A stretch of DNA of 63,976 nucleotides, filler included, from Malassezia furfur (taxonomy: Eukaryota), in the NCBI GenBank assembly GCA_052055015.1. It is 5 parts of 5 records of this genome, joined end to end, with 100 filler letters (N's around TTAATTAATTAA, not from the genome) between each part and the next. Parts side by side here need not be neighbours in the genome. Positions count along the whole stretch, not along the records: positions 40,840 to 54,282 come from JBQJIT010000316.1; 4 more parts are not named here. The stretch is one strand, 5' to 3'. The notes below the pieces were generated by a model. That model was not told the origin of the DNA. It made no database searches and was given only the letters and a program-made list of their open reading frames with translations. The number at the start of each line of letters is the position of its first letter. Positions within the stretch are counted from its first letter, which is position 1. Below, piece by piece: positions 1 to 63,976 of this stretch. The position numbers and the translations under genes are program-made.

Positions 1-972
1 GCGCGCGCCGCTCGCGCTCGGCGGCGAGAGCGCCTCGCACGCGAAGAGGCCGAGCGTCTCGCGCGCCGCAGCCGCGAAGACCGCCTCCGCGACCGCGAGG
101 AGCGCATCCTCGCGCGTGAGCGGCGCTTCCAGGAGCGCTCGCGTAGCCACACGCCCATGGCCCAGGGCGCCCGAGATACCGAAAAGCCCGCTGCCGAGCC
201 GCCCTCCGATACCGACTGGCACTTGCGCTGCGAGGTGTGTGGCATGGACGCACACAACCCGCCGGGCGAAGACAACGTCGTGGCGTGTGAGCGGTGCGGC
301 GTCTGGCAGCATACCGAGTGCTGGGACCGCCGCGACATCAATGCAGGACGCGCGCCGCGCGACTGGGAGCAGGTCGACTTTGTGTGCAGCACATGCGCCG
401 CACAGGCAAACGCCGCACCGTCACAGCCGCAGGAGCCATCCGCCGCCACGCAGGCATCGGTTAAGGCCGACGATGATGCCCACGATGCGCCGCGGCCCGT
501 CGCCATGCCGGCGATGCCGGCGCAGCCGGCGCCAGCACCCCTCACAGCGACGCTACCGAGTGTGCCGACGACGCCTGTGCCGCCGCATATGCCCGGCCCC
601 ACAGGGGCGCCTAGTGCCGTGCCCGGCGCGGCGCCTGCACAGCCCAGCGCCCCGATGGCGCCGTCCATGGGCGGAGGTGCACCGAATGTCCACCCAAGCA
701 CCCCGCTCGCACACCCGGCATGGCCGCCCGCATCGCCAACGGGCGCACCGTCGGGAATGTATGCCTCCCCGCATCCCAGTGGCGTGCCGCATGCCCGCAG
801 CACGCCGGCCTACTCGCCGCCGCTGGGGATGCGCAACTATTCGTCTCCAGGCTCCTTCCCGATGCGAAAAAACACGGCGCCATCGCCTCTTTCGGGCGCC
901 ATGAGCCCGGGCACGACTGTGCCTAATCTTCATCTCAACGCAGAAGCGCCGAACCCAGCGCACCCCCCATAG
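1..972 (+). CDS. PHD-finger protein, 5' partial (frame open from base 1)
   Basis: C4HC3 pattern CEVC...CERC..WQHTECW...CSTC followed by a Pro-rich tail; upstream frame encodes an R/E-rich coiled coil. Confidence 0.8.
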   Translation, partial: ARAARARRRERLAREEAERLARRSREDRLRDREERILARERRFQERSRSHTPMAQGARDTEKPAAEPPSDTDWHLRCEVCGMDAHNPPGEDNVVACERCGVWQHTECWDRRDINAGRAPRDWEQVDFVCSTCAAQANAAPSQPQEPSAATQASVKADDDAHDAPRPVAMPAMPAQPAPAPLTATLPSVPTTPVPPHMPGPTGAPSAVPGAAPAQPSAPMAPSMGGGAPNVHPSTPLAHPAWPPASPTGAPSGMYASPHPSGVPHARSTPAYSPPLGMRNYSSPGSFPMRKNTAPSPLSGAMSPGTTVPNLHLNAEAPNPAHPP

Positions 973-1095
973 TGTGGGCCTGCCACCGACCTCGTCCGCG
1001 GGCGGCCGTGCATAGGCCATTCCCCCCGCCTTGTAGAGTAGGGATCTGATGACCCCCGATAATTCGGCCGACACTGCACGCGCTGCTACGACGAC

Positions 1096-2098
1096 ATGGC
1101 GTCCGGGGCTGGCGACGCTCGAACGAACGGCGCCATCGCAGCGCAAGAGCGCGCGATGCATGTGTCCAACATGAGCGATCCGCAGAATATGGACACCGTG
1201 AGCGAGCTCGGAGAAGAAGAGGAGATTTATGGTACGTGTAACACTCACACAGAAAGCGAAACGCCCTCCGAAAGCGGGACAGAAGGACTGACATGGATCT
1301 CGTGGTTCTGCTCGCTTGCGGGTCACCAGTACTTTGCTGAAGTCGCCGAGGACTTTATCGAGGACGACTTCAATCTCACAGGCCTCAATTTCCTCGTGCC
1401 TTTCTACAAGGAGGCGCTTGAGATGATCCTCGACATCGAGCCGCAAGAAGACTCGCTCAAAATCCCTGACGTCTCGATCGTTGAGTCTTCGGCAGAGCTC
1501 CTGTACGGCCTCATTCACCAGCGGTATATCCTCACGCGGCAGGGCATGCAGCAGATGGTAGGTGGCCCAAGGCTCACCCACAGGTCGACAAGTACGAAGA
1601 GGGCCATTTCGGCGTATGCCCACGCGTGTTCTGCAACTCCCAGCTCGTGCTTCCATGCGGGCGATCGGATCTCCCGGGCCTCGATACGGTGAAACTGTAC
1701 TGCCCCAACTGCCTCGATACCTACATTCCGCCCAGCAGCCGGTTCCACGGAATTGACGGTACGTGCCCACCGCTGACGCAGGCGCATTTTTCGGCACCAC
1801 GTTCCCGCATCTCTTACTACAATGCTACCGTGATCTTGCGCCATCGATTGTGGCTGCGCCCGCCACGTCCCTGTCGAGCGAGCAGCAAGAGCAGGCGCCC
1901 GCGCCCTCCGAGCAGGCCGCGGAGGCGCCAGGCGCCGGGGCGCTGACGCCCGCACGGCTAGGTCGCAAAATCCCGCAAACGGGAATCTACATCCCGCGGA
2001 TTTACGGGTTCCGCGTGAGCGAGTTTGCCATCAGCGGGCCGCGCATGCAGTGGATGCGCGAGCGCCCGCACAGTCTCACCGAGCTCGAGCAGACGTAG
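1096..2098 (+). CDS. CKB1: Casein kinase II regulatory beta subunit; introns 1232-1252, 1558-1583, 1759-1781
   Basis: WISWFCSL..H.YFAEVAEDFIEDDFNLTGL, LYGLIHQRYI, CPRVFC..VKLYCPNC, GAFFGTTFP; three GT-AG introns join the frames. Confidence 0.95.
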
Positions 2099-2140
2099 TT
2101 TTGTTTAGTCATCGTCGCCCGCGTGCCTCATCGACCTGCC

Positions 2141-5100
2141 ATGGCGTCTCGTGCGGAGGCCGGCGAAGCCGCCGCGCCGGTATGTGACGTTCGCTCATCC
2201 AGTATCTCGTCCTACGGCAGCTGGCGAAAGACGTAAATGTGCGTCTTTCTGAGCCGCTCGATCTCGACGCTGTGCGCCCGTTCCAGGCACTCAGCGTCGC
2301 AAACCACCTTGGCGTCGCGGCAGTAACTACGCGTGACGGTGCGTCGACGACTCAGCTTACGCAGGATTCGACATACATACTCTCTCAGCGCTTCGAAAGA
2401 CATTCCTAGAGGCAGAGCGCGGTGCCACACCGCGCGCGCAGCCGCTCAAGTCGGTGCCAACGCGTGAATATGCTGCCGTGCAGTTCCTCGCGTTTGCAGA
2501 TCAGGCGTCGCGCATCGTCTGTGGACTTACGGACGGCAGTATTCTCCTGTACGATGCTTCTGGGGATGCTCTCATGGGCCGCGTCGCACCGCCTGCTGCC
2601 GGCGTGCACCTCACTGACGTCATTCCGAACCCCGGCGACCGCAGTGAGCTGTGCCTGGCCATCTACGCATCAGGCGCTGCAGCTGCGTCAGGAGGATCGT
2701 GTCATCTCCTGGATGTGCGCTCGGGTAGCTGGGTCGCATCCATGCCTGAGTCGGGCGTGACCAGCGCAGCGTGGTCGACCAAGGGCAAGCAGCTTGTCCT
2801 GGGCCTCCGCACCGGTGAACTCGTCCAATGCACCATTGAGGGCGAAGCCAAGGCCCGGCTCGCGCCACCTCCGGACGCGGATCGGCCCCTGCTCGTGGAG
2901 GACGTGCGCTGGCTGGAAAACCACGTATTTATCGTCACCTACAACACGGTGTCCGAGGAAATGGTACATGAATACGACGTCTTTGCCGTGCTGCGCGACC
3001 CCAAGTCGCAGGCCTGCACATATGCTGCCTTTCCGCTCGATGTGGCCCCTCCATTCGGCGATGTCGAGCGAGCAGGCCGGCGCTACATCGCTGCGCTGCG
3101 TGCATGGGACCGGGAAAAACACCTTGTGTTCATGGCCAATACGCCCAGCACCGACGTCGGCGTGCTGGATTGCAAGGCGGATGCCTCAGGACCAAGTGCG
3201 TGGAATGCACTGGAGTTGGAAGACACTTCGCGACCCGCCCTGCCGTTCTCGTCGACCGACGACGCCTCCGACACGGCTCCGATTGGTCTCGAGTTCGACC
3301 TGACAGCCACCGACCCTGTCGATGACCCTAACGCGGCAGCCAAGGGCGAGGATACCTCGACCAAGCTCCCGGCCATGCCCATTCTCCTCGTTTACACCAA
3401 TGATGGCGTTTTGCTCGCCTACCATGTGATCAACACTGATACCTCGGAACCATACCCTGGCATGGTGACCCCCGGCGCCGGTCCTTCGCCATCCGACTCT
3501 ACCCCCGTTGCTGGCCAACCATCGACGGCCACGCCTCAGGCCGCGCCGGCCGCACCGGCCTTTGGTGCACCAGCGACGTCGGCCAAACCGGCGTTTGGGA
3601 GCGTGTCGCAGCCCAGCAGTGCGCCTGCATTCGGTGCACCATCCGCATTTGGATCAGCCAAGCCAGCATTTGGCTCGACGTCTGGCTTTGGTGCCTCTGC
3701 GTTTGGGAACACGCCAGCCTCGACGCCCTCCTCGGGCGGCTTTAGTGCATTTGGTGGGGGCGCATCCGCGTTCGGAAGCGCAAACAATGGCTCGAAGCCT
3801 GCGAATGCATTTGGCAGTACGGCGACGCCATCGGCGTTTGGCGGTGGATCGAGTGCGTCGGCATTCGGAAGCACTTCGACGCCTTCCGCCTTTGGAAGCA
3901 CGTCGACACCTTCGGCCTTTGGGAGCACATCGACGCCCTCCGCCTTCGGGAAACTCGCTTTTGGCCAATCGTCGGCGTTTGGTTCTCAGGCAGGTACGCC
4001 CACGGCGTTTGGGAGCACGACGCCCAATACAGCATTTGGACAGTCGTCCGGGTTCGGCTCGACCGCAGCGTTTGGCAAGCCGGCAGCGGCGTCTACGACA
4101 GGCTCTGCATTCAGTGCGATGGCAGGCAAACCGACTGGTTTCGGTGCGGTGAGCAGCGCCAGCGGCGCCTCGATCTTCGGGTCCGGTGAGTCGTTGGACA
4201 AAGGCAAACCGGCCTTCGAGGGAGTCAAGCCCGCACCAAAGAAGGATGTGGCTGGCGAGGAGCCGAGCATGGATGCTGAGCCGCTAGACAATGCTGGCCA
4301 GGGTGCTTTCTCCTTCGGCTCGATGGGAGATCTGGTGGGCTCCACGGAAAAGAAGGAGGCAAGCTCGAGCCAAGAGAAGCCAACACCTGCATTTGGTTTC
4401 GCTGGTTCAGCCAAGACACCTTCCACAGGCTTCTCGTTTGGCCAGAAGAAGGACGAGGCGCAGACCGAGCAGCCGAAATCGTCGCCTTTTTCGTTCGCCA
4501 AGCCGGAAAGCGCGAGTGGCAGCACGTCGGCATTCTCCTTTGCCAAGCCGGAGGCAGAGAAGGACGGGGGAGCCAAACCAGCAGCAACACCCGCCTTTTC
4601 GTTCGGCCAACAGAAAGAAAGCAAGGCCCCGGCGCCCGAGGATACCAGCGGCTCTGCGCCCAAGAGTGCTGCGTCAGCGCAAGACGCAAGTCCTGCTAAG
4701 GAACCACAGCAGCCGCCCTCGGCTAAGCCAGACCAGGAGAAGCCCAAGGATGCACCTTCCTTTTCGTTTGCCAAACCAGAAGCCAAGCCGAAGGAGGAGA
4801 GCAACGATGCAAAGCCCTCGTCGCCATTCTCCTTTGCCAAGTCGGATGAGAAGAAGGAAGAGGACAAACCAAAAACCCCCGCCTTCTCGTTTGCCAAGCC
4901 GGAGGACCAAAAGGATGGGGCTAAGTCTAGCGCCCCTACATTCTCCTTTGCCAAGTCAGAGGGCCAGAAGGAGGACAAGAAGGAGGAGGAGAAACCAGAC
5001 AAGCCCGCATTCTCCTTTGCCAAGCCCGACGACAAGAAAGAGGACGCAAAACCCAGCACGTCTACCTTCTCTTTCGCGAAGCCTGAAGACAAGAAGGAAG

Positions 5101-8100
5101 ATGGTAAGTCAAGTACCGCTGCTTTCTCGTTTGCGAAGCCCGACGACAAGAAGGCGGAGTCCAAGCCAAGTGCGCCTGCTTTCTCGTTCGCCAAGCCTGA
5201 GGAAAAGCAGGAGGACAAGAAGGAGGATGACAAGCCAAACAAGCCTGCGTTTTCCTTCGCCAAGTCGGACGACAAGAAGGAGGAGTCCAAGCCAAGTGCG
5301 CCTGCCTTCTCGTTCGCCAAGCCTGAGGGAAAGCAGGAGGATAAGAAAGAGGATGACAAGCCAAACAAGCCTGCATTTTCCTTCGCCAAGTCGGAGGACA
5401 AGAAAGAAGACTCAAAACCGAGCACACCTTCCTTCTCGTTCGCCAAGCCTGAGGGAAAACAGGAGGACAAGAAGGAGGATGACAAGCCAAACAAGCCTGC
5501 GTTTTCCTTCGCCAAGTCGGACGACAAGAAGGAGGAGTCCAAGCCAAGTGCGCCTGCCTTCTCGTTTGCCAAACCTGAGGGAAAGCAGGAGGATAAGAAG
5601 GAGGATGACAAGTCAAACAAGCCTGCGTTCTCCTTCGCCAAGTCGGACGACAAGAAGAAAGATACAAAACCGAGCACACCTTCCTTCTCCTTCGCCAAGC
5701 CTGAAGACAAAAAAGAACCTTCTCCGTTCTCCTTTGCTACGTCGCAGGAGAAGGGCGATAAGAGCAAGCCATCTGCCTTTTCTTCGTTTGCCCAAGCGGG
5801 TGAGTCGAAGGCCTCGCCATTTTCGTTCGTCAAGCCAAAGTCGGAAGAGCCGGCAGCAAAGGCGGTGTCTCAGGGCGACGCAAAGGAGTCTGTAACTGAT
5901 GCATCGGCGAACGACCAGTCCAAGGACCAGCCCGAGGCTGGGAAGGAACTTGGAGCTGCGCCCAAGTCGCCCGAAGCCACCAAGGCCGAGACGGCTCCCG
6001 AGCCGGCCAAGTCGGAGGCTGGCGCTTCGGACGATCGTTCTGAAAAGACGCAGCCGAGCGCGACCACCACGCAAGAAAGTCCCTCGGCCCCGGCTGCAGA
6101 GCTCAAGCCCAAGGAGACGACACCAGCGGAAGCAAGCACGACACCGGCCAAGGCGCCGCCGAGCAATGCGCCTAAGCCGGCCTCGGGCTTTTCGTTTGCG
6201 GCGCCGCCCTCAGGAGGCGCGACCAAACAGGCACCGGCGTTTTCGTTTGCGCAGCCGAACCGCGGTGAGAAAACGGGCGGCACGTCCCCCGCATTCTCTT
6301 TCGCCAAAAAAGACGATGCGTCGAAGCCGAGCTCGGCCTTTTCGTTCGCGAACCCCGCGACGCCGACGAAGCCGGCGTTTTCGTTCGCCAAGACGGAAGA
6401 CAAGAGCGGCAACGAGAAAACTGCGGGCGCGTTCTCGTTTGCCAAGCCGGAGAGCACCACACCCAAGGCCGCGCCGAGCTTCTCGTTCGCAAAGCCGACC
6501 GATGCACAAGAGTCGAAAACGCCATCCTTCGCGCCGAAGCCGGCCGACAAGCCGCCTGCCGCGGAAAGCAAACCCAAGGCCGACGCAGCACCGACGCCCA
6601 GTCCCTTCTCGTTTGCCAAGCCGAGCAGCGCCGACGTGCCCAAGCCGGACACAAAGGAAGGCGGCTCGGCATTCTCGTTCGGCAAGCCGTCGGGCGTTGC
6701 GTCCGCTACCTCGGCGCCTGCGCAGGAAAAGCCGAGTGTCGTTGCGGCCACTGACAAGGCAGCAACGCCCGCGGCCTCGGCTCGTGCAGCTGGCACGCCG
6801 CTCCGCGATGTGCGGGTGCCCAAGGTGCATCTGCCATCGGTGCCGACCCCCGATGTATCGAGTGAGAGTGGCGAGCTGCAGCGCGAGTTTGTCAAGGTGT
6901 ATTTGAGCGTGAATGCGGAGCTCAAGGCGCTGCACGAGCGTGCCAGCGAGCTGAGCCGCTTTTTCGACGATCTGCAGCAGCGCGGGGATGCGAAGCGCGT
7001 TGACGATCTCCACGACCCGGCAACGTGGACGTTTGGCGACCTGGACTCGCTGGCGTCGGTGGCCCAAGTGCTGCAGACGCGCATCGAGGATACGGAGCGC
7101 GCCGTGTCCGAGAGCCAGCAGCGCGTCGCCAACATCCAGAGTGTGCAGCTCAAGGCGGAGATCAAGCGAGACGAGGCCGCGCGTTTCCTCCGCGCACGCA
7201 AGGATCCGTCGTTTGCCAAGCTGGTGCATGTGCGCCACCTCGGCCCGGAGCATGTGGAGAACCAGCAGCGGCTCCGGCGGACGACACACATGGTGCGCGA
7301 GCGGATGCAGGAGTTGGAAGACTACCTGCACACCATCAAGACGACGGTCGCCAACGACAAGTCAGGCCGCTCGTCGCTGCGCCCGCCATCGCTCGACTCG
7401 GTGTATCGCTCGGCAGAGCACATTAGTACCCTCGCCGCGCGCCGCCTCGCTGAGCTCGACCGGCTCGGGGGCGAGCTGAAGGAGCTGCGCCCGGACGTTG
7501 CGACGCCGGCACCGCTGAGCGACGAGAGTCGCATGGCCACGCCGCGTAAGACGAGCACCGCACTCGACTCGCTCAACGACCTGCACACGACGCTGCCCGA
7601 GGCCACCGAGGCCGACAGCGAGGCCGACTGGGCCGCGCATGTCGCCGCGATGGAAACGGTGCTGCAGGTGCGTACGGCGCCGGTCGTTACCGAGGCTACG
7701 GCGTCGAGCGTGCGCACCGACGGCATCGATGCGCCTGTTGTGCTGCACCGTGCGCCGTCGCGTGAGGCGACGCCACCGCCGCCAGCACCCGCGCCGGCCG
7801 CGCCCACTGCGGCCCCTGCCGAGCCCACCGCACCCAAGCCGACGCGTCCCGACTTTTTGGCAACCAGGACTCCGGACGGCGTGCGTGCACCGACCCCGCA
7901 AGCGCGCTCCACGACGCACGCCCCGGCGCAAGGCGTCGCAGCGGCGCCCGCTGCGCATGCGTCGGGACCCACATATACCACGTTCGAGGGGCTCGTCCCG
8001 CCGCGTCCCGTCTCGCCGCCACAGGATCTGACGCTCGAGCAGTATGTCGAGCAGGAGGAAAGCGACGGGTACGAGGACGACGACGAGTTTGACGACTATG

Positions 8101-8174
8101 GCGAGGACGAAGACGACGAAGACGACTATGACGAAGAAGACGACGAAGACGACGACGAGGTAGACGATGCATAG
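2141..8174 (+). CDS. NUP159: Nup159/Nup214-like nucleoporin (beta-propeller, SAFG and FSFAK repeats, C-terminal coiled coil); introns 2180-2202, 2339-2364
   Basis: N-terminal propeller-like region (AAWSTKGKQLVLG, VRWLENHVFIVTY), long FG-type repeat region, coiled coil; two introns link ATG 2141 to the 1906-aa ORF. Confidence 0.85.
5120..5700 (+). repeat. Coding tandem repeat, 126-nt (42-aa) unit, about 4.5 copies, with a 252-nt higher-order period
   Basis: ccaagccaagtgcgcctgc recurs at 5161, 5287 and 5539; unit AFSFAKPEGKQEDKKEDDKPNKPAFSFAKSDDKKEESKPSAP. Confidence 0.9.
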
Positions 8175-8179
8175 TCCTA

Positions 8180-9862
8180 CTACAGGTCGAGCGCAATTGT
8201 ACTAGCGAGCCCCTGTGCCTCTGGGAATGCGTTGGGGTCCACCCACCGCCACACGTCGTAGCGGTGGTTCAGTCCGCTCTGCTCGTGGATCGCGTACGGC
8301 CCGCCATCCTCGCCGCCAAGGCACGCGGCACGGCCGTCCGGCCCGGCGTGCGCGCCGCAGAAGCCGCCCGAGCGGGGGGCTGGGAACAGGAAGTACACGG
8401 TCTGCACACGCGAGTGGATCAGCGCCATGGCACAGTACACACATGGCTCGTGTGTCAAAAAGAGGGATAGGCCCGTCAGCAGATAGTCCTGCCCGTTCGC
8501 CGCGACACCCTCGACCGGCCCCGTACGCCGCGACGCACGCCACTCGGCTACTGCACGCACCGCGTTCGGTACTGCATGACGCAGAGGATGTGCGTCGCGC
8601 GTACGTGTGTCGTGCGCATCGAGCGCAATCGCGACTTGCCCTTGCGCGTCTGGCGCCTCGGTCACGAAGGCCGCGCACCCAATCTCGCCCGCGACTTGTG
8701 CCGCGCGCGCCGTCGCCAGGCACCTCGCAAAACCGGCGCGGATCCAGTCGGTCGCGTGCGGTGCCTGCCAATGCGCCGCGTCCTGCGCGCGGTCCACGAG
8801 CGTTGCTGCCCGTGCCGCGTCGCTGCCCGGCAAGGCGTTCCCCGTCGCGAGGCCAGCGCCAGGCGGCAAGAAGATGCACGGCCATACGGATGCCCACTCG
8901 GCAAGACGCGCGCGACTTGGCGCAGCACACACTGGCACACGCACGAGGTACAGCTCGGGTACGGCGAGGTCGCCGAGCGCAGGCGCCAGCAGCGCAACGA
9001 GCTCTTCGCGCGACTGCGGGCCGTATTGGGCAACGAGCACCGCGAGGCGGTCGGTGTCGGCATTCGCTGGGAGTGCATTCCCATCGGCATCGACGCGCGT
9101 CACTTCGCGCGCCTTGCGGAATGTGCGCAGATGCCGCAACTGCGCGCCGCTGTGCACCACCTTGTCCTTGGTTAGGCCTTGGAGCACACGCGCGACCGAC
9201 GCACAGTTGCGCGGCTCAGCATCCAAGGCCCAAGCCAGCATAGTGTCAAGCGGCATGGTGCGTGGGTCTGGTGATGCAGTGACGCGCCAAAGTGGGGCGT
9301 CCGTGTCGACGGGCGCGCGTGCATATGTAGATGGTGGGGGGGTATCGAAGGAGCCTGCATCGTCCGCATCCGTGAGGTCCATTTGGCCAAACAGCGTGCA
9401 CTCGTCTGTCTCAGTCGCTGGAGGTGTTGTGGGCACATCATCTGTCTCCCACCACATTTTGCCGGCGCCATAGCAGATGCACAGCTCCTCGCCCGCAGCG
9501 ATGTCACGCACCGTACGAAACTGGATGCACTGCGCTGCGCGATTGAGCTGGTAGGATACATTTGCGCGCGGTGAGTGATTAAAGAGTGAGCCTAACCCCA
9601 GTGCGAGAGCCATGGTGCTGCCGTTCGCGCGCTTCTCCCAAACAAACGTGTATGAGTCGAGGAGCGTGTGCCGTCCGTGCGCTTGGTATTCTTCGGCGCC
9701 GAACAGGAGTACGGGGCTGATTTCTACAACGACATCACGAGCGATCGGCTGCGATGCCACCACGCCGCGGCCTGCCGTAGGCGTGTCACAGATGCGCAGG
9801 CCGAGCGCATTGAGATGCGGCGTCACCTCTTCCCAGCCCGCAGGTGCGTCGCGGTTGGCCAT
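8180..9862 (-). CDS. TAD3: Fusion of a SET-domain protein and tRNA A34 deaminase non-catalytic subunit Tad3/ADAT3
   Basis: N-term GRGVVA...LFNHS..ANV...DIAAGEELCICYG (SET); C-term HPLRHAV...DYLLTG...THEPCVYCAMALIHSRV...LNHRY (ADAT3, with HAV in place of HAE). Confidence 0.88.
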   Translation of the reverse strand: MANRDAPAGWEEVTPHLNALGLRICDTPTAGRGVVASQPIARDVVVEISPVLLFGAEEYQAHGRHTLLDSYTFVWEKRANGSTMALALGLGSLFNHSPRANVSYQLNRAAQCIQFRTVRDIAAGEELCICYGAGKMWWETDDVPTTPPATETDECTLFGQMDLTDADDAGSFDTPPPSTYARAPVDTDAPLWRVTASPDPRTMPLDTMLAWALDAEPRNCASVARVLQGLTKDKVVHSGAQLRHLRTFRKAREVTRVDADGNALPANADTDRLAVLVAQYGPQSREELVALLAPALGDLAVPELYLVRVPVCAAPSRARLAEWASVWPCIFLPPGAGLATGNALPGSDAARAATLVDRAQDAAHWQAPHATDWIRAGFARCLATARAAQVAGEIGCAAFVTEAPDAQGQVAIALDAHDTRTRDAHPLRHAVPNAVRAVAEWRASRRTGPVEGVAANGQDYLLTGLSLFLTHEPCVYCAMALIHSRVQTVYFLFPAPRSGGFCGAHAGPDGRAACLGGEDGGPYAIHEQSGLNHRYDVWRWVDPNAFPEAQGLASTIALDL

Positions 9863-9929
9863 CAAAAAAAATGCCAAAATGTTAAGATCGGACCTCCACT
9901 TAACAACGATGTCGAGCGGGTGGCAAGCC

Positions 9930-10196
9930 ATGTCCCGCGTACCTATGCTGCGCCGTGCATTGCACACGACGCGCCGTGTCGGCAAGGAGCCCACGCGCAA
10001 GCCGCAAGAGACGCCCAAGAAAGATGCACCGCGTGAGAACAGCGCACCGCAGCGCTCTGTCTCCGACCGTGATCGCGAAATCCACGAACGGCTGATGGAC
10101 CGCGAAGGCGGGCACCATGCTGTCGGCATTGTGGACGGAAAATACGAGGGCGGCCTCGGAAAGGAGACCAAAAAGAACATGTTCCGCTTGATTTAG
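9930..10196 (+). CDS. Small (88 aa) probable mitochondrial protein of unknown function
   Basis: Arg-rich presequence-like MSRVPMLRRALHTTRR; C-terminus EGG...DGKYEGGL...NMFRLI resembles a small fungal protein family (recalled, unverified). Confidence 0.6.
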   Translation: MSRVPMLRRALHTTRRVGKEPTRKPQETPKKDAPRENSAPQRSVSDRDREIHERLMDREGGHHAVGIVDGKYEGGLGKETKKNMFRLI

Positions 10197-10541
10197 GTGC
10201 TCATTATACAGAAACCCTATGCACGAATCTATCTTGGGTCTTTCGCCTACTCAGACGCATTGGCCTCCGCCTCGGCCTCTTCCCGTGTCACGCCCGGCGG
10301 GCGGTATGCGGCAAAGGAGACGCGCAGCATATTCGGGTCCGTAGCATCTGAGTCCGATTCGGAAGCTGCATCCTGGTTGCGCTCTTCGGGGCTCGAGGTA
10401 TCGTGAGAACGCAAGATGCCCGAATCGTACGGCTCGTCCGAAGGCACCGGCTTCTGTGTCTCCGTAGGCGCCTGCGAATGGGTCGCCGAGGGCCACGTAT
10501 TGGGTGGCGGCACCGAGATAATAGTACCAGGCGCATTGTTG

Positions 10542-12936
10542 TCATCCGCGCTGTTGGCATCTTCCTTCGGCGTCTCTTGAACGAGGCGTGTCCGTGACTT
10601 GGTTGGTTTTGCCGAGACACTGGTCCTTGGTGTAGTTGCCAAACTCGGGTTGGGCCTCGATTTCAGACGGATCGCTCTCCTTGGCACCGATCCATTCCGT
10701 CATGTATTTGGAAATTTGTCCGGGGATGCCCTTGCTGAAGAGCTGCGACATGTGCGACTCTTCGAGCGGATGGTCCTCGTCCCAGCTAAAGTACCGCTCG
10801 AGCTTGTCACCATGGCGCGACAGCCACGTACGGAACGGCTTGTTCTGGTCTCGAAGGGCGCGGTAGTCATTGTCCGAGATGGGAATCACCACCGTCTTGG
10901 CCTCTGACAGGGGGTGGTCCTGGTACTCCAGCACCATGCTGTGGCCCTCGAGCCACTCTTTCACGCGCGGGTATTCGTTGTCGTCCGTATCGTATGCCAT
11001 ATCCGCAATGTCCTTTTCGCCCTCGCCACCCTTCTCTGTACCCGCAGCACGGCGCTCCATCGCCTTCTTTCGACGGTACTTGCGCATCTCGGCAGTATCT
11101 TCACCGCCCCAGTCCTCGTCTTCGCCTGCATGCACAACGGGCTCCTCTTCGGCGGACACATCCTTGATCCCACTCTCGCGCAGGCTCGCTTCCTCGGGAA
11201 TCGTACCATGCTGCGATTCCTCGTCGGTCGCTACGCTCGCCACGCTTGGCTCGCGCAAGCGGCGCAAACCCTGGTGCATAGCTTCCACCACAGACGTCTG
11301 CCCCGTCGGCTCTTCCTCTTCGCCTGACGGTGCATGGCCCGTGGCACCAGTCATGGTGCGGCGCAGGCTCGTGACCCAACCCGGCTCGTCCATCGAAAAA
11401 GCATAGCTTGGTGCAATGCTGAGCGTGCGGCTTAGGTTGACATGCGCACGCTTTCCGAATGCAAAGAACGGCACGGTAAAGCCGTGTACAAGGACCGACG
11501 CTAACACGAGGAAGAACACGATCGGTTGGATGGTATACGCCAACACACCGTTGGTAGTCTCCGGCGGGTACTCCACGTGTTGGACTAGCAGCAAGCGGCC
11601 ATAGGTCGACATAAAGATGGCACCGACGCCCATAGGGCCGAAGTAGCCCGAGAAGACCGCCTCGTGAAACGTCTTGATGTCGGGAATAAACTTCCACAAG
11701 GCGACCACAATCGGGATACGCTTCAGCAACAGGATGAGTATGGCCAGTACGATCAGTCGCCAGATAGACAGGTTGATGTCGCCGTTCACGAAGTCATGCC
11801 ACGGCATGATGGCGCCAATGTACACAAACGTGCCAATATTGAACAACAGATCGATGATGCTGCTGAAGTTGGAGTCCTCGGTCTGCTTCTGAAACCAACC
11901 ATCCCATGCAAATGCACTTCCGCATGCAAAGGCAGCAAGCAGGTCATCACTGCCCAGCAGCACATTCACACCCATACTCGCAAGGGCCAAGCTGACATAC
12001 TGGGCCACGAAACTCTCACGGTCCACGAGCTTTTTGCTCTCACTGAACCGGATCAGGCGCCGCGCCAAGAATCCCATCAAGGCGCCCAAGAACGTTCCAA
12101 GACAAATTTCCCACGCCCACGTTTCTGCATCAGCGCACACCACGTACGATAAAACCATTTGCCCACAGGAAAGCCCACCTGGCCACGGTTAATGGTCAAA
12201 TAGTAGGCAAGGAACAAGAATGGGAATGCGGCGCCATCGTTGCACCCCGACTCACACTGCAACAAATGACGGATATGCGCCGGAACGTGGCGCTCGGCCC
12301 AGGGTCCACCCACGACGGCTTGCGCCAAAATCGGATCAGTGGGCGACAAGCAGGCGCCGATCATCAAACTGCATCAGCAATTGCACATACGAGTTCAGAA
12401 AGTCCAACCCGGGGATTAGCGCCCAAATCAACAAGGACGAGATGAACCAACTCCAGACCATCACGGGCCCCAACAACATTGCAACGGATTTCCAATGTCG
12501 CCAGACGTATTTTTTGGGCAACTAGTGTGTGAGCACGTACGAGAAAGACTTACTTCAACGCCCACAGCAAAAACGGACAGGGCAATACAGACGCGTGTTA
12601 CTTCCAAAGTGATTTCGTTGGTTGTTTCGTCCCCCGGTGTCATGGATTCTCGGTTGCCCCATTTTGCAGGATCAAAGATAGTTGCAGCAACCGGACCTGT
12701 CATTAGCCATTATCAGGGAGCAACATACCAATGATGATACCAAAAATCATAGCAAGAGGGGCTTCACCCAAATACAATTTCTCCTTGATTAACATGGAGA
12801 ACATGCCGAACTAGAGGTGAGCCAAGAGCCGACGTACCACCACGATAAACAACCCCAAAGCCACATAGATGATATGAGGGGCCGAAACCTCGAAAGGCTC
12901 GAAATGATGCTCGGTGCCCTCAAGTTCCATCGTCAT
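10542..12936 (-). CDS. NHA1: Na+/H+ antiporter, CPA1 Nha1/Sod2 family; introns 12811-12837, 12697-12728, 12522-12553, 12369-12390, 12125-12147; 3' end may extend to 10247
   Basis: ACLSPTDPILA, ESGCNDG, GSDDLLAAF, GYFGPMGVGAIF; multiple TM helices. Confidence 0.9.
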
Positions 12937-13142
12937 GGTGAAGGTGAGGCCCAAGGCTGAGGATCCTTCGTCGTCAAACTGGATGCAGGCGAGCAGGCCC
13001 AATGCGAGACACGCGCGCGTGCGCGACAATTTTGGCTTACATAAAAGCGCGCGACGATAACCCTAACCGACGTAACCAAGTCTCGGCATCGAAGATGGCA
13101 GGTCCTCATGTACTCCCACCTCAGACGGTGACATAACGCAAA

Positions 13143-13244
13143 GCCCGCTTAGCTCAGTGGTAGAGCGCGTCACTAGTACCTCCCGCGATAGCGGTCGGCC
13201 TTCGGGTCATGACGAGGTCGGTTGTTCGATCCAGCCAGTGGGCA
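13143..13244 (+). tRNA. tRNA-Thr(AGT) with 30-nt intron 13179-13208
   Basis: Acceptor GCCCGCT/AGTGGGC, D-arm GCTC/GAGC, anticodon stem CGTCA/TGACG with loop CT-AGT-A, T-loop TTCGATC, T-run terminator. Confidence 0.95.
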
Positions 13245-13322
13245 CTCTTTTTTGCTTTATGTACCTACACACGCCATGTGTCATGATTATGTTGGCACAT
13301 GTCGCGTGGCAGTCGCGGAAAA

Positions 13323-13424
13323 GCCCGCTTAGCTCAGTGGTAGAGCGCGTCACTAGTACCTCCCACGAATCGTGGTTGACCGTCGGTCATGACGAGGTCG
13401 GTTGTTCGATCCAGCCAGTGGGCA
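13323..13424 (+). tRNA. tRNA-Thr(AGT), copy 2, with 30-nt intron 13359-13388
   Basis: Exons identical to copy 1, intron diverged, T-run downstream. Confidence 0.95.
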
Positions 13425-13496
13425 TTCTCTTTTTGTGTGATTGCACTACACAGGCACGCCTCATATATGTACATGCAAGACAGATCAGCATCGACG

Positions 13497-13549
13497 GCCC
13501 GCTTAGCTCAGTGGTAGAGCGCGTCACTCGTACCTCCCGCGATTGCGGA
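13497..13549 (+). tRNA. tRNA-Thr(CGT), 5' half plus start of intron, truncated by contig end
   Basis: 5' exon identical to copies 1-2 except anticodon CGT. Confidence 0.85.
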
Positions 13550-13649
13550 NNNNNNNNNNNNNNNNNNNNNNNNNNNNNNNNNNNNNNNNNNNNTTAATTA
13601 ATTAANNNNNNNNNNNNNNNNNNNNNNNNNNNNNNNNNNNNNNNNNNNN
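13550..13649. other. Artificial contig linker (N-run with TTAATTAATTAA)
   Basis: 100-nt spacer with stops in all six frames. Confidence 0.98.
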
Positions 13650-14353
13650 GGGTCGGGGCCGCGCCAGCGCAGCGACGCGTCCTGCGCCGCGTCCGCCTCC
13701 TGGTCCATCCGGAGCGTCACGTGGAGGGCCTGCTGGTACAGGTGCAGCGCGGGGAGGAACTGCTTGGCGCGCAGCAGCACGCACGCCTTGCCTAGCAGCG
13801 CAACCGCGTGGTGCGGCTCACGCTGCAGCAGCGTGTCAAACAACCGACCGGCCAGCGCATTGTCGCCCGTCAGCAGCGCAAACACCGCGCGACTCTGCAT
13901 CAGCAGCGGGTGCTGTGGGCCGAGCGACTGCGCCTGGTTCAGCGCCTCGCTCGTGCTGCGGAAGTAGTGCTCCTTGGTCGACTTGCCGTGCAGTGGCTGG
14001 TAGCGCGCGTCGGGCAGCACCTGCTTGGGCGCTCCGCGCGCTTCGGCCAACTGGAACGCGGCATGCAGCGCAAACAGCGCAGCGCTCTCGTCGGGGCGGT
14101 GCACGGGCAGGATGCTGCACCCCTTGGATACGATCAGCTCAGCTTCGGCACGCCGCCCGGCGTTCCAGCAGCGCGACGCGAGCGCCGTCCAAAAGTACGC
14201 CGCGGGCTTTTCTTCCACAAGAATGTCGATCACCACTTCGAGCTCCTCCGGCGACGGCAACGGGTCCAAATCGATGCTCACCGACTCGTTCGTCGCGAGC
14301 ACTAGCTCCAGCGACTTGGGCGCCGCCCGACGTCCCGCACCCGCGTCGTCCAT
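13650..14353 (-). CDS. CTR9: Paf1 complex TPR subunit Ctr9, 5' part (3' truncated)
   Basis: E.VSIDLDPLP..EEL..IL.EEK....FWTALA N-terminus followed by TPRs (ALLGKACVL..KQF..ALHLYQQAL). Confidence 0.8.
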
Positions 14354-14443
14354 GGTGATCGCCGACACCAAGCACGGCCGCCGGCGCCGCGCGCGCCGCC
14401 GGCCCCACGAGGTCACGTGCGAGCTGCGCGGCGGCTTCTCAGC

Positions 14444-15265
14444 ATGCCAACGTCCGAGAAGGGGGTCACGGTCGGCGTGCTCGCGCTGCAGGGTGCGTTC
14501 CAGGAGCACATTGCGCGTTTCGCCTCGCTGAATGCAAGCTCCTTCACGCCGCGCGTGCGCGCCATCGCCGTGCGCCGCCCCGAGCAGCTCGAGCAGTGCG
14601 ACGGCCTCGTCCTGCCGGGCGGCGAGTCGACGGCCATCTCGCTCGGCCTGCACAACGCGCAGCTCACCGAGCCGCTGCGCGCGTGGATCGCCGCAGGCAA
14701 GCCTGTGTGGGGGACGTGCGCAGGCATGATCATGCTCGCGGCCATCGCGACCGGCGGCAAGCGCGGCGGCCAGGAACTGCTCGGCGGCCTCGACCTCCAG
14801 GTGGGCCGCAACGGCTTCGGCTCCCAGGTGTGCTCGTTCGAGGCCGACGTCGTGTTCCCCATGCTGGGAAACGAGGGATACCCGGGCGTGTTTATCCGCG
14901 CGCCCGTCGTCGAAAAGCTGCTTGGCGACTCGGTGTCCCAGCGCGAAGCGGCCGCCGCACTGGCGACCGGCTCCCACGACACGCTGTCCGTGTCCGTGTG
15001 CCCGGCGTCGGCACTCACGCTGCCGCGCGCACCCATCGAGGTGCTCGGCTGGCTCCCCGCATCCGCGGTGCCGGCCGTCGCCGCCCCCGACTTCTCCAGC
15101 ACCGCCGGGTCCGCGGCGCTCCACGGCGCGCATCCCCCGCGCGACGCTCACGTCGTCGCCGTGCGCCAGGGCCGCCTCATGGCGACCAGCTTCCACCCTG
15201 AACTCACGGGCGATACCCGTCTGCATGCCTACTTTGTGCGCGAGGTCATTCTGAGCTCGCTGTAA
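14444..15265 (+). CDS. SNO1: PLP synthase glutaminase subunit (Pdx2/Sno)
   Basis: GVLALQGAF.EH, LPGGEST, WGTCAGMI, FIRAP, TSFHPELT. Confidence 0.95.
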   Translation: MPTSEKGVTVGVLALQGAFQEHIARFASLNASSFTPRVRAIAVRRPEQLEQCDGLVLPGGESTAISLGLHNAQLTEPLRAWIAAGKPVWGTCAGMIMLAAIATGGKRGGQELLGGLDLQVGRNGFGSQVCSFEADVVFPMLGNEGYPGVFIRAPVVEKLLGDSVSQREAAAALATGSHDTLSVSVCPASALTLPRAPIEVLGWLPASAVPAVAAPDFSSTAGSAALHGAHPPRDAHVVAVRQGRLMATSFHPELTGDTRLHAYFVREVILSSL

Positions 15266-16495
15266 TCATACCGGCCCTGCGCACGCATTGAAGCGCAGCG
15301 CCTCGTTGCCGACGCTCACATGCCAGCCATGGGCGCCGGGCGCGCGGGGCGTATGCCGTGCAAATAGCTCGACAACCACTGCCGTGTCGGAGCTCTGCCC
15401 CGCCGCGTGCAAGAGGAGGTCTGTGGTAAGTAGTGCAGACCAGCAGACACGCACCCACCACGTACGGCTTCTGGCTGTGTGCCAGCGCCACGCTGGCGAT
15501 TACCTGCGGCGGCACGTCGCGTGCCTCGTGTGCCGCAAGCACCAGCAGCTCGTACGGCCGCCGCCGCCGGGGGTGCGCCAGCGTGTACAGCGACGCACCG
15601 TCCTGCGCGAGCTTCAGCCAGGCCCATGCGCCGAGGTAGCGCAGGCCCAGCTGTGGCAGCAGCTTGTCGCGCACAAAGCGGTGCACCTTGGGCTGCAAGG
15701 TCAGCGCGCGCGCGCTACCTACGTGATTCGTAATCCATACTGCGACCAGCGGGCGGTGCACCAGCAGCGGCTCGAGCGTGGGGCGCAGACGCCAGATGTC
15801 GTATAGGTCAGGCAGCGTCTCGTACGCATGCCGCGTGGCGCGCACGTCGTGGTGTGTGCCGCGATGTGCGCGAGCCGCTGACTGGTTCGGCCACGGTGGG
15901 TCGAGCAGAAGCACATCGACGCCGCCCACTTGCTCCACTGTGTAAGTGCGTGCTGCGTACCGAAGCGGTGCACTTCGGTCATGCCTACGGGCAGTGCGCG
16001 CGGCGCCGACGTGGGCGGCAGTAGGTCGGTCAGCAGGCATGCGGTGCGAGGCGGTAGCTCATACGCACACGTCGTGCCGCGGAGCCAGCGCGGCGCGGGG
16101 CTGGCATTGGTTATGAGCTGGTGGACGAGCGCGTGCGATGGCGTCGACCGCTTTGTGTCGGTGCCGCCTTGCTCCACGTCCGCGACGGCGTGCGCCAGGT
16201 CGACCTCGGGTAGCGGCGCAAGCTCGATCTTGTCCCTTGCGGTCCACCAGTGCGCATGGGTGGCGCGCTGGGCGCGAAACTGCTGCACCTCGTCGGCGAC
16301 GGCGCGCAGCAGCGGCGCGTCACAGTAGACGTCGAGCGGGTCGTGTGGCGCATGCGTGACCTGCGTCGTGTCCCACGGCCGCTCGCGTGGCCACCGATCG
16401 ATCCTTGCGTGCGGTGCGTGCCCCGCTAGTGCGTCCAGTACACACACGCGCGTCGGCGCGTCCGGCGCGCCGACCTGCGCGCGGTGCAGCGCCAT
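15266..16495 (-). CDS. MT-A70 family, METTL4-like adenine N6-methyltransferase; introns 15938-15960, 15693-15722, 15421-15454
   Basis: LLDPPWPN, AVWITN, W.WLKL, RRPYELL, HSQKP, ELFAR, VGNE motifs recovered after splicing. Confidence 0.85.
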
Positions 16496-16624
16496 GGCAC
16501 GAACGGACCTCCACACGCGGCGTGCCGCGGTGGGGGCCTCCGAGGCCGTGTTGGCGCAGCCGCGTGGCGCGCGCGTCGCCGGCCGATCGCCGCTTGCCAC
16601 TTCTGTCTTCGTGGGGCCTCGAGG

Positions 16625-18230
16625 ATGTCTGCACCCATTTTCGCCGAAGAGGTACGTGGCGTGCCATGCTGACCGTGACTAGGCGACCCAGGAGCGTGCG
16701 GAGAATGCGCGTTTGTCCTCGTTTGTCGGCGCGCTTGCGCTCGGCGACCTGGTCAAGACGACGCTGGGACCCAAAGGCATGAACAAAATTCTGCAGTCCG
16801 TCGGCTCGAACGAGATCGTGGTGACGAACGACGGCGCGACGATTCTCAAGTCGATCTACCTGGACAACCCAGCGGCCAAGATCCTGGTGAACATCTCCAA
16901 GGTGCAGGACGACGAGGTGGGCGACGGTACGACGTCGGTGTGTGTGCTCGCCGCGGAGCTGCTGCGCGAGGCGGAGCAGCTCGTCGAGTCGCATGTGCAC
17001 CCGCAGGTGGTCGTGGATGGCTACCGGATCGCGAGCAAGGCGGCGCTCGATGCGCTGCAGCGCTCATCGCAGGACCACAGCGCGGACCCGGCGCGGTTCC
17101 GCGAGGATCTGATGAACATTGCGCGCACGACACTCTCGTCCAAGGTGCTGTCGCAGGACAAGGACTACTTTGCGAACCTGGCCGTGGACGCCGTGCTCCG
17201 TCTCAAGGGCTCGACGAACCTCGAGAACATCCAGATCATCAAAAAGCTCGGCGGGAAGCTCACCGACAGCTACCTCGACGAGGGGTTCATCCTCGACAAG
17301 CGCATTGCACCCAACTCGGCCAAGCGCCTCGAGAACGCCAAAATCCTCATCGCCAATACCTCGATGGACACGGACAAGATCAAGGTGTTTGGCGCGCGCG
17401 TGCGCGTCGAGGGCACGAGCAAGCTCGCCGAAATCGAGCGCGCCGAGCGCGACAAGATGAAGGCCAAGGTCGAGCGCATCAAGGCGCACGGCATCAACTG
17501 CTTTGTGAACCGGCAGCTCATCTACAACTACCCGGAGTCGCTCCTCACCGACGCGGGTATCCTCTGCATCGAGCACGCCGACTTTGAGGGCGTCGAGCGC
17601 CTGGCGCTCGTCACCGGCGGCGAGATCACCAGCACCTTTGACCGCCCGGACCTGGTGCGCCTTGGCCACGCGGGGCTCGTCGAGGAGGTGATGATTGGCG
17701 AGGACAAGCTGATCAAGTTTTCGGGCGTCGCGGCGGGCGAGGCATGCACTGTCGTGCTGCGCGGCGCCACGTCGCAGATGGTCGACGAGGCGGAGCGCTC
17801 GCTGCACGACGCGCTCAGCGTGCTGAGTCAGACGGTGAAGGAGACGCGCGTCACGTACGGCGGCGGTGCGGCCGAGATGGAGATGAGCAACGCGGTCGAC
17901 GAAGAGGCGCGCAAGACTCCGGGGAAAAAGGCACTTGCCGTCGAGGCGTTTGCGCGCGCCCTGCGCCAGCTGCCGACCATCCTCGCGGACAACGCCGGTC
18001 TCGACTCGGCGGATTTGGTTGCGCAGCTGCGCGCGGCACACCACGAGGGGAAACACGACACGGGCCTCGACCTGAACAAGGGCGAGCTGGCCTCGATGGT
18101 CACGCTGGGGGTCACGGAGAGCTACAAGCTGAAGCGCCAGGTGGTGGTATCGGCGAGCGAGGCGGCCGAGATGATCATGCGCGTGGACGACATCCTGAAG
18201 GCTGCGCCGCGCCGGCGTGAGGCCCATTGA
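16625..18230 (+). CDS. CCT2: Chaperonin CCT beta subunit; intron 16652-16682
   Basis: [39 protein letters not shown]. Confidence 0.97.
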
Positions 18231-18355
18231 GTCGCGGGATTGCCGTAGTGGCATAGCAAATGCATCTATGAAATCTCCATGAAAATGAGAGGGGTGATCA
18301 AACAACACTTGCTGCAAGTTGCTTTGCCCAGTATCTCCTACGGGTAAGACGCGGT

Positions 18356-18967
18356 TTAAGCCAGGAAACCCTTGCCCTTGTAGCCCTCGCTCGAGATACC
18401 GTAGATGGGGTTCATGTTGTGCTCCTTGGCGCGCTCGTTCTCCTTCTCCTTGTACTCCTTGGTCATGGTCTTGGGCGCCGCCGGGGCTGAAAAAGTCAGC
18501 TGGATAAGAGTACGTACCGTTGTAGCGGACCAGCGCGAACAGGCTCACGCCGAGGCCAATCGTAATCGCCGTGCCGAGCGCCACGCGGCCCATCTGGCCG
18601 GGCGGCGAGACAGCCTTGCGAGGGCCGTAGGGGCCGTACGCGACAAAGTATGCTATCGTGTCAGTTTTGTCTCGGGGTACATACCACCCTTCTGCTCGTT
18701 GATCGTCAGGTCGTGCCAGTCCTTGCGCTGGATCTCCTCAAGCTGCTTGTAGACAGAGTATTGCTGCTCGTTGGAGAGCTTGGCCCAGTGCGACTCAATG
18801 TTCGGGAGCACATCCTTCAGCTGGACGCTGCTGCTCTGCTCGAGCAGCTTGCCGTCCCGCGCCGTCGCCGCGGTCCAGCGCTCGGCCTTAGTCACCGCAG
18901 TACGGGCAATGCCAGTCGCATTGCGAGGGATAACACGAGGGAGGGAAGCACGCACGGTTCCAATCAT
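18356..18967 (-). CDS. COX5: Cytochrome c oxidase subunit 5 (COX IV family); introns about 18653-18684 and 18487-18516
   Basis: NIE.HW..L...EQ, KDWHDLT..EQK, AY.VAYGPYGPR, PKTMTKEY, NPI.GISSEGYKGKGF. Confidence 0.9.
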
Positions 18968-19219
18968 GGTCAGTCGGCAGAGAATCGTGTTTCTAAGCAG
19001 GGACTCGGTGGAAGCCGCCGCCTGCCCGTCCAATTCGCGGAACCAAACGGGAAACGCAGATTTACAATTAGCAGCCGGCCGGCTCTCGGCCGACATGCAG
19101 TCTTGCCTGAGCCGCTTACGTGAGTGGAGGCAGGCGCGTACACGCGCAGGCGGCACACGACTGCGCGCACAGACCGTAAAACGCCGGGGGTTCTACGGCC
19201 TCGCTATGTAGGGAACCGA

Positions 19220-20604
<1,385 letters not shown>

Positions 20605-20792
20605 GGTGGAACGGAGGCCGAGTCATGTCCGCGAGGCCCGGGCGGGGTAATTAACTGGCCGAGCGCCGACCCTCTGCGCACGTTCTTCGCGTGGAGACGC
20701 ACTGCCAAATGCCACGTGCCGAATCGCGCCATCGGCGCTTGCGTCATTGGCGCAAGACAGGGTGACAGAGATCGCACACCTACGAAGCTTGC

Positions 20793-23381
20793 CTACGCAT
20801 AGGCCCACGTGCCCGCTGCCGAAGCCCATGCCGCGAGCTGCGACGCGGGCGTCTCGATAAACTGGTGCGCCTGCGCCGTGCCGTCCGGCGACGGGTGTGC
20901 CAGGACACCCAGGCCCGGGCCGCCGACCTCGGTCTCGTACGTAGTGAATCCGTGCGTAGCAAGCGACTGGAGCAGCGCGTCCATCTGTGCCGCGCTCACA
21001 TCGTCACGCACGAGCGTGATCGCGCACCCGCCGCCGCCGGCGCCCGTGAGCTTCGCGTGCAGGTGGTGCGGCGCGGCGCGGCATGTCGTGCGCACGCGCT
21101 CGAGCGCCGCATGGCCCACGCCCAGCTGCACGAGCTGCAGGTGGTTGAGGTCGATCAGGCGCCCGAGGCGCGCGAGCATCGCCGCGCGGCTTACCTCCTC
21201 TGCGCCAGGCTTGGGCTCGAGCAGCGCCTGCGCCTCGTCGGCGATCAGCTGGATGGTATCAAACGCGGCCTGCACGCGCTCTGGGTCGCTGTCTTTTTGG
21301 GCACTTACGCCGGCCACGAGGCTCTTGGTGTTGCGTGAGACGCAGGTATCGGTGATGAGCAGGCGCAGCGCATCGAAGCCGTTGATCGGCACGAGCTGGT
21401 CGTGCTCCAGCGTATTGCCGGGCACAGCACGCGTAAAGGCAATCGCGCCGCCGTGCGTCGCGACGGTGTTGTCGACGCCCGACGGCTGGCCGTGGATCAC
21501 CTTTTCGGCCAGGAACGCCCAGTGGTTCACCGTGGCGATGTCGGCGCGCGGCACGCCGGCCTTCCCGTCGGTGGGCAGGGCGAGCCGGGCGTGCGTGTAG
21601 AGCATCATCGACGCAAGGCACGACGACACCGCCGCGCTGCTGCCCAGCCCCGCGCTGATCGGCAGCGAGGAGCGCAGCTCAAACGTCTGTCCCGTGCACG
21701 AGGCCGAGGCGAGATGCAAGTAGAGGTACAGGAACGCCAGGCTCGCGACCTGCCGGCGGTCGCCCTCGGGATACTGCTGTGTGAGCGGCACGAGGCGCGC
21801 GACGAGCGAAGCGTCGAGCTCGCGCGGCGCCTCGGCGGCGTGGACCGCCGCGCCCCAGGGCAGCGCATCGACCTCCCACGCGATGCTCAGCCCAATGTCG
21901 GGCATCTCGAGCTTCACGTGGTGGTCCGCGCGCGGCGACACGCGCCCGTAGCAGCGCAGCGCCGTCGCCGCGGCGATCGCCGTCACTCCGTGCACCACGG
22001 CATGCTCACCAAAGAGGATGACCTTGCCGGGCGCACTCACTACGAGCGACGTTGGCACCTCGGGTGCGGGCGTCTGCTGGACGGAGGCAGCGCGCAGCTG
22101 CGCGCGCAGCACCTCCATCTCGTCCTGCACCGGCACGCGCTCGTACTCCACGGTGCCGTCGTCGCGCACGGCGCGCGTGCGGATGGCGCCGGCGGTGACG
22201 AGCGCCTGCGTCAGGTCCGCGAGCAGGTCGTGCACGTCCTCGATGCCGACGCACACGCGGATCAGGTTCTCGGGCATGCCGCGCTCGGCGCGCACCTTGG
22301 GGTCGATGCTCGCATGCGACATGAGGCACGGCATCGAGATTAGGCTGTTGATGCACCCGAAGCTCACACTCACGCCCCACAGCTTGACGGCTGCGACGAT
22401 GCGCGACGAGAGCTCCTTGTCGCCCGTCTCGAAGCTCATCACGCTCCCGGGGCCGCGCGCGAGGCGCCGGTGGATCGCATAGCCGGGGTGCGAACGCAGC
22501 CCGGGGTAGTTGACGCGGAAGCCCAGCTGGTGGAGAAAGTGCGCCACCTGCATCGCGTTGGTCTGCATGCGGTCCATGCGCAACGCGAGCGTCTTGATGC
22601 CGCGCAGCAGCAGGAAGCAGTCCATCGGCGCGAGCGCGTTGCCTACCGAGTTGATCAGGAAGTAGATGCGCTTCGCGAGGTCGTCGCGGTTCGTCGCAAT
22701 CGTACCCGCCATGATGTCGTGGTGGCCCGAGAGGTACTTGGTGCCCGAGTCGTACACAATGTCGACGCCCATCTCGAGCGGGCGCATGAGATACGGCGAC
22801 AGCATCGTGTTGTCCACCACAATGAGCGCCTCGGGCACATACTTGCGCACAAGGCGCGCAAACAGCGCAATGTCGCAGATCTGGATCAGAGGGTTCGTCG
22901 GCGACTCGAGCAACACCATGGTCACGGGGCCTACACGGCCCTCGGCGTGGTCCTCGGCACAGGCCTGCATGTGCCGCTCAAACATGGCCGCATTCGTGGT
23001 GTCGACGTGGTCCACCTGGATGTCGTACGTCGTGCGCAGAATGCCCAGCAGGCGGTTCGTCCCGCCATACAGATCGTTGCCCGCCACAATGCGCTCCTTG
23101 GAGCGCACGAGGCGCGTAATCACGTCCAGGCACGCCATGCCCGACGCAAGCGCATACGTGTGTTTGCAGCCTTGCAGCTGCGACAGTTGGTTCTGCAGCA
23201 CGGTCCGCGTGGGGTTGCCCGAGCGCGAGTAGTCAAACTCGGCGCCGGGCAGGCCCTTGAACGTAGCCGTGAGGTATACGGGCATCGAGGACGCGCCATA
23301 CTGGTCCCGGTGCTCCGGATCGCGTATCGTGGTGCACAGCGTGCGGAAGCTGTACGGTTCGTTCGTGGAGCCGTCCGCCAT
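20793..23381 (-). CDS. Fusion of cystathionine beta-lyase (STR3/MetG-like) and mevalonate kinase (ERG12)
   Basis: N-half FDYSRSGNPTR, DSGTKYLSGHHD, SVSFGCINSLISMP; C-half SAPGKVILFGEHAVVHG, PISAGLGSSAA, HGQPSGVDN, KLTGAGGGG; one uninterrupted ORF. Confidence 0.92.
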   Translation of the reverse strand: MADGSTNEPYSFRTLCTTIRDPEHRDQYGASSMPVYLTATFKGLPGAEFDYSRSGNPTRTVLQNQLSQLQGCKHTYALASGMACLDVITRLVRSKERIVAGNDLYGGTNRLLGILRTTYDIQVDHVDTTNAAMFERHMQACAEDHAEGRVGPVTMVLLESPTNPLIQICDIALFARLVRKYVPEALIVVDNTMLSPYLMRPLEMGVDIVYDSGTKYLSGHHDIMAGTIATNRDDLAKRIYFLINSVGNALAPMDCFLLLRGIKTLALRMDRMQTNAMQVAHFLHQLGFRVNYPGLRSHPGYAIHRRLARGPGSVMSFETGDKELSSRIVAAVKLWGVSVSFGCINSLISMPCLMSHASIDPKVRAERGMPENLIRVCVGIEDVHDLLADLTQALVTAGAIRTRAVRDDGTVEYERVPVQDEMEVLRAQLRAASVQQTPAPEVPTSLVVSAPGKVILFGEHAVVHGVTAIAAATALRCYGRVSPRADHHVKLEMPDIGLSIAWEVDALPWGAAVHAAEAPRELDASLVARLVPLTQQYPEGDRRQVASLAFLYLYLHLASASCTGQTFELRSSLPISAGLGSSAAVSSCLASMMLYTHARLALPTDGKAGVPRADIATVNHWAFLAEKVIHGQPSGVDNTVATHGGAIAFTRAVPGNTLEHDQLVPINGFDALRLLITDTCVSRNTKSLVAGVSAQKDSDPERVQAAFDTIQLIADEAQALLEPKPGAEEVSRAAMLARLGRLIDLNHLQLVQLGVGHAALERVRTTCRAAPHHLHAKLTGAGGGGCAITLVRDDVSAAQMDALLQSLATHGFTTYETEVGGPGLGVLAHPSPDGTAQAHQFIETPASQLAAWASAAGTWAYA

Positions 23382-23420
23382 CGTCGTCAAGGTGGGCGTA
23401 CGTAAGCAACTATGGTACAG

Positions 23421-24527
23421 TCAATTCGCCTTTTTGTAGCCCCGGAAGCCGATCCCGACGCACGACAAAACGTGCTCGTCGCTCTCTGGCACGGGCTTGA
23501 TCTTGAACACGACGCCAAGCGCATCGCGGATGTCCCGTAGACACTGAATCGCCTGCGGCGTCAGCGCGCCCAGCTGCACTTTCGCCACATCTTCGGGGCC
23601 GAGCGCCATGAGCACGAGCGCCATCGGCTGCTGGCTCCGGTCGATACAGCCACCCGCCTGGATCTCAGAGAGCAGCTGCCGTGCGGCAAGCAGGCCGACG
23701 TCCTCGGGCGTCACGCCGGGACTCGATGTCGCCTCCGCCGAGTGCAGCGCATCCGTCGTCGACGTCGCCACGAGCGACATGGCAAATCCGGGCGACTTGC
23801 CCGACTCCTCGCCACGGTACACGTCCGAGAATAGGTACAGGTCCGGGATATAGCGATTCAGCACGCTGCGCGCAGCATCGATCATGCGGTTCGCCATCTG
23901 GGGACTCACCCGCACCGCGCTCGCGATGCCGCGGATCTTGCGGATCCGTCCAGCCTCGACAAAGTTGAGCGGGCGCAGCAGCGACACGAGCGGCGCACGG
24001 AAGAAAATCTCGCCGCCGCCCAGCGGAGGCGCGCCGCGCTTCACGATGCGCAGCTCCATCGCCGACGACAGCATCGACACCGAATCGAGCGGCATGAAAC
24101 TCGCGAGCGTCGGCAGCATCACGGTACGCAGTGTGTCGGCACCGAGGTCGCCCATCCCCGTGGTGATGCCGCGCAGGGTCAGTGCGAGCTCCTGCTTCGC
24201 AAACGGCGCCAGAAGCACGATCCACTCAAAGAAGTAGCCGATCGCGCGCGATGTCCCGCAATCGTGGGTTACAGGACCGCCGGAAATCACGCCAGGGTGG
24301 TAGTACACCGAAGTACCCGTGTAGTTGATCTCGACGCGGCTGCCGTCGGTCACTTTTTCCAGCAGACGCAGAAACCCGGCTTCAAAGTCGCGGATGCCCG
24401 GTTCTTCGTCATCGGGGCGGATCTTGTCGATGCGCACAGGGCGCTTCGCAAATGTCGCCAGGATCAAGCGCTGGCGGAAGTACGCATGTCCCGTGAACCG
24501 GAGCAGGCGCGCGTCGTCCGCCTGCAT
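23421..24527 (-). CDS. RCL1: RNA 3'-phosphate cyclase-like 18S rRNA processing protein
   Basis: FRQRLILAT, LRLLEKVTDGS, KRGAPPLGGGE, GKSPGF, SCVGIGF. Confidence 0.93.
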   Translation of the reverse strand: MQADDARLLRFTGHAYFRQRLILATFAKRPVRIDKIRPDDEEPGIRDFEAGFLRLLEKVTDGSRVEINYTGTSVYYHPGVISGGPVTHDCGTSRAIGYFFEWIVLLAPFAKQELALTLRGITTGMGDLGADTLRTVMLPTLASFMPLDSVSMLSSAMELRIVKRGAPPLGGGEIFFRAPLVSLLRPLNFVEAGRIRKIRGIASAVRVSPQMANRMIDAARSVLNRYIPDLYLFSDVYRGEESGKSPGFAMSLVATSTTDALHSAEATSSPGVTPEDVGLLAARQLLSEIQAGGCIDRSQQPMALVLMALGPEDVAKVQLGALTPQAIQCLRDIRDALGVVFKIKPVPESDEHVLSCVGIGFRGYKKAN

Positions 24528-24642
24528 GGTTTTTGGCAGCCAAAATTTTTGTGGCCACGCGGCGATTCGGCTGACAAATGCGCCAAGCGTGAGGCGCTCC
24601 GCTTGCCTGCACCATATACATACACGCAGCGCCGAGGAAAGC

Positions 24643-26705
24643 ATGGCGGGGCCGTCGCAGTCCGCGGGCACTGAGCCAGACACACCCGTACCCAGCAACG
24701 TGCGCGGCATCTACGTGGCCGAATTCCTGCCTCGGGAGGGCAATGCGATCATTCATACCTATCCACCGGACCTCCCTGTTGAGGGGTTCGAGTGGAAAGT
24801 GCTGCCTAGTGGCGGCCACGAAGTGCGCAGCGACGTGATTCACTTCGAGAGCGGCGTGTGCGAGGAAGGCGTCCTGTTCAACGTCGCCGCATTCCGCGCG
24901 CGGCGCTTCTCACCCGAGGAAATTGAGCAAGATACGCTGAATCGGCGCGGCGCGCGGTTGGTCGCCGTGGGCATCACGCTCGGTACGTGCTCGAGACTGA
25001 CTCAGTGTGCTCCTCGTCGAACCCTGGAAGCGAGTTGTTTGAGTTTTTGCCGCACGTCAAGCACTTGGAGCGCATGGCCGACGAGATTGTCGACGACGCG
25101 CCGCTCGAGTCGCTCCATGCATACGTCGACCGCTACCGCTACCGGGACGCACTCGACGTGCAGGTGCCGACGGCAGCGCTGCGCTCACTGGAGCGCCTGC
25201 CGTACGATCCGGTGACCTACCTGTGTGCCATGAGCCGCTTCCTGGGTCCCTTGCTCGTGCCCCTCATCAAGCTGCTGCAGCTGCCGCACAAGCGTGTGAT
25301 GCTGTACAGCCCCGCGCCGATCGAGCGCGCGGCGATCATCGGTTTCAACCTCGCCGAGATCGTGCATGCAGCCTATGTGCACGCAGGGCGTGCGCCGGGC
25401 GACGTGCGTGTCAAGGGCCACGTCGGGCTCTTTGACCTCCCTGCGCTGAAACGCGAGGCCAAGCAAGGCGTGCTGGACCACGCATGGATCGCATGGACGG
25501 CCGACAAGGTGTTCAAGGATAACACGGATGTTTACGATGTGTTTGTCGACGTCTCGTCGTTTCCATACCCCGACGCGGCGCGGCACCTGCACTGCCCCCG
25601 GCCGATGGGCTTGACGATTGCGCGCGAGCCTGCGCCGTGCACCAACGATCTGCGCTGGAGTACCAACGACCTGACGCTCTACCTCGAGCTCGCCGAGCAG
25701 GAGCGGCAGTACGAGAAGATCCTGCTGCAAAACTGCCGGCCACAGCTCGACGAATGGCGCACCAAGATTGACGATGGGCCGTCGTGCGGCCTGCGTGTAT
25801 CGCTGCCCAAGTGCTGGCACTACCAGCAGCAGGACGGCCGCTCGCTCCCGGTGGGCTATGCGATCGTGCTTGCGGCGAGTCTGCGCGTGTGGCTCGCCGA
25901 GTGGTGGGTCATCCGGTCCCAGCTGCACGTTGCGGTGCCCATCTCGCTCGTGTTCCCTCTGGGCGTACGTGGCGACGGTGGGATCAGCACGGGGATCGTC
26001 GACTTGTCCGATTCGAACATGTCGAGCGACGAAGAAGACGAGGACGCGGCATCGGACGACGACAACGCGAGTACGCACGGCAGCGACACCGCCGGCCGCC
26101 GCTCGATGGCGTCGATCACGGACGAGGCAGGCAGCGAGGCCGGTGACGTGCGCTCGCTCGCCGAGTCGCTCAAAGAGTCGGCGTGCCAGATGCCCAGTGC
26201 GGACCACGACTCCGACCAGCAGAGCATCTACTCGCAGGACGATCCGCTGATCGCCGCGTGCGGTCTGGGCGTGCCGTCGGCGGACCGCTGGAGGCGCAGC
26301 TCGTCGTACAGCTGCTCGCACCTCGACCCGCGTCGCGTGAGCTATACGGGCCGCTCGGAACGCACGTTCGTGCCGGCGCACCCGCGTTTCGACCCGTCGA
26401 CGGCGTCGCAGCTGCCGATGGAGACCATGTCGAGCGTGTACCTCTTTACGCTGTGGAGCAGCTACGTGCGCGCGATGCACATCCAGGTGTCGGCGTACCT
26501 GGCCGAGCGCGTCCGCGCGCTGCCAGAGGTGGAGCAGAGTGAGAGCGCACCGCTCCTCCCGCACCGCACCGTGGCCATGTCCTCGCGCGATTTCCGCGCG
26601 CTCTCGCTGGATGCCGGCAACGAGCTGGATCGCGCGCTCGTACAGAGCATCCTGACATCGATGGGGCCGTACCGGCTGAGTCTGCAGCGCTCGTGGTTGT
26701 CATGA
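24643..26705 (+). CDS. Probable DENN/longin-like protein (LCHN/DUF2347-DUF4484 type); intron 24983-25005
   Basis: IYVAEF....GN.I......EG.EWKVLPSG.HEV.SDVIHF N-terminus; GPL.VPL.K......KRVMLYS.API. Confidence 0.65.
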
Positions 26706-26828
26706 TAGGACGGAGAAACGATGTAGCACGAACGCAACGATGATCCTGGTTCGCACGCGCGCCGCGCACCGCCTGGCCGGCGTCGATCGCCTCGCTTCCT
26801 CCACTGCGCGCGTCTCCTGCCTCCACTT

Positions 26829-27168
26829 ATGAGCGGACGCCCAGCACGCCCTGCGCGGTACCGCCCGGGCAAGGCACCCGTGCCGCTCGTGGACGAGTCG
26901 TCCGACGACGATGCACCTGAGCCCTTGCCCGTCCAGGAGGAGCCGCAGGTGGTGCCGAGTCACACGGCCGTGCCCCAGGCGCGCTCGGCCGGCGTCACGA
27001 TCCAGCGCGGCGACGAAGCCATCCAGTTTTCTACACGCGACGCGCAGGACGCGTCCCATGCTGCGCAGCCGACGGAAGACCCCGGTGTGGATTTGAGCGA
27101 GTACGGTACGTGGGCATCTTATACAGAAACGGACACCGACGACGACGAGGAGGGAGCGGAGCCTACGG
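26829..27168 (+). CDS. MFAP1/Spp381-like spliceosomal protein, 5' fragment; 21-nt intron 27106-27126
   Basis: RPARYRPGKAP...ESSDDD N-terminus and acidic SEYETDTDDDEE; truncated at linker. Confidence 0.6.
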
Positions 27169-27268
27169 NNNNNNNNNNNNNNNNNNNNNNNNNNNNNNNN
27201 NNNNNNNNNNNNTTAATTAATTAANNNNNNNNNNNNNNNNNNNNNNNNNNNNNNNNNNNNNNNNNNNN
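27169..27268. other. Artificial contig linker
   Basis: N-run with TTAATTAATTAA. Confidence 0.98.
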
Positions 27269-28498
27269 GCCGCGTCGCCCGCGCCGGCCGTGTCTGCACC
27301 GGCGCCCGCTGCGAACCCGTATCTGTCCGCCGAGCCGGCCGCCGACGAGGCGGCAGGGCCCAAGCGGCGCAGCATGCACCGCTCGCTGCAGTTCCACCGC
27401 CCGGGGCGCTATGTGCTGCAGGCGGAGCAGATCCGCCGCGAGGAGCAGATGAACGCGCTCAAAGAGCGCATCCAGGAGCGCGCACGCAAGGCGGGACTCC
27501 AGGACGAGCTGGTGGGCGACGAACGCGCACTGCGCCGCCCACCGCCGCCCGACATCGAGTGGTGGGACGCGCCGCTGCTCCCGAGCAAGAGCTATACCGA
27601 TGTGCCCGACGCTGCCGGCTCGCAGCCGGCGCCGGACACGCTTCCGCACCTTGCCGGGCCTGACAGCCCCCTCGACCACCATGTGCAGCATCCGATCCCG
27701 ATCCCGGCGCCGACAGGGCTGCTGCGGGTGCAGCCCAAGGGCGTGATGCTCACCAAGCAAGAAATGAAAAAGATGCGCAAGCAGCGCCGCGCCGCCGAGC
27801 AGCAGGACAAGCGCGACCGCATCAAGATGGGCCTGCTGCCGCCCGACCCGCCCAAGGTGAAGCTGTCGAACCTGATGCGGGTGCTGTCCTCCGAGGCGAT
27901 CGCCGACCCGACCAAGGTCGAGGCGCGCGTGCGCCGCGAGGTCGCGGCGCGGCGCGAGCAGCACGAGCGCACCAATGCCGAGCGCATGCTCACCGACGAG
28001 CAGCGGCAGCAGCGGCGCATGTACAAGACCAAGGTCGAGGAGGACAAGGGCATCTGGTGCCAGGTATACCGCATCCGCTACCTGGTCAGCCCGTCGCACA
28101 AGTTCAAGGTGCGCAAGAATGCGCAGCAGCACCACCTCGGCGGCATCGTGATCACGCACCCCGACCTTGCGCTCGTCGTCGTCGAGGGCTCGGCCAAGGC
28201 GCTCAAGGCATACAAGCGCCTGATGCTCGTCCGCATCGACTGGACCGACCCGGGGCGCCCGCGCGAGGGCACGCCAGACGACGACGCACCACCACCGCCG
28301 CAGGACGACGTGGACTATGCGTCGAACTCGTGCGAGCTCGTGTTCGAGGGCCCTGTGCGCGAGCGCACCTTCCCGGGCGGCGTCGTGCGCACCGAGGCGT
28401 GTCCGACCGACTTCAAGGTCAAGGAGCTCCTTGGGCCGAACCTCGCGGGCTATTGGGAGGTGGCCAAGCGCTCGCTCACGGCGACGCAGCTCGACTAG
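27269..28498 (+). CDS. PRP3: U4/U6 snRNP protein Prp3, 5' partial
   Basis: PDIEWWD, VQHPIPI, LTKQEMKKMRKQRR, KVKLSNLMRVL, DPTKVE, HKFKV.KNAQQ, YKRLML.RIDW. Confidence 0.95.
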   Translation, partial: AASPAPAVSAPAPAANPYLSAEPAADEAAGPKRRSMHRSLQFHRPGRYVLQAEQIRREEQMNALKERIQERARKAGLQDELVGDERALRRPPPPDIEWWDAPLLPSKSYTDVPDAAGSQPAPDTLPHLAGPDSPLDHHVQHPIPIPAPTGLLRVQPKGVMLTKQEMKKMRKQRRAAEQQDKRDRIKMGLLPPDPPKVKLSNLMRVLSSEAIADPTKVEARVRREVAARREQHERTNAERMLTDEQRQQRRMYKTKVEEDKGIWCQVYRIRYLVSPSHKFKVRKNAQQHHLGGIVITHPDLALVVVEGSAKALKAYKRLMLVRIDWTDPGRPREGTPDDDAPPPPQDDVDYASNSCELVFEGPVRERTFPGGVVRTEACPTDFKVKELLGPNLAGYWEVAKRSLTATQLD

Positions 28499-28520
28499 TT
28501 TGCCTACGTAGTCAGGTATC

Positions 28521-30149
28521 TTAGGCAAACAGGCGGAAGCCGTCCGCCACGGGCAGCGGCTCGGGCGCCGCCGGCACGGCGTCGTCGGCCTCGTCCGTGT
28601 CGGGGCGTGCGCCCGCAAGACGCGCAAACAGCCGCTCCGCCTGGTCATCGCTCCACGTCACGCGCGGGATGGGCGGCATAAAGTTCTGCACCTTGTCGAT
28701 CACTTGGTACCGGATGCGCCGCCCCTTGCTCGCACGCACATCCACAGCGCGCTTGCGCTTCTTGGCGTGCAGCGCATCGCTCGCAAACGCCGACGTGCCC
28801 GCTTGCACGAGGCCGGCATTGTCCACCAGATCGCGCAGCAGCTGTGCGTAAAAGTCGCTGTCGTCAAACACGTCGGCGTCCTGCGCCGCACGTGCATCGG
28901 CCACGGCAGGCGTAGCGCCCCCCACGCGGTCGACGTCCGTCGCACGCCAGACGCGCGTGCGCTCAACCAGGCGCGCGAGGCCGTCTCCGGACAGCGCCTG
29001 GTCCATCTGCTCGACCACGCCCTGGTTCATCGCACGCAGCTGCAGCTTGGCGCCGGGTGCGTTGCGCGAGTCGGGCGCGGCCGCAATCTTGTTCGACCAG
29101 CGGCTCAGCAGCATGCGCCGGTGCGGCTCAATCGCCGCCTCCAAGTCACGCGCCGCCTTGGACGCACTCGCCTCGGTGTTGACGCGCGAGGCAAGTACGT
29201 CGCGCAGCGCCGGCAGGTTCTGCTCCCAGAGCCGCATGCGGATCAACAGCAGGGTGCTCGCCATCACCTCGAGGTCGGCTGCCGCCGCATCGAGCGCAGT
29301 GCGCGCCTCAGGCGCCGCGTCCAGGCACGCCGCCACGTCTTGGCTGGGCGGCAGACGCCCGACCTGGGTATTGGTTTTCTGCATCGCGATGCGGGTCCGG
29401 AGCGCCTGCTCCCACGCGCGCACCTGCTTTTGGACGTCGCGGCCCTTGCGCACGTCTTGTGCCTGCCGAGTCTGCAGCTGCGCCAGCAGATCGCCGTTGT
29501 TGCCGCCGGGCGCCGCCTCGGGCGCATCCGCACGCCGCTTGGTGCCGCGCGGCACTGCATCGGGTGTGCGGCCGGGTACATCGCTCTCATATGCATCCAC
29601 TGAGTTGTTGTCGCTTTCGTCGAGCACCTCTTCGTCGTCGCTGTCAGACTGCACTTGGCCGTCGTCGCCGTCGTCGTCGTCAAATTCTTCCACCTCCGAG
29701 ACTTCGTCACCATCGTCGCGGTCGGTATGCTCAGGCGCATCGTATGCATCGCTCTCCTCACTCTCATCATCGTCGTCGTTGTCCTCACCGAGATCATCCA
29801 TAGCCAGGTCCTCCTTCTCCTCCTCCTCGCCATCCTCGTCGTCGTCGTCGACGTCGTCGTCGTCCTCGCCGTCATCGCCAAACATTTCCGCACGCGAGGT
29901 CTTTACGCCACTGTACTTGCCACGGCTCAGCGCATCCGAGTCCGTGAGTCGCGCCTTGCGCATCTTGCTGGCCCCCACGTCGACATAGTGGCGCCGCGCA
30001 GCATGCTCGGGCATCTCGTCGTCTGACCTGGACACGTGGGACGCTGCATCATTCCCATCTTCGTATGACTGCTCCGGATCGATCGCTGCGTTAGGCATGC
30101 ACGTACTCTCCGGCGCGACGCGCAGCAAGGCGTCCACGTCGAGCGCCAT
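28521..30149 (-). CDS. BFR2: SSU processome protein Bfr2/AATF
   Basis: HYVDVGAS, acidic region, FDDSDFYAQLLRDL, VD.RASKGRRIRY.V..KVQNFMPP. Confidence 0.92.
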   Translation of the reverse strand: MALDVDALLRVAPESTCMPNAAIDPEQSYEDGNDAASHVSRSDDEMPEHAARRHYVDVGASKMRKARLTDSDALSRGKYSGVKTSRAEMFGDDGEDDDDVDDDDEDGEEEEKEDLAMDDLGEDNDDDDESEESDAYDAPEHTDRDDGDEVSEVEEFDDDDGDDGQVQSDSDDEEVLDESDNNSVDAYESDVPGRTPDAVPRGTKRRADAPEAAPGGNNGDLLAQLQTRQAQDVRKGRDVQKQVRAWEQALRTRIAMQKTNTQVGRLPPSQDVAACLDAAPEARTALDAAAADLEVMASTLLLIRMRLWEQNLPALRDVLASRVNTEASASKAARDLEAAIEPHRRMLLSRWSNKIAAAPDSRNAPGAKLQLRAMNQGVVEQMDQALSGDGLARLVERTRVWRATDVDRVGGATPAVADARAAQDADVFDDSDFYAQLLRDLVDNAGLVQAGTSAFASDALHAKKRKRAVDVRASKGRRIRYQVIDKVQNFMPPIPRVTWSDDQAERLFARLAGARPDTDEADDAVPAAPEPLPVADGFRLFA

Positions 30150-30323
30150 GGCCGCAAAAAAAGTGGGTGTCGGAGATGCTTACGTAAGAAGGCTCGGTGG
30201 AAATAGCGCGTGTTCGCGTCGGACATCGGGCCTGGTAGGTCGTGGTCAAGCGACGAAGCGCCGATCAGGTCGGGGATCAAGAATCGACGACCTTGTCTCT
30301 CTTGACGCTGCCAACGGTGTGCG

Positions 30324-31571
30324 ATGGGAAGCTCGGACCCCCCGTGCGTCCCGCAACATACCTCCCACGACACATCACCCTCCAGTGAGGGCCCGGGATC
30401 GTCTACAGGAGCTCCTTCCGACGGGCCTATGTACCGACCGACCCCACTCACGGAATCGGTCGTGCTCAAGACGATGGGGTCAGAGCCGCCCGCGGTACAG
30501 GCCGAGGCAAAACCCGGGAAAGACACATCGGCGCCACTGGAAGTGCGCTGCTACGGGCGGACACGCGTGCCGACCCCGCACGGTGAAGTGTTCCTGCACC
30601 TCTACCGGAATAACCACGACGACAAGGAACACCTTGCGCTCGTCATCGACCCGGCCCAGAACCAGCCGTGGATCCAGAAGCGGCAAGATGAGGGGATCAT
30701 GGGTAAGCCGCGGCACCTGCGGTCACGTACGCTCGACGCTACGTGGCACCCCAACGAGACGGCGACCGAGCGGCTGATCCGCGGCGCTTACGTCCGACGG
30801 CTGGGGCCGTCCTGCCAGGAGCCATCAGAGCCGCGTGCCGCCGAGAGCGCCGACCTCGATGTCGATCAGGAATCCTTTGCGAATCCGCTCGTGCGCATCC
30901 ACTCAGAGTGCTATACCGGCGAGACGATCGGGTCCAAGCGGTGCGACTGCGGCGAGCAGCTTGACGAGGCAATCCGCCTGATCAGCAACTCCACGACCAA
31001 GGACCGGCAAGGGCGCAGCGTGCCGCCGCGCGGTGTAGTGGTTTACATGCGCCAGGAGGGCCGCGGCATCGGCCTGCTGGACAAGCTGTTTGCCTATAAC
31101 CTGCAGGACATGGGGCACGACACGGTCACGGCAAATGTCATGCTGGGCCATCTGCCGGACGCGCGCAAGTACGACATTTCCAGTGCGATCCTGAAAGATC
31201 TCGGCATCAACGCATGCCGCCTGCTCACCAACAACCCTGAAAAGATGCAGGCGCTCGCGCGCGAGGGTATCCACGTCTCGGAGCGCGTGCCGGTCGTGCC
31301 GAGCGTGTGGAAGGACCAGGGGCCTGCGGCGCGGCATTTGCAGGATGCGTGCGCCAACAGCACCATCTCGGTACGGGGCGACGACACGCCCCGCACCGAC
31401 CCAGACCAAGTCGACGACCACGACTGGGAGTCGGAGATCGAGCAGCCCGACAGCCTAACCTCGGGTTTGACACACAGCACCGACTTGGAGCGCTACCTAC
31501 GTACCAAGGTTGAAAAAATGGGCCACATGCTCGTGGTCCCGAGCGCGAGCGACTCTGTGCAGAGCTTGTAG
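30324..31571 (+). CDS. RIB1: GTP cyclohydrolase II
   Basis: [48 protein letters not shown]. Confidence 0.95.
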
Positions 31572-31574
31572 GCA

Positions 31575-33818
31575 CTAGCTCGCCTGGTAGGCGAGCCAGG
31601 CATAATTCCCTATCTCGTGTCCCAGCATGCCGTAGCCGAGCAAGACCTCCATCTTGTGCGAGTGCCACCCCACGGAGCCGGGCACCGAGCCATCCTGCCG
31701 CGCAAGCTGCTCCAGCTCCACGCGCCGCGGGTGCTCCGGCGGAAGGTCGCGCACCACCTGCGGGGCGACGGGCACGTCTTTCCAACTCGCCTCCTCGCTC
31801 CGCTCGCGCGGCGCCGAAAGCGACAGCGAGCGCGAGCGAATCGTCGGCACGGGCGGCACACTGCTGCCGCTACGCATGGGCGACTCGAGCGGGCGCCGTT
31901 GCATTCCGCCCGCGCGGCTCCGCGAATTGGATCGGCTGAGCCACACGGGCGGCGTACGCCCGCGGGTGTCTTCGGTTCGCAGTCCACCCGCGTTGCGCGG
32001 CTCCTCGGCGAGCAGCGAGCGTGTAGGGGCGGGCGAGACGCTCGCGAGACGCGGCGCACGCCGCACCTCGCCCGACTGCGACGCCGACCGCCCGCGGTCC
32101 TGCGCGGGCGGCTCACACTCAATGTCTGTCGCACACGGCGCAGGGCCCGCAGCGGTGTCAACCACCCAGCCGCGACGTCCGGTGCCCCAGACCACCTTCC
32201 AGGTGCTGAGTCCGCCGCGCACCGTGTTTAGCGCGCCGACACTCAGCTCCACGACGCGCAGATTCGTAGGCGCATGCCAGTCATCTTCGTCGTCGCCCGC
32301 TTCGTCCTGCTTCAACCCAAGTTTCCGTAGCTGCTGCGCGATCGCCAGCGCCTGCGGGCGCTGAGTGCACGGCGCAAGCAGGTCGTGGTACAAGCTGACC
32401 GCATGCAAGAAGCCCGACGGCGATTGAGCGCCGCAGCTGTGGGACAGGTCGAGCACCTGCACGTTCGGCGCACGGTGCAGCAGCAGACTCGCCACGCCGT
32501 CGAGCGTGATGCTGGGGATCGACCCAAGCCCAAGATCGAGCAGCGCCGGCTGCCCGTGGAACAGCTTGAGCTCATCGTCGGTCAATGGGCACCCGCCGAG
32601 GTCCAGGTAGCGCATCGCTCCGCTCCGCATGCACGGCGCACGCTGGATGACGGTGCGCATGTCATCCGGCGACAGCGGCGTAGGAAACAGCAGCGTGCCC
32701 TGTAACGCGAGCTCAATCAGGTCCTCGGTGCACGGCGAAAAGAGCAGGTCCACGATGCTCTGCGACGTTAGCGCACGGCATCGAGACAGTGACAGGCTCT
32801 CGAGGCGCACGTGTGAGTCGGCGAGCGCCTCGAGCAGCCCGGCGTCCGCCTTGGTCTGCGACAGGTCGAGGTGTGTCAGATTCGGGAATGCCAGCACAAA
32901 CGACGAGAGCACGTCGCGTGCAAGCGTCACGCCTGCGAGCCCGAGGCGCTGCAGCGATGGGAAGCTGCGCCCGTGCGAACGCACCGACACGCGCGGCGCC
33001 GGTCGGCCGCCCGGCGTCCGATCGCGCGTGCGCGCACCCGAGCGCCCGCGCCGCTCACCGTCGTCGTCGTCGTCTTCATCGTCATTCATCTCCTCGTCCT
33101 CCTCGGCCAGGTCGTAGATCGGCCGGTGCTCGCGGTCGAGGCGCGGCAGGTGCTTGTCGACAAATTGGCACATTGCCTCGACGAACCGCGGCGATACACA
33201 ACCACATAGATCGAGGCTCTGCAGCGCGTTTTGGGTATCTTTGTTCCGCGCGCGCTCAATGCTCACACCACGCATGCGACCGGGCAAACTGCGTGCACCT
33301 CCGCGGAGTAGCAGTGACTCGAGCACCTCGAGCGACAAAGCGCTGTCCATCGTTGCGCTCGAGCCAAACGCGACGAGGCCAGACGCCGCATCAACCATGG
33401 CCTGCAGACGCCATGGAGTCACGAAGCGCCGCTCCTGGCTCTCGCCGACGGTGCGTCGCAGGCCCATGGCACGGAACGTCGCAAAGTCGAGCATACGGAT
33501 CGCCGAGAGCGCATTCGTCGAGCTCGTGCGCTCCGCCTCGTCAAGGAGCAGCATGAAGCGGTATGGCAGCGTAATCTGCACGCGACGAAAAAGGAGCGGC
33601 TGCGAGTACTTGAGGAAGGTCTTGTTGACAAGGCACAGCGAGTACAGGTCGCGCCGCGTCTCATCGACCGACACTGACACCATCTGCCCGTCGAACGCGG
33701 CCGACGGCACGACCTCGGGATCTAGCATACGCAGCGTACATAGCGGAACACAGTTCAGGTATACAATTTCACAGAGCCGCTGCACAATCTCTGCGGGGAG
33801 CGGCGTCCCTGGCGGCAT
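31575..33818 (-). CDS. F-box-like/RNI-type leucine-rich repeat protein
   Basis: LPAEIV..LC N-terminus, LYSLCLVNK, LRR motifs (LQSLDLCGC, NLTHLDLSQT, LESLSLSRC). Confidence 0.7.
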   Translation of the reverse strand: MPPGTPLPAEIVQRLCEIVYLNCVPLCTLRMLDPEVVPSAAFDGQMVSVSVDETRRDLYSLCLVNKTFLKYSQPLLFRRVQITLPYRFMLLLDEAERTSSTNALSAIRMLDFATFRAMGLRRTVGESQERRFVTPWRLQAMVDAASGLVAFGSSATMDSALSLEVLESLLLRGGARSLPGRMRGVSIERARNKDTQNALQSLDLCGCVSPRFVEAMCQFVDKHLPRLDREHRPIYDLAEEDEEMNDDEDDDDDGERRGRSGARTRDRTPGGRPAPRVSVRSHGRSFPSLQRLGLAGVTLARDVLSSFVLAFPNLTHLDLSQTKADAGLLEALADSHVRLESLSLSRCRALTSQSIVDLLFSPCTEDLIELALQGTLLFPTPLSPDDMRTVIQRAPCMRSGAMRYLDLGGCPLTDDELKLFHGQPALLDLGLGSIPSITLDGVASLLLHRAPNVQVLDLSHSCGAQSPSGFLHAVSLYHDLLAPCTQRPQALAIAQQLRKLGLKQDEAGDDEDDWHAPTNLRVVELSVGALNTVRGGLSTWKVVWGTGRRGWVVDTAAGPAPCATDIECEPPAQDRGRSASQSGEVRRAPRLASVSPAPTRSLLAEEPRNAGGLRTEDTRGRTPPVWLSRSNSRSRAGGMQRRPLESPMRSGSSVPPVPTIRSRSLSLSAPRERSEEASWKDVPVAPQVVRDLPPEHPRRVELEQLARQDGSVPGSVGWHSHKMEVLLGYGMLGHEIGNYAWLAYQAS

Positions 33819-33905
33819 GGTATGTGCGGGTCAGCGGTGTGGGGGAGTCTAAATCGGCGTCCACCCCGGCGCCTTCAACCCGATCATCGGGCTTTAGTCT
33901 TCGGC

Positions 33906-34827
33906 ATGGCGCAACGCCGGCGTCTAGGGATGGCCGAGCGCACGGCGCTTACGGCGCTCCTGTGCGCTCTACATGCTATGTATGCCATGTACCGTCTCTT
34001 AAGGGATATGCTGCTCGCATTGCCGCTGTTCATGGAGCGCGACGATGATACCCTGGTACTGCGCCGAGCTGCGTCCCTGAAAATTCCGCACCACCTCGCG
34101 GTGGTGTTCCTGCTGCCGAAGCCGACACCATTGAGCTACGGCGCTACTTGGACACTGTTCTACGAGCGAAGGGCACAGCGCAAAACAAACGATGCGCTCC
34201 ACGACACCCTCCGCCTCGCAGTGTGGTGTGCCTTGCTGGACACCGCCGAAGTGTCGGTGTATGATCCGGTCGGGCGCCTGTGTGACGCCTTTGCACCGTT
34301 TGCTCAGCATCCTGAAATGCTTCCGGATATGGTAGGAAACTTACCACATGGCTCGTGTGTGGGCATCACCGTCCATGTGGCCGGCGCGCACGTCGCTGCA
34401 CCTTTCTCGCTCTATGTTCCGATTGCTGACGCACTGCTGGCCGAGTACCGCGCCAAGTCGAAGGCTGAGCGCCCGCAAATTCGTCTCAATGTGCTGTGCA
34501 GATATGACGACAAACCTCGCATCGTCCGCGCCATGTCTGAGGCGCGCCCGCTATCACTGACGCCTGCCGCCTTCCACGACGCACTGCTGGCGCAGGGCAT
34601 CATGACATGCGACCCCGACATGGTCGCCGTGTGCGGGGGTGCATCGCAGCCCTTGGAACTGCACGGTTTTCCTGGCTGGGCCATCCGTCTCTCTGACTTG
34701 CGGTACGTCCTCGCCCTCCTGACACAGCGCGCTGCCGTACTACACCTGGCTCGGACGATGGACCGTGCCCCAGTTCCTCGATACCCTGAAGCACTATGCA
34801 CGCTCGGAGCAACGATTCGGCGCATAG
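33906..34827 (+). CDS. NUS1: cis-prenyltransferase subunit Nus1/NgBR; intron 34703-34727
   Basis: KIPHHLAV, L..WC......VSVYD..G, LHGFPGW.IRLS; splicing yields the C-terminal EQRFGA (RxG) motif. Confidence 0.85.
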
Positions 34828-34857
34828 CTTCTCTGTAGACACACCCTCTACGGCATC

Positions 34858-36213
34858 TCACGCCACCGACGCTCGCTCGGACTGCGGCGGTCCATTGACG
34901 GCCGGCGCATGGCCCAGACCGGTGAGGCCGATGGGCAGCATGATCGGCAAAAGATCCGCGTTGCGGTCAAACAGGTGGTTGTGGCCGCCCTGCTCCAGAC
35001 GGATGTAGGTCATCACTGTGTTGCGCGGCAGTACCGCACGTGCGCCAGGGAGCAGCCCCTTGGTCTCGGGCCGCGGTGCACCACGGTGCATCACCGCCTG
35101 CACGTACCCAATGTCGGGCACGTTGGAGGACCACACCTGGTACGCCGATTGCCGATCCAGTGCCTTAAACTGCTTCTCGACGCCCTCGTACAGCTCGTCG
35201 CCGTGACGCACGGGGATCACCTCGTCGTTTTCGGCGTGCATTAGCACGACGGTCGGTGGCACCATAGCGTCCGGCTGCAGGTGTCCATCAACAATCTCCG
35301 ACAGTGCCTCCTGTGTTTCAAACGAGTAGTGCAGCAGCTTCTCGATAATCTGCTCGCGGAAGGGGAAGTACTCAAGCCAGCCCAACAGCGGAACGAGGCC
35401 TCCCATGCGGAACTCGATGACCATCGGACGGATTGCCTTGAAAGCGGCCAGCAGCACAAGCGCATCAAGCGGGACCTTGTCGCGGTACATGCGCAGGGCA
35501 CACTGGGTCGCAACCCCCGTCCCCAGGCTCTGTCCCATGAGCGCTAGCGCGGGACGCTTGCCCGTCTTCGGGTCGAGCGACTTTTCGCGCACGTACTGCA
35601 CCGCCGCGTACGCGTCGTTCACGACACCCTCCTCGGTCGGGAAGCTCTCCGAGTCACCGAATCCACGGTAGTCAATAGCAATCACGTTGGCGTTCTGCAT
35701 CTTGGACAGCAGTTGGTAGGTGCGCACACGGAATTTCGCCGCACGGTTCAGCGCATTGCCGTGCAGGTACACAAATGTCGGGTACTCACGCAGCGCACGT
35801 TCGTACACCTCTTCGGGCAGCTCTGGATTCTCCTCGTCGACCTGGCCGGCGACCTGGTGGTATACCGAGTCGGGCAGGTGGTGCCAGACGCCAAGCTTGA
35901 CGCCGTCGTCCGTCGTGATCTGCAGGTTTCGCGCCTGGGCGGCTGCGTAAGACGGGCACGTACGCTCAAGACCATGGTGGTGCGGCTCCGCATAGCGTGG
36001 CTGTGTGAGCGTGGACGACATACCCAAAAGGGGTAGGCAATCTTGTGCAGGAAAAGGTAGCTGCATGAGCTGTATGCACGTACTGCCGCTGAAACTCGGG
36101 GATCCCCAGCACGAACATGAACGCTACGTATGCGCCGCCCGCGGCGAGCGCCTGTATCAGCCGTGCATGCGTACGTAAAGGTTCATCCGTGCGAGCGTTG
36201 ACCAGTTGACCAT
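34858..36213 (-). CDS. ABHD12/13 (Bem46)-like alpha/beta hydrolase; introns 36152-36174, 36061-36083, 36001-36023, 35943-35963
   Basis: YLHGNA, IDYRGFGDS...PTEEG, GQSLGTG nucleophile elbow, HAEND, GGHN. Confidence 0.85.
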
Positions 36214-36242
36214 GCTGCGGATGACAGTGGGCTACCACGTGG

Positions 36243-37592
36243 CTATCGGATCTCCAGCTGAAATTCACGCTGGAGGCGGTCGAGCACGGCAGCGTGGAGC
36301 GTGTTCACGTGCTCGTTCTCGAGGTTGCGGTCCATGCTGCGGTAGTTGACACGGTAGCAGCGGCTCTCGCGCTTGGTCTTGGGGTGCACAAACTGGTCGA
36401 TGCACGCAACGTCCTCCACGAGGTCGCCTGCGCAGTCGCGCACTGTCTCAAACAGGTCGTTTTCGTGGAAGGTGCTCGGTAGCCAGAACGAAATGTCCTT
36501 GTAGCAAGGTGGGTACTTGGAGTACGGCTTGAACGTCGTCAGCGGAAGCGTGCCGTCGGCGGGGCGGGCAAACTGGCTCAAGAACCGCTTGTCTTCCGAC
36601 CAGAATAGGCGGATATCGGGGATCGAGAAGAGCACCATGGCAATCCGCTCGAGCCCCAGGCCAAACGCCCATCCCACCTTGTCAGCCAGGCCCGCTTGGT
36701 TCAGGATCGGCTGCTGTACGACGCCACACCCGAGGATTTCGAGCCACTTGCCGCGGAACCACACCTCGACCTCGAAGCTCGGCGAGGTGAACGGGAAGAA
36801 GGCAGGGATCCAGCGCACCTTGAGCGGCTCACCGCCCTCCGATTCCACCGCCCAACGCGGCTGGAACAGACCGTAGACCAGGGTATTGAGCGTGGCTTTC
36901 AGGTGCCGCACCGTGAGCTCCGCCGCGCGCGGCGACTGTGCAGTATGCTGCGCCTGCCATCCACCGGCCTCCTCGATCGACACCTCGTCGGCAATCTCCA
37001 TCTGCGCTTGCGCCAGCTGTGCCTCCATCGCCTCGCACTCCTTCTCGACAGAACCGCCCGGCGCAAACGCTGCCTCGTCCCACACACTGGCGCCTTCCAT
37101 CTGATGGAAGACAGGATAGTGGGACGAGTCGATCTCGTCGCGCCGGAACACGTCAGCGGTCAGCAGCCACCGCAGGTGATTCGCGCGGAATGTTTCCATC
37201 TGGTGCGCCGATGTGTGCGTGCGGAGGCACGTTCCGCGGTTCACAAAGTACGTGTCGGACGGACGGCGTCCAGGGTGGTCTTCCGGGAAGCCCAGCTCGT
37301 CAAAGTTGAGGCGCGTCGATACCACCGGCGAGGGTGCACGGATGGACTCGTATTTCGACCCAAGGATGCGCTCAATCTCGGTACGCAGCAGGTTCAGCGG
37401 CTGGCCGTCCAGGTAGGGAAGCTGCGGCGCAGGGTGCACCCTGCGCAAGATGGACGCGGGGATGTTGGTATAGTCATCGGTAGGATGTTCGACGCCGTTC
37501 AAGGTCAGTGGTGCACGCTGGGCGCTTGATGCGGACACATGCAGGGTGCGCACCGCGAGGCGCGGCACGGCGCACGCCGGGCGAAGCCACAT
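36243..37592 (-). CDS. MSF1: Mitochondrial phenylalanyl-tRNA synthetase
   Basis: HPGRRPSDTY, LRTHTSAHQ, FHQMEG, FPFTSPS.EVE, GWAFGLGLER, C-terminal anticodon-binding domain. Confidence 0.95.
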   Translation of the reverse strand: MWLRPACAVPRLAVRTLHVSASSAQRAPLTLNGVEHPTDDYTNIPASILRRVHPAPQLPYLDGQPLNLLRTEIERILGSKYESIRAPSPVVSTRLNFDELGFPEDHPGRRPSDTYFVNRGTCLRTHTSAHQMETFRANHLRWLLTADVFRRDEIDSSHYPVFHQMEGASVWDEAAFAPGGSVEKECEAMEAQLAQAQMEIADEVSIEEAGGWQAQHTAQSPRAAELTVRHLKATLNTLVYGLFQPRWAVESEGGEPLKVRWIPAFFPFTSPSFEVEVWFRGKWLEILGCGVVQQPILNQAGLADKVGWAFGLGLERIAMVLFSIPDIRLFWSEDKRFLSQFARPADGTLPLTTFKPYSKYPPCYKDISFWLPSTFHENDLFETVRDCAGDLVEDVACIDQFVHPKTKRESRCYRVNYRSMDRNLENEHVNTLHAAVLDRLQREFQLEIR

Positions 37593-37645
37593 TCGGATGG
37601 AAGCGTGGAGTCAGCCGCTACCACGATTGTGGAGGTGTCGGAGCT

Positions 37646-38716
37646 ATGGCGGACGAGCCGTACAGCGTGACTAGTGCGGCAACCGTGGATCCCGTGGAGC
37701 ATGCCGAGACGGACATGGACGTGCTCACACGCAAGATTGAGGACCGTGTCACAAACCTTGTCGGTGGCTTCTCTTCGTGGTGGAGCAATGTGAACCAGCA
37801 GTCGCAGTCCGCGTTCCAAGCGGCTCGCACACAGATCGAGAAGCAGGGCGGGCTCATGGCCACTGCGAAGCAGAGCTTTGCACGGCTCGAAGAGTCGATG
37901 GAGCAAGCCAGCCAGGAGGCACGCGCCAAGGGCCGTGAGGGCGCACAGCCGACAGAGCTGGGCGAGCCATACGAGCTGGCAGACGACGCGGAGACGGAAC
38001 CTGCAGCGCCAGCGCCGAGTGCGAACAAGGGCAAACAGCCCGAGGAACGCGCACCGCAGGAGCAACCGTCTCTTGCCGGGCTCGGCACAAGCGCATGGGC
38101 ATCGCTGCAGCGCCTGGCACACCTCCCGCAGGTCGCCAAGATCCAAGAGCAGATCTCGCACGCAGTGCAGTCCAGCACAGACAGCGAGTCGGGCCAGTCG
38201 CTCCAGCGCGTGCTTCACGACGCCGAGGCGCTCGTGACGCGGTACGTGCACGATGGCGAGGTGTTTGCCCGCGATGTGGGCAAGGATCTGCGTGGCCTCC
38301 TCGACGATGTGGTCAAGATTGTGCCGCCTGAAGAGGCTGAGCGCATTGCGGAGGACAAACCCCAGCCTGTCGTGGATGTGCCCAGCGATGCGCCTGCCGA
38401 AGTGAAGGGCACGTCCGAAGAGAAGGTGTACCATACGCTTGAAGATGCCGAGGACTTCCGCTGGGATGACGACGAGGACGACGGCGGCGTAGCTATGGAC
38501 CAGTTCTCGTCCCTACCTCACACCACTCCTACGCATCCTACGGCCTCGGCTGCCAAGCCGCCGGCGAGCGAGGGCGGCGCTCGGACCAGTGGCCATGGGC
38601 ACAGCGAAAATGCTGTGGCGTCTGGCTCGGTGCTCCCTTCACGTACCGAGTCCGATAGTGCGGCCCCGAGCGCGGCCGACGCCAACGAGCACGACTCCGA
38701 CTCGGACTGGGATTAG
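37646..38716 (+). CDS. DOS2-like protein apparently lacking the BSD core
   Basis: GFSSWWSNV..QSQ, L.DVVKIVPP, EDFRWDDDE and C-terminal DSDWD resemble fungal DOS2 flanking motifs. Confidence 0.55.
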   Translation: MADEPYSVTSAATVDPVEHAETDMDVLTRKIEDRVTNLVGGFSSWWSNVNQQSQSAFQAARTQIEKQGGLMATAKQSFARLEESMEQASQEARAKGREGAQPTELGEPYELADDAETEPAAPAPSANKGKQPEERAPQEQPSLAGLGTSAWASLQRLAHLPQVAKIQEQISHAVQSSTDSESGQSLQRVLHDAEALVTRYVHDGEVFARDVGKDLRGLLDDVVKIVPPEEAERIAEDKPQPVVDVPSDAPAEVKGTSEEKVYHTLEDAEDFRWDDDEDDGGVAMDQFSSLPHTTPTHPTASAAKPPASEGGARTSGHGHSENAVASGSVLPSRTESDSAAPSAADANEHDSDSDWD

Positions 38717-38759
38717 TAGTAGCGTATAGGGATTTCTCCACATGAACGAACGGGCCACC

Positions 38760-39212
38760 ATGGACGCCGAGGTGTTCCACGGTACGCAATGTGCTCACGC
38801 AGCGCGCGTGTACGATCTTGTGCGCGATATACCCCCTGGAAAAGTCACGACATATGGTACGTCCTATGCTTACCCAGGCCACATAGCCAAGGTATGTGTA
38901 GCGCTCATGCAGCTCGCAGGATACCCTCGACGTACGCCCGCCTTCTCACCCAGACGCGCGAATGGTCGGTGCCGCGCTCAAATATCTACAAGATACGACA
39001 GTGCCGTGGCAGCGTGTCGTTGGCTCGGGCGGTATAATTTCTGAGCGGGGCGACGGCGGCGAGGGGGCTACCTACCAGGCAGACCTGCTGCGCTCTGAAG
39101 GGGTGGAGGTAGTGCCGGCACAGAGCGACCGGGGTCGTTGGCGCGTGCACTCGTTTGCCGCGTGTGCATGGGGTACGTTGGGATTGGCTCATCAGATGGA
39201 CCTACGGAGTAG
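38760..39212 (+). CDS. ATL1: Alkyltransferase-like protein; introns 38782-38802, 38857-38877, 38892-38912, 38932-38953, 39173-39195
   Basis: Spliced product VYDLVRDIPPGKVTTYGHIAKLAGYPRHARMVGAAL...VPWQRVV (Trp replaces the MGMT catalytic Cys). Confidence 0.9.
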
Positions 39213-40739
39213 TTTGGGAACGCTTCTCGAGCGCTGCGGCGTACGCGTGCACCTTTAAGCGGTCGACCGTATGTACATAGTACTTTCCACTGCCTCCCGT
39301 CCAGCTGACGCACCCTGGTGTGTAGGTGCGCTCCTCCACGCGCAGGATCGCGGCGGGGGACGACAACGTGCGCTCCGTCAAGCGGAAGTCGTGGGGTACA
39401 AACGAGCGCAAGGACACCACCATAGCGCCGTCTTTTAGGTCGAGGAAGAGGAGGGAGAGGGTATCGTTGGTTTCGGGGCGGAATGCATAGTTGTTCGCCA
39501 CCACCAGGTCGGCATCCCGCAGCGCCGCACGCACATGCTCTGACTCGGTAAAGTCGGCGCACCACGTCTCCATCGGGCCACCGCGTAGGTGCCACAAGTG
39601 CCAGCGTGCGCGAGCTTCTTGCAACTGTGCGGCGGCCAGCTGCGCGGGCACAGGCATGTACTCACAGCCGTAGGCGCGGCAGCCTGTCTGCATTGCTGCC
39701 TGCACCACGAGATTGCCGATGCCGCTGCCGAGGTCGACAAACACCGACTGAGGGCCGAGCTGTGCAAGCCGGCAGATCTCGCTTAGGAAGGGTGGGAGCA
39801 TCTCGCCATACACATTGTCTGAGAAGGCCTCGTACTGCTTGAGCTTTTCGACATGCGGCGCGGCAGCACGCGCATACACTTGGTCCTGAATCGTGCGCCA
39901 GACCGTTTCCGGCACACCTTGGCTTTCGCCGAGCGATTGGAGATGCTGCTCAATCACCCCCTCGTCTTTCAGTTTGTGTAGCAGCGCATTGAAGCGGTGC
40001 ACGGTGCGTACAAACAGCGGCCCATGCCGCCGGTTGCGCGCCTTGGTGAAGGAGCGGAGGATGGAATCCGCGTCGAGATCTTCCGACTGGCTCATCGTCA
40101 TGGGTGACGCACGGTCGGCGTGGCTCGGCGTCGACGCACGCGAGGCCGAGGCTTGCTCCATGCTTGGCATGCGTGCGCGGGCGTTGCGCCAGTCGGCCAG
40201 CAGCGCGCCGGCGTTGCTTGATACGTCCAGCGCATCCAGCGCGCCAAACTCGGACTGGTGCGTGGGGGGAACGTAGTGCGCCACGATCGCACCGACCGTG
40301 CGCAGCAAGTCGGAGATGGGGTCGTACTCGTCAGTGTCGCGGGGGACAAGCAGCGGGAATCTGGGTTAGGCACTGCGCACGTACTCTTCGGAAGTGTCCT
40401 GGGCGGGGTACTCGAGCGAGACCACCGTGTTGTCGTCGAGATTTTCAAAGAAAGTGCCGTACTTGCAGGTTGACTCGCGCACAAGCGCGCGACTCGAAGT
40501 TGGCGCAGAGCCGGTGTATGCCGCATCCGGCACGATGGGTCGCGTCACCGCATAGTGGAACGGAATGCCCGGCCGCTGGTCGAGCACGGACCGCGGCGAA
40601 GCGTCGCGCTCGGGCGTGCGCGCCACCGCCTGCACGCGCTTGTGCTCCTTCTTGGCGCGCTTTTTGGGCTGCGGCGCCGGGGCGTCGGACCGCGCGGCTG
40701 CAGCGGCCGCAGCGCGCGCCTGGGCCTGTGCGGCTTCGG
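39202..40739 (-). CDS. DOT1: Histone H3K79 methyltransferase, 5' partial; intron 40361-40384
   Basis: YEAFSDNVYGE, FVDLGSGIGN, ANNYAF, VSWT....YY. Confidence 0.93.
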
Positions 40740-40839
40740 NNNNNNNNNNNNNNNNNNNNNNNNNNNNNNNNNNNNNNNNNNNNTTAATTAATTAANNNNN
40801 NNNNNNNNNNNNNNNNNNNNNNNNNNNNNNNNNNNNNNN
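40740..40839. other. Artificial contig linker
   Basis: N-run with TTAATTAATTAA. Confidence 0.98.
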
Positions 40840-43429
40840 ACGCGTGCGTGCGTGGGCGGCGCAGCGGGGCGTGGCGCCGACGCCGCATGCGCCGCCCAGC
40901 TCGCTTGCGCCCGTGTCGAGCGCGACGAGCGGCGCCTCGGCAGAGCTCGAGGTCGGGCGGCAGCACATGACGACGCTCGCGCTGCACGTCCTCGTGCCGA
41001 CGCGCGGCGACCTTGTGCCGGATGCGCGGGAGGATGCGGTGCACGCGCTGGTCTACACGCGCATGCAGGACGCCGAGGCCGATGCGCCGCACGCGTACAC
41101 CTACGACACCGGCGTCGTGGTCGTGTCGGACGCGCCGGCCGTGCGGCTCGGCCTGGCGTGCACGGTGCACGTCGTCGAGGACGAGGCGGCGCTGCTGACG
41201 ATGCTCGTCGACGTGGTGCGCACGCTCGACCCCGAGATCCTCACGGCGTACGACACGGAGCGCGACGCATGGGCGTACGTTGCGGCGCGCGCCGAGCACG
41301 CGTACGGCTACGACCTGCTGCACGACCTGGGCCGTGCGCGGCGGCGCGCCGCGGGCGCAGCGGCGCACGACCGCTGGACGGCGGCGCGTGCGTCGCCGCT
41401 GCGTGTGCAGGGGCGGCACGTGCTGAGCATTGGGCGTGTGATGCAGGGCGAGGTGGCGCTCCCGCTGTACACGCTCGAGCACGTCGTCTTCCACGTGCTG
41501 CATCGCCGCGTGCCGCACTACACGCACGCGACGCTCACCGCGTGGCTGCGCTCGGCGCGCGTGGCGGACCGGGCGCGCGCGCTGACGTACGCGATCCGGC
41601 GTGTGCGCTATGCGCTCGAGCTGCTCGAGCGCTCCGAGACGCTCTTCCGCACCGCCGAGTTTGCGCGCACGTACGGTATCGACTTCTTTTCGGTGCTGAC
41701 GCGCGGCTCGCAGTTCCGCGTGGAATCGGTGCTGCTGCGCATCACCAAGCTGCAGAGCTTTGTGATGCCCTCCCCGAGCCGTGCGCAGGTCGGGCAGCAG
41801 AACGCGGCCGAGTGTGTGCCGCTCGTGCTCGAGCCGCACGCCGCGTACTATCGCGACCCGGTGCTGGTGCTCGACTTCCAGTCGCTGTACCCCTCGATGA
41901 TGATTGCGTACAACCTGTGCTACTCGACGTGCCTCGGCCGTGTCGCGCCGTTTCGTGGCACGTACAAGCTGGGCTTTACCACGCACGCACCCAAGCCCGG
42001 TGCGCTGCGTCGCCTGCAGCACCACGTCGCCGCGATGCCGAACGGCACGCTGTTTGTCGACCGCAGCGTGCGCGAAAGCACGCTCGCCCGCATGCTGCGC
42101 GAGGTGCTGGCGACGCGCGTCATGATCAAGCACGCGATGCGTCAGCCCCACGTCAGCAAGGCGCTCGCACGGCGCTACCAGGCGCAGCAGCTCTCGCTCA
42201 AACTGCTTGCCAACGTCACCTACGGCTACACGGGCGCCACTGCCTCGGGGCGCATGCCCTGCGTCGAGATCGCCGACGCCATCGTGCAGTGCGGCCGCGA
42301 GACACTCGAGCGCGCCATGGCACACATTGAGGGCACGCCGCGCTGGGGCGCGCGTGTCCTGTACGGCGACACCGACAGCCTCTTTGTCGTGCTCCCGGGA
42401 AAGAGCCGCGACGCGGCGTTCGCCATCGGCCGCGAGATCGCCGCAGAGATCACGCGCGCGAACCCGGATCCGGTGCAACTCAACTTCGAAAAGGTGTACC
42501 ACCCGTGCGTGCTGGTGGCCAAGAAGCGCTACGTCGGCTACAAGTGGGAGACGCCGTCGCAGCCCCGGCCCGTGCTCGACGTCAAGGGCCTCGAGACGAT
42601 CCGCCGCGACGGGTGCGTCGCACTGCAGCGCATGCAGGAGACGTGCATCCGCCTCCTGTTCGATACCCAGGACCTGTCACTCGTCAAGCGCTACTGTCAG
42701 CGGCAGTGGTCCAAACTGTACGCAGGGCGTGTGTCGCCGCGCCACCTCCTCACCGCGACCGCCGTGCGCCTCGGTACCTACGCCGGCACGCTACCGCCCA
42801 GCGCCGCACTCGCTGCACGCGCGCTCCTGCACGACGCACAGCGCGCGCCGCACGCGGGCGAGCGCATCCCGTTCCTCGTACGCCACGGACCGCCCACACA
42901 CAAGCTCGCGGACCTCGCCGTCGATCCCTGCCACGTGCTTCTTCACCCCGACACGCGGCTGCACGCCGACTACTACGTCCGCCGCGTGCTCGCGCCGGCG
43001 ATCGCGCGCATCTTCAACCTGCTCGGTGTCGACGTGCTAGCGTGGGTCGACGAGTTGCCGCGCACGCGCGCAGCAGTGCCGAGCACAGCGCTTGTCGCCA
43101 CCACGCCGTTCACCGTCGAGGCATGCATGGTCTGTGGACATACGACGCAGCACGGCGTATGCCAGGACTGCATACGCAACCCGGAGGAGTCGCTTGCCCG
43201 TGCCGCACTTGCGCTGCGCAATGCCGAGCGCCGGCAAATGGCGATCCACGCGCAGTGCACGGCATGTGCTGATGACGGCCTCGTCGAGCGACCGCCGTGC
43301 CTGTCGGTTGAATGCCCGGTGGCCTATGCGCGCGCCCAGACCGACGCCGAGGTCCACACACACACCACACGGCTCAGCGAGGTTGAAAAACACGTTACGC
43401 GGTCCGTTGAGGACCCGTGGGTATGGTAG
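40840..43429 (+). CDS. REV3: DNA polymerase zeta catalytic subunit, 5' partial
   Basis: TRGSQFRVES, LDFQSLYPS, KLLANVTYGYT, YGDTDS, KKRYVG, C-terminal Cys motifs. Confidence 0.95.
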
Positions 43430-43446
43430 TTGCCTATGCTAGTACG

Positions 43447-46272
43447 CTAGGCCCGCACCGCCCGCATCAGCTGCCGCGCCGCCACAATGTTGCACGCCAG
43501 CGTCGCGAGGTTGGCGTCGGCGACAATTACCTCGGGCGAAAATTCCACGCCAAACGCGTCCTGGATGCCGGCTGCGATGTGGCGCACCTGGTCGTGCCGC
43601 CAAAACACCAGGTCGTCAGGATCCTCGGAACGGTAGGCATTCGCATCCTGCGGCGGCGGCGAGTCAGCCAGCGCAAAGTGCACAATCTTGGACAACGATG
43701 CATAGGTCTCCGCGTAAGACTCGCGATCATGCGGCGTGTCGACGTAAATTTCAAACGGCTCGCTGCGCGCCAGCACATCATGGCTTCCGTCGTGGTGGTA
43801 GCGCAGCTCGTAGAGGCCCGTGCGCCATGCCAGCTTTGCCCCACGGAACACACTGATGCCTTCGACCAGGTCCTCGGCCTCATTCACATCCGAGGCACCC
43901 GCCGTGCCCAGCGGGCCACGCTCGGCGCCCGCATGCTTGTCGCCCACCCATTCTTGCTCCGCAATACCGATCCATTTGCCCCGACTCGACACGCGCGTCA
44001 CCAGTAGGCCCATATCGTCGCGCCCGCTCGGCTCCTTGTCAAATGCCGACACGAGGTACATCCCAATCCAGTCGCGGCGTGAGTGGTTGCGAGGCGCCGT
44101 CCAGCGAACCGAGATCGACTCGCCGAGGTGGTAGCGCGGCGCCTGCGTGTTGGGTGAGTCCACCAACGCGACGCTGTACTTGGTGCGGTCCAAAGTGCGC
44201 ACCTCGTTGCCGGTGCGCTTCGACAGCAACCGGTCGGTGTGCTGGATGACGAGTGCTTCGGTATTGTTCACCAGCTTACCCACGCTGGGCTTCTTCTGCG
44301 AGAGGAATTGGTCCACGGCCTTCCTGGCCTGCGACTGCGTGCGGCGCAGCGTGTCCTGCACCTCGCGCACCGTCGATGCACCGCTCGCATTTTTGAACAG
44401 GAAGGCATTGCGCCGCGCAATCTGCTTCATCTGCTTCGTGACGCTCGACTCGACACGGACTTCCTCGCCGTACACCTTGCGCATGTGGGGGTCCTCAACG
44501 TAGCTTAGGAACCACCAGTGCGACAGGGTGGACAGGATCGCCGCGCATGTTACCAGCGGACTGCCGCTGATCAGCGCCATACCAAAGAACGCCGCACCGC
44601 CCATGGTCCGCTCGGGGTTGTTCAGGAAACGGTAGATGCCCGTGTACGATAAGCGCCGGGGGTAGTCGGTCACGAAAAAGTCGCCGTACAGCCACCCAAA
44701 CGGTCCCAGCACGCGGAACGACGAGCGTGCGCTCCAAATGTGCAGCAGAATTAGCAGCACACCTAGGACGTGGCGCAGCAGCGCCGTGCCCGCAGGCCAC
44801 GCCGCATCGACGGGCATGTAGCAGCGGTACGCAAGCATGGCAAACGACACATACACCATCACCAAGCTGGTGTTGTAGATTGCCTTCCAGTGTTCAAACG
44901 CCTCGTACACCGCATCGCGGGCATCGGCAAATGGATAAAACTTGAGGAAGTGGCGCACGATCCACGCATCGCGCGACTGCGCCGAGAGGGCCATTCCGAG
45001 ACCAAACGTATGGTACACACGCCAAAAGAGCGCATTCCCACACAGCAACACCAGTGCCATGCGGGGGCCTGTGTTGTACAGCACGAGTGGGACAATTGCA
45101 TACGCACACAGTACGACTAGCAGAAAGTCGGTTGCACGCATCAAGTCCAGGTGCGACAAAACCACCGCATCGCTGTGGAAAAGCCGGTGGTGCAGATCGT
45201 GTACATTGGGCGGCGTCGACGCCGTTTGGGGCACGGATTCCGAATCTTTGGTCGGCTGGCTCTGCTTCTGCGAGACACGCGCCGCGATCGGACGCTTCTC
45301 GCCATACACCCGCTCCATGTGGGGATTTTCGAACAACACCAGGAACAGCAGCTGCGAGGCATGCGCGGCCAATGACACAAACAACACCGTGTAGCTCCCA
45401 GTAAGCAACGATAGACCATAATAGCCAGCGTAGCCGATGCTGTACATGGGGTCAGGCGCAACCTCGTATACGCCGTCAAACACGAGGTTCTGCAAGCACA
45501 GGAAGAAGCAGTCGCCCCAGTACCAGGCATAATCCTTCACAACCCGATGCGCATCCAGCTTGACCCATATGTTGAACAGGATCAAAAGCAGCCCAGCCGT
45601 CCAGCGTACCACAAACAGGAACGTACCCAGTCCGCGTGTGCCGTGCAGATTGGACACGCCAAAGAAGAAGTACGCAAGGAAATCATTCAGCAGAATCACA
45701 TCCACCATCGATCGGAAAAGTAACCAGGTGTTGTACTCAAGCGGCATTTCTTCAAGCTTGTACTGCTTGCCCATCTTGGTAACCAGGTGCTGTTTTACCC
45801 ATGGTGCCATCTTGGGATTCCGCTTCACGTCCATCCAACCCCAGCGGTCCACCAGTTTGACAAGCCATTGCGACTTGCTCTGTTGCACCAGGAGGTATCC
45901 AAGCCCCGCATTATACGAGATGCGCCAAAAAGCAAAGTACACCATGAAAAAGACGCGGGCCTGTGCACGCGACACGGTGAAGAAGATGGCTACCTGGATC
46001 GCTAGGGTGAATAGCGTGAAATAGTCCAGCGGCGTCTTAGGTAGATCAGGGCGGAAGATAGAGCTGAGCATGTCCGGCGTCTCTTGGACATGGAAGAGGC
46101 GCCCGTCGGGCGTGCGACCCAGCACAGCACCCTTCTTTGACCCAACATTCTCCGGCTCCTCTGACGTCGACTCCGCTTGATTAGCCTTCACGGTCTCAGC
46201 AACAGACACACGCTGACGCAGACCATCTTTGCCATTTACAGAGGCATCCAGTGCCGTACTGTCAGCATTCAT
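43447..46272 (-). CDS. CHO2: Phosphatidylethanolamine N-methyltransferase
   Basis: GRTPDG..F.V..T.DM, KLDAHRVVKDYAWYWGD.FF, GWLYGDFF, GIYRFLNNPE. Confidence 0.95.
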   Translation of the reverse strand: MNADSTALDASVNGKDGLRQRVSVAETVKANQAESTSEEPENVGSKKGAVLGRTPDGRLFHVQETPDMLSSIFRPDLPKTPLDYFTLFTLAIQVAIFFTVSRAQARVFFMVYFAFWRISYNAGLGYLLVQQSKSQWLVKLVDRWGWMDVKRNPKMAPWVKQHLVTKMGKQYKLEEMPLEYNTWLLFRSMVDVILLNDFLAYFFFGVSNLHGTRGLGTFLFVVRWTAGLLLILFNIWVKLDAHRVVKDYAWYWGDCFFLCLQNLVFDGVYEVAPDPMYSIGYAGYYGLSLLTGSYTVLFVSLAAHASQLLFLVLFENPHMERVYGEKRPIAARVSQKQSQPTKDSESVPQTASTPPNVHDLHHRLFHSDAVVLSHLDLMRATDFLLVVLCAYAIVPLVLYNTGPRMALVLLCGNALFWRVYHTFGLGMALSAQSRDAWIVRHFLKFYPFADARDAVYEAFEHWKAIYNTSLVMVYVSFAMLAYRCYMPVDAAWPAGTALLRHVLGVLLILLHIWSARSSFRVLGPFGWLYGDFFVTDYPRRLSYTGIYRFLNNPERTMGGAAFFGMALISGSPLVTCAAILSTLSHWWFLSYVEDPHMRKVYGEEVRVESSVTKQMKQIARRNAFLFKNASGASTVREVQDTLRRTQSQARKAVDQFLSQKKPSVGKLVNNTEALVIQHTDRLLSKRTGNEVRTLDRTKYSVALVDSPNTQAPRYHLGESISVRWTAPRNHSRRDWIGMYLVSAFDKEPSGRDDMGLLVTRVSSRGKWIGIAEQEWVGDKHAGAERGPLGTAGASDVNEAEDLVEGISVFRGAKLAWRTGLYELRYHHDGSHDVLARSEPFEIYVDTPHDRESYAETYASLSKIVHFALADSPPPQDANAYRSEDPDDLVFWRHDQVRHIAAGIQDAFGVEFSPEVIVADANLATLACNIVAARQLMRAVRA

Positions 46273-46495
46273 AGGGCACAAGAAGGACAGAGGGTGGGAA
46301 TAAGACGTTCCCCCTCAGTCCCAGATTATATGGCGCCTAGCCATCGCGCCACGTGGCGAGATTGGCTCAACCCCGCACGAATAAGACGCCGATGCGGGGC
46401 ACTAAAACCGTCACCGCCCGAACGCGCGAGGAGGGTGTGTCTAGTGAATACACAGGAGCTACTGCACTACTCACGAGACAAGATGCATTTGAAGC

Positions 46496-47300
46496 TTACT
46501 GCAGGATTTTCTTGTCGACGACCTTGCCATCCGAATCGATCTTGTACACAATCGGGACACCGGTCGCCAGCTCAGTCGAGATGATCTGCTCAGGCGTCAT
46601 GTTCTCGAGCGCCATGATAACAGCGCGCAGCGAGTTGCCGTGGGCAGCAACAAGGACTGACTCGCCCTTCTCGACCAGCGGCTTAATTTCCTTGTTAAAG
46701 AACGGCAGCACACGGTCAGCCGTGAGCTTCAGCGACTCGCCACCCGGCGGGCGCACGTCAAACGAGCGGCGCCAGGTGTGCACCTGCTCCTCGCCGAACT
46801 TGGCACGAGCGTCGTCCTTGTTCAGGCCAGTGAGCTCGCCATAGTCACGCTCGTTCAGCGCCTGGTCCTTGACGACAGGAATGCCTTCCTGGCCAATGGC
46901 CTTAAGCTGGATCTCCAGCGTCTTCTGAGCACGTTGAAGGGCAGAGGTGAAGGCAATGCTAGGGCAGTGTTAGCACGGGTCGATTACATCACGGAGTACG
47001 TACTTGAATTTAGTCTGGTGGAAGAAACGGAGCAGCGGGTCAGCATCAAGTCATTTCCGAGAATAATACGTACGTAGCCAAACTTCTTGAGCTCCTCCGC
47101 ACCCTTGAGCGCCTCCTCACGACCCTGCTCGGTCAGGTCGGGGTCCTTCCAGCCGGTGAACTGCAGTTAGTATGCCATAATCCCAAAGGATACCCACAAG
47201 GTTCTTCTTGTTCCATTCGGACTGGCCGTGACGAGTGAGGACGAGAGTTCTTCGAAGTTAGCATGCTCTCTTCAGAAATCCGCAGAACGTACCCAACCAT
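46496..47300 (-). CDS. GPM1: Cofactor-dependent phosphoglycerate mutase; several introns and an 11-nt micro-exon at 47004-47014
   Basis: [53 protein letters not shown]. Confidence 0.93.
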
Positions 47301-47610
47301 GGTCTATGCGTTAGGTAACAACCCCGGATCCCGCACGGTCAAGTAGTCCGGCACCGGCTGCTCACGTGGGCGCTCGGAGGAAGCCGGGGATAGGGTCCGG
47401 TCAGCACACGTGATTATGTGGAGAGACACACACTGTAGTTATCTGATAGAGAATCAACCCGACCTGAGCAAGAAAAACTTGTCTCGGAAGGTCAAACGCG
47501 ATCTTCGTCTAGATTCTCAACCTATATTGTGGCGGAAGAGAGGCGTGAACTGGTAGAAACGGAGTTCATTCAGCAAGAAAACTGTATGAACAAGCGTTCG
47601 AGCGTTCGAG

Positions 47611-49348
47611 ATGGCGCCCAGCTTGGAAATACCTGGGGTATGTCTTTCGTGGTGGACCACTAATACGCAGAACAACTTTGTCGAGTTCACCAAAGAAGGT
47701 GATGCTCAGCAGCTGGTAAAGAATGCCCTATTGTGTTCCCGTTTGAATGAATCTCTCCAGTCTTCAAGACGTCTGGAAAATGTTTCTTGGCGAATGTGGT
47801 ACAAGCAGCATCGCTCGGACAAGGTAAGCGCCACACATTTTCACACGAAAGGCTAACTGGCAGTCAATGAACATGGAGCGGCGAAGGTCCATGTTGGTGA
47901 ATGCAGAGATTGATGTGATGAATATTTCGCCGTTGCGGACGCTGGACGAACATGTCTTGGCCAACGCTATGGGTTCGACCATGGACGTGGATATGCTGCA
48001 CGGCAACCAGACCGCGCGGACCCTCCCTTTCCTTGCGGGCGGCACCGATATGAATCACTGGACTAACATCCCGGCATTGAACGATACCAAGCATTTCCAC
48101 GGTGTTTTCCAAAACACGCAGCCACCAGAACAGCACGTGTCACCGGATATGCTCCAGCTCTTCCCTGCCCCGCCGAATGAACAATTCTGTGGCATCCCGG
48201 GCTGTTCATATGTGGACAACGGCAACAGCCTGTTGCGCAATGCACTCGGTATTACGGGCGATGAGCACGACACCTCACGAAAGGAGGAACAGGAAACGTA
48301 CAACTATACAGGCTCGGTGGCGCCATCTGGCCAAGACGAGGAGCCCCCGCAGAAAGGCGAGGCTGGTTCAGCTCCTACAACACCTCGGCGGCGATCTGAG
48401 GTAGCCATGGATGCTACGCCCGGATCGTCTGCCCCCACCGACGACGTTCCCACCTGCAGCAATTGTGGAACGCATAATACCCCGTTGTGGAGACGAAACC
48501 ACGACACGCTCCTCCTTTGCAATGCTTGCGGCCTTTACCTCAAGATCCACAAAACGCATCGCCCGTTGTTATTGCGCCAGCGTCAGCAAATTTGCAGCGC
48601 TTCCCGCGCTAATGGACAAGACCGTGGTTCGCGTTCGACTAGCGTGACCAGCTGTACAAACTGTGGCACGCGTGTGACGCCATTGTGGCGCAAGGATGAC
48701 AACGGCGCCATGTTGTGTAATGCGTGTGGACTTTACTTCAAGCTGCACCGCGAGCACAGACCGCCCCGCTACCGAGCAGACATTATCCGCAAGCGTGCTC
48801 GGTACGATCCGCGACAGCGCACCAACAGCGACGAAGGACAACCGTCTCCGCGGTCAGAACCCATTTCGCCTGCGCAGAGCACCCCCCAGAGTATGGGCTA
48901 TGCTGGTCCGTCTAGTGCGGGTGCCATGTTGCAATCACGGGATCCGACGTCGGATTCGCCCACCGTAAAACGGCATTCGACGCCCTCCTTGCCTCCGCCA
49001 GAGAGTTGCAGTCCCGTACAGGACGCCAGTCGTTTTTTGAGCTCAAGCCAGGGCCCGCTGGCCGCCGAGCTTGCGTCGCTGGCATGCTGTGGCAACGACG
49101 CATGTACCGGCCCGATCCTACTGAACGACGGTGCGCCCGAGTTTGTGGAGAACCCGCACGAGTACCACATGCACGACCAGCCCCACTTGATGTTCGGTAT
49201 GGACTTCAATATGGATACCATTATGCGGCCTCCTCACGGGCATGTGAATCGGCACTCGCTATGGCCCGTATACCAGTCCTCGGAGATGTATCCTCCGCCG
49301 GAGAACAAGGTGGATCCCAGTTCTAGTGTATCTCTACCGCTGCACTAA
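47611..49348 (+). CDS. GATA transcription factor with N-terminal DUF1752 motif and two zinc fingers; intron 47824-47863
   Basis: RRLENVSWRMW; CSNCGT..TPLWRR..LCNACGLY and CTNCGT..TPLWRK..LCNACGLY. Confidence 0.9.
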
Positions 49349-50025
49349 AGTGCCAGCATTGCCTACGATTTTTTTCCTCCTTAGCCATCTATGTCACTGC
49401 GTAAAAAAATCCCAGTGGTGTGCGGGGTTTCATGCGCGTTGGTCGCCTCGGGACTCCATGGGTGCGCACGCTAGATCTTATCCGTGACCGTGGCTCGTGC
49501 TTCGCGCGAGCCGCTGGGGCGCCGCGCAGCGTGCTTGTCGGCGCATGCCCGCCGCACCACGCGCCGAGGAAATATGTTGCGGGCGGATTCCAAGCAGATG
49601 CGCGCAGCGAGTACGGCCGCTGGGACGCGCACCGAGCGGTACCTCCACCTCGGCACGCGTCGAGCGCGAATTCGTGCGCTGTGGTTGGATGCATTTTGAG
49701 TGGAGAGGCCAAAAGTTTCGCCTCGCGCCCTACAATCGATGCAATCATAGCCTCATTCCAACGCGGACATATGCTTCAGATTAGTGCAACACTGGCCAAG
49801 ACGCGCGTCCGCGTGCCGCTCAACAAGCTTCACGTGGCGTGGCCGGGAGACGCTGGCCTGGCGTGGGCAGCGGTTACCCTGAACGCGGAGCGTGCTCTTC
49901 GTTAGACCACAGTTGGAGACGCGTCGGTCGGCTTGTGCCTGACGTCAATAACCCCTTGTTGTTCCTCTTGGGATCTCGGCGTGGCGCACACAACTTCCGT
50001 GTGCTGTCTCTGAGCAAGGCAGGCT

Positions 50026-52209
50026 ATGCCACGCATTCCCATTCGTGTTGAGCCCTACAGCTCGCCCGCAAAACAACATCGCCATTACAAATGCAAGAGA
50101 GACCAGGTCCTACGCGCGCTAGGCAAAGCGGCCTACATTAACGGCAGCCAGTTTGCCATCTTGTTGGTTTCCGCACGCGGCGACGTCGAGACATACGCGA
50201 GCGACGCTTTGCAGGACCATTTGGACGACTGGTTCATGAAGAGCGGCGTTGCCGAAGAAGCACGGCAACTGACGCTTGATAGTGTCCCTGAGCGGCGCAA
50301 CCCGCCGATGGGCAATCTCACCGCTGATGACCTCCTAGACGATGGTCAAGAATCTCTGAGTGGTGCGGCGACACCCGCCGTATCACGCATGGCGGACGAC
50401 CCCTTCCTGGAGTCGTGGTCGACCCTCGCCGGCGGCTCTGAAAAGATGTCTGGGGCTGAGGACTGGTCAAAGCTGCTCAAGCGCACCGATCTGACTGACG
50501 AGGCCCAGCCGATAGGTGAGGCAAGTGGATCGGCGGGCAGTCCGCCAGTGCCGATGGTGCCGCAGATGTCGACGCCGGTTCGCCCGCCAATGCGTCCGCG
50601 GACCGGGAGCACGGGCCGTGTCGCTGCGAACGCGCACCAGCCCCAACATACCATTGTGCTGAAGAACGAGGCAGAGCGTACGGCGTTCCTCGAGATGCGG
50701 TTCGGCCAACTGCAGCAGGTCATGTGCAAGATGATCGCCAAGGAGTGGATCAAGGTGATCGAGCCCAAGAAGCAGACGCGCTACCCCTACAACAAGGGGG
50801 AAGAGGCGAAGCCAAGCTGGTGGCCGAAGGACGTGCGTCACAAGGAGCCGGACCACCTGATGAAGCCGGAGCGCCACGCGCTGTTGCTTGCCATGCTCCG
50901 CCTGAACCAGGCGCGGATTGCTCGTCTGCAGCTAGCCACAGCTGAAGTCGTGGTACAGATTAAGTCTGGACGTGTGAGCCTGTTGATGGACATCTACCGC
51001 GTGGCTCGCGAGGAAGAGAATTTACGGGACCAAAACCTGGATATTAACACGCCTATCACCGTGGGCGTCTCCTCGCTTGAGGGCTGGGAAGGCGAGTCCG
51101 TTCCAGCGGCAGATCCCCCGGCTGCTGCTGAGAGCGCAACACCATCGACGAGTCAGGCGCGTGAGGACTATGCAAACGCCGAATCGCTTTCTCGACGCCT
51201 GAGTACGCAGCGCAAACGACCTCGCTTCGACTCGGCGCCCGAAGAGACACCAGAGCGCACGGGAGGAGCACCCATGACATGGACACCGATGAATGACCCG
51301 TATAATCCGTACCCCACCATGAGGGGTGTGCCGCACATGCCACAGCACGCCATGTCGGGTGGGGTCCCTGTTCGGACCATGTCGGGGATGAATGCACCGC
51401 CTTCGCAGCCCATGCAGCCCGCGTTTGACTCGTCGGATTTGTCAAGCTATTCACCGCTAAACCCCCGCGGGGACTTGCCCCCTACGACGCCGATACCCAC
51501 GGCGGCACCACACGGAGCTTTGGCGCAGTCGCCCGTCGCAGGTCGTACGAACCTGGTCAATTACGGCACGGTCGAGCCCGAGCCGCAGCGCAGCTCGTTG
51601 CCTGGTGTTTTGCCGGTCGGCAACGTGGGACAGCCTATGAAGTCAACCCGTTCGGCACCTGGGCAAATTCCCAACTCGCCCGAGGCGTGGCAAATGTTCC
51701 AGACGCATCCGCATGGCCAGTCTTTCCGTATGAGTCAGCCGGCACCATCGCCACTGGCGATGCCGCCGCATCGCGAGGGCGACCACCGCATGTCATGGGC
51801 GTTTGCCCACCCCGCTTCGCCGATGTACCCCGGAAATGCGCCAGCACAACCGACATGGGGCATGCCAGAGACGCCCATGCAGCAACAGCCGATGCAGAAC
51901 CTTGGAATGAGTGTAGGGTCCAGCGACGTGCGCTTCTCCCCGTCGTTTGACGCGAGTTTCAGCAACTCCGGCCCTATGACCCCCAGCAATATGTCGATGC
52001 ACCTGCACCCGGTCCATCCGCACATGCAAGCGCCGGGCGGTGCGGCCATGGGCTACCATGCGCCGCCGGGCAAATCGAGTACAATGCTTGGTACCGACCT
52101 CGCCTCGGTACCGCCGGCGCAGTCCAGTGAGATGGGCCCCTTTGATGTGAAGTTGGAACCCAAACCCAACGTTCGTTACCACAGCATGGAGGAATGGCCG
52201 TGCCCCTGA
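50026..52209 (+). CDS. DUF2841/YDR124W-like protein with a divergent MADS-like N-terminus; probable transcription factor
   Basis: LQQ..CK.IAKEWIKVIEPKKQTRYPY....KPSWWP.DVRHKEPDHL.KPER; P/Q/M-rich tail. Confidence 0.85.
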   Translation: MPRIPIRVEPYSSPAKQHRHYKCKRDQVLRALGKAAYINGSQFAILLVSARGDVETYASDALQDHLDDWFMKSGVAEEARQLTLDSVPERRNPPMGNLTADDLLDDGQESLSGAATPAVSRMADDPFLESWSTLAGGSEKMSGAEDWSKLLKRTDLTDEAQPIGEASGSAGSPPVPMVPQMSTPVRPPMRPRTGSTGRVAANAHQPQHTIVLKNEAERTAFLEMRFGQLQQVMCKMIAKEWIKVIEPKKQTRYPYNKGEEAKPSWWPKDVRHKEPDHLMKPERHALLLAMLRLNQARIARLQLATAEVVVQIKSGRVSLLMDIYRVAREEENLRDQNLDINTPITVGVSSLEGWEGESVPAADPPAAAESATPSTSQAREDYANAESLSRRLSTQRKRPRFDSAPEETPERTGGAPMTWTPMNDPYNPYPTMRGVPHMPQHAMSGGVPVRTMSGMNAPPSQPMQPAFDSSDLSSYSPLNPRGDLPPTTPIPTAAPHGALAQSPVAGRTNLVNYGTVEPEPQRSSLPGVLPVGNVGQPMKSTRSAPGQIPNSPEAWQMFQTHPHGQSFRMSQPAPSPLAMPPHREGDHRMSWAFAHPASPMYPGNAPAQPTWGMPETPMQQQPMQNLGMSVGSSDVRFSPSFDASFSNSGPMTPSNMSMHLHPVHPHMQAPGGAAMGYHAPPGKSSTMLGTDLASVPPAQSSEMGPFDVKLEPKPNVRYHSMEEWPCP

Positions 52210-52325
52210 GTTGGGCTCTTCTTGTTGCCCATGCCTACGCTCTTTCTATAAACCATATACCCTCCTAGGACCGTACAAAACCGCGGTGTGAACAATGGAC
52301 TTTTTTTCGACTATCTCAGAGGATT

Positions 52326-52926
52326 TTAGACAGCATACAATGTCGTCCATTTACGACTTGTCTCGATGGCACTGCGTAAGTGTACGCTACGCACTCTTTC
52401 TCATTCGTTTTGTAGTGCTCTGCAACGTCATTGGCCAAAGGATCGTCGGGGTTCGGCGCGGATAAGAGCGCCTGGATCGAAAGCAGCACGGTCCGAATCT
52501 GCAGGGCGGGAGACCATTTGTCTGCAATTAGCATAGAGGTAGGCATACCTTTGAGGATATCGAGGCAGATACGGCCGAGTTTGTCTGCGCGATGAGCCTT
52601 AACAACGTACCAATGTTGGGATGGTAGATTTTGGTCAAGAAGCGGACCTTGGGCGGAGCCATCGGATAGTCTTCCGGCAGGAACAGCTCGAGTTTAAACT
52701 TTCCCCCTGCATGTCAGCAATGTGAGCCGTGCATACCTTCAAATGGACTCTGCGTAGGACCGGAGATGACGACGTCAAAGTAGCGCAAATTGTCCTCATG
52801 TGGCGTCGCCTGGATGCCAGGCGCGGGATCCGCAATCAAGCGTTCCGTTTCCTGTACGTGTAAGAATTTCTGCTCATTCTGTGCGTATGTCCAGCGTACC
52901 TTGATAATGCGTTTGGGAAGTGCCAT
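52326..52926 (-). CDS. UBC13: Ubiquitin-conjugating enzyme Ubc13, five introns
   Basis: [70 protein letters not shown]. Confidence 0.95.
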
Positions 52927-53103
52927 ACTCTAGCGAAAGCCGTGCTCACAACGCCGGTCTGACCGTCACGTCGTGCGGGGAGTCACGTCGAGGATGTACT
53001 GGCATAAATCCGTTCACGTGGAGGTCACCCGGCTGACTGGTCCTGGCGCCTATCACCGTCGTACCTAGAGGGGCGTGACGAAGACCCTCGAGGCGAGCGC
53101 ACG

Positions 53104-54282
53104 ATGCCGTCGACCTTCTCGTCCTCAGAGAAATCGACGATAAAGTCAGCCCTCGCATCATCCTGCAAGATCATTACTGCTACGCCCGCGCGCATCTATG
53201 TCGCGTACCCGACCCCCGACCGTTGGTACTACACCGGCGTCGAAGGTGCCCTTGCGTTCGTGCGTGACGCCAAAGGCAACTTCGGCTTCCGCGTAGTAGA
53301 TGTACATGTGCGTACATGTATTGTTAATCGCAGCACCGAGGCGACATTACGTGGGAACACGAGCTCTACGAGGACTTCTACTTTTACGAAGACAAGCCCT
53401 ACTTCCACACATTTGCCGGCGATGTACGTCTAATACTTATATTCAGGAATGTATGATTGGGATCTGCTATGCAGATGAATCTGGTGCGGCCCAGCTGTAT
53501 AAAAAAGTCCAGAATCGCGCCAAGTATGGTACGTTTGCGCTGTGTGCTCACATCCAGCCAAATCTTCGTCCAGCTCTTCGAGCTTTGGATTCGCCAAGAA
53601 ACTGACGAGCAAGCTCGACTGGTCAAGAAACTCGCACGGCGAAGATAAGCGCACCAAGACCGATGCACCGCGTACAAATGCGGCAGACGAGCCCCACTGG
53701 AACGGACTCGTGGATCAGCTGGGATCCATGGGCGTCTCGGAATCCGATATTCAAAATAACCAAGACTTTATCCGAGACTTTTTGGCACAAAAAAACCAGT
53801 CGGGGCAGCCCAATGGCACAGCATCCCCTGCAGCTGCGCCCCCGCTGCGCAACCTCCCTCCGCCTGTGCCGTCAGCGTTTGGGAGTGCGTCGAGTCCGGT
53901 GCCTTCGGCTGCGCCGTCGATCCCTCAGCGCACCACGACCGAGAACTCGAGTGCCCCAGCCGGACCTCGTATGCCGCGCACTGCACCGGCACCGCCAGCC
54001 CGGCCCGGTGCAACAGGAAGCGGCGCCCCGCCGCCTGTGCCGCCACCGCCGAGTTCCCGGACTTCTCGTGCACCGCCACCTGTGCCGTCGCGGGGAACAA
54101 CCGGCCGGGCGCCTCCGGCGGTTCCGCCCCCGCCGCCATCCCGGGGTGGTGTCCCACCGCCGCCTCCGCCGTATCCGCCTTCGAGCAGCGGAGGAGCGCC
54201 ACCTCCACCGCCTCCGCCGCCGGCTGCAAGGGCTGGGGGTGCGCCACCGCCGCCGCCGCCGCCGCCGCCTGCCATGGGAGGG
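53104..54282 (+). CDS. LAS17: WASP/Las17 homologue (WH1 domain plus poly-Pro), 3' partial, with three introns
   Basis: ARIYVAYP.P..W.YTG..GA, WEHELYEDF.F..DKPYFHTF.GD, polyproline tracts. Confidence 0.88.
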
Positions 54283-54382
54283 NNNNNNNNNNNNNNNNNN
54301 NNNNNNNNNNNNNNNNNNNNNNNNNNTTAATTAATTAANNNNNNNNNNNNNNNNNNNNNNNNNNNNNNNNNNNNNNNNNNNN
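54283..54382. other. Artificial contig linker
   Basis: N-run with TTAATTAATTAA. Confidence 0.98.
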
Positions 54383-56040
54383 CCTGCAGCGCCGGCGCCT
54401 GCGGCAGCGCCTGCGCCGGCACCCACGGCGGCGTCCGCACCCTTGTCGGCGCCCTTGTCGGTGCCCTTGTCGGTGCCCTTGTCGGTGCCCTTGTCGGTGC
54501 CCTTGTCGGCGGCCTTGTCGGCGTCCGCGTCCGCCTTGGCCGCGGCGGCGTCGGGCTGCTTGGCCTGCTTGGCCTGCTTGGCCTTCTTCTCGACGGGCTT
54601 CTTCTTGGGCAGCTTGAGCGCGTCGCCGACGTTGTACGACTCGCCGCACGCGCTCGCCGGGCTGCGCTGCCCGCCGACCGAGTCCTCGAGCGTGTCCTCG
54701 TTGTGCTCGCGGAGCCACTTGACGAGCTCCGGCACACAGTGGCGGTCGTTGATGTGCTGCGTCTCGGTGGGCCCCGTGGTCAGGGGGTAGGTCCACGTAA
54801 TCAGCCCGTCGTTGCGGAGCACCTTGGCGCGCTGGTAGATGCTGACGGCGCGCACGTACGGGCGCAGCTGGAAGTACTTGAGGCGCAGCTGCTGCGTGAG
54901 CACCGTACGGCGGTAGTCGAGCTGCGAGCGGTCGCCGTCGGCGGCGATCCACTCGCGCGACACCTGCTCAAACTGGTCCACGAGCTCGTCCCACTCGCGC
55001 TGGATGGCGTCGCGCGTCTCGGTGTCCTTCAGGATATCGTTCTCGCCGGGGATGGGCTCGATGTACTCCCAGTCCCAGTCGAGAGTGCCGCCCATGCCCG
55101 TGCGCAGGCGCGACGCGGGGATGTACTCCTCGAGCTCCTTGGCCTTGGTGCTGAACTTGATCTTGGCCTGGACGTCGGGGTCGATGAGCGGCTGGAGCAC
55201 GGTCCAGATGCCCTTGAAGATCCACGGCGCGCCGTGCACGTAGATGCGCTGCAGCGACTCGGGGTAGTACGCCTCGAGACACTTGAGGATGAACAGCACA
55301 CACTGCCAGTCCATGTTCTTCAGGCCAAAGCCCGCCATGTCAAACACAATGATCGCCTTCATGAGCGGCGGCGTGGTGAGCATGCGCGCATACTCCATGG
55401 CGAGCAGCACAAAGCGCTGCAGCGTCTCGATCTTCTGCGCGCTCGTAAAGTGGCGCGCGACGTGGATAAAGTAGATCGGCAGCTCGTACCGGTCGCGGCT
55501 CGTGCTGCCCTCGATGTACGAGATGCCGCGCCGGAATTGGTTCAGGAAGCCGGGCTCGTCGCTGAGGCCCTGCTCGCCCTTGCGCAGGATCTCGTCCACG
55601 TTCATGTCGAGGCGGAACTGCAGCGCGGCCATCATCATGCCCAGCGCGCGGTCGATGTCGTACTTGCGCGCACGCAGGAAGCGCAGCATGGTCGCGTCCG
55701 GCGCATCGATCTGCGTCATCGCCCAGAACGCCTCGCGCAGGTACGGACCGCCGTACTTGGCGAGCGCGTCCTCGACGGACTTGAGCTCGCCGGCCTTCTT
55801 CGCCTCGTCCGACTCCTTCTTCTTGTCCTTGGACATGGTATTCTGAGACAGTTCGTTGCCGGTCTGCGCCGCGGAAACGCCGCCGCGCGCGCGCAGCTCG
55901 TCGGAGCGTGCGACATTGCGCTCGGTCACCTCAAAGAAGCGCCGCCAAAACTCGCGCAGCGCCGCCTCGTGCTCGGGCGTGAGGTTCCCCGGGTAGCCCT
56001 CCTGGATGGACTCGCCCAGGTCGTTCTGGATGACGGACAT
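54383..56040 (-). CDS. CRAL-TRIO/Sec14-family lipid transfer protein, 3' partial
   Basis: GYPGNLT...EA.L, PD..MLRFLRARKYD, FDM.GF.L.NMD, LEAYYPESL, APWIF.GIW. Confidence 0.9.
54441..54524. repeat. 12-nt coding tandem repeat, 7 units (DKGT/DKGA)
   Basis: ccttgtcggtgc repeated. Confidence 0.9.
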
Positions 56041-56359
56041 CGTCGCTCTACACACACGCTCCTCCTGCGTCGTCCGCGCACGCGAAGCCCCCGCGCGCCG
56101 GTGTCGCTATTTATCTCGCCCCCCCCCAACCCCCCTGACGTGGGGTAGCACCGCACCGTGCACCAGGGCCTCGGCCGAGCTGCCGGCCCACGCACGCGCC
56201 GCCCCACAAACTTGGCCTGCCGAGCAGGCCGTGTGAAAGTGGGATTTGTACAAAGATGGGCCACGCGAGGGCCGCTACGCGCAAGCTATGATTCACGCGG
56301 CGCCCGTGCGCGCGAGGGTCGTTTCGAATTGGTGAGGGGGTCGTGCGCGGCACACGCTG

Positions 56360-57586
56360 CTACTCGTCCGCGTCCATGTCCATGTCGGCCATCACGTCGC
56401 CGCCCGAGTGCAGCCCGTAACCATCCTCGCGCGCGTGGAAGTCGAGCTCGGACGAGTCGTCACGCGCGCCCATGTCGTCGTCTTCGTCCAGGTCGTCGTC
56501 CGCACGCGTCCGCGTGTGCATCGGCTTGCCCGCGTCGCGCTGGTGCGCCGCACGCATCGTGTCCGCCATCAGGTTGGGGTGCGCAGGCGCCGACGTGCCG
56601 AACGGCACCGACGGCGCATCGCTGAGCGGCACCGACGCGTTGCGCGCCTTGCTCGCCATCAGCTTGTCAAAGTTGACCTGGTCGCACCCCAGCAGCCCCG
56701 ACGACGGGGGGCTCACCGCCGCGGGCCACAGCGCCTTTTCCTCGGGCAGCGAGCGCGCATTGGAGTCCATCCCCACCAGGATCGCGGCGGCCTCGAGCAG
56801 CTGCACCTGCTGGTGCTTGCTCATGAGGAACTTGGACGCCTCTTTCCAGTACATGGTGTGCTCCTGTCTGTTAGCCATGTAGATACATACCCATCGGTGC
56901 TTCACCAAGCAGCTCGGGTGCCGGTACACTTTCGAGCAGCTCTCGCACTTGTGCAGCAGCTGGTTCGAGCCGTGCGACCCCGACAGCTCGGAATCGTCAC
57001 CGTGCGGACGCGGCGACGGCGAGCCGCTCTCGCGCTTGTGCGTCGGCGCCCCCATGCCGTACTGCCGCGCGGCGGCCTCCATCGACCCCATCGAGTGCGT
57101 CGGCGCCGTCGAGCTAAACCGCGGCGCGCCGGGCGCCGGCACATCGGTCTGCCCTTGCCGCGCGTCGTACTCGTCCGCATGCGCGGGCTTGGTGTGCGCA
57201 AAGCTCTGCATCGGCGCCGGCATCCGCGCACGCTCCGACGCCGAGAGCGACAGCGCCTCGCCGGCGGCGCCAAACGACGTCGAGAAGCCGTTGCTGTACG
57301 ACGGCGACCGCGCGCGTGACGCGCTCGGCGGGACACGCAGCGACGGCGTCGCATCCAGGCCTGCTGGGCTGCGGTGGTTGTTTAGCACGATCCGGCCGGC
57401 ATCGGCCGGCGGCGGACTCGCCGCATAGCTCTTCTTGACACGAAAGTCGGCATGCGACGGCGAGCCGTATGTGTGCCCCGCGTGCGGGTACGTGACCGTC
57501 TGCGTGAGCGCCGAAGGCGCAGGCATACGTACGGTCGTCGCACCGCCGTGCTCGGCGTGTGCCTTGGACGCTGAATACGAACTCAT
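56360..57586 (-). CDS. C2H2 zinc-finger protein; in-frame intron 56864-56890
   Basis: HKCESCSKVYRHPSCLVKHRW|EH followed by SKHQQVQLLEAAAIL. Confidence 0.85.
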   Translation of the reverse strand: MSSYSASKAHAEHGGATTVRMPAPSALTQTVTYPHAGHTYGSPSHADFRVKKSYAASPPPADAGRIVLNNHRSPAGLDATPSLRVPPSASRARSPSYSNGFSTSFGAAGEALSLSASERARMPAPMQSFAHTKPAHADEYDARQGQTDVPAPGAPRFSSTAPTHSMGSMEAAARQYGMGAPTHKRESGSPSPRPHGDDSELSGSHGSNQLLHKCESCSKVYRHPSCLVKHRWVCIYMANRQEHTMYWKEASKFLMSKHQQVQLLEAAAILVGMDSNARSLPEEKALWPAAVSPPSSGLLGCDQVNFDKLMASKARNASVPLSDAPSVPFGTSAPAHPNLMADTMRAAHQRDAGKPMHTRTRADDDLDEDDDMGARDDSSELDFHAREDGYGLHSGGDVMADMDMDADE

Positions 57587-58207
57587 CGAGATAGGATCAG
57601 TGCAGCCGCCTCAGCTAGCGCTGCTAGGAATGTGCCTGGTCAAGAATTTTGCAGGCAACGAGAAGGTCAGGTGGTCAAGGTTCTACCGGGCACAGTAGAA
57701 CAGAGGCAATACAATCCAACAGGACTCGCAACACACGGTGTTCCAGTGCAACGGAGCGGAGAAAGAAATTTCGTCCCAACGCCGTCCGTCCTCCCACACA
57801 CTACTTTTTTTTTTTTTTTGAATCCCACAATGTACCCCCACGCGCCCACCACCGCCGGACGTGCCTGATGGACTCGCCCCAGACACAAACTGCAGTTTGT
57901 ATGCAGTTTTGGCAGCTATTTCCGAAATACCCCGTATCGTCTTGGCGCGATTCGTTCGACACGAGTATAAGGTGCACGGTGATTGGCGCGTTGTGTTGTG
58001 GAGGCCTGTAAAAAAAGACTGCGCGCGCTGCGGCAAGCGCCAGGGAACTATCGCCTCCACCGCAGCGGCGCGACTGCGGCAAACGACGATCGATCTGGTC
58101 CCTGGCTTGTGCGTGCGCGCAGGCCAAAATCCAAGAAAAAAAAAAAAAAGCACTAGAAAAAACTTTTTTTTGGGCGCAGGGTCGGCCGGGTGGAGTAGGC
58201 CAGAGGC

Positions 58208-58927
58208 TCAGACGTCCCAATCACAGGCGTCGCGAATGCGGCGCACGATGCGCTCCAGCGCGCGTGCGTCTGTGTCGTCGAACCCGTTGGGCGCGACGCA
58301 GTCCAGGTCGAGGACGCCGATAATGACGTCGTCGCCATCGCCGCGCCCGCTCCAGGCGCGGACCAACTCGGGTGTGCCGCTGCCGTGCAGCGCTTCGAGG
58401 GTGCGCCCCGAGAATTGGGCACGGGGCACGACGAGGGGCACGACGATTTCCGACTGCGACTGCGAGTCACAGGCGATGTGACCCGCTGGGTGAGTAGGAG
58501 CGTACGTACGGTAGTCGTCTGTGCGCGGCACACACACCGTGGTCGGGGGCAGCACGGCGCTGCCGTCGGCACACACGCCCTTGCCCGGCACCGAGGCGAT
58601 CGCCTGGCATGCTGGCATGCCGCAGAACGGACCGAGCCAGAGCGTGGGTCCCTGGACGTCTGCGCGGATGCCGCCTGGGAACAGGGGCGAGAGGAGGTAG
58701 AATCCGGCCCAGTTGACGTGTTTCTCGCGCCAGGCGCTGAACGCGTTCATGGCGTGGTACAGGACGGCGCTGACGTTGGCGAGGTTGGTGACCCAGTTGC
58801 GCTGTCCCTCGAGGATGCCGGCGATCTGGGTCTCTACATGCTCGTAGAAGTCGTCCTTGGACGTGATGTAGCTAGGCAGTCCTGCGGCGTCGGCGCTGTG
58901 TGAGTCGTCGGCCACCTACTGCACCAT
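58208..58927 (-). CDS. Free methionine-R-sulfoxide reductase (GAF domain, fRMsr); introns 58896-58919, 58486-58509
   Basis: NWV.NLAN, VNWAGFY, LGPF.G.PAC, GKGVC, YPGHIACD..S.SEIVVP, GVLDLDC. Confidence 0.92.
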
Positions 58928-59072
58928 GGTGCGCCGTCGTGCTGGGGCCGGTCGCGCTGCCCCGTGCGCATTCGCCACGTGACGCGTGCGTCAGCGGCGG
59001 GTGCAATCACGCAATCGAGGGGCCGTATGGAGGGGGGCCGCGCGAAGAATCTGCGGCCCCGCTGGGCGCACG

Positions 59073-60638
59073 ATGCTGGGAGTGGTGCGTGGCGCAATGG
59101 CGCCGCCGAGCGTGTGGCGAGGCGCCTGGCACAGTGTGCGGCGAGCGGGTGCATGGCGCGCGTATGCGAGCGGGCATGGGCTCGAGCCGATGCCGCTGCC
59201 GTGCGTGGACCAGCACGAGCTGCGGGAGCGGCAGCTGCGTGCGGAGCGGCAGCAGGGTGTGCCGCCGCAGAACGAGTCGACGCAGCCGGCGCTCGGGATG
59301 GGCCCCGAGCCCGCGTACCAGAAAGTGGTCTCTGGGTATAAGACGTTTCGATACCCCCACCGCTATGCGTTGGACTATGGCGGTGCGCTGCCCGGATTCC
59401 AGATTGCGTACGAGACGTGGGGCACGCTGAACGAGGCACGCGACAATGCGATTTTGCTGCATACCGGCCTGTCCGCGAGCTCGCACGCGGCGAGCACGCC
59501 GAGCAACCCCGCCAAGGGGTGGTGGGAGGACTTTATCGGCCCCGGCAAGGCGCTCGACACGAACCGCTTCTTTGTGATCTGCACCAACGTGCTCGGCTCG
59601 TGCTTCGGGAGCACGGGCCCGTCGAGCGTGTGCCCCGTGCTGGGCGAGCCGTACGCGACGCGCTTCCCGATCCTGAGCATCTTTGACATGGTGCGCGCAC
59701 AGTTCCTGCTGCTCGACGACCTGGGCATCGACCGGCTGTACGCGAGCATCGGGTCGAGCATGGGCGGCATGCAGAGCATTGCGGCGACGCACCTCTTCCC
59801 CGAGCGCGTGCAGCGCATGGCGAGCATCAGCGGCACGGCGCGCTCGTCGCCGAGCGGCATTGCGCTGCGCTACTCGCAGCGGAGTGTGCTGATGGCCGAC
59901 CCCAACTGGAACCGCGGGTTCTACTACGGTCCCGACCAGATGCCGCCGCACACGGGCATGAAGCTCGCGCGGCAGATTGCCACGATCACCTACCGCTCGG
60001 GCCCCGAGTGGGAGCAGCGGTTTGGGCGCGTGCGGCGCACACTGAACCGCGACCTGGCGGTCGCCGAGGCGCGGGTACCGGCGCTGTGCCCCGACTTTTT
60101 GGTGGAGACGTACCTCGACCACCAGGGCGAGCAGTTCTGCCTGAAGTACGACGCGAACTCGCTCATCTACATCAGCAAGAGCATGGACCTGTTCGACATG
60201 TCGGACGATGCGCTCGCGCAGCTGGGCGAGACGCGCATGCTCGCGCACGGCGACGACGGCCGCCTGCCGATCCCCGCGGACGAGGACGGTGTGGAGGAGG
60301 GCGGCGCGCCGTTTGCGTCGGACAAGCGGCACCGCAAGCACATCACCACGATCTCGAACCCCGGCGCGCACTACTATGTGCCGTCGCTCGCGCGCGGGCT
60401 GAGCCGGCTGCGGCGCACGCCGTCGCTGATCATTGGCGTGCAGAGCGACATCCTGTTCCCCGTGGAGCAGCAGCGCGAGCTGGCCGAGTGTCTGCGGATG
60501 AACGGCAATGCGTCGGTGATGTACTACGAAATGGATGCGCCGCATGGCCACGACAGCTTCCTGTACGTGTTTTTCTTTCGCTAACGCAGCATCGATGTGG
60601 CCAACGTGGGCGGCGCGATCAAGGGCTTCCTCTACTGA
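59073..60638 (+). CDS. MetX-family serine O-acyltransferase (Cys2-like), probably mitochondrial; intron 60563-60589
   Basis: [48 protein letters not shown]; Arg-rich presequence. Confidence 0.85.
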
Positions 60639-62386
60639 CGCTGCTTCTCCTGCAGGTAGGCACACAGATCCGCAAGCGCAACCTCTTCGCCCTTGTCGGC
60701 GCCCGCCTCCTCCTTGCCGAGCTGCTGCTTGACGCGCACCTTGCCCTGCGCCCACTCGCCCGGCGCGAGCATCACCGCGTACGGGATCTGCTCCTTGTCG
60801 ACGACGGCGAACTGCGCCTGGAGCTTGGGCTTCTTCTTGTAGAGGAACTCGGCGTTGATGCCGTGGTCCCACAGCAGCTTGCACACCTGCATGCGCTCGA
60901 GCAGCAGGCCGTCGCCCATGCTCATCACGAACACGTCCACCTCCTTCTGGCGCACGGCGCTGCGCTCGCCGCGCGCCTGCGCGTCGCGGATGCGCTGCAT
61001 CAGGATCGAGAAGACGCGCTCGACGCCGATCGACACGCCGACACACGGCACGGCGTCGGGCTTCTTCGAGCCGCTAAACATCCCGACGAGGTTGTCGTAG
61101 CGCCCGCCCGCAGCAATCGAGCCGACGCCGACGGCGCTCTCGTCGACCTCGTCGTCGTCCTTCTTCTTCTGCTTGGGCTTGGGCGCCGCGGCGGGCGCGA
61201 GCGGCGGCGCCGCAGCGCCGTCCTTGTGGAAGCCCGGCGGCGCGCTGGCGGCGGTGACCACCTCGTAGATCACGCCCGTGTAGTAGTCGAGGCCGCGCGC
61301 GAGGCTCAGGTCGAACGAGATGCGGTCCGTGAGGCGGTACACGTCGAGGTAGGTGAACAGCAGCGCCATGTCGGCGAGGCCCTCGGCGGCGCGCGCGTTC
61401 GCGGTGAGCTCGGCGTCCTGCTCGAGGCGCGTGAGCAGCTCGCGCCCGCCGTGCAGCTGGACGTAGGTGCCGATCTTGTCGGCGACCGCGCCGTCGAGCC
61501 CCTTGTCCTCGACCATCTCGCGGCGCACCTCGGCCCACGGGCTCTTGTCGAGCTTGTCGACCGCGCTCGAGATCGTGCGGATCTTGTCGTCCGGCACGCC
61601 ACACACCGCAAAGATCGCATCGAGGATCTTGCGGTGGTTCACCTTGATCGTGAAGGCGTCGATGCCGAGCGCGTCGAGCGCCTCGGCGACGATGCACAGG
61701 CACTCGGCGTCGGGCACCATCGCGTCGTACGTGCCGGCGATGTCAAAGTCGCACTGGTAGAACTCGCGGAAGCGCCCCTTGGTCATCGCGGGCTGGTCGC
61801 GGCGGTACACCTTGGCGATGTGGTAGCGCTTGATGTTGCCGTAGTCGGTGGGGTTCATCGCGACGAAGCGCGCAAACGGCACGGTGAGGTCGTAGCGCAG
61901 CGAGCACAGCTCGCCGCCCTGGTCCTGCAGGTCGTAGATGAGCTTGCTGTCCTCGCCGTACTTGCCCGCGAGGATCTCCTTCAGCTCAAACACGGGCGTG
62001 TCGATGGTGACGGCGCCGTGCTTCGCAAACACGCGCTCGATCGTCGCAAAGACGTGCTTGCGCAGCGCCATCGACAGCGGGTCCCAGTCGCGCGTGCCCT
62101 TGGGCGTCTTGAGCGTGATCTTGCTGCTGTGGCCCTTCTTCGGGGCGACGCTCAGCGCGCCCAGCTGCTCGGTGAGGCTCTGGAGCAGCGCGACCTCTGG
62201 CTGGATCGCGCTCGCGCCCGCTTCCCCGGCGGTGAGCGTGCGCAGCTTGTCGAGTTGCGCCTCGAGTTGCGTACGGCACGCCGCGAGTGCTTCCGTGTTC
62301 GCGCCCGTGTGAACCATGCTGCGTTGCCAATGCCCTGCCGATCGGAAGACGCTTCGCTGAAAAAGCCGCGCGACGCCCAGGCGCAT
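60632..62386 (-). CDS. HTS1: Histidyl-tRNA synthetase with two candidate in-frame starts (62386 and 62317)
   Basis: [51 protein letters not shown]. Confidence 0.96.
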
Positions 62387-62446
62387 CGACTCGGAGAACA
62401 AGAATTACGTAACCCACTGGGAACCCCCCTCCCCTGCGCACCCACC

Positions 62447-63322
62447 ATGGCCGACGCGCGCACTCGCGGGCCGCGCGCGGACGCGGACGCCGCGCTGCGC
62501 GCCGTGCACTTTTCGCAGTACGTCGAGGCACTCGGCACGCTGGCCGCGCGCGCAGAGAAGCGGCTGGCGCGCGCCGCCGCACACGACCGCCGCGACGAGG
62601 CCGCGGAGCGCTGGCGCATCGACGAGCTCGATGCGGCGCTCCAGCGCGCCGAGCGCATGGCACACAGCCTGCATGATAACGACGCACTGCGTCGCCTCGC
62701 GTCGATCCGCGACGCGGTCGACAGCATGCGACAGGTACGTGGTGCGCTGACACAGGCCTTGCCCCGCACTCCGGCGCACAGGCCGTGGATCGATGCGTAC
62801 TGGGACGACTATTTGTATGCGGGGCTGGATGAGGCGGGCGCCCGCGGTCCCAGCGGCACAAGCGGAGCCACCGATGCGCCCACGTCGCCCGCATCGCCTG
62901 CATCACCCGCAGCCGCCGCGGACGCCGACGCCGCGCCCGAGGCCACCGACGCGGCGCTCCTCGACGAGTACGGCGCCGGCCAGGGCCGTGCACCTGCGCC
63001 CGACGCCCCGCCCACCGACACGGCGCCCACGCTCACGCACGACAGCGACGTGCGCGATGCGCTCTCGTCCGAGCTGCTGCGCATGGCCGGCGTGCTGAAA
63101 CGCAACACGATCGCGTTTGGCGATGCGCTCGAGCGCGACCGCGTGCTGGTCGAGCAGGCGGGCACGCGGCTGGACCAGAACCTGTCGCTGATGACGCGGA
63201 CGCGCGGCCAGCTGGGCGTCTTTTCGAAAAAGGCACGGAGTCTCGGGTGGTTTACGCTGACGAGCATGGCGATGGTGCTCGTGAGCTGGGTGATGATGTA
63301 TATAGTGATCAAGCTGACGTAG
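62447..63322 (+). CDS. USE1: ER SNARE Use1-like; probable in-frame 21-nt intron 62735-62755
   Basis: LS.ELL.MA..LK.N...F...L..D..L SNARE motif and C-terminal TM helix. Confidence 0.78.
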   Translation: MADARTRGPRADADAALRAVHFSQYVEALGTLAARAEKRLARAAAHDRRDEAAERWRIDELDAALQRAERMAHSLHDNDALRRLASIRDAVDSMRQVRGALTQALPRTPAHRPWIDAYWDDYLYAGLDEAGARGPSGTSGATDAPTSPASPASPAAAADADAAPEATDAALLDEYGAGQGRAPAPDAPPTDTAPTLTHDSDVRDALSSELLRMAGVLKRNTIAFGDALERDRVLVEQAGTRLDQNLSLMTRTRGQLGVFSKKARSLGWFTLTSMAMVLVSWVMMYIVIKLT

Positions 63323-63382
63323 GCGGTGCGACTACAGACGCCCATGTGCGGGCGGGGGTGCGTCGCCGCCGCCGCGCGCGAG

Positions 63383-63880
63383 TCAGTCGGCGGCGGCGGC
63401 GATCGCCTCGATCTCGATCAGGACGTCGCGCGGGAGGCGCGCGACCTCGACGGCGGAGCGCGCGGGCTTGTACGGGGCGAACGCCTTTTCGTAGATCGCG
63501 TTAACCTTGGCAAAGTCGTTCATGTCCTTCAGGAAGACGTTGACCTTGAGGATGCGGCTCTTGTCGGCGCCGGCGGCCTCGGCGACGGCAAAGAGGTTCG
63601 CGAGGGCCTGCGTCGCCTGTTCCTCGACGCCGCCGTCGACGACCTGCATGGTCTTGGGGTCGAACGGGATGCACCCAGACAGGTATGCGGTGCCGTTGTG
63701 CACGACGGCCTGCGAGTAGGGGCCGATCGCCGCCGGGGCGTTGGGCGTCGAGACGGTGCGGTAGGCGGGGGCAGGCGACGAGGAGCTCATACTACGCGTC
63801 GCTGGACGGTTAACATCGGCGATCCGGGGGGCGAGGCGCGGCAGCCGCGACATGGCGCGCACGCCGGCGCGTACGTACAT
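63383..63880 (-). CDS. RidA/YjgF/UK114 enamine deaminase (Mmf1/Hmf1-like); core starts at ATG 63790
   Basis: APAAIGPYSQAV, KVNVFLKDMNDF..VN..Y, PARSAVEVARLP....IEIE. Confidence 0.93.
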   Translation of the reverse strand: MYVRAGVRAMSRLPRLAPRIADVNRPATRSMSSSSPAPAYRTVSTPNAPAAIGPYSQAVVHNGTAYLSGCIPFDPKTMQVVDGGVEEQATQALANLFAVAEAAGADKSRILKVNVFLKDMNDFAKVNAIYEKAFAPYKPARSAVEVARLPRDVLIEIEAIAAAAD

Positions 63881-63976
63881 GGTCGTCCGAAGGGGAGGTG
63901 GGGGACAAGGACTCTGTGTGCCGGCCGGACGGTTTGCGTGCGGGGCGAGCCTATTTGGCACCGGCAGGGCACGCGC

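Follow-up and report, generated by a model that had tools for sequence, protein, structure and literature searches.

Translation of positions 8180-9862 (minus strand) of the window, i.e., the whole 64-kb stretch of Malassezia furfur DNA that was analyzed (63,976 nucleotides), yielded 560 residues and one stop, in agreement with the single stop-free open reading frame (ORF) of 560 codons described in an earlier sequence-only reading. The encoded protein combines an N-terminal SET domain, an acidic linker and a Tad3 part (Table 1). The TAG stop codon is directly followed by a second TAG. Upstream, the frame remains open to an ATG at 10180, which would result in a protein of 666 aa. Because this extension had no match to any domain in a Pfam scan and at least 90% of 73 aligned relatives start at the residue corresponding to M1 (9862), 9862 was preferred as the probable translation start. 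Within the window, our own SET and Tad3 profiles matched this ORF alone, and no second SET or Tad3 ORF was found among 248 stop-to-stop ORFs of at least 120 aa. The AF2 model of the whole protein comprises three folded domains with a mean pLDDT of 84. The protein contains only 5 lysines. It shares 84% identity with a protein listed by NCBI as 'tRNA-specific adenosine deaminase subunit tad3 [Malassezia brasiliensis]'. The GRG, NHS, ELxxxY, HAV and PCxxC motifs reported earlier were read directly from the translation and all lie where they had been placed.

Table 1. Coordinates of the SET-Tad3 gene of M. furfur and of its parts within the window.
Feature	Residues	Position	Strand	Basis or remark
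Whole gene		8180..9862	-	560 codons + TAG; no intron needed; SET (Set7-type by sequence) + acidic tail + Tad3
SET domain core	8-133	9464..9841	-	Pfam SET, phmmer, Foldseek
G-R-G motif	G31-R32-G33	9772-9764	-	
N-H-S motif	N95-H96-S97	9580-9572	-	N95-H96 = 9575-9580
E-L-C-I-C-Y, catalytic-Tyr motif	E126-Y131	9487-9470	-	
C-flank M-W-W-E (family L-W-F-E) and acidic disordered tail/linker	134-189	9296..9463	-	pLDDT, charge
Conserved island in linker (T-E-T-D-E-C-T-L-F-G-Q-M-D)	150-162	9377..9415	-	column counts, shuffles
Tad3 start (A-P-L-W-R-V-T; family L-P-F-x-R)	189-195	9278..9298	-	column counts, AF2 strand
Tad3 N-terminal (tRNA-binding type) domain	~190-350	8813..9295	-	pLDDT, Foldseek, phmmer
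Pseudo-catalytic cytidine-deaminase-fold domain	~351-548	8219..8812	-	Pfam PF00383, phmmer, invariant residues
H-A-V motif	H429-A-V431	8578-8570	-	
P-C-V-Y-C motif	P473-C-V-Y-C477	8446-8432	-	
Stop codon TAG		8182-8180	-	

The Tad3 part starts with a short segment in which P190 and R193 are present in 69 and 64 of 73 fused proteins, respectively, and in which a short strand was modeled by AF2 at residues 191-193. The extreme N-terminus of mouse ADAT3 joins the ADAT3-C sheet (PMC8216470), and by analogy the strand at the Tad3 start probably joins the β-sheet of the deaminase domain in an equivalent way. The following N-terminal domain was modeled with pLDDT values mostly above 87. Using Foldseek, this domain and the deaminase domain were aligned over 359-374 columns with the structures from mouse (7nz9_B/7nz7_B), yeast (7bv5) and T. 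brucei (8aw3_3), with E-values of 1.9e-17 to 4.3e-11 and a probability of 1.00 for 7nz9_B, 7bv5_D and 8aw3_3. The corresponding TM-scores were modest (TMt 0.47-0.57), as expected for a rotating domain. Following phmmer searches, residues 280-509 were aligned with residues 101-294 of mouse ADAT3, and matches to yeast Tad3 (7bv5_C, E 2.9e-11) and T. brucei ADAT3 (8aw3_3, E 3.2e-11) were obtained, the ADAT3 range extending up to 4.7e-9. The Pfam family PF00383 (dCMP_cyt_deam_1) matched residues 412-492 with an E-value of 5.7e-7 (29.8 bits against a cut-off of 25).

Residues H429, E472, P473, C474 and C477 are invariant in all 73 fused proteins. Position 431 is occupied by V (45), I (13), A (12), T (2) or P (1) and by E in none of the 73, and H429-A-V431 aligns with H-S-V of yeast Tad3. 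The protein resembles the Tad3/ADAT3 subunits of yeast, mouse and T. brucei (7bv5, 7nz7-9, 8aw3) in its N-terminal tRNA-binding-type domain, its deaminase fold, its zinc ligands and the replacement of the catalytic Glu, but differs from them by approximately 190 extra N-terminal residues that make up the SET domain and the acidic tail. Tad3 (ADAT3) is a subunit of the eukaryotic tRNA wobble-adenosine (A34-to-I) deaminase, in which it presents the tRNA to Tad2 without being catalytic itself. All features of this subunit, in sequence as well as in fold, are present in the Tad3 part, and its earlier identification as a Tad3 with a pseudo-catalytic HAV motif and PCxxC was upheld by both the PF00383 match and the ADAT3 fold matches.

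In SET enzymes, the GxG and NH motifs bind SAM and the Tyr of ELxxxY is catalytic. Pfam SET matched residues 31-132 with an E-value of 2.4e-13 (50.8 bits against a cut-off of 22.4). G31, N95, H96, E126, L127 and Y131 show no variation among the fused proteins whose SET domain is complete (126 of 126), and N95, H96, Y131, G31 and E126 are nearly invariant in 93 stand-alone relatives too. With all SAM-binding and catalytic motifs kept, the SET part is apparently active, and the sequence-only reading was right about its compact SET domain. When the parts of the fused protein were compared by mean pairwise identity, values of 56.5% (SET), 45.5% (deaminase domain), 35.5% (Tad3 N-terminal domain) and 22.5% (linker) were obtained; SET is the most strongly conserved part, above Tad3 itself.

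Searching the PDB with phmmer, S. pombe Set7 (5h6z) was retrieved with an E-value of 3.1e-28, whereas the next SET entry, vSET, followed at 2.9e-7. Foldseek returned 5h6z with a TMt of 0.81-0.84 at 44-45% identity and vSET (3kma) with a TMt of 0.88; after 5h6z, the neighbours of residues 10-133 were vSET, SETD8, SUV420H1 and MLL1, all histone methyltransferases. The SET part is a minimal core without pre-SET or post-SET zinc clusters, the linker behind it having one Cys only. These clusters are lacking in S. pombe Set7 as well, and the G-R-G, F-N-H, E-E-L-C-I-x-Y-G and L-W-F-E motifs are shared. On these sequence grounds the SET part is assigned to the S. pombe Set7-type minimal SET family. 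Set7 itself, published as an H3K37 methyltransferase needed for gametogenesis, is small and stand-alone, whereas the Malassezia module is covalently joined to Tad3. A search for the S. pombe Set7 sequence in a protein collection by means of two short motifs gave no match. Stand-alone Set7-type proteins are common: among the best 150 relatives of the SET part, 118 have no Tad3 part, with a median length of 192.5 aa.

The linker between SET and Tad3 counts approximately 55 residues (median 54 across the 73 fused proteins) and was modeled by AF2 with pLDDT values of 45-58 over residues 131-170 and 68 over residues 171-180. Its acidic nature, noted earlier, was evident from residues 139-189, which comprise 13 acidic residues and 1 basic residue. 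The net charge is -12, equal to the median of the fused proteins, and is negative in 70 of 73. A conserved island within the linker consists of an acidic run followed by a hydrophobic motif, with D153 in 47 of 73 proteins and a hydrophobic residue at positions 158 and 161 in 70 and 69, respectively. In a strict form, the motif was found in 50 of 73 linkers, compared with 2.2 ± 1.3 (maximum 6) in 200 shuffles. The island aligns with the extreme C-terminus of stand-alone Set7-type proteins; of their tails of at least 15 aa, 75 of 76 are net negative, and in the alignment these end in the same hydrophobic motif. Judged from this alignment, the linker corresponds to the ancestral acidic tail of the Set7 type, including the short hydrophobic motif. 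SET plus tail (175 aa) was also modeled separately by AF2 using a 55-row alignment that included stand-alone relatives; no packing of the tail on the SET core was supported in this model, the tail having pLDDT values of 51-64.

Following a scan with our own profiles, both domains were detected in 118 of 121 near-length proteins, query included. The fused proteins span Malassezia, other Ustilaginomycotina, Agaricomycetes and Tremellomycetes, carriers including Malassezia, Tilletiopsis, Thecaphora, Ustilago, Armillaria, Trametes, Russula, Rhizoctonia, Cutaneotrichosporon and Naematelia. The full ORF is present in many independent assemblies, and the clusters of its relatives hold 22, 458 and 152 member sequences. 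In the ESM Atlas, three clusters of 61, 65 and 75 members were retrieved, with Basidiomycota as the commonest phylum; SET was present on 100%, 100% and 87% of their members and the deaminase domain on 87%, 83% and 95%, respectively. A chance ORF in GC-rich DNA was ruled out, given that both halves match known families and occur together at this frequency. Since the fusion recurs across these groups, an assembly artefact or a two-gene reading is very unlikely.

Three long Tad3 proteins (P0059, P0061 and P0062) looked SET-less by precomputed Pfam labels. They were rejected as such because the C-terminal half of SET lies at their first residues; by sequence, they are N-terminally truncated models and not another architecture. 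SET-only gene models were found in the basidiomycetes Meira, Cantharellus, Clavulina, Serendipita and Wallemia, and the fusion may therefore not be universal or obligatory in this phylum. On the profile matches, the SET-Tad3 fusion is conserved across Basidiomycota and common to most basidiomycetes. The distribution scan thus bore out that the fusion is real, but showed it to be phylum-wide rather than peculiar to one genome.

The fusion has been known since 2011 and is not new: a basidiomycete Tad3 with an N-terminal SET domain was described by Iyer et al. 2011 (NAR 39:9473; PMC3239186). Their example, Cryptococcus CNBC2910, has the same architecture within the same phylum and, as far as the available text of that paper goes, differs in nothing essential. 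In the same text it was hypothesized that proteins of RNA editing are methylated or that a modified base is synthesized, and no SET family assignment, linker analysis or experiment is given. The proposal of a methylation activity tied to the I34 editing complex is a reasonable one, but was essentially already contained in Iyer et al. 2011. Literature searches retrieved no experimental study of the SET-Tad3 fusion, in agreement with the earlier statement that no functional description was known.

Two other systems were compared. T. brucei Trm140 methylates tRNA C32 (m3C32) and, as a protein of its own, cooperates with ADAT2/3 (PMC6382703). The analogy drawn to it by the sequence-only reading holds insofar as the anticodon loop is a joint target of a methyltransferase and the ADAT2/3 deaminase; it is loose, since Trm140 is an RNA methyltransferase on a separate polypeptide, whereas here a protein-lysine methyltransferase fold of the SET type is present in the same chain. 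In the 560 or 666 residues, no RNA (m3C32) methyltransferase domain was detected by Pfam, SET being the only methyltransferase signature. In Fusarium graminearum, Ame1 binds the Tad3 N-domain and changes Tad2-Tad3 activity (PMC11087585). Like the SET domain, it is an accessory module at the Tad3 N-terminal region, but it is a separate DUF726 protein of the α/β-hydrolase superfamily, without similarity to SET and, according to the available text, specific to the sexual stage of Sordariomycetes.

Our main reading, to which we assign a probability of approximately 0.5, is that an active Set7-type lysine methyltransferase is fused via its acidic tail to Tad3 and acts on a protein near the complex. 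A single origin of the fusion, early in Basidiomycota, is most likely; an entire stand-alone Set7-type gene would then have been joined to the 5′ end of Tad3. The N-terminal SET domain would be an active protein-lysine methyltransferase on a flexible acidic tether of approximately 55 residues that emerges beside the Tad2/Tad3 catalytic core, and would methylate a lysine on another protein coming near the complex. Because no lysine is conserved in the fused protein, with no column above 48 of 73, the target is probably another protein, modified in trans. Automethylation, at a conserved lysine of the linker or of Tad3, was set aside on the same counts. A first guess for the target would be Tad2, in its basic C-terminal region that binds tRNA, or a further factor bound to the complex; such methylation may tune tRNA binding and editing. 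The C-terminal region of ADAT2 assists tRNA binding (PMC6382703), and the mobile ADAT3 N-terminal domain binds tRNA via basic patches (PMC8216470). The acidic tail and its hydrophobic motif may form a peptide that docks onto a basic partner or recruits it as a substrate. No confident placement of SET or the tail motif relative to the rest was obtained from AF2 (pLDDT 45-58 over residues 131-170), and a complex prediction of SET (residues 1-150) against the Tad3 body (residues 186-560), made without controls or alignment, gave a score of 0.02 against a mark of 0.34, which speaks neither for nor against docking.

Alternatively, the SET part may still methylate H3K37, as reported for S. pombe Set7, or another chromatin lysine. 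The fusion to Tad3 would then only couple expression or nuclear location, or would link tRNA-gene chromatin to pre-tRNA editing, and the editing complex itself would not be acted upon. This is unlikely, although it stands best among the alternatives: Set7 is by far the closest solved relative, the next structural neighbours are histone methyltransferases, an acidic tail suits a basic histone substrate, and no lysine is conserved in cis. What argues against it is a phylum-wide fusion with a SET domain more conserved than Tad3, which suggests a functional link beyond co-expression. The published H3K37 activity of Set7 points to a chromatin substrate and speaks against Tad2 as the target.

A broader, Rosetta-stone reading, according to which Set7-type SET enzymes would be functional partners of Tad2/Tad3 throughout fungi, fused or not, is doubtful. 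If it were true, the whole family, S. pombe Set7 included, would have as its physiological target a lysine of the ADAT complex or of a recruited protein, and the conserved acidic tail motif of the family would be the route to that target. Lysine methylation would then be an unrecognised control of wobble-inosine formation, for example in sexual development. Set7 is reported, by a published title on gametogenesis, to matter in fission yeast sexual development. A literature search for set7 and tad3 together in one paper found none. Separately, Tad2/Tad3 is retargeted in some ascomycetes during sexual development; mRNA editing in Basidiomycota is disputed (PMC10282164).

It is improbable that the two halves are made or used separately, by an internal start, an alternative transcript or cleavage of the linker, so that the fusion would have little mechanistic meaning. 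This reading is favoured by the length and disorder of the linker, by a Met (residue 203) that lies immediately ahead of the Tad3 N-terminal domain in Malassezia proteins, and by short SET-only and Tad3-only predicted proteins in databases. However, just 19 of the 73 fused proteins have a Met at position 203. Many SET-only entries are partial or derive from very short contigs (e.g., 953 and 1026 bases), some run on into Tad3 sequence (P0216, P0217 and P0220), and in the SET tree the SET-only models of Auricularia, Cerioporus and Hohenbuehelia are placed among their fused relatives. Moreover, no fused lineage has lost the open frame through the linker, although the sequence drifts freely there.

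Dead enzymes usually lose their catalytic residues. The retention of N95, H96, Y131, G31 and E126 throughout the fused proteins, and nearly so in the stand-alone ones, makes it quite improbable that SET is a non-catalytic binding or scaffolding module for Tad3 folding, dimerisation or partner binding, even if Tad3 itself, a paralogue without catalytic activity, serves as a scaffold (PMC8216470). Modification of RNA by the SET domain, which would help to build an unrecognised modified base bearing a lysine-like amine, at the wobble position or close to it, was proposed by Iyer et al. 2011 (PMC3239186) and would fit its physical tethering to a tRNA anticodon-loop enzyme, but is very improbable given that most of the best 150 SET relatives (118) lack a Tad3 part, small stand-alone fungal proteins of this SET type being widespread, and that ordinary lysine methyltransferases have the same lysine-channel Tyr and NH motifs.

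In kind, the M. furfur gene offers nothing new. Wobble inosine is indispensable for eukaryotic decoding and, to our knowledge, little is known about the regulation of the Tad2/Tad3 enzyme. The value of the gene lies in a sharper, testable picture, to which the present analysis adds, beyond Iyer et al. 2011, the assignment to the Set7 family, the catalytically intact look of the motifs, the apparently ancestral tail with a docking-like motif and a probable target in trans. A SET domain welded to Tad3 throughout a phylum that includes the human-associated Malassezia and Cryptococcus, and more tightly constrained than its fusion partner, is a strong hint of a link between methylation and tRNA editing.

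The SET-Tad3 open reading frame (window 8180-9862, minus strand) was translated into 560 residues plus one stop, a TAG at 8182-8180 that is directly followed by a second TAG. Pfam recognized both a SET domain and a deaminase region in the product, bearing out the single fused frame of the sequence-only reading, whose named motifs were all recovered in their places. In the 5′ direction the frame is open as far as an ATG at 10180 (666-aa version). The 106 upstream codons (9863-10180) contain in-frame ATGs at 10180, 10129, and 9931, and for this extension no Pfam domain and no homologue support were found. The Met at 9862 is the probable start, because, in an alignment of 73 relatives, at least 90% have their first residue at this position. 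In a 97% identical cluster, the automatic ORF calls (582 aa) seem to start 22 codons earlier, at an ATG at about 9928-9931. As long spurious ORFs are common in all frames of the window (G+C 54-70%), ORF length alone was given little weight and domain content was decisive.

Domains and predicted structural elements along the SET-Tad3 protein
Feature	Residues	Source	Score
SET core	10-132	AlphaFold2	pLDDT mostly 86-94
SET	31-132	Pfam	E 2.4e-13; 50.8 bits (cut-off 22.4)
Disordered stretch	135-185	AlphaFold2	pLDDT 45-68
Short strand	191-193	AlphaFold2	
Mixed alpha/beta domain	about 200-340	AlphaFold2	
Deaminase-fold domain	about 355-545	AlphaFold2	
Cytidine/dCMP deaminase zinc-binding region	412-492	Pfam	E 5.7e-7; 29.8 (cut-off 25)

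On the plus strand, a 1866-aa ORF (window 2574-8174) starts with a NUP159/NUP214 beta-propeller (Pfam E 1.9e-44), then has a very long stretch of low complexity with FG-type and repeated 'P-A-F-S-F-A-K-P-E...K-K-E-D' units and, last, an acidic tail. This ORF is convergent with SET-Tad3, and with 5 nt between its stop codon (8172-8174) and that of SET-Tad3 (8180-8182), the 3′ UTRs of both genes must overlap. A 538-aa ORF at 10545-12158 (minus strand) matches, from residue 17, only positions 180-374 of a 375-position Na+/H+ exchanger profile; judging by this match, the first half of the exchanger must be encoded by a different upstream exon or frame. Beyond the stop of this ORF, toward 10250, sequence of coding appearance also continues in a different frame.

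Comparison of the sequence with solved structures related residues 22-151 to Schizosaccharomyces pombe Set7 (5h6z, E 3.1e-28), residues 280-509 to mouse ADAT3 (7nz7_B, E 4.7e-9), and the C-terminal part to yeast Tad3 (7bv5_C, E 2.9e-11) and T. brucei ADAT3 (8aw3_3, E 3.2e-11). An alignment of 73 rows, chosen out of 118 fused proteins for full length and taxonomic spread, was used for AlphaFold2 modeling (mean pLDDT 84, pTM 0.67). In a Foldseek search of the PDB, mouse, yeast, and T. brucei ADAT3 ranked first (E 1.9e-17 to 5.2e-10), with alignments of 359-374 columns that extend over the N-domain as well as the deaminase domain. Among matches to the SET core, Set7 came first (TMt 0.81-0.84, identity 44-45%), followed by vSET, a minimal SET enzyme of viral origin (3kma, TMt 0.88). 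In the Tad3 part, H429, E472, P473, C474, and C477 were invariant (73/73), and the residue two after H429, the catalytic Glu site of active deaminases, was V, I, A, T, or P but never E. With the His, Pro, and both Cys residues retained and Glu never found at the catalytic site, this part is, to judge from the alignment, a bona fide pseudo-catalytic Tad3.

By the same comparisons the SET part groups with S. pombe Set7; among solved SET proteins, the runner-up is a match weaker by 21 orders of magnitude. Searched exhaustively with phmmer, residues 1-150 yielded 2686 representatives at E ≤ 0.001 (486 at E ≤ 1e-10; 24 at E ≤ 1e-30). Among the best 150 of these 2686, a Tad3 part was located downstream in 32 and absent in 118 (106 of them ≤300 aa; median 192.5 aa). 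Named stand-alone members came from Coemansia, Furculomyces, Podila, Polychytrium, and a Chaetothyriales species. SET-only gene models, several marked partial, were also obtained from the basidiomycetes Meira, Cantharellus, Clavulina, Serendipita, Wallemia, Auricularia, Cerioporus, and Hohenbuehelia. Those of the first five genera (P0124, P0125, P0126, P0128, and P0132; 144-170 aa) may represent genuine secondary fissions, states before fusion, or annotations that were split; the fused form is present in Rhizoctonia (P0120), which shares its order with Cantharellus. A FastTree phylogeny of 57 hand-selected SET domains (named ones plus three unnamed), read for topology only, placed six non-basidiomycete stand-alone SETs outside the group of all basidiomycete sequences and nested the Auricularia, Cerioporus, and Hohenbuehelia SET-only models within fused relatives. 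This topology fits, without proving, a single early fusion followed by annotation splits or rare fissions. Further relatives of 250-320 aa (P0224, P0228, P0230, P0233, P0237, and similar proteins) showed two stretches of similarity to the SET query (30-36% identity). In these proteins SET occupies the C-terminal half, and with an insertion and an extended N-terminus they seem to form a distinct subfamily. In the available portion of a fungal SET-domain survey (PMC9692433), no deaminase is mentioned, S. pombe SET7 is the sole member of its group, and N. crassa and S. cerevisiae have no member.

The linker was net negative in 70/73 fused proteins (median charge −12, median length 54) and its sequence drifts. 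At residues about 150-162, a conserved island consists of an acidic run and then a hydrophobic pattern (E-C-T-L-F-G-Q-M-D-L in the window protein, D-G-W-G-G-L in Agaricomycetes); the strict motif occurred in 50/73 linkers, versus 2.2 ± 1.3 (maximum 6) in 200 shuffles of those linkers. Stand-alone family tails of at least 15 aa were net negative in 75/76 (median −8.5) and typically finish in this hydrophobic pattern too, in alignment with the island of the window protein. Given this shared acidic tail and hydrophobic end, the linker is, on sequence evidence, the ancestral Set7 tail, and a whole Set7-type gene, tail included, would have been joined to Tad3. After the linker follows a conserved L-P-F/L-x-R (P190 in 69/73, R193 in 64/73), modeled as a strand. 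The extreme N-terminus of mouse ADAT3 is described as joining the catalytic-domain beta-sheet, with the N-domain rotating freely (PMC8216470); by analogy, we infer that the tether exits beside the Tad2/Tad3 catalytic core. In no alignment column did Lys exceed 48/73 fused proteins, and the whole window protein contains five lysines, so that a conserved automethylation site is unlikely.

The reading we prefer, with a probability of roughly 0.5, is that an active Set7-type lysine methyltransferase, whose own acidic tail tethers it to Tad3, modifies a nearby protein in trans. Held in this way at the Tad3 subunit of the A34 deaminase, it would methylate a protein near the complex. The first candidate would be the basic C-terminal region of Tad2, which is described as assisting tRNA binding (PMC6382703). 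The tail motif may serve as a docking peptide. Of this reading, the architecture with its conservation, the intact motifs, and the identity of the Tad3 part are shown by the data; activity, substrate, and tail function are deduced. According to the main rival, the SET part, here attached to Tad3, retains the histone role of its relative, S. pombe Set7 reportedly (by the title of its paper) being an H3K37 methyltransferase; we consider this rather unlikely.

A search for homologues of near-equal length listed 120 proteins, the best match being the 97% identical cluster and the second (84% identical) an NCBI entry named 'tRNA-specific adenosine deaminase subunit tad3 [Malassezia brasiliensis]'. 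By these matches the source organism is a Malassezia. SET and Tad3 profiles built from the 73-row alignment and applied to 121 proteins, query included, detected both parts in 118 and Tad3 only in 3. Three relatives that were SET-less by precomputed Pfam were rejected as a separate architecture; their sequences begin mid-SET, indicating truncated gene models. Fused proteins were found in several Malassezia species, in other Ustilaginomycotina (Tilletiopsis, Thecaphora, Ustilago, Sporisorium, Pseudozyma, Violaceomyces, Jaminaea, Microstroma), in Agaricomycetes (Armillaria, Marasmius, Trametes, Pisolithus, Russula, Amanita, Coprinellus, Rhizoctonia), and in Tremellomycetes (Cutaneotrichosporon, Naematelia). 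Three ESM Atlas clusters contained both Pfam families, with Basidiomycota as commonest phylum. Against a stop codon in sister assemblies, named earlier as a refuting result, speak several clusters (22, 458, and 152 sequences) that represent many independently assembled copies of the full-length ORF. By this distribution, the fusion is real and phylum-wide in Basidiomycota. Protein P0214 (2671 aa) contains the SET-Tad3 unit at residues about 1935-2643, and P0103 (780 aa, Marasmius crinis-equi) combines it with short-chain dehydrogenase Pfam domains; both are probably merged gene models and not further fusions. We regard it as improbable that SET and Tad3 are made as separate products.

Mean pairwise identity among the 73 fused proteins was 56.5% in the SET core, 45.5% in the deaminase domain, 35.5% in the N-terminal domain of Tad3, and 22.5% in the linker. 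The SET profile matched 331 of 335 stored proteins and SET was complete in 219 (126 fused, 93 stand-alone). G31, G89, S92, F94, N95, H96, E126, L127, and Y131 were invariant in all 126 fused complete SETs, and these motif residues were nearly as invariant in the 93 stand-alone ones. Being the most alike and having invariant motifs, the SET core is unlike a decaying passenger domain; that it is non-catalytic seems improbable.

The SET-Tad3 architecture is already known, as it was published by Iyer et al. 2011 (NAR 39:9473; PMC3239186), with Cryptococcus CNBC2910 as example, and is annotated in public databases. The sequence-only proposal of a methylation activity tied to editing was reasonable but not new, the same observation and inference having been made in that paper. 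Iyer et al. also offered an RNA base as SET substrate, which we find hardly credible. For later functional work, the literature searched gave Iyer et al. 2011 and unrelated papers; subscription journals were mostly outside its scope, so this absence is not proof. None of the papers in it named both 'set7' and 'tad3'. The connection to mRNA editing in fungi is a weak one, because Ame1, the known accessory factor of that process (PMC11087585), is unrelated to the SET part and mRNA editing in Basidiomycota is described as disputed (PMC10282164; PMC7306014). These results hold no surprise for those working on tRNA modification or SET enzymes, but the assignment to Set7, the pattern of constraint, and the motif in the tail sharpen the easily tested question of SET function.

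What the first reader, a model, noticed from the sequence alone, without database searches (positions are those of the whole stretch)
50026..51020. Cryptic MADS-like domain plus KPxWWP helical domain: candidate fungal NRF1/EWG-like transcription factor
Seen: residues 1-59 (MPRIPIRVEPYSSPAKQHRHYKCKRDQVLRALGKAAYINGSQFAILLVSARGDVETYAS) align without gaps to the MEF2-type MADS box as recalled (R3, I6, aromatic 21, basic 24-25, A44 plus hydrophobic strand, YAS 57-59), though the core is divergent. A DUF2841 domain with KPSWWP and a P/Q/M-rich tail follow. Known: animal NRF1/EWG has an N-terminal dimerisation domain followed by a DNA-binding domain containing KPxWWP, and plant EIN3 has a PPWWP motif. 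Inference: DUF2841 proteins may be an unrecognised fungal branch of a MADS-derived NRF1/EIN3-like family acting as dimeric DNA binders.
Basis: partly seen in the sequence, partly recalled or inferred. Interest (0 to 1): 0.72.

Follow-up and report, generated by a model that had tools for sequence, protein, structure and literature searches.

The report
Fungal NRF1/EIN3-like two-domain gene regulator
A conserved Malassezia gene of unknown function encodes a protein that starts with a divergent MADS-box pairing domain and continues into a domain folded like the DNA-binding domain of the plant regulator EIN3, which is the layout of the animal regulator NRF1, so it is probably an unrecognised kind of fungal transcription factor.

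Summary
Window 50026..52209 (+) is an intronless 727-aa ORF, identical to a Malassezia furfur hypothetical protein.

- **Pairing.** The two domains are an obligate, ordered pair in 174 of 185 family proteins.

This scan reached the same reading earlier on another genome (e1-7588813).

The parts
50026..52209 (+). Whole ORF, 727 aa plus stop. It is intronless and identical to M. furfur CBS9595_000871.
50026..50289 (+). N-terminal domain, aa 1-88. It has the fold of a divergent MADS box / NRF1 dimerisation domain: a basic N-terminal arm (MPRIPIR), helix 14-39, strands 44-48 and 54-58, and helices 60/63-72 and 75-86.
50290..50655 (+). Linker, aa 89-210. It is predicted disordered and is not conserved.
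   Evidence: pLDDT is below 50 over most of 102-203. Linker length varies from 57 to 388 residues, median 140, in 174 family proteins.
50656..51033 (+). PF11001 (ex-DUF2841) helical domain, aa 211-336, with the fold of the EIN3-type DNA-binding domain. It has helices 215-228 and 231-245, a long Pro/Trp-rich loop 246-279, and helices 280-291, 298-306 and 317-335.
50809..50826 (+). KPSWWP motif, aa 262-267, in the long loop. P263, W265, W266 and P267 are 100% conserved.
   Evidence: A WWP motif, nearly always as [KR]PxWWP, occurs in 173 of 185 stored family proteins. It aligns with PPPWWP of EIN3.
50836..50874 (+). The most conserved basic stretch, R271-H272-K273-E-P-D-H277-L-M-K280-P-E-R283, where the loop joins the next helix. 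It is a candidate DNA-contact element.
   Evidence: Conservation is 91-98% basic at positions 271, 272, 273, 277, 280 and 283. The DNA-contact role is inferred by analogy with NRF1 linker2 and EIN3 basic domain III.
51211..51225 (+). RKRPR, aa 396-400, a candidate nuclear localisation signal.
   Evidence: The motif is seen. Its function is inferred only.
51034..52206 (+). Low-complexity P/S/A/G/M-rich tail, aa 337-727, a candidate activation region.
   Evidence: Composition is given. There is no Pfam family. The tail is not conserved in alignment. The role is inferred.

Best explanation
The gene encodes a nuclear, sequence-specific transcription factor built like animal NRF1.

The N-terminal MADS-like domain (aa 1-88) would pair two chains through a shared four-stranded sheet. 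With its basic arm and first helix it would also touch DNA. A long flexible linker then lets two EIN3/NRF1-type helical domains (aa 211-336) each read a half-site in the major groove. The reading elements would be helix 231-245 and the conserved [KR]PxWWP...RHKEPDHLxK loop. The P/S/M-rich tail would recruit the transcription machinery.

Shown here: the two folds, their order, their obligate pairing in the family, and the pattern of conserved basic residues. Inferred: dimerisation, DNA binding, nuclear location, activation, and common descent with NRF1.

For: **Sequence-level support.** phmmer of orthologue P0088 against PDB sequences returns only SRF (twice) and MCM1, at E 0.26-0.74. Orthologue P0082 gives a gap-free 71-residue alignment to SRF at E 0.32. 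UniRef names two Malassezia orthologues 'MADS-box domain-containing protein'.

**NRF1 precedent.** NRF1 itself is a MADS-like dimerisation domain, a flexible linker and a helical DNA-binding domain. It reads DNA with a helix plus a long loop (PMC10810270, passages and section 17 read).

**Obligate pairing.** 174 of 185 stored family proteins carry both domains, always in this order. Of the 44 most distant hits to the N-terminal domain, 42 also carry PF11001.

**Conserved basic residues.** Nine basic positions lie within aa 3-30, and more than 12 lie in helix 231-245 and loop 246-283.

**Earlier hint in print.** An HHsearch survey noted 'a DNA-binding domain in Ydr124wp', a PF11001 protein (PMC5091641, passage read).
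Against: - No experiment bears on this family. The only papers naming DUF2841 say its role is unknown.
- There was no Pfam SRF-TF or Nrf1_DNA-bind hit in 85 family proteins.
- A family profile and this protein's own sequence find no EIN3, NRF1 or MADS chain in PDB sequences.
- All sequence-level matches have E between 0.003 and 0.74. None is significant alone.
- The linker (median 140 residues) is far longer than NRF1's (about 28 residues).
- The NRF1 authors found no apparent evolutionary relationship between NRF1 and SRF.
- The structures used here are predictions.
Confidence: 0.6

Rival explanations
1. The protein is a classical MADS-type factor. The N-terminal MADS-like domain is the main DNA reader and binds an A/T-rich CArG-like site as a dimer. 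The PF11001 domain is an accessory module for partner binding or secondary contacts, not the specificity determinant.
For: The sequence register with SRF and MCM1 is preserved. The domain sits at the very N-terminus, as in MEF2, in 127 of 174 proteins. The N-terminal arm MPRIPxR and the basic pair K24-R25 are near-invariant. In the alignment K24-R25 falls opposite R-K of SRF's K-R-K. Two orthologues are named MADS-box proteins by UniRef.
Confidence: 0.2
2. The protein is an EIN3-like factor only. The helical domain binds DNA as in plant EIN3. The N-terminal domain is a regulatory or partner-binding module and is not a homodimerisation device, so the resemblance to NRF1's layout is convergent.
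Against: Every solved relative of the N-terminal fold found here is an obligate dimer through this very domain. These are SRF, MCM1, MEF2 and the NRF1 dimerisation domain. The domain order matches NRF1, and one NRF1 chain aligns over both domains.
Confidence: 0.1
3. The protein is not a DNA-binding regulator. The two folds are reused for another nuclear or cytoplasmic role such as a protein scaffold or RNA binding, and the fold matches carry no functional meaning.
For: No member of the family has a tested function. Pfam describes the domain only as a helical bundle. The tool notes warn that a shared fold shows no function and that helical models often reach middling Z.
Confidence: 0.1

Closest known systems
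Animal NRF1 / EWG / P3A2 (Pfam PF10491; PDB 8K4L, 8K3D)
Plant EIN3/EIL core DNA-binding domain (Pfam PF04873; PDB 4ZDS, 1WIJ)
   Different: No hit reaches Pfam's threshold of 27 bits, and this protein gives none at all. EIN3 has a second WWP copy and a different N-terminal dimerising region. EIN3's domain was described as a novel fold with no relative in the PDB other than EIL3. A study that sampled plant and algal taxa only placed the origin of the EIL domain in streptophyte algae.
MADS-box factors SRF, MCM1, MEF2 and SEPALLATA3 (Pfam PF00319)
   Different: It fails Pfam SRF-TF in all 85 proteins. Identity is 8-20%. It is always followed by a second, EIN3-type domain, which classical MADS proteins lack.
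PF11001 proteins YDR124W (S. cerevisiae) and AFUB_079030 (A. fumigatus)
   Same: They belong to the same Pfam family (E 1.1e-40). An HHsearch survey predicted 'a DNA-binding domain' in Ydr124wp.
   Different: Their function is unknown. Whether these ascomycete forms keep the N-terminal domain was not tested. The Tuber and Lipomyces members lack a detectable one.

Membership tests
PF11001 (ex-DUF2841, YDR124W-like helical bundle) | Pfam profile match above the gathering score (31.3 bits) | tested here: met
   139 bits, E 1.1e-40, aa 213-328
MADS box (PF00319 SRF-TF) | Fold: N-terminal arm, long helix, two antiparallel strands, second helix | tested here: met
MADS box (PF00319 SRF-TF) | Sequence match to the Pfam SRF-TF profile | tested here: not met
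   0 of 85 family proteins had a hit. The limits were E<=10 for 1 protein, E<=5 for 40 and E<=0.1 for 44. The only sequence signal is weak phmmer hits to SRF/MCM1 chains, E 0.26-0.74, in 2 of 5 members searched.
MADS box (PF00319 SRF-TF) | Homodimer through an intermolecular four-stranded sheet | not tested
   The complex-prediction job was never accepted because its queue was full.
MADS box (PF00319 SRF-TF) | Binding to CArG-type DNA | not testable with these tools
   This needs EMSA, SELEX or DAP-seq.
NRF1/EWG/P3A2 (PF10491) | Layout: MADS-like dimerisation domain, flexible linker, helical DNA-binding domain | tested here: met
NRF1/EWG/P3A2 (PF10491) | Dimerisation-domain fold | tested here: met
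NRF1/EWG/P3A2 (PF10491) | DNA-binding-domain fold (three helices plus linker2) | tested here: inconclusive
NRF1/EWG/P3A2 (PF10491) | Sequence match to the Pfam Nrf1_DNA-bind profile | tested here: not met
   0 of 85 family proteins. The only lead is an Atlas cluster with PF10491 as best neighbour, at score 0.81.
NRF1/EWG/P3A2 (PF10491) | Base-contacting residues R206, N242 and R244, and a GCGC half-site | not testable with these tools
   No residue-level structural alignment is returned by the tools. The residues are known.
EIN3/EIL DNA-binding domain (PF04873) | Core DNA-binding-domain fold (4ZDS) | tested here: met
EIN3/EIL DNA-binding domain (PF04873) | Pfam profile match above the gathering score (27 bits) | tested here: not met
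   This protein gives no hit. Nine of 85 family proteins give 12.5-17.4 bits, E 0.0029-0.091, all on profile positions about 119-178.
EIN3/EIL DNA-binding domain (PF04873) | Pro/Trp-rich loop with a (P/K)PxWWP motif | tested here: met
   In the HMMER alignment of orthologue P0115 with 4zds_A, RPAWWPEG lies opposite PPPWWPNG. The motif is 100% conserved in the family.

The most novel reading that the evidence does not exclude
The fungal MADS-like + PF11001 proteins are true relatives, possibly orthologues, of animal NRF1/EWG. Together with plant EIN3/EIL they would define one ancient eukaryotic superfamily of 'WWP-loop' helical DNA-binding domains. On this reading the 'plant-specific' EIN3 domain and the 'animal' NRF1 domain share an origin older than the split of plants and opisthokonts. 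The fungal protein would be the missing link. It still has a MADS box recognisable by sequence and a full-size EIN3-type domain. That would also tie the NRF1 dimerisation domain to the MADS box by descent, which the NRF1 structure paper doubted.
Probability: 0.4. Interest if true: 0.78.

Novelty: new variant of a known kind. Interest (0 to 1): 0.62.

Why it matters
If the reading is right, it matters in four ways.
- A domain of unknown function conserved across Basidiomycota and early Ascomycota becomes a candidate transcription-factor family that fungal factor catalogues do not list. The family includes skin commensals (Malassezia), human pathogens (Pneumocystis and Cryptococcus relatives) and crop pathogens (rusts and smuts).
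- It gives animal NRF1 a fungal counterpart in genetically tractable organisms.
- It breaks the view that the EIN3 DNA-binding fold is confined to plants.
- It offers a sequence-level bridge between MADS boxes and the NRF1 dimerisation domain.

The claim can be tested directly with a 340-residue recombinant fragment.

Tried and rejected
**Sequence searches that found nothing useful**
- phmmer of the whole protein against PDB sequences gave 0 hits at E<=10.
- phmmer of aa 205-340 alone against PDB sequences gave 0 hits at E<=10.
- A 69-sequence family profile against PDB sequences returned only low-complexity RAD23B matches.
- Orthologue P0072 returned only two haemagglutinin chance hits.
- In one search two de novo repeat proteins scored above SRF. 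They did so through ten sub-threshold repeats, and I treat them as spurious.

**Atlas and earlier-findings look-ups**
- The Atlas search of aa 1-95 gave no usable hit.
- The look-up of earlier scan findings by sequence returned nothing.

It was never accepted because the queue was full, so there is no verdict.
- The window's own genome is not held, so the organism's own Mcm1/Rlm1 could not be fetched for a profile-profile comparison.
Taxon names for distant hits were obtained instead from a second homologue search.
- No NRF1, EIN3 or MADS sequence alignment could be obtained within the rules. hhalign profile-profile tests were therefore not done, and NRF1's KPxWWP motif stays unverified.

**Literature searches**
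- DUF2841, YDR124W, EIN3 + nuclear respiratory factor, Nrf1_DNA-bind, PF11001 (only Plasmodium gene names), erect wing + P3A2 + yeast and EIN3 + AlphaFold + fungal (0 papers).
- None links this family to NRF1, EIN3 or MADS, apart from the one-line HHsearch remark in PMC5091641. Its one held supplementary file did not mention YDR124W or EIN3.
- The supplementary figures of PMC10810270, including the S4C alignment, were not seen and could bear on the motif.

**Genomic context**
- I rejected it as a clue. The neighbours are ordinary eukaryotic genes.

Full report
**What is there.** Window 50026..52209 (+) is a single open frame of 727 codons. Its product is 100% identical, end to end, to the deposited 'hypothetical protein CBS9595_000871 [Malassezia furfur]'. 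The window is therefore from this basidiomycete yeast, and the intronless gene model is the accepted one. The finding's range, 50026..51020, is aa 1-331. The first 59 residues read exactly as quoted. KPSWWP is at aa 262-267. Pfam finds one family only, PF11001, at aa 213-328 with E 1.1e-40. This family was DUF2841 and is now called 'YDR124W-like, helical bundle domain'. The tail, aa 341-727, is P/S/A/G-rich with 6.7% Met and 5.2% Gln. The neighbours are a two-finger GATA factor, a phospholipid methyltransferase, a family-B DNA polymerase, a CRAL/TRIO protein and a histidyl-tRNA synthetase. These are ordinary eukaryotic genes and say nothing about function.

**The family.**
- A homologue search with aa 1-340 gave 188 proteins at E<=0.001 among 8000 scored candidates. 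The best 120 were listed.
- All listed proteins carry PF11001. All those that a source names come from Basidiomycota (Ustilaginomycotina, Pucciniomycotina, Agaricomycotina) and Taphrinomycotina (Pneumocystis, Taphrina, Protomyces, Saitoella). All are uncharacterised.
- In an alignment of 69 of them the first ~60 residues are nearly invariant (consensus MPRIPVRxEPYxSPxRQHRHYKxKRDQxLRALGKAxYINGSQFAIxWVSARGDVETYAS). The linker and tail are not conserved.
- phmmer with aa 1-95 alone against 1.84 billion representatives found only 112 proteins at E<=0.001. Of the 44 most distant or new ones, 42 also carry PF11001 downstream.
- I built local HMMs from the alignment and ran them over all 185 proteins stored at that point. 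174 hold both domains, and in all 174 the N-terminal domain comes first. The linker is 57-388 residues (median 140). In 127 of the 174 the domain starts within the first five residues. This sample is biased, because it was collected with this very protein.
- A second search showed that the divergent ~1000-aa forms are from Microbotryomycetes (Rhodotorula, Sporobolomyces). The Tuber and Lipomyces members have the helical domain but no detectable N-terminal domain.
- I built a quick maximum-likelihood tree of 42 rows. These were chosen from the 198 proteins stored by then because a source names their organism. The tree puts each of five taxonomic groups on one side of a branch, which is 4 changes, the minimum possible. 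Support for the Pucciniomycotina branch is only 56. The tree fits vertical inheritance of one old gene.

**The N-terminal domain.**
- AlphaFold2 with the family alignment gives a confident alpha-beta-beta-alpha-alpha unit: helix 14-39, strands 44-48 and 54-58, helices 60/63-72 and 75-86. pLDDT is 80-96 in the 340-residue model, and the mean is 83 for aa 1-95 folded alone.
- In the second look at Foldseek's 345 candidates, the best 21 rows are all NRF1 or MADS chains: NRF1 6.5, SRF 6.0 and 5.8, MCM1 5.6, MEF2 4.2-5.1. The next row drops to 2.6.
- Foldseek ranks SRF first (E 0.023, probability 1.0), with MCM1, MEF2 and NRF1 behind it.
- The register is that of MEF2. Model residues 7..74 lie on MEF2 residues 7..72.
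- There is also a faint but coherent sequence signal. Against 177,635 PDB sequences, the Puccinia orthologue returns only SRF (twice) and MCM1, at E 0.26-0.74. The Calocera orthologue aligns without gaps over 71 residues to SRF at E 0.32. Three other members searched, including this protein, returned no MADS chain.
- If the 92-residue SRF chain is the 132-223 core, which I recall rather than read from a call, the sequence register (residue 3 on SRF 143) matches the structural register (residue 7 on SRF 147).
- UniRef already names the M. equina and M. caprae orthologues 'MADS-box domain-containing protein'.
- Against this, Pfam SRF-TF is not matched by any of 85 family proteins.
- Nine positions between residues 3 and 30 are basic in 88-100% of 160 distinct sequences. 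That is what a DNA-touching arm and helix would look like.

**The PF11001 domain.**
- In the model it has two helices (215-228, 231-245), a long Pro/Trp-rich loop (246-279) holding KPSWWP, and three more helices. pLDDT is 83-98.
- Sequence evidence agrees weakly. Nine of 85 family proteins give sub-threshold Pfam EIN3_DNA-bd hits (E 0.0029-0.091), always on profile positions about 119-178.
- The best PDB sequence hit of the Tremella orthologue is 4zds_A (E 0.63), with RPAWWPEG opposite PPPWWPNG.
- I numbered that alignment from the chain range. [quoted passage not shown] On this numbering the P of EIN3's WWP is Pro216, one of three residues the EIN3 structure paper calls critical (PMC4564277, passages read).
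- By my own motif alignment, which is an inference and not a tool result, EIN3 Lys245 (basic domain III) would fall on K280, which is 95% conserved.
- A WWP motif, nearly always as [KR]PxWWP, is present in 173 of 185 stored family proteins. Its P, W, W and P are 100% conserved in 146 distinct domain sequences. Most conserved residues around it are basic: K235, K239, K243, K248, K249, R271, H272, K273, H277, K280 and R283.

**The link to NRF1.** The NRF1 crystal-structure paper (PMC10810270; passages and section 17 read) describes three parts:
- a flexible linker;
- a three-helix DNA-binding domain (aa 201-284), which reads TGCGC with helix alpha5 (R206) and a long loop, 'linker2' at aa 218-249 (N242, R244).

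**How it most likely works.** My best reading, at about 0.6, is an NRF1-style dimeric transcription factor.
- The MADS-like domain pairs two chains and adds backbone or minor-groove contacts.
- The long disordered linker lets the two EIN3-type domains reach two half-sites.
- Helix 231-245 and the WWP...RHKEPDHLxK loop read the bases.
- RKRPR at aa 396-400 may be the nuclear signal.
- The P/S/M-rich tail may be the activation region.

Shown here are the predicted folds, the domain order, the obligate pairing and the conservation pattern. Inferred are dimerisation, DNA binding, location, activation and the target motif, which is unknown.

The rivals are:
- a classical MADS factor in which the N-terminal domain reads DNA and PF11001 is accessory (0.2);
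- an EIN3-like factor whose N-terminal domain is not a homodimeriser (0.1);
- a protein with no DNA-binding role at all (0.1).

**What is known and what is new.** The two papers that name DUF2841, a preprint and its mBio version, say only that such genes sit next to the baf genes of A. fumigatus and that their role is unknown. A 2016 HHsearch survey mentions in one clause 'a DNA-binding domain in Ydr124wp', without saying which. Its one held supplementary file did not help. The EIN3 structure paper calls the fold novel, with no relative in the PDB other than EIL3. A 2022 study that sampled plant and algal taxa only places the origin of the EIL domain in streptophyte algae. The NRF1 paper does not mention EIN3 and sees no evolutionary tie to SRF. 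My searches of the held library found no paper that links PF11001 to NRF1, EIN3 or MADS. Subscription journals are mostly not held.

An earlier report of this scan (e1-7588813) reached the same two-domain EIN3/NRF1 reading on another genome. I saw it after my own fold searches. It agrees with them but is not independent evidence.

I file this protein as a new variant of a known kind. It is an NRF1-like architecture with an EIN3-type domain and a MADS box that is still recognisable by sequence, in fungi.

**Limits.**
- All structures are predictions.
- All cross-family sequence signals are individually non-significant.
- Profile-profile tests against the three families could not be made, because no alignments of them could be obtained.
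- The homodimer job was never accepted by its queue.
- The organism's own genome is not held.

Noticed in passing
window 47867..49348 (+): The gene directly upstream encodes a 493-aa protein with two GATA zinc fingers (Pfam GATA E 1.3e-28, 2 stretches). In M. cuniculi the deposited protein P0035 (1027 aa) carries GATA and PF11001, and it has the N-terminal domain at residues 442-520. There the two neighbours are annotated as one gene. This is either a merged gene model or at least conserved synteny.
   Followed up: partly
P0196 (Tuber indicum) and P0197 (Lipomyces kononenkoae): These ascomycete PF11001 proteins have the helical domain (E 1e-54 to 1e-59 with the local HMM) but no detectable N-terminal MADS-like domain at E<=10. 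The helical domain therefore also exists on its own. Whether S. cerevisiae YDR124W and A. fumigatus AFUB_079030 are like this was not checked.
   Followed up: partly
P0181 (593 aa) and P0182 (1581 aa): These are the only 2 of the 44 scanned distant hits to the N-terminal domain that lack PF11001. P0181 matches the local N-terminal HMM and has no WWP motif. P0182 matches neither local HMM and is probably a chance hit.
   Followed up: no
window 53663..54334 (+), 56360..57586 (-), 59007..60545 (-): Three long ORFs (223, 408 and 512 aa) had no Pfam family at E<=0.001. They were not examined further, and some may be wrong-frame or intron-containing.
   Followed up: no
window 40967..43429 (+) and 43447..46272 (-): These are a family-B DNA polymerase with a C4 zinc finger, which is delta-like and whose ORF probably lacks its first exon(s), and a 941-aa protein with two phospholipid methyltransferase domains. 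Both are ordinary housekeeping genes.
   Followed up: no
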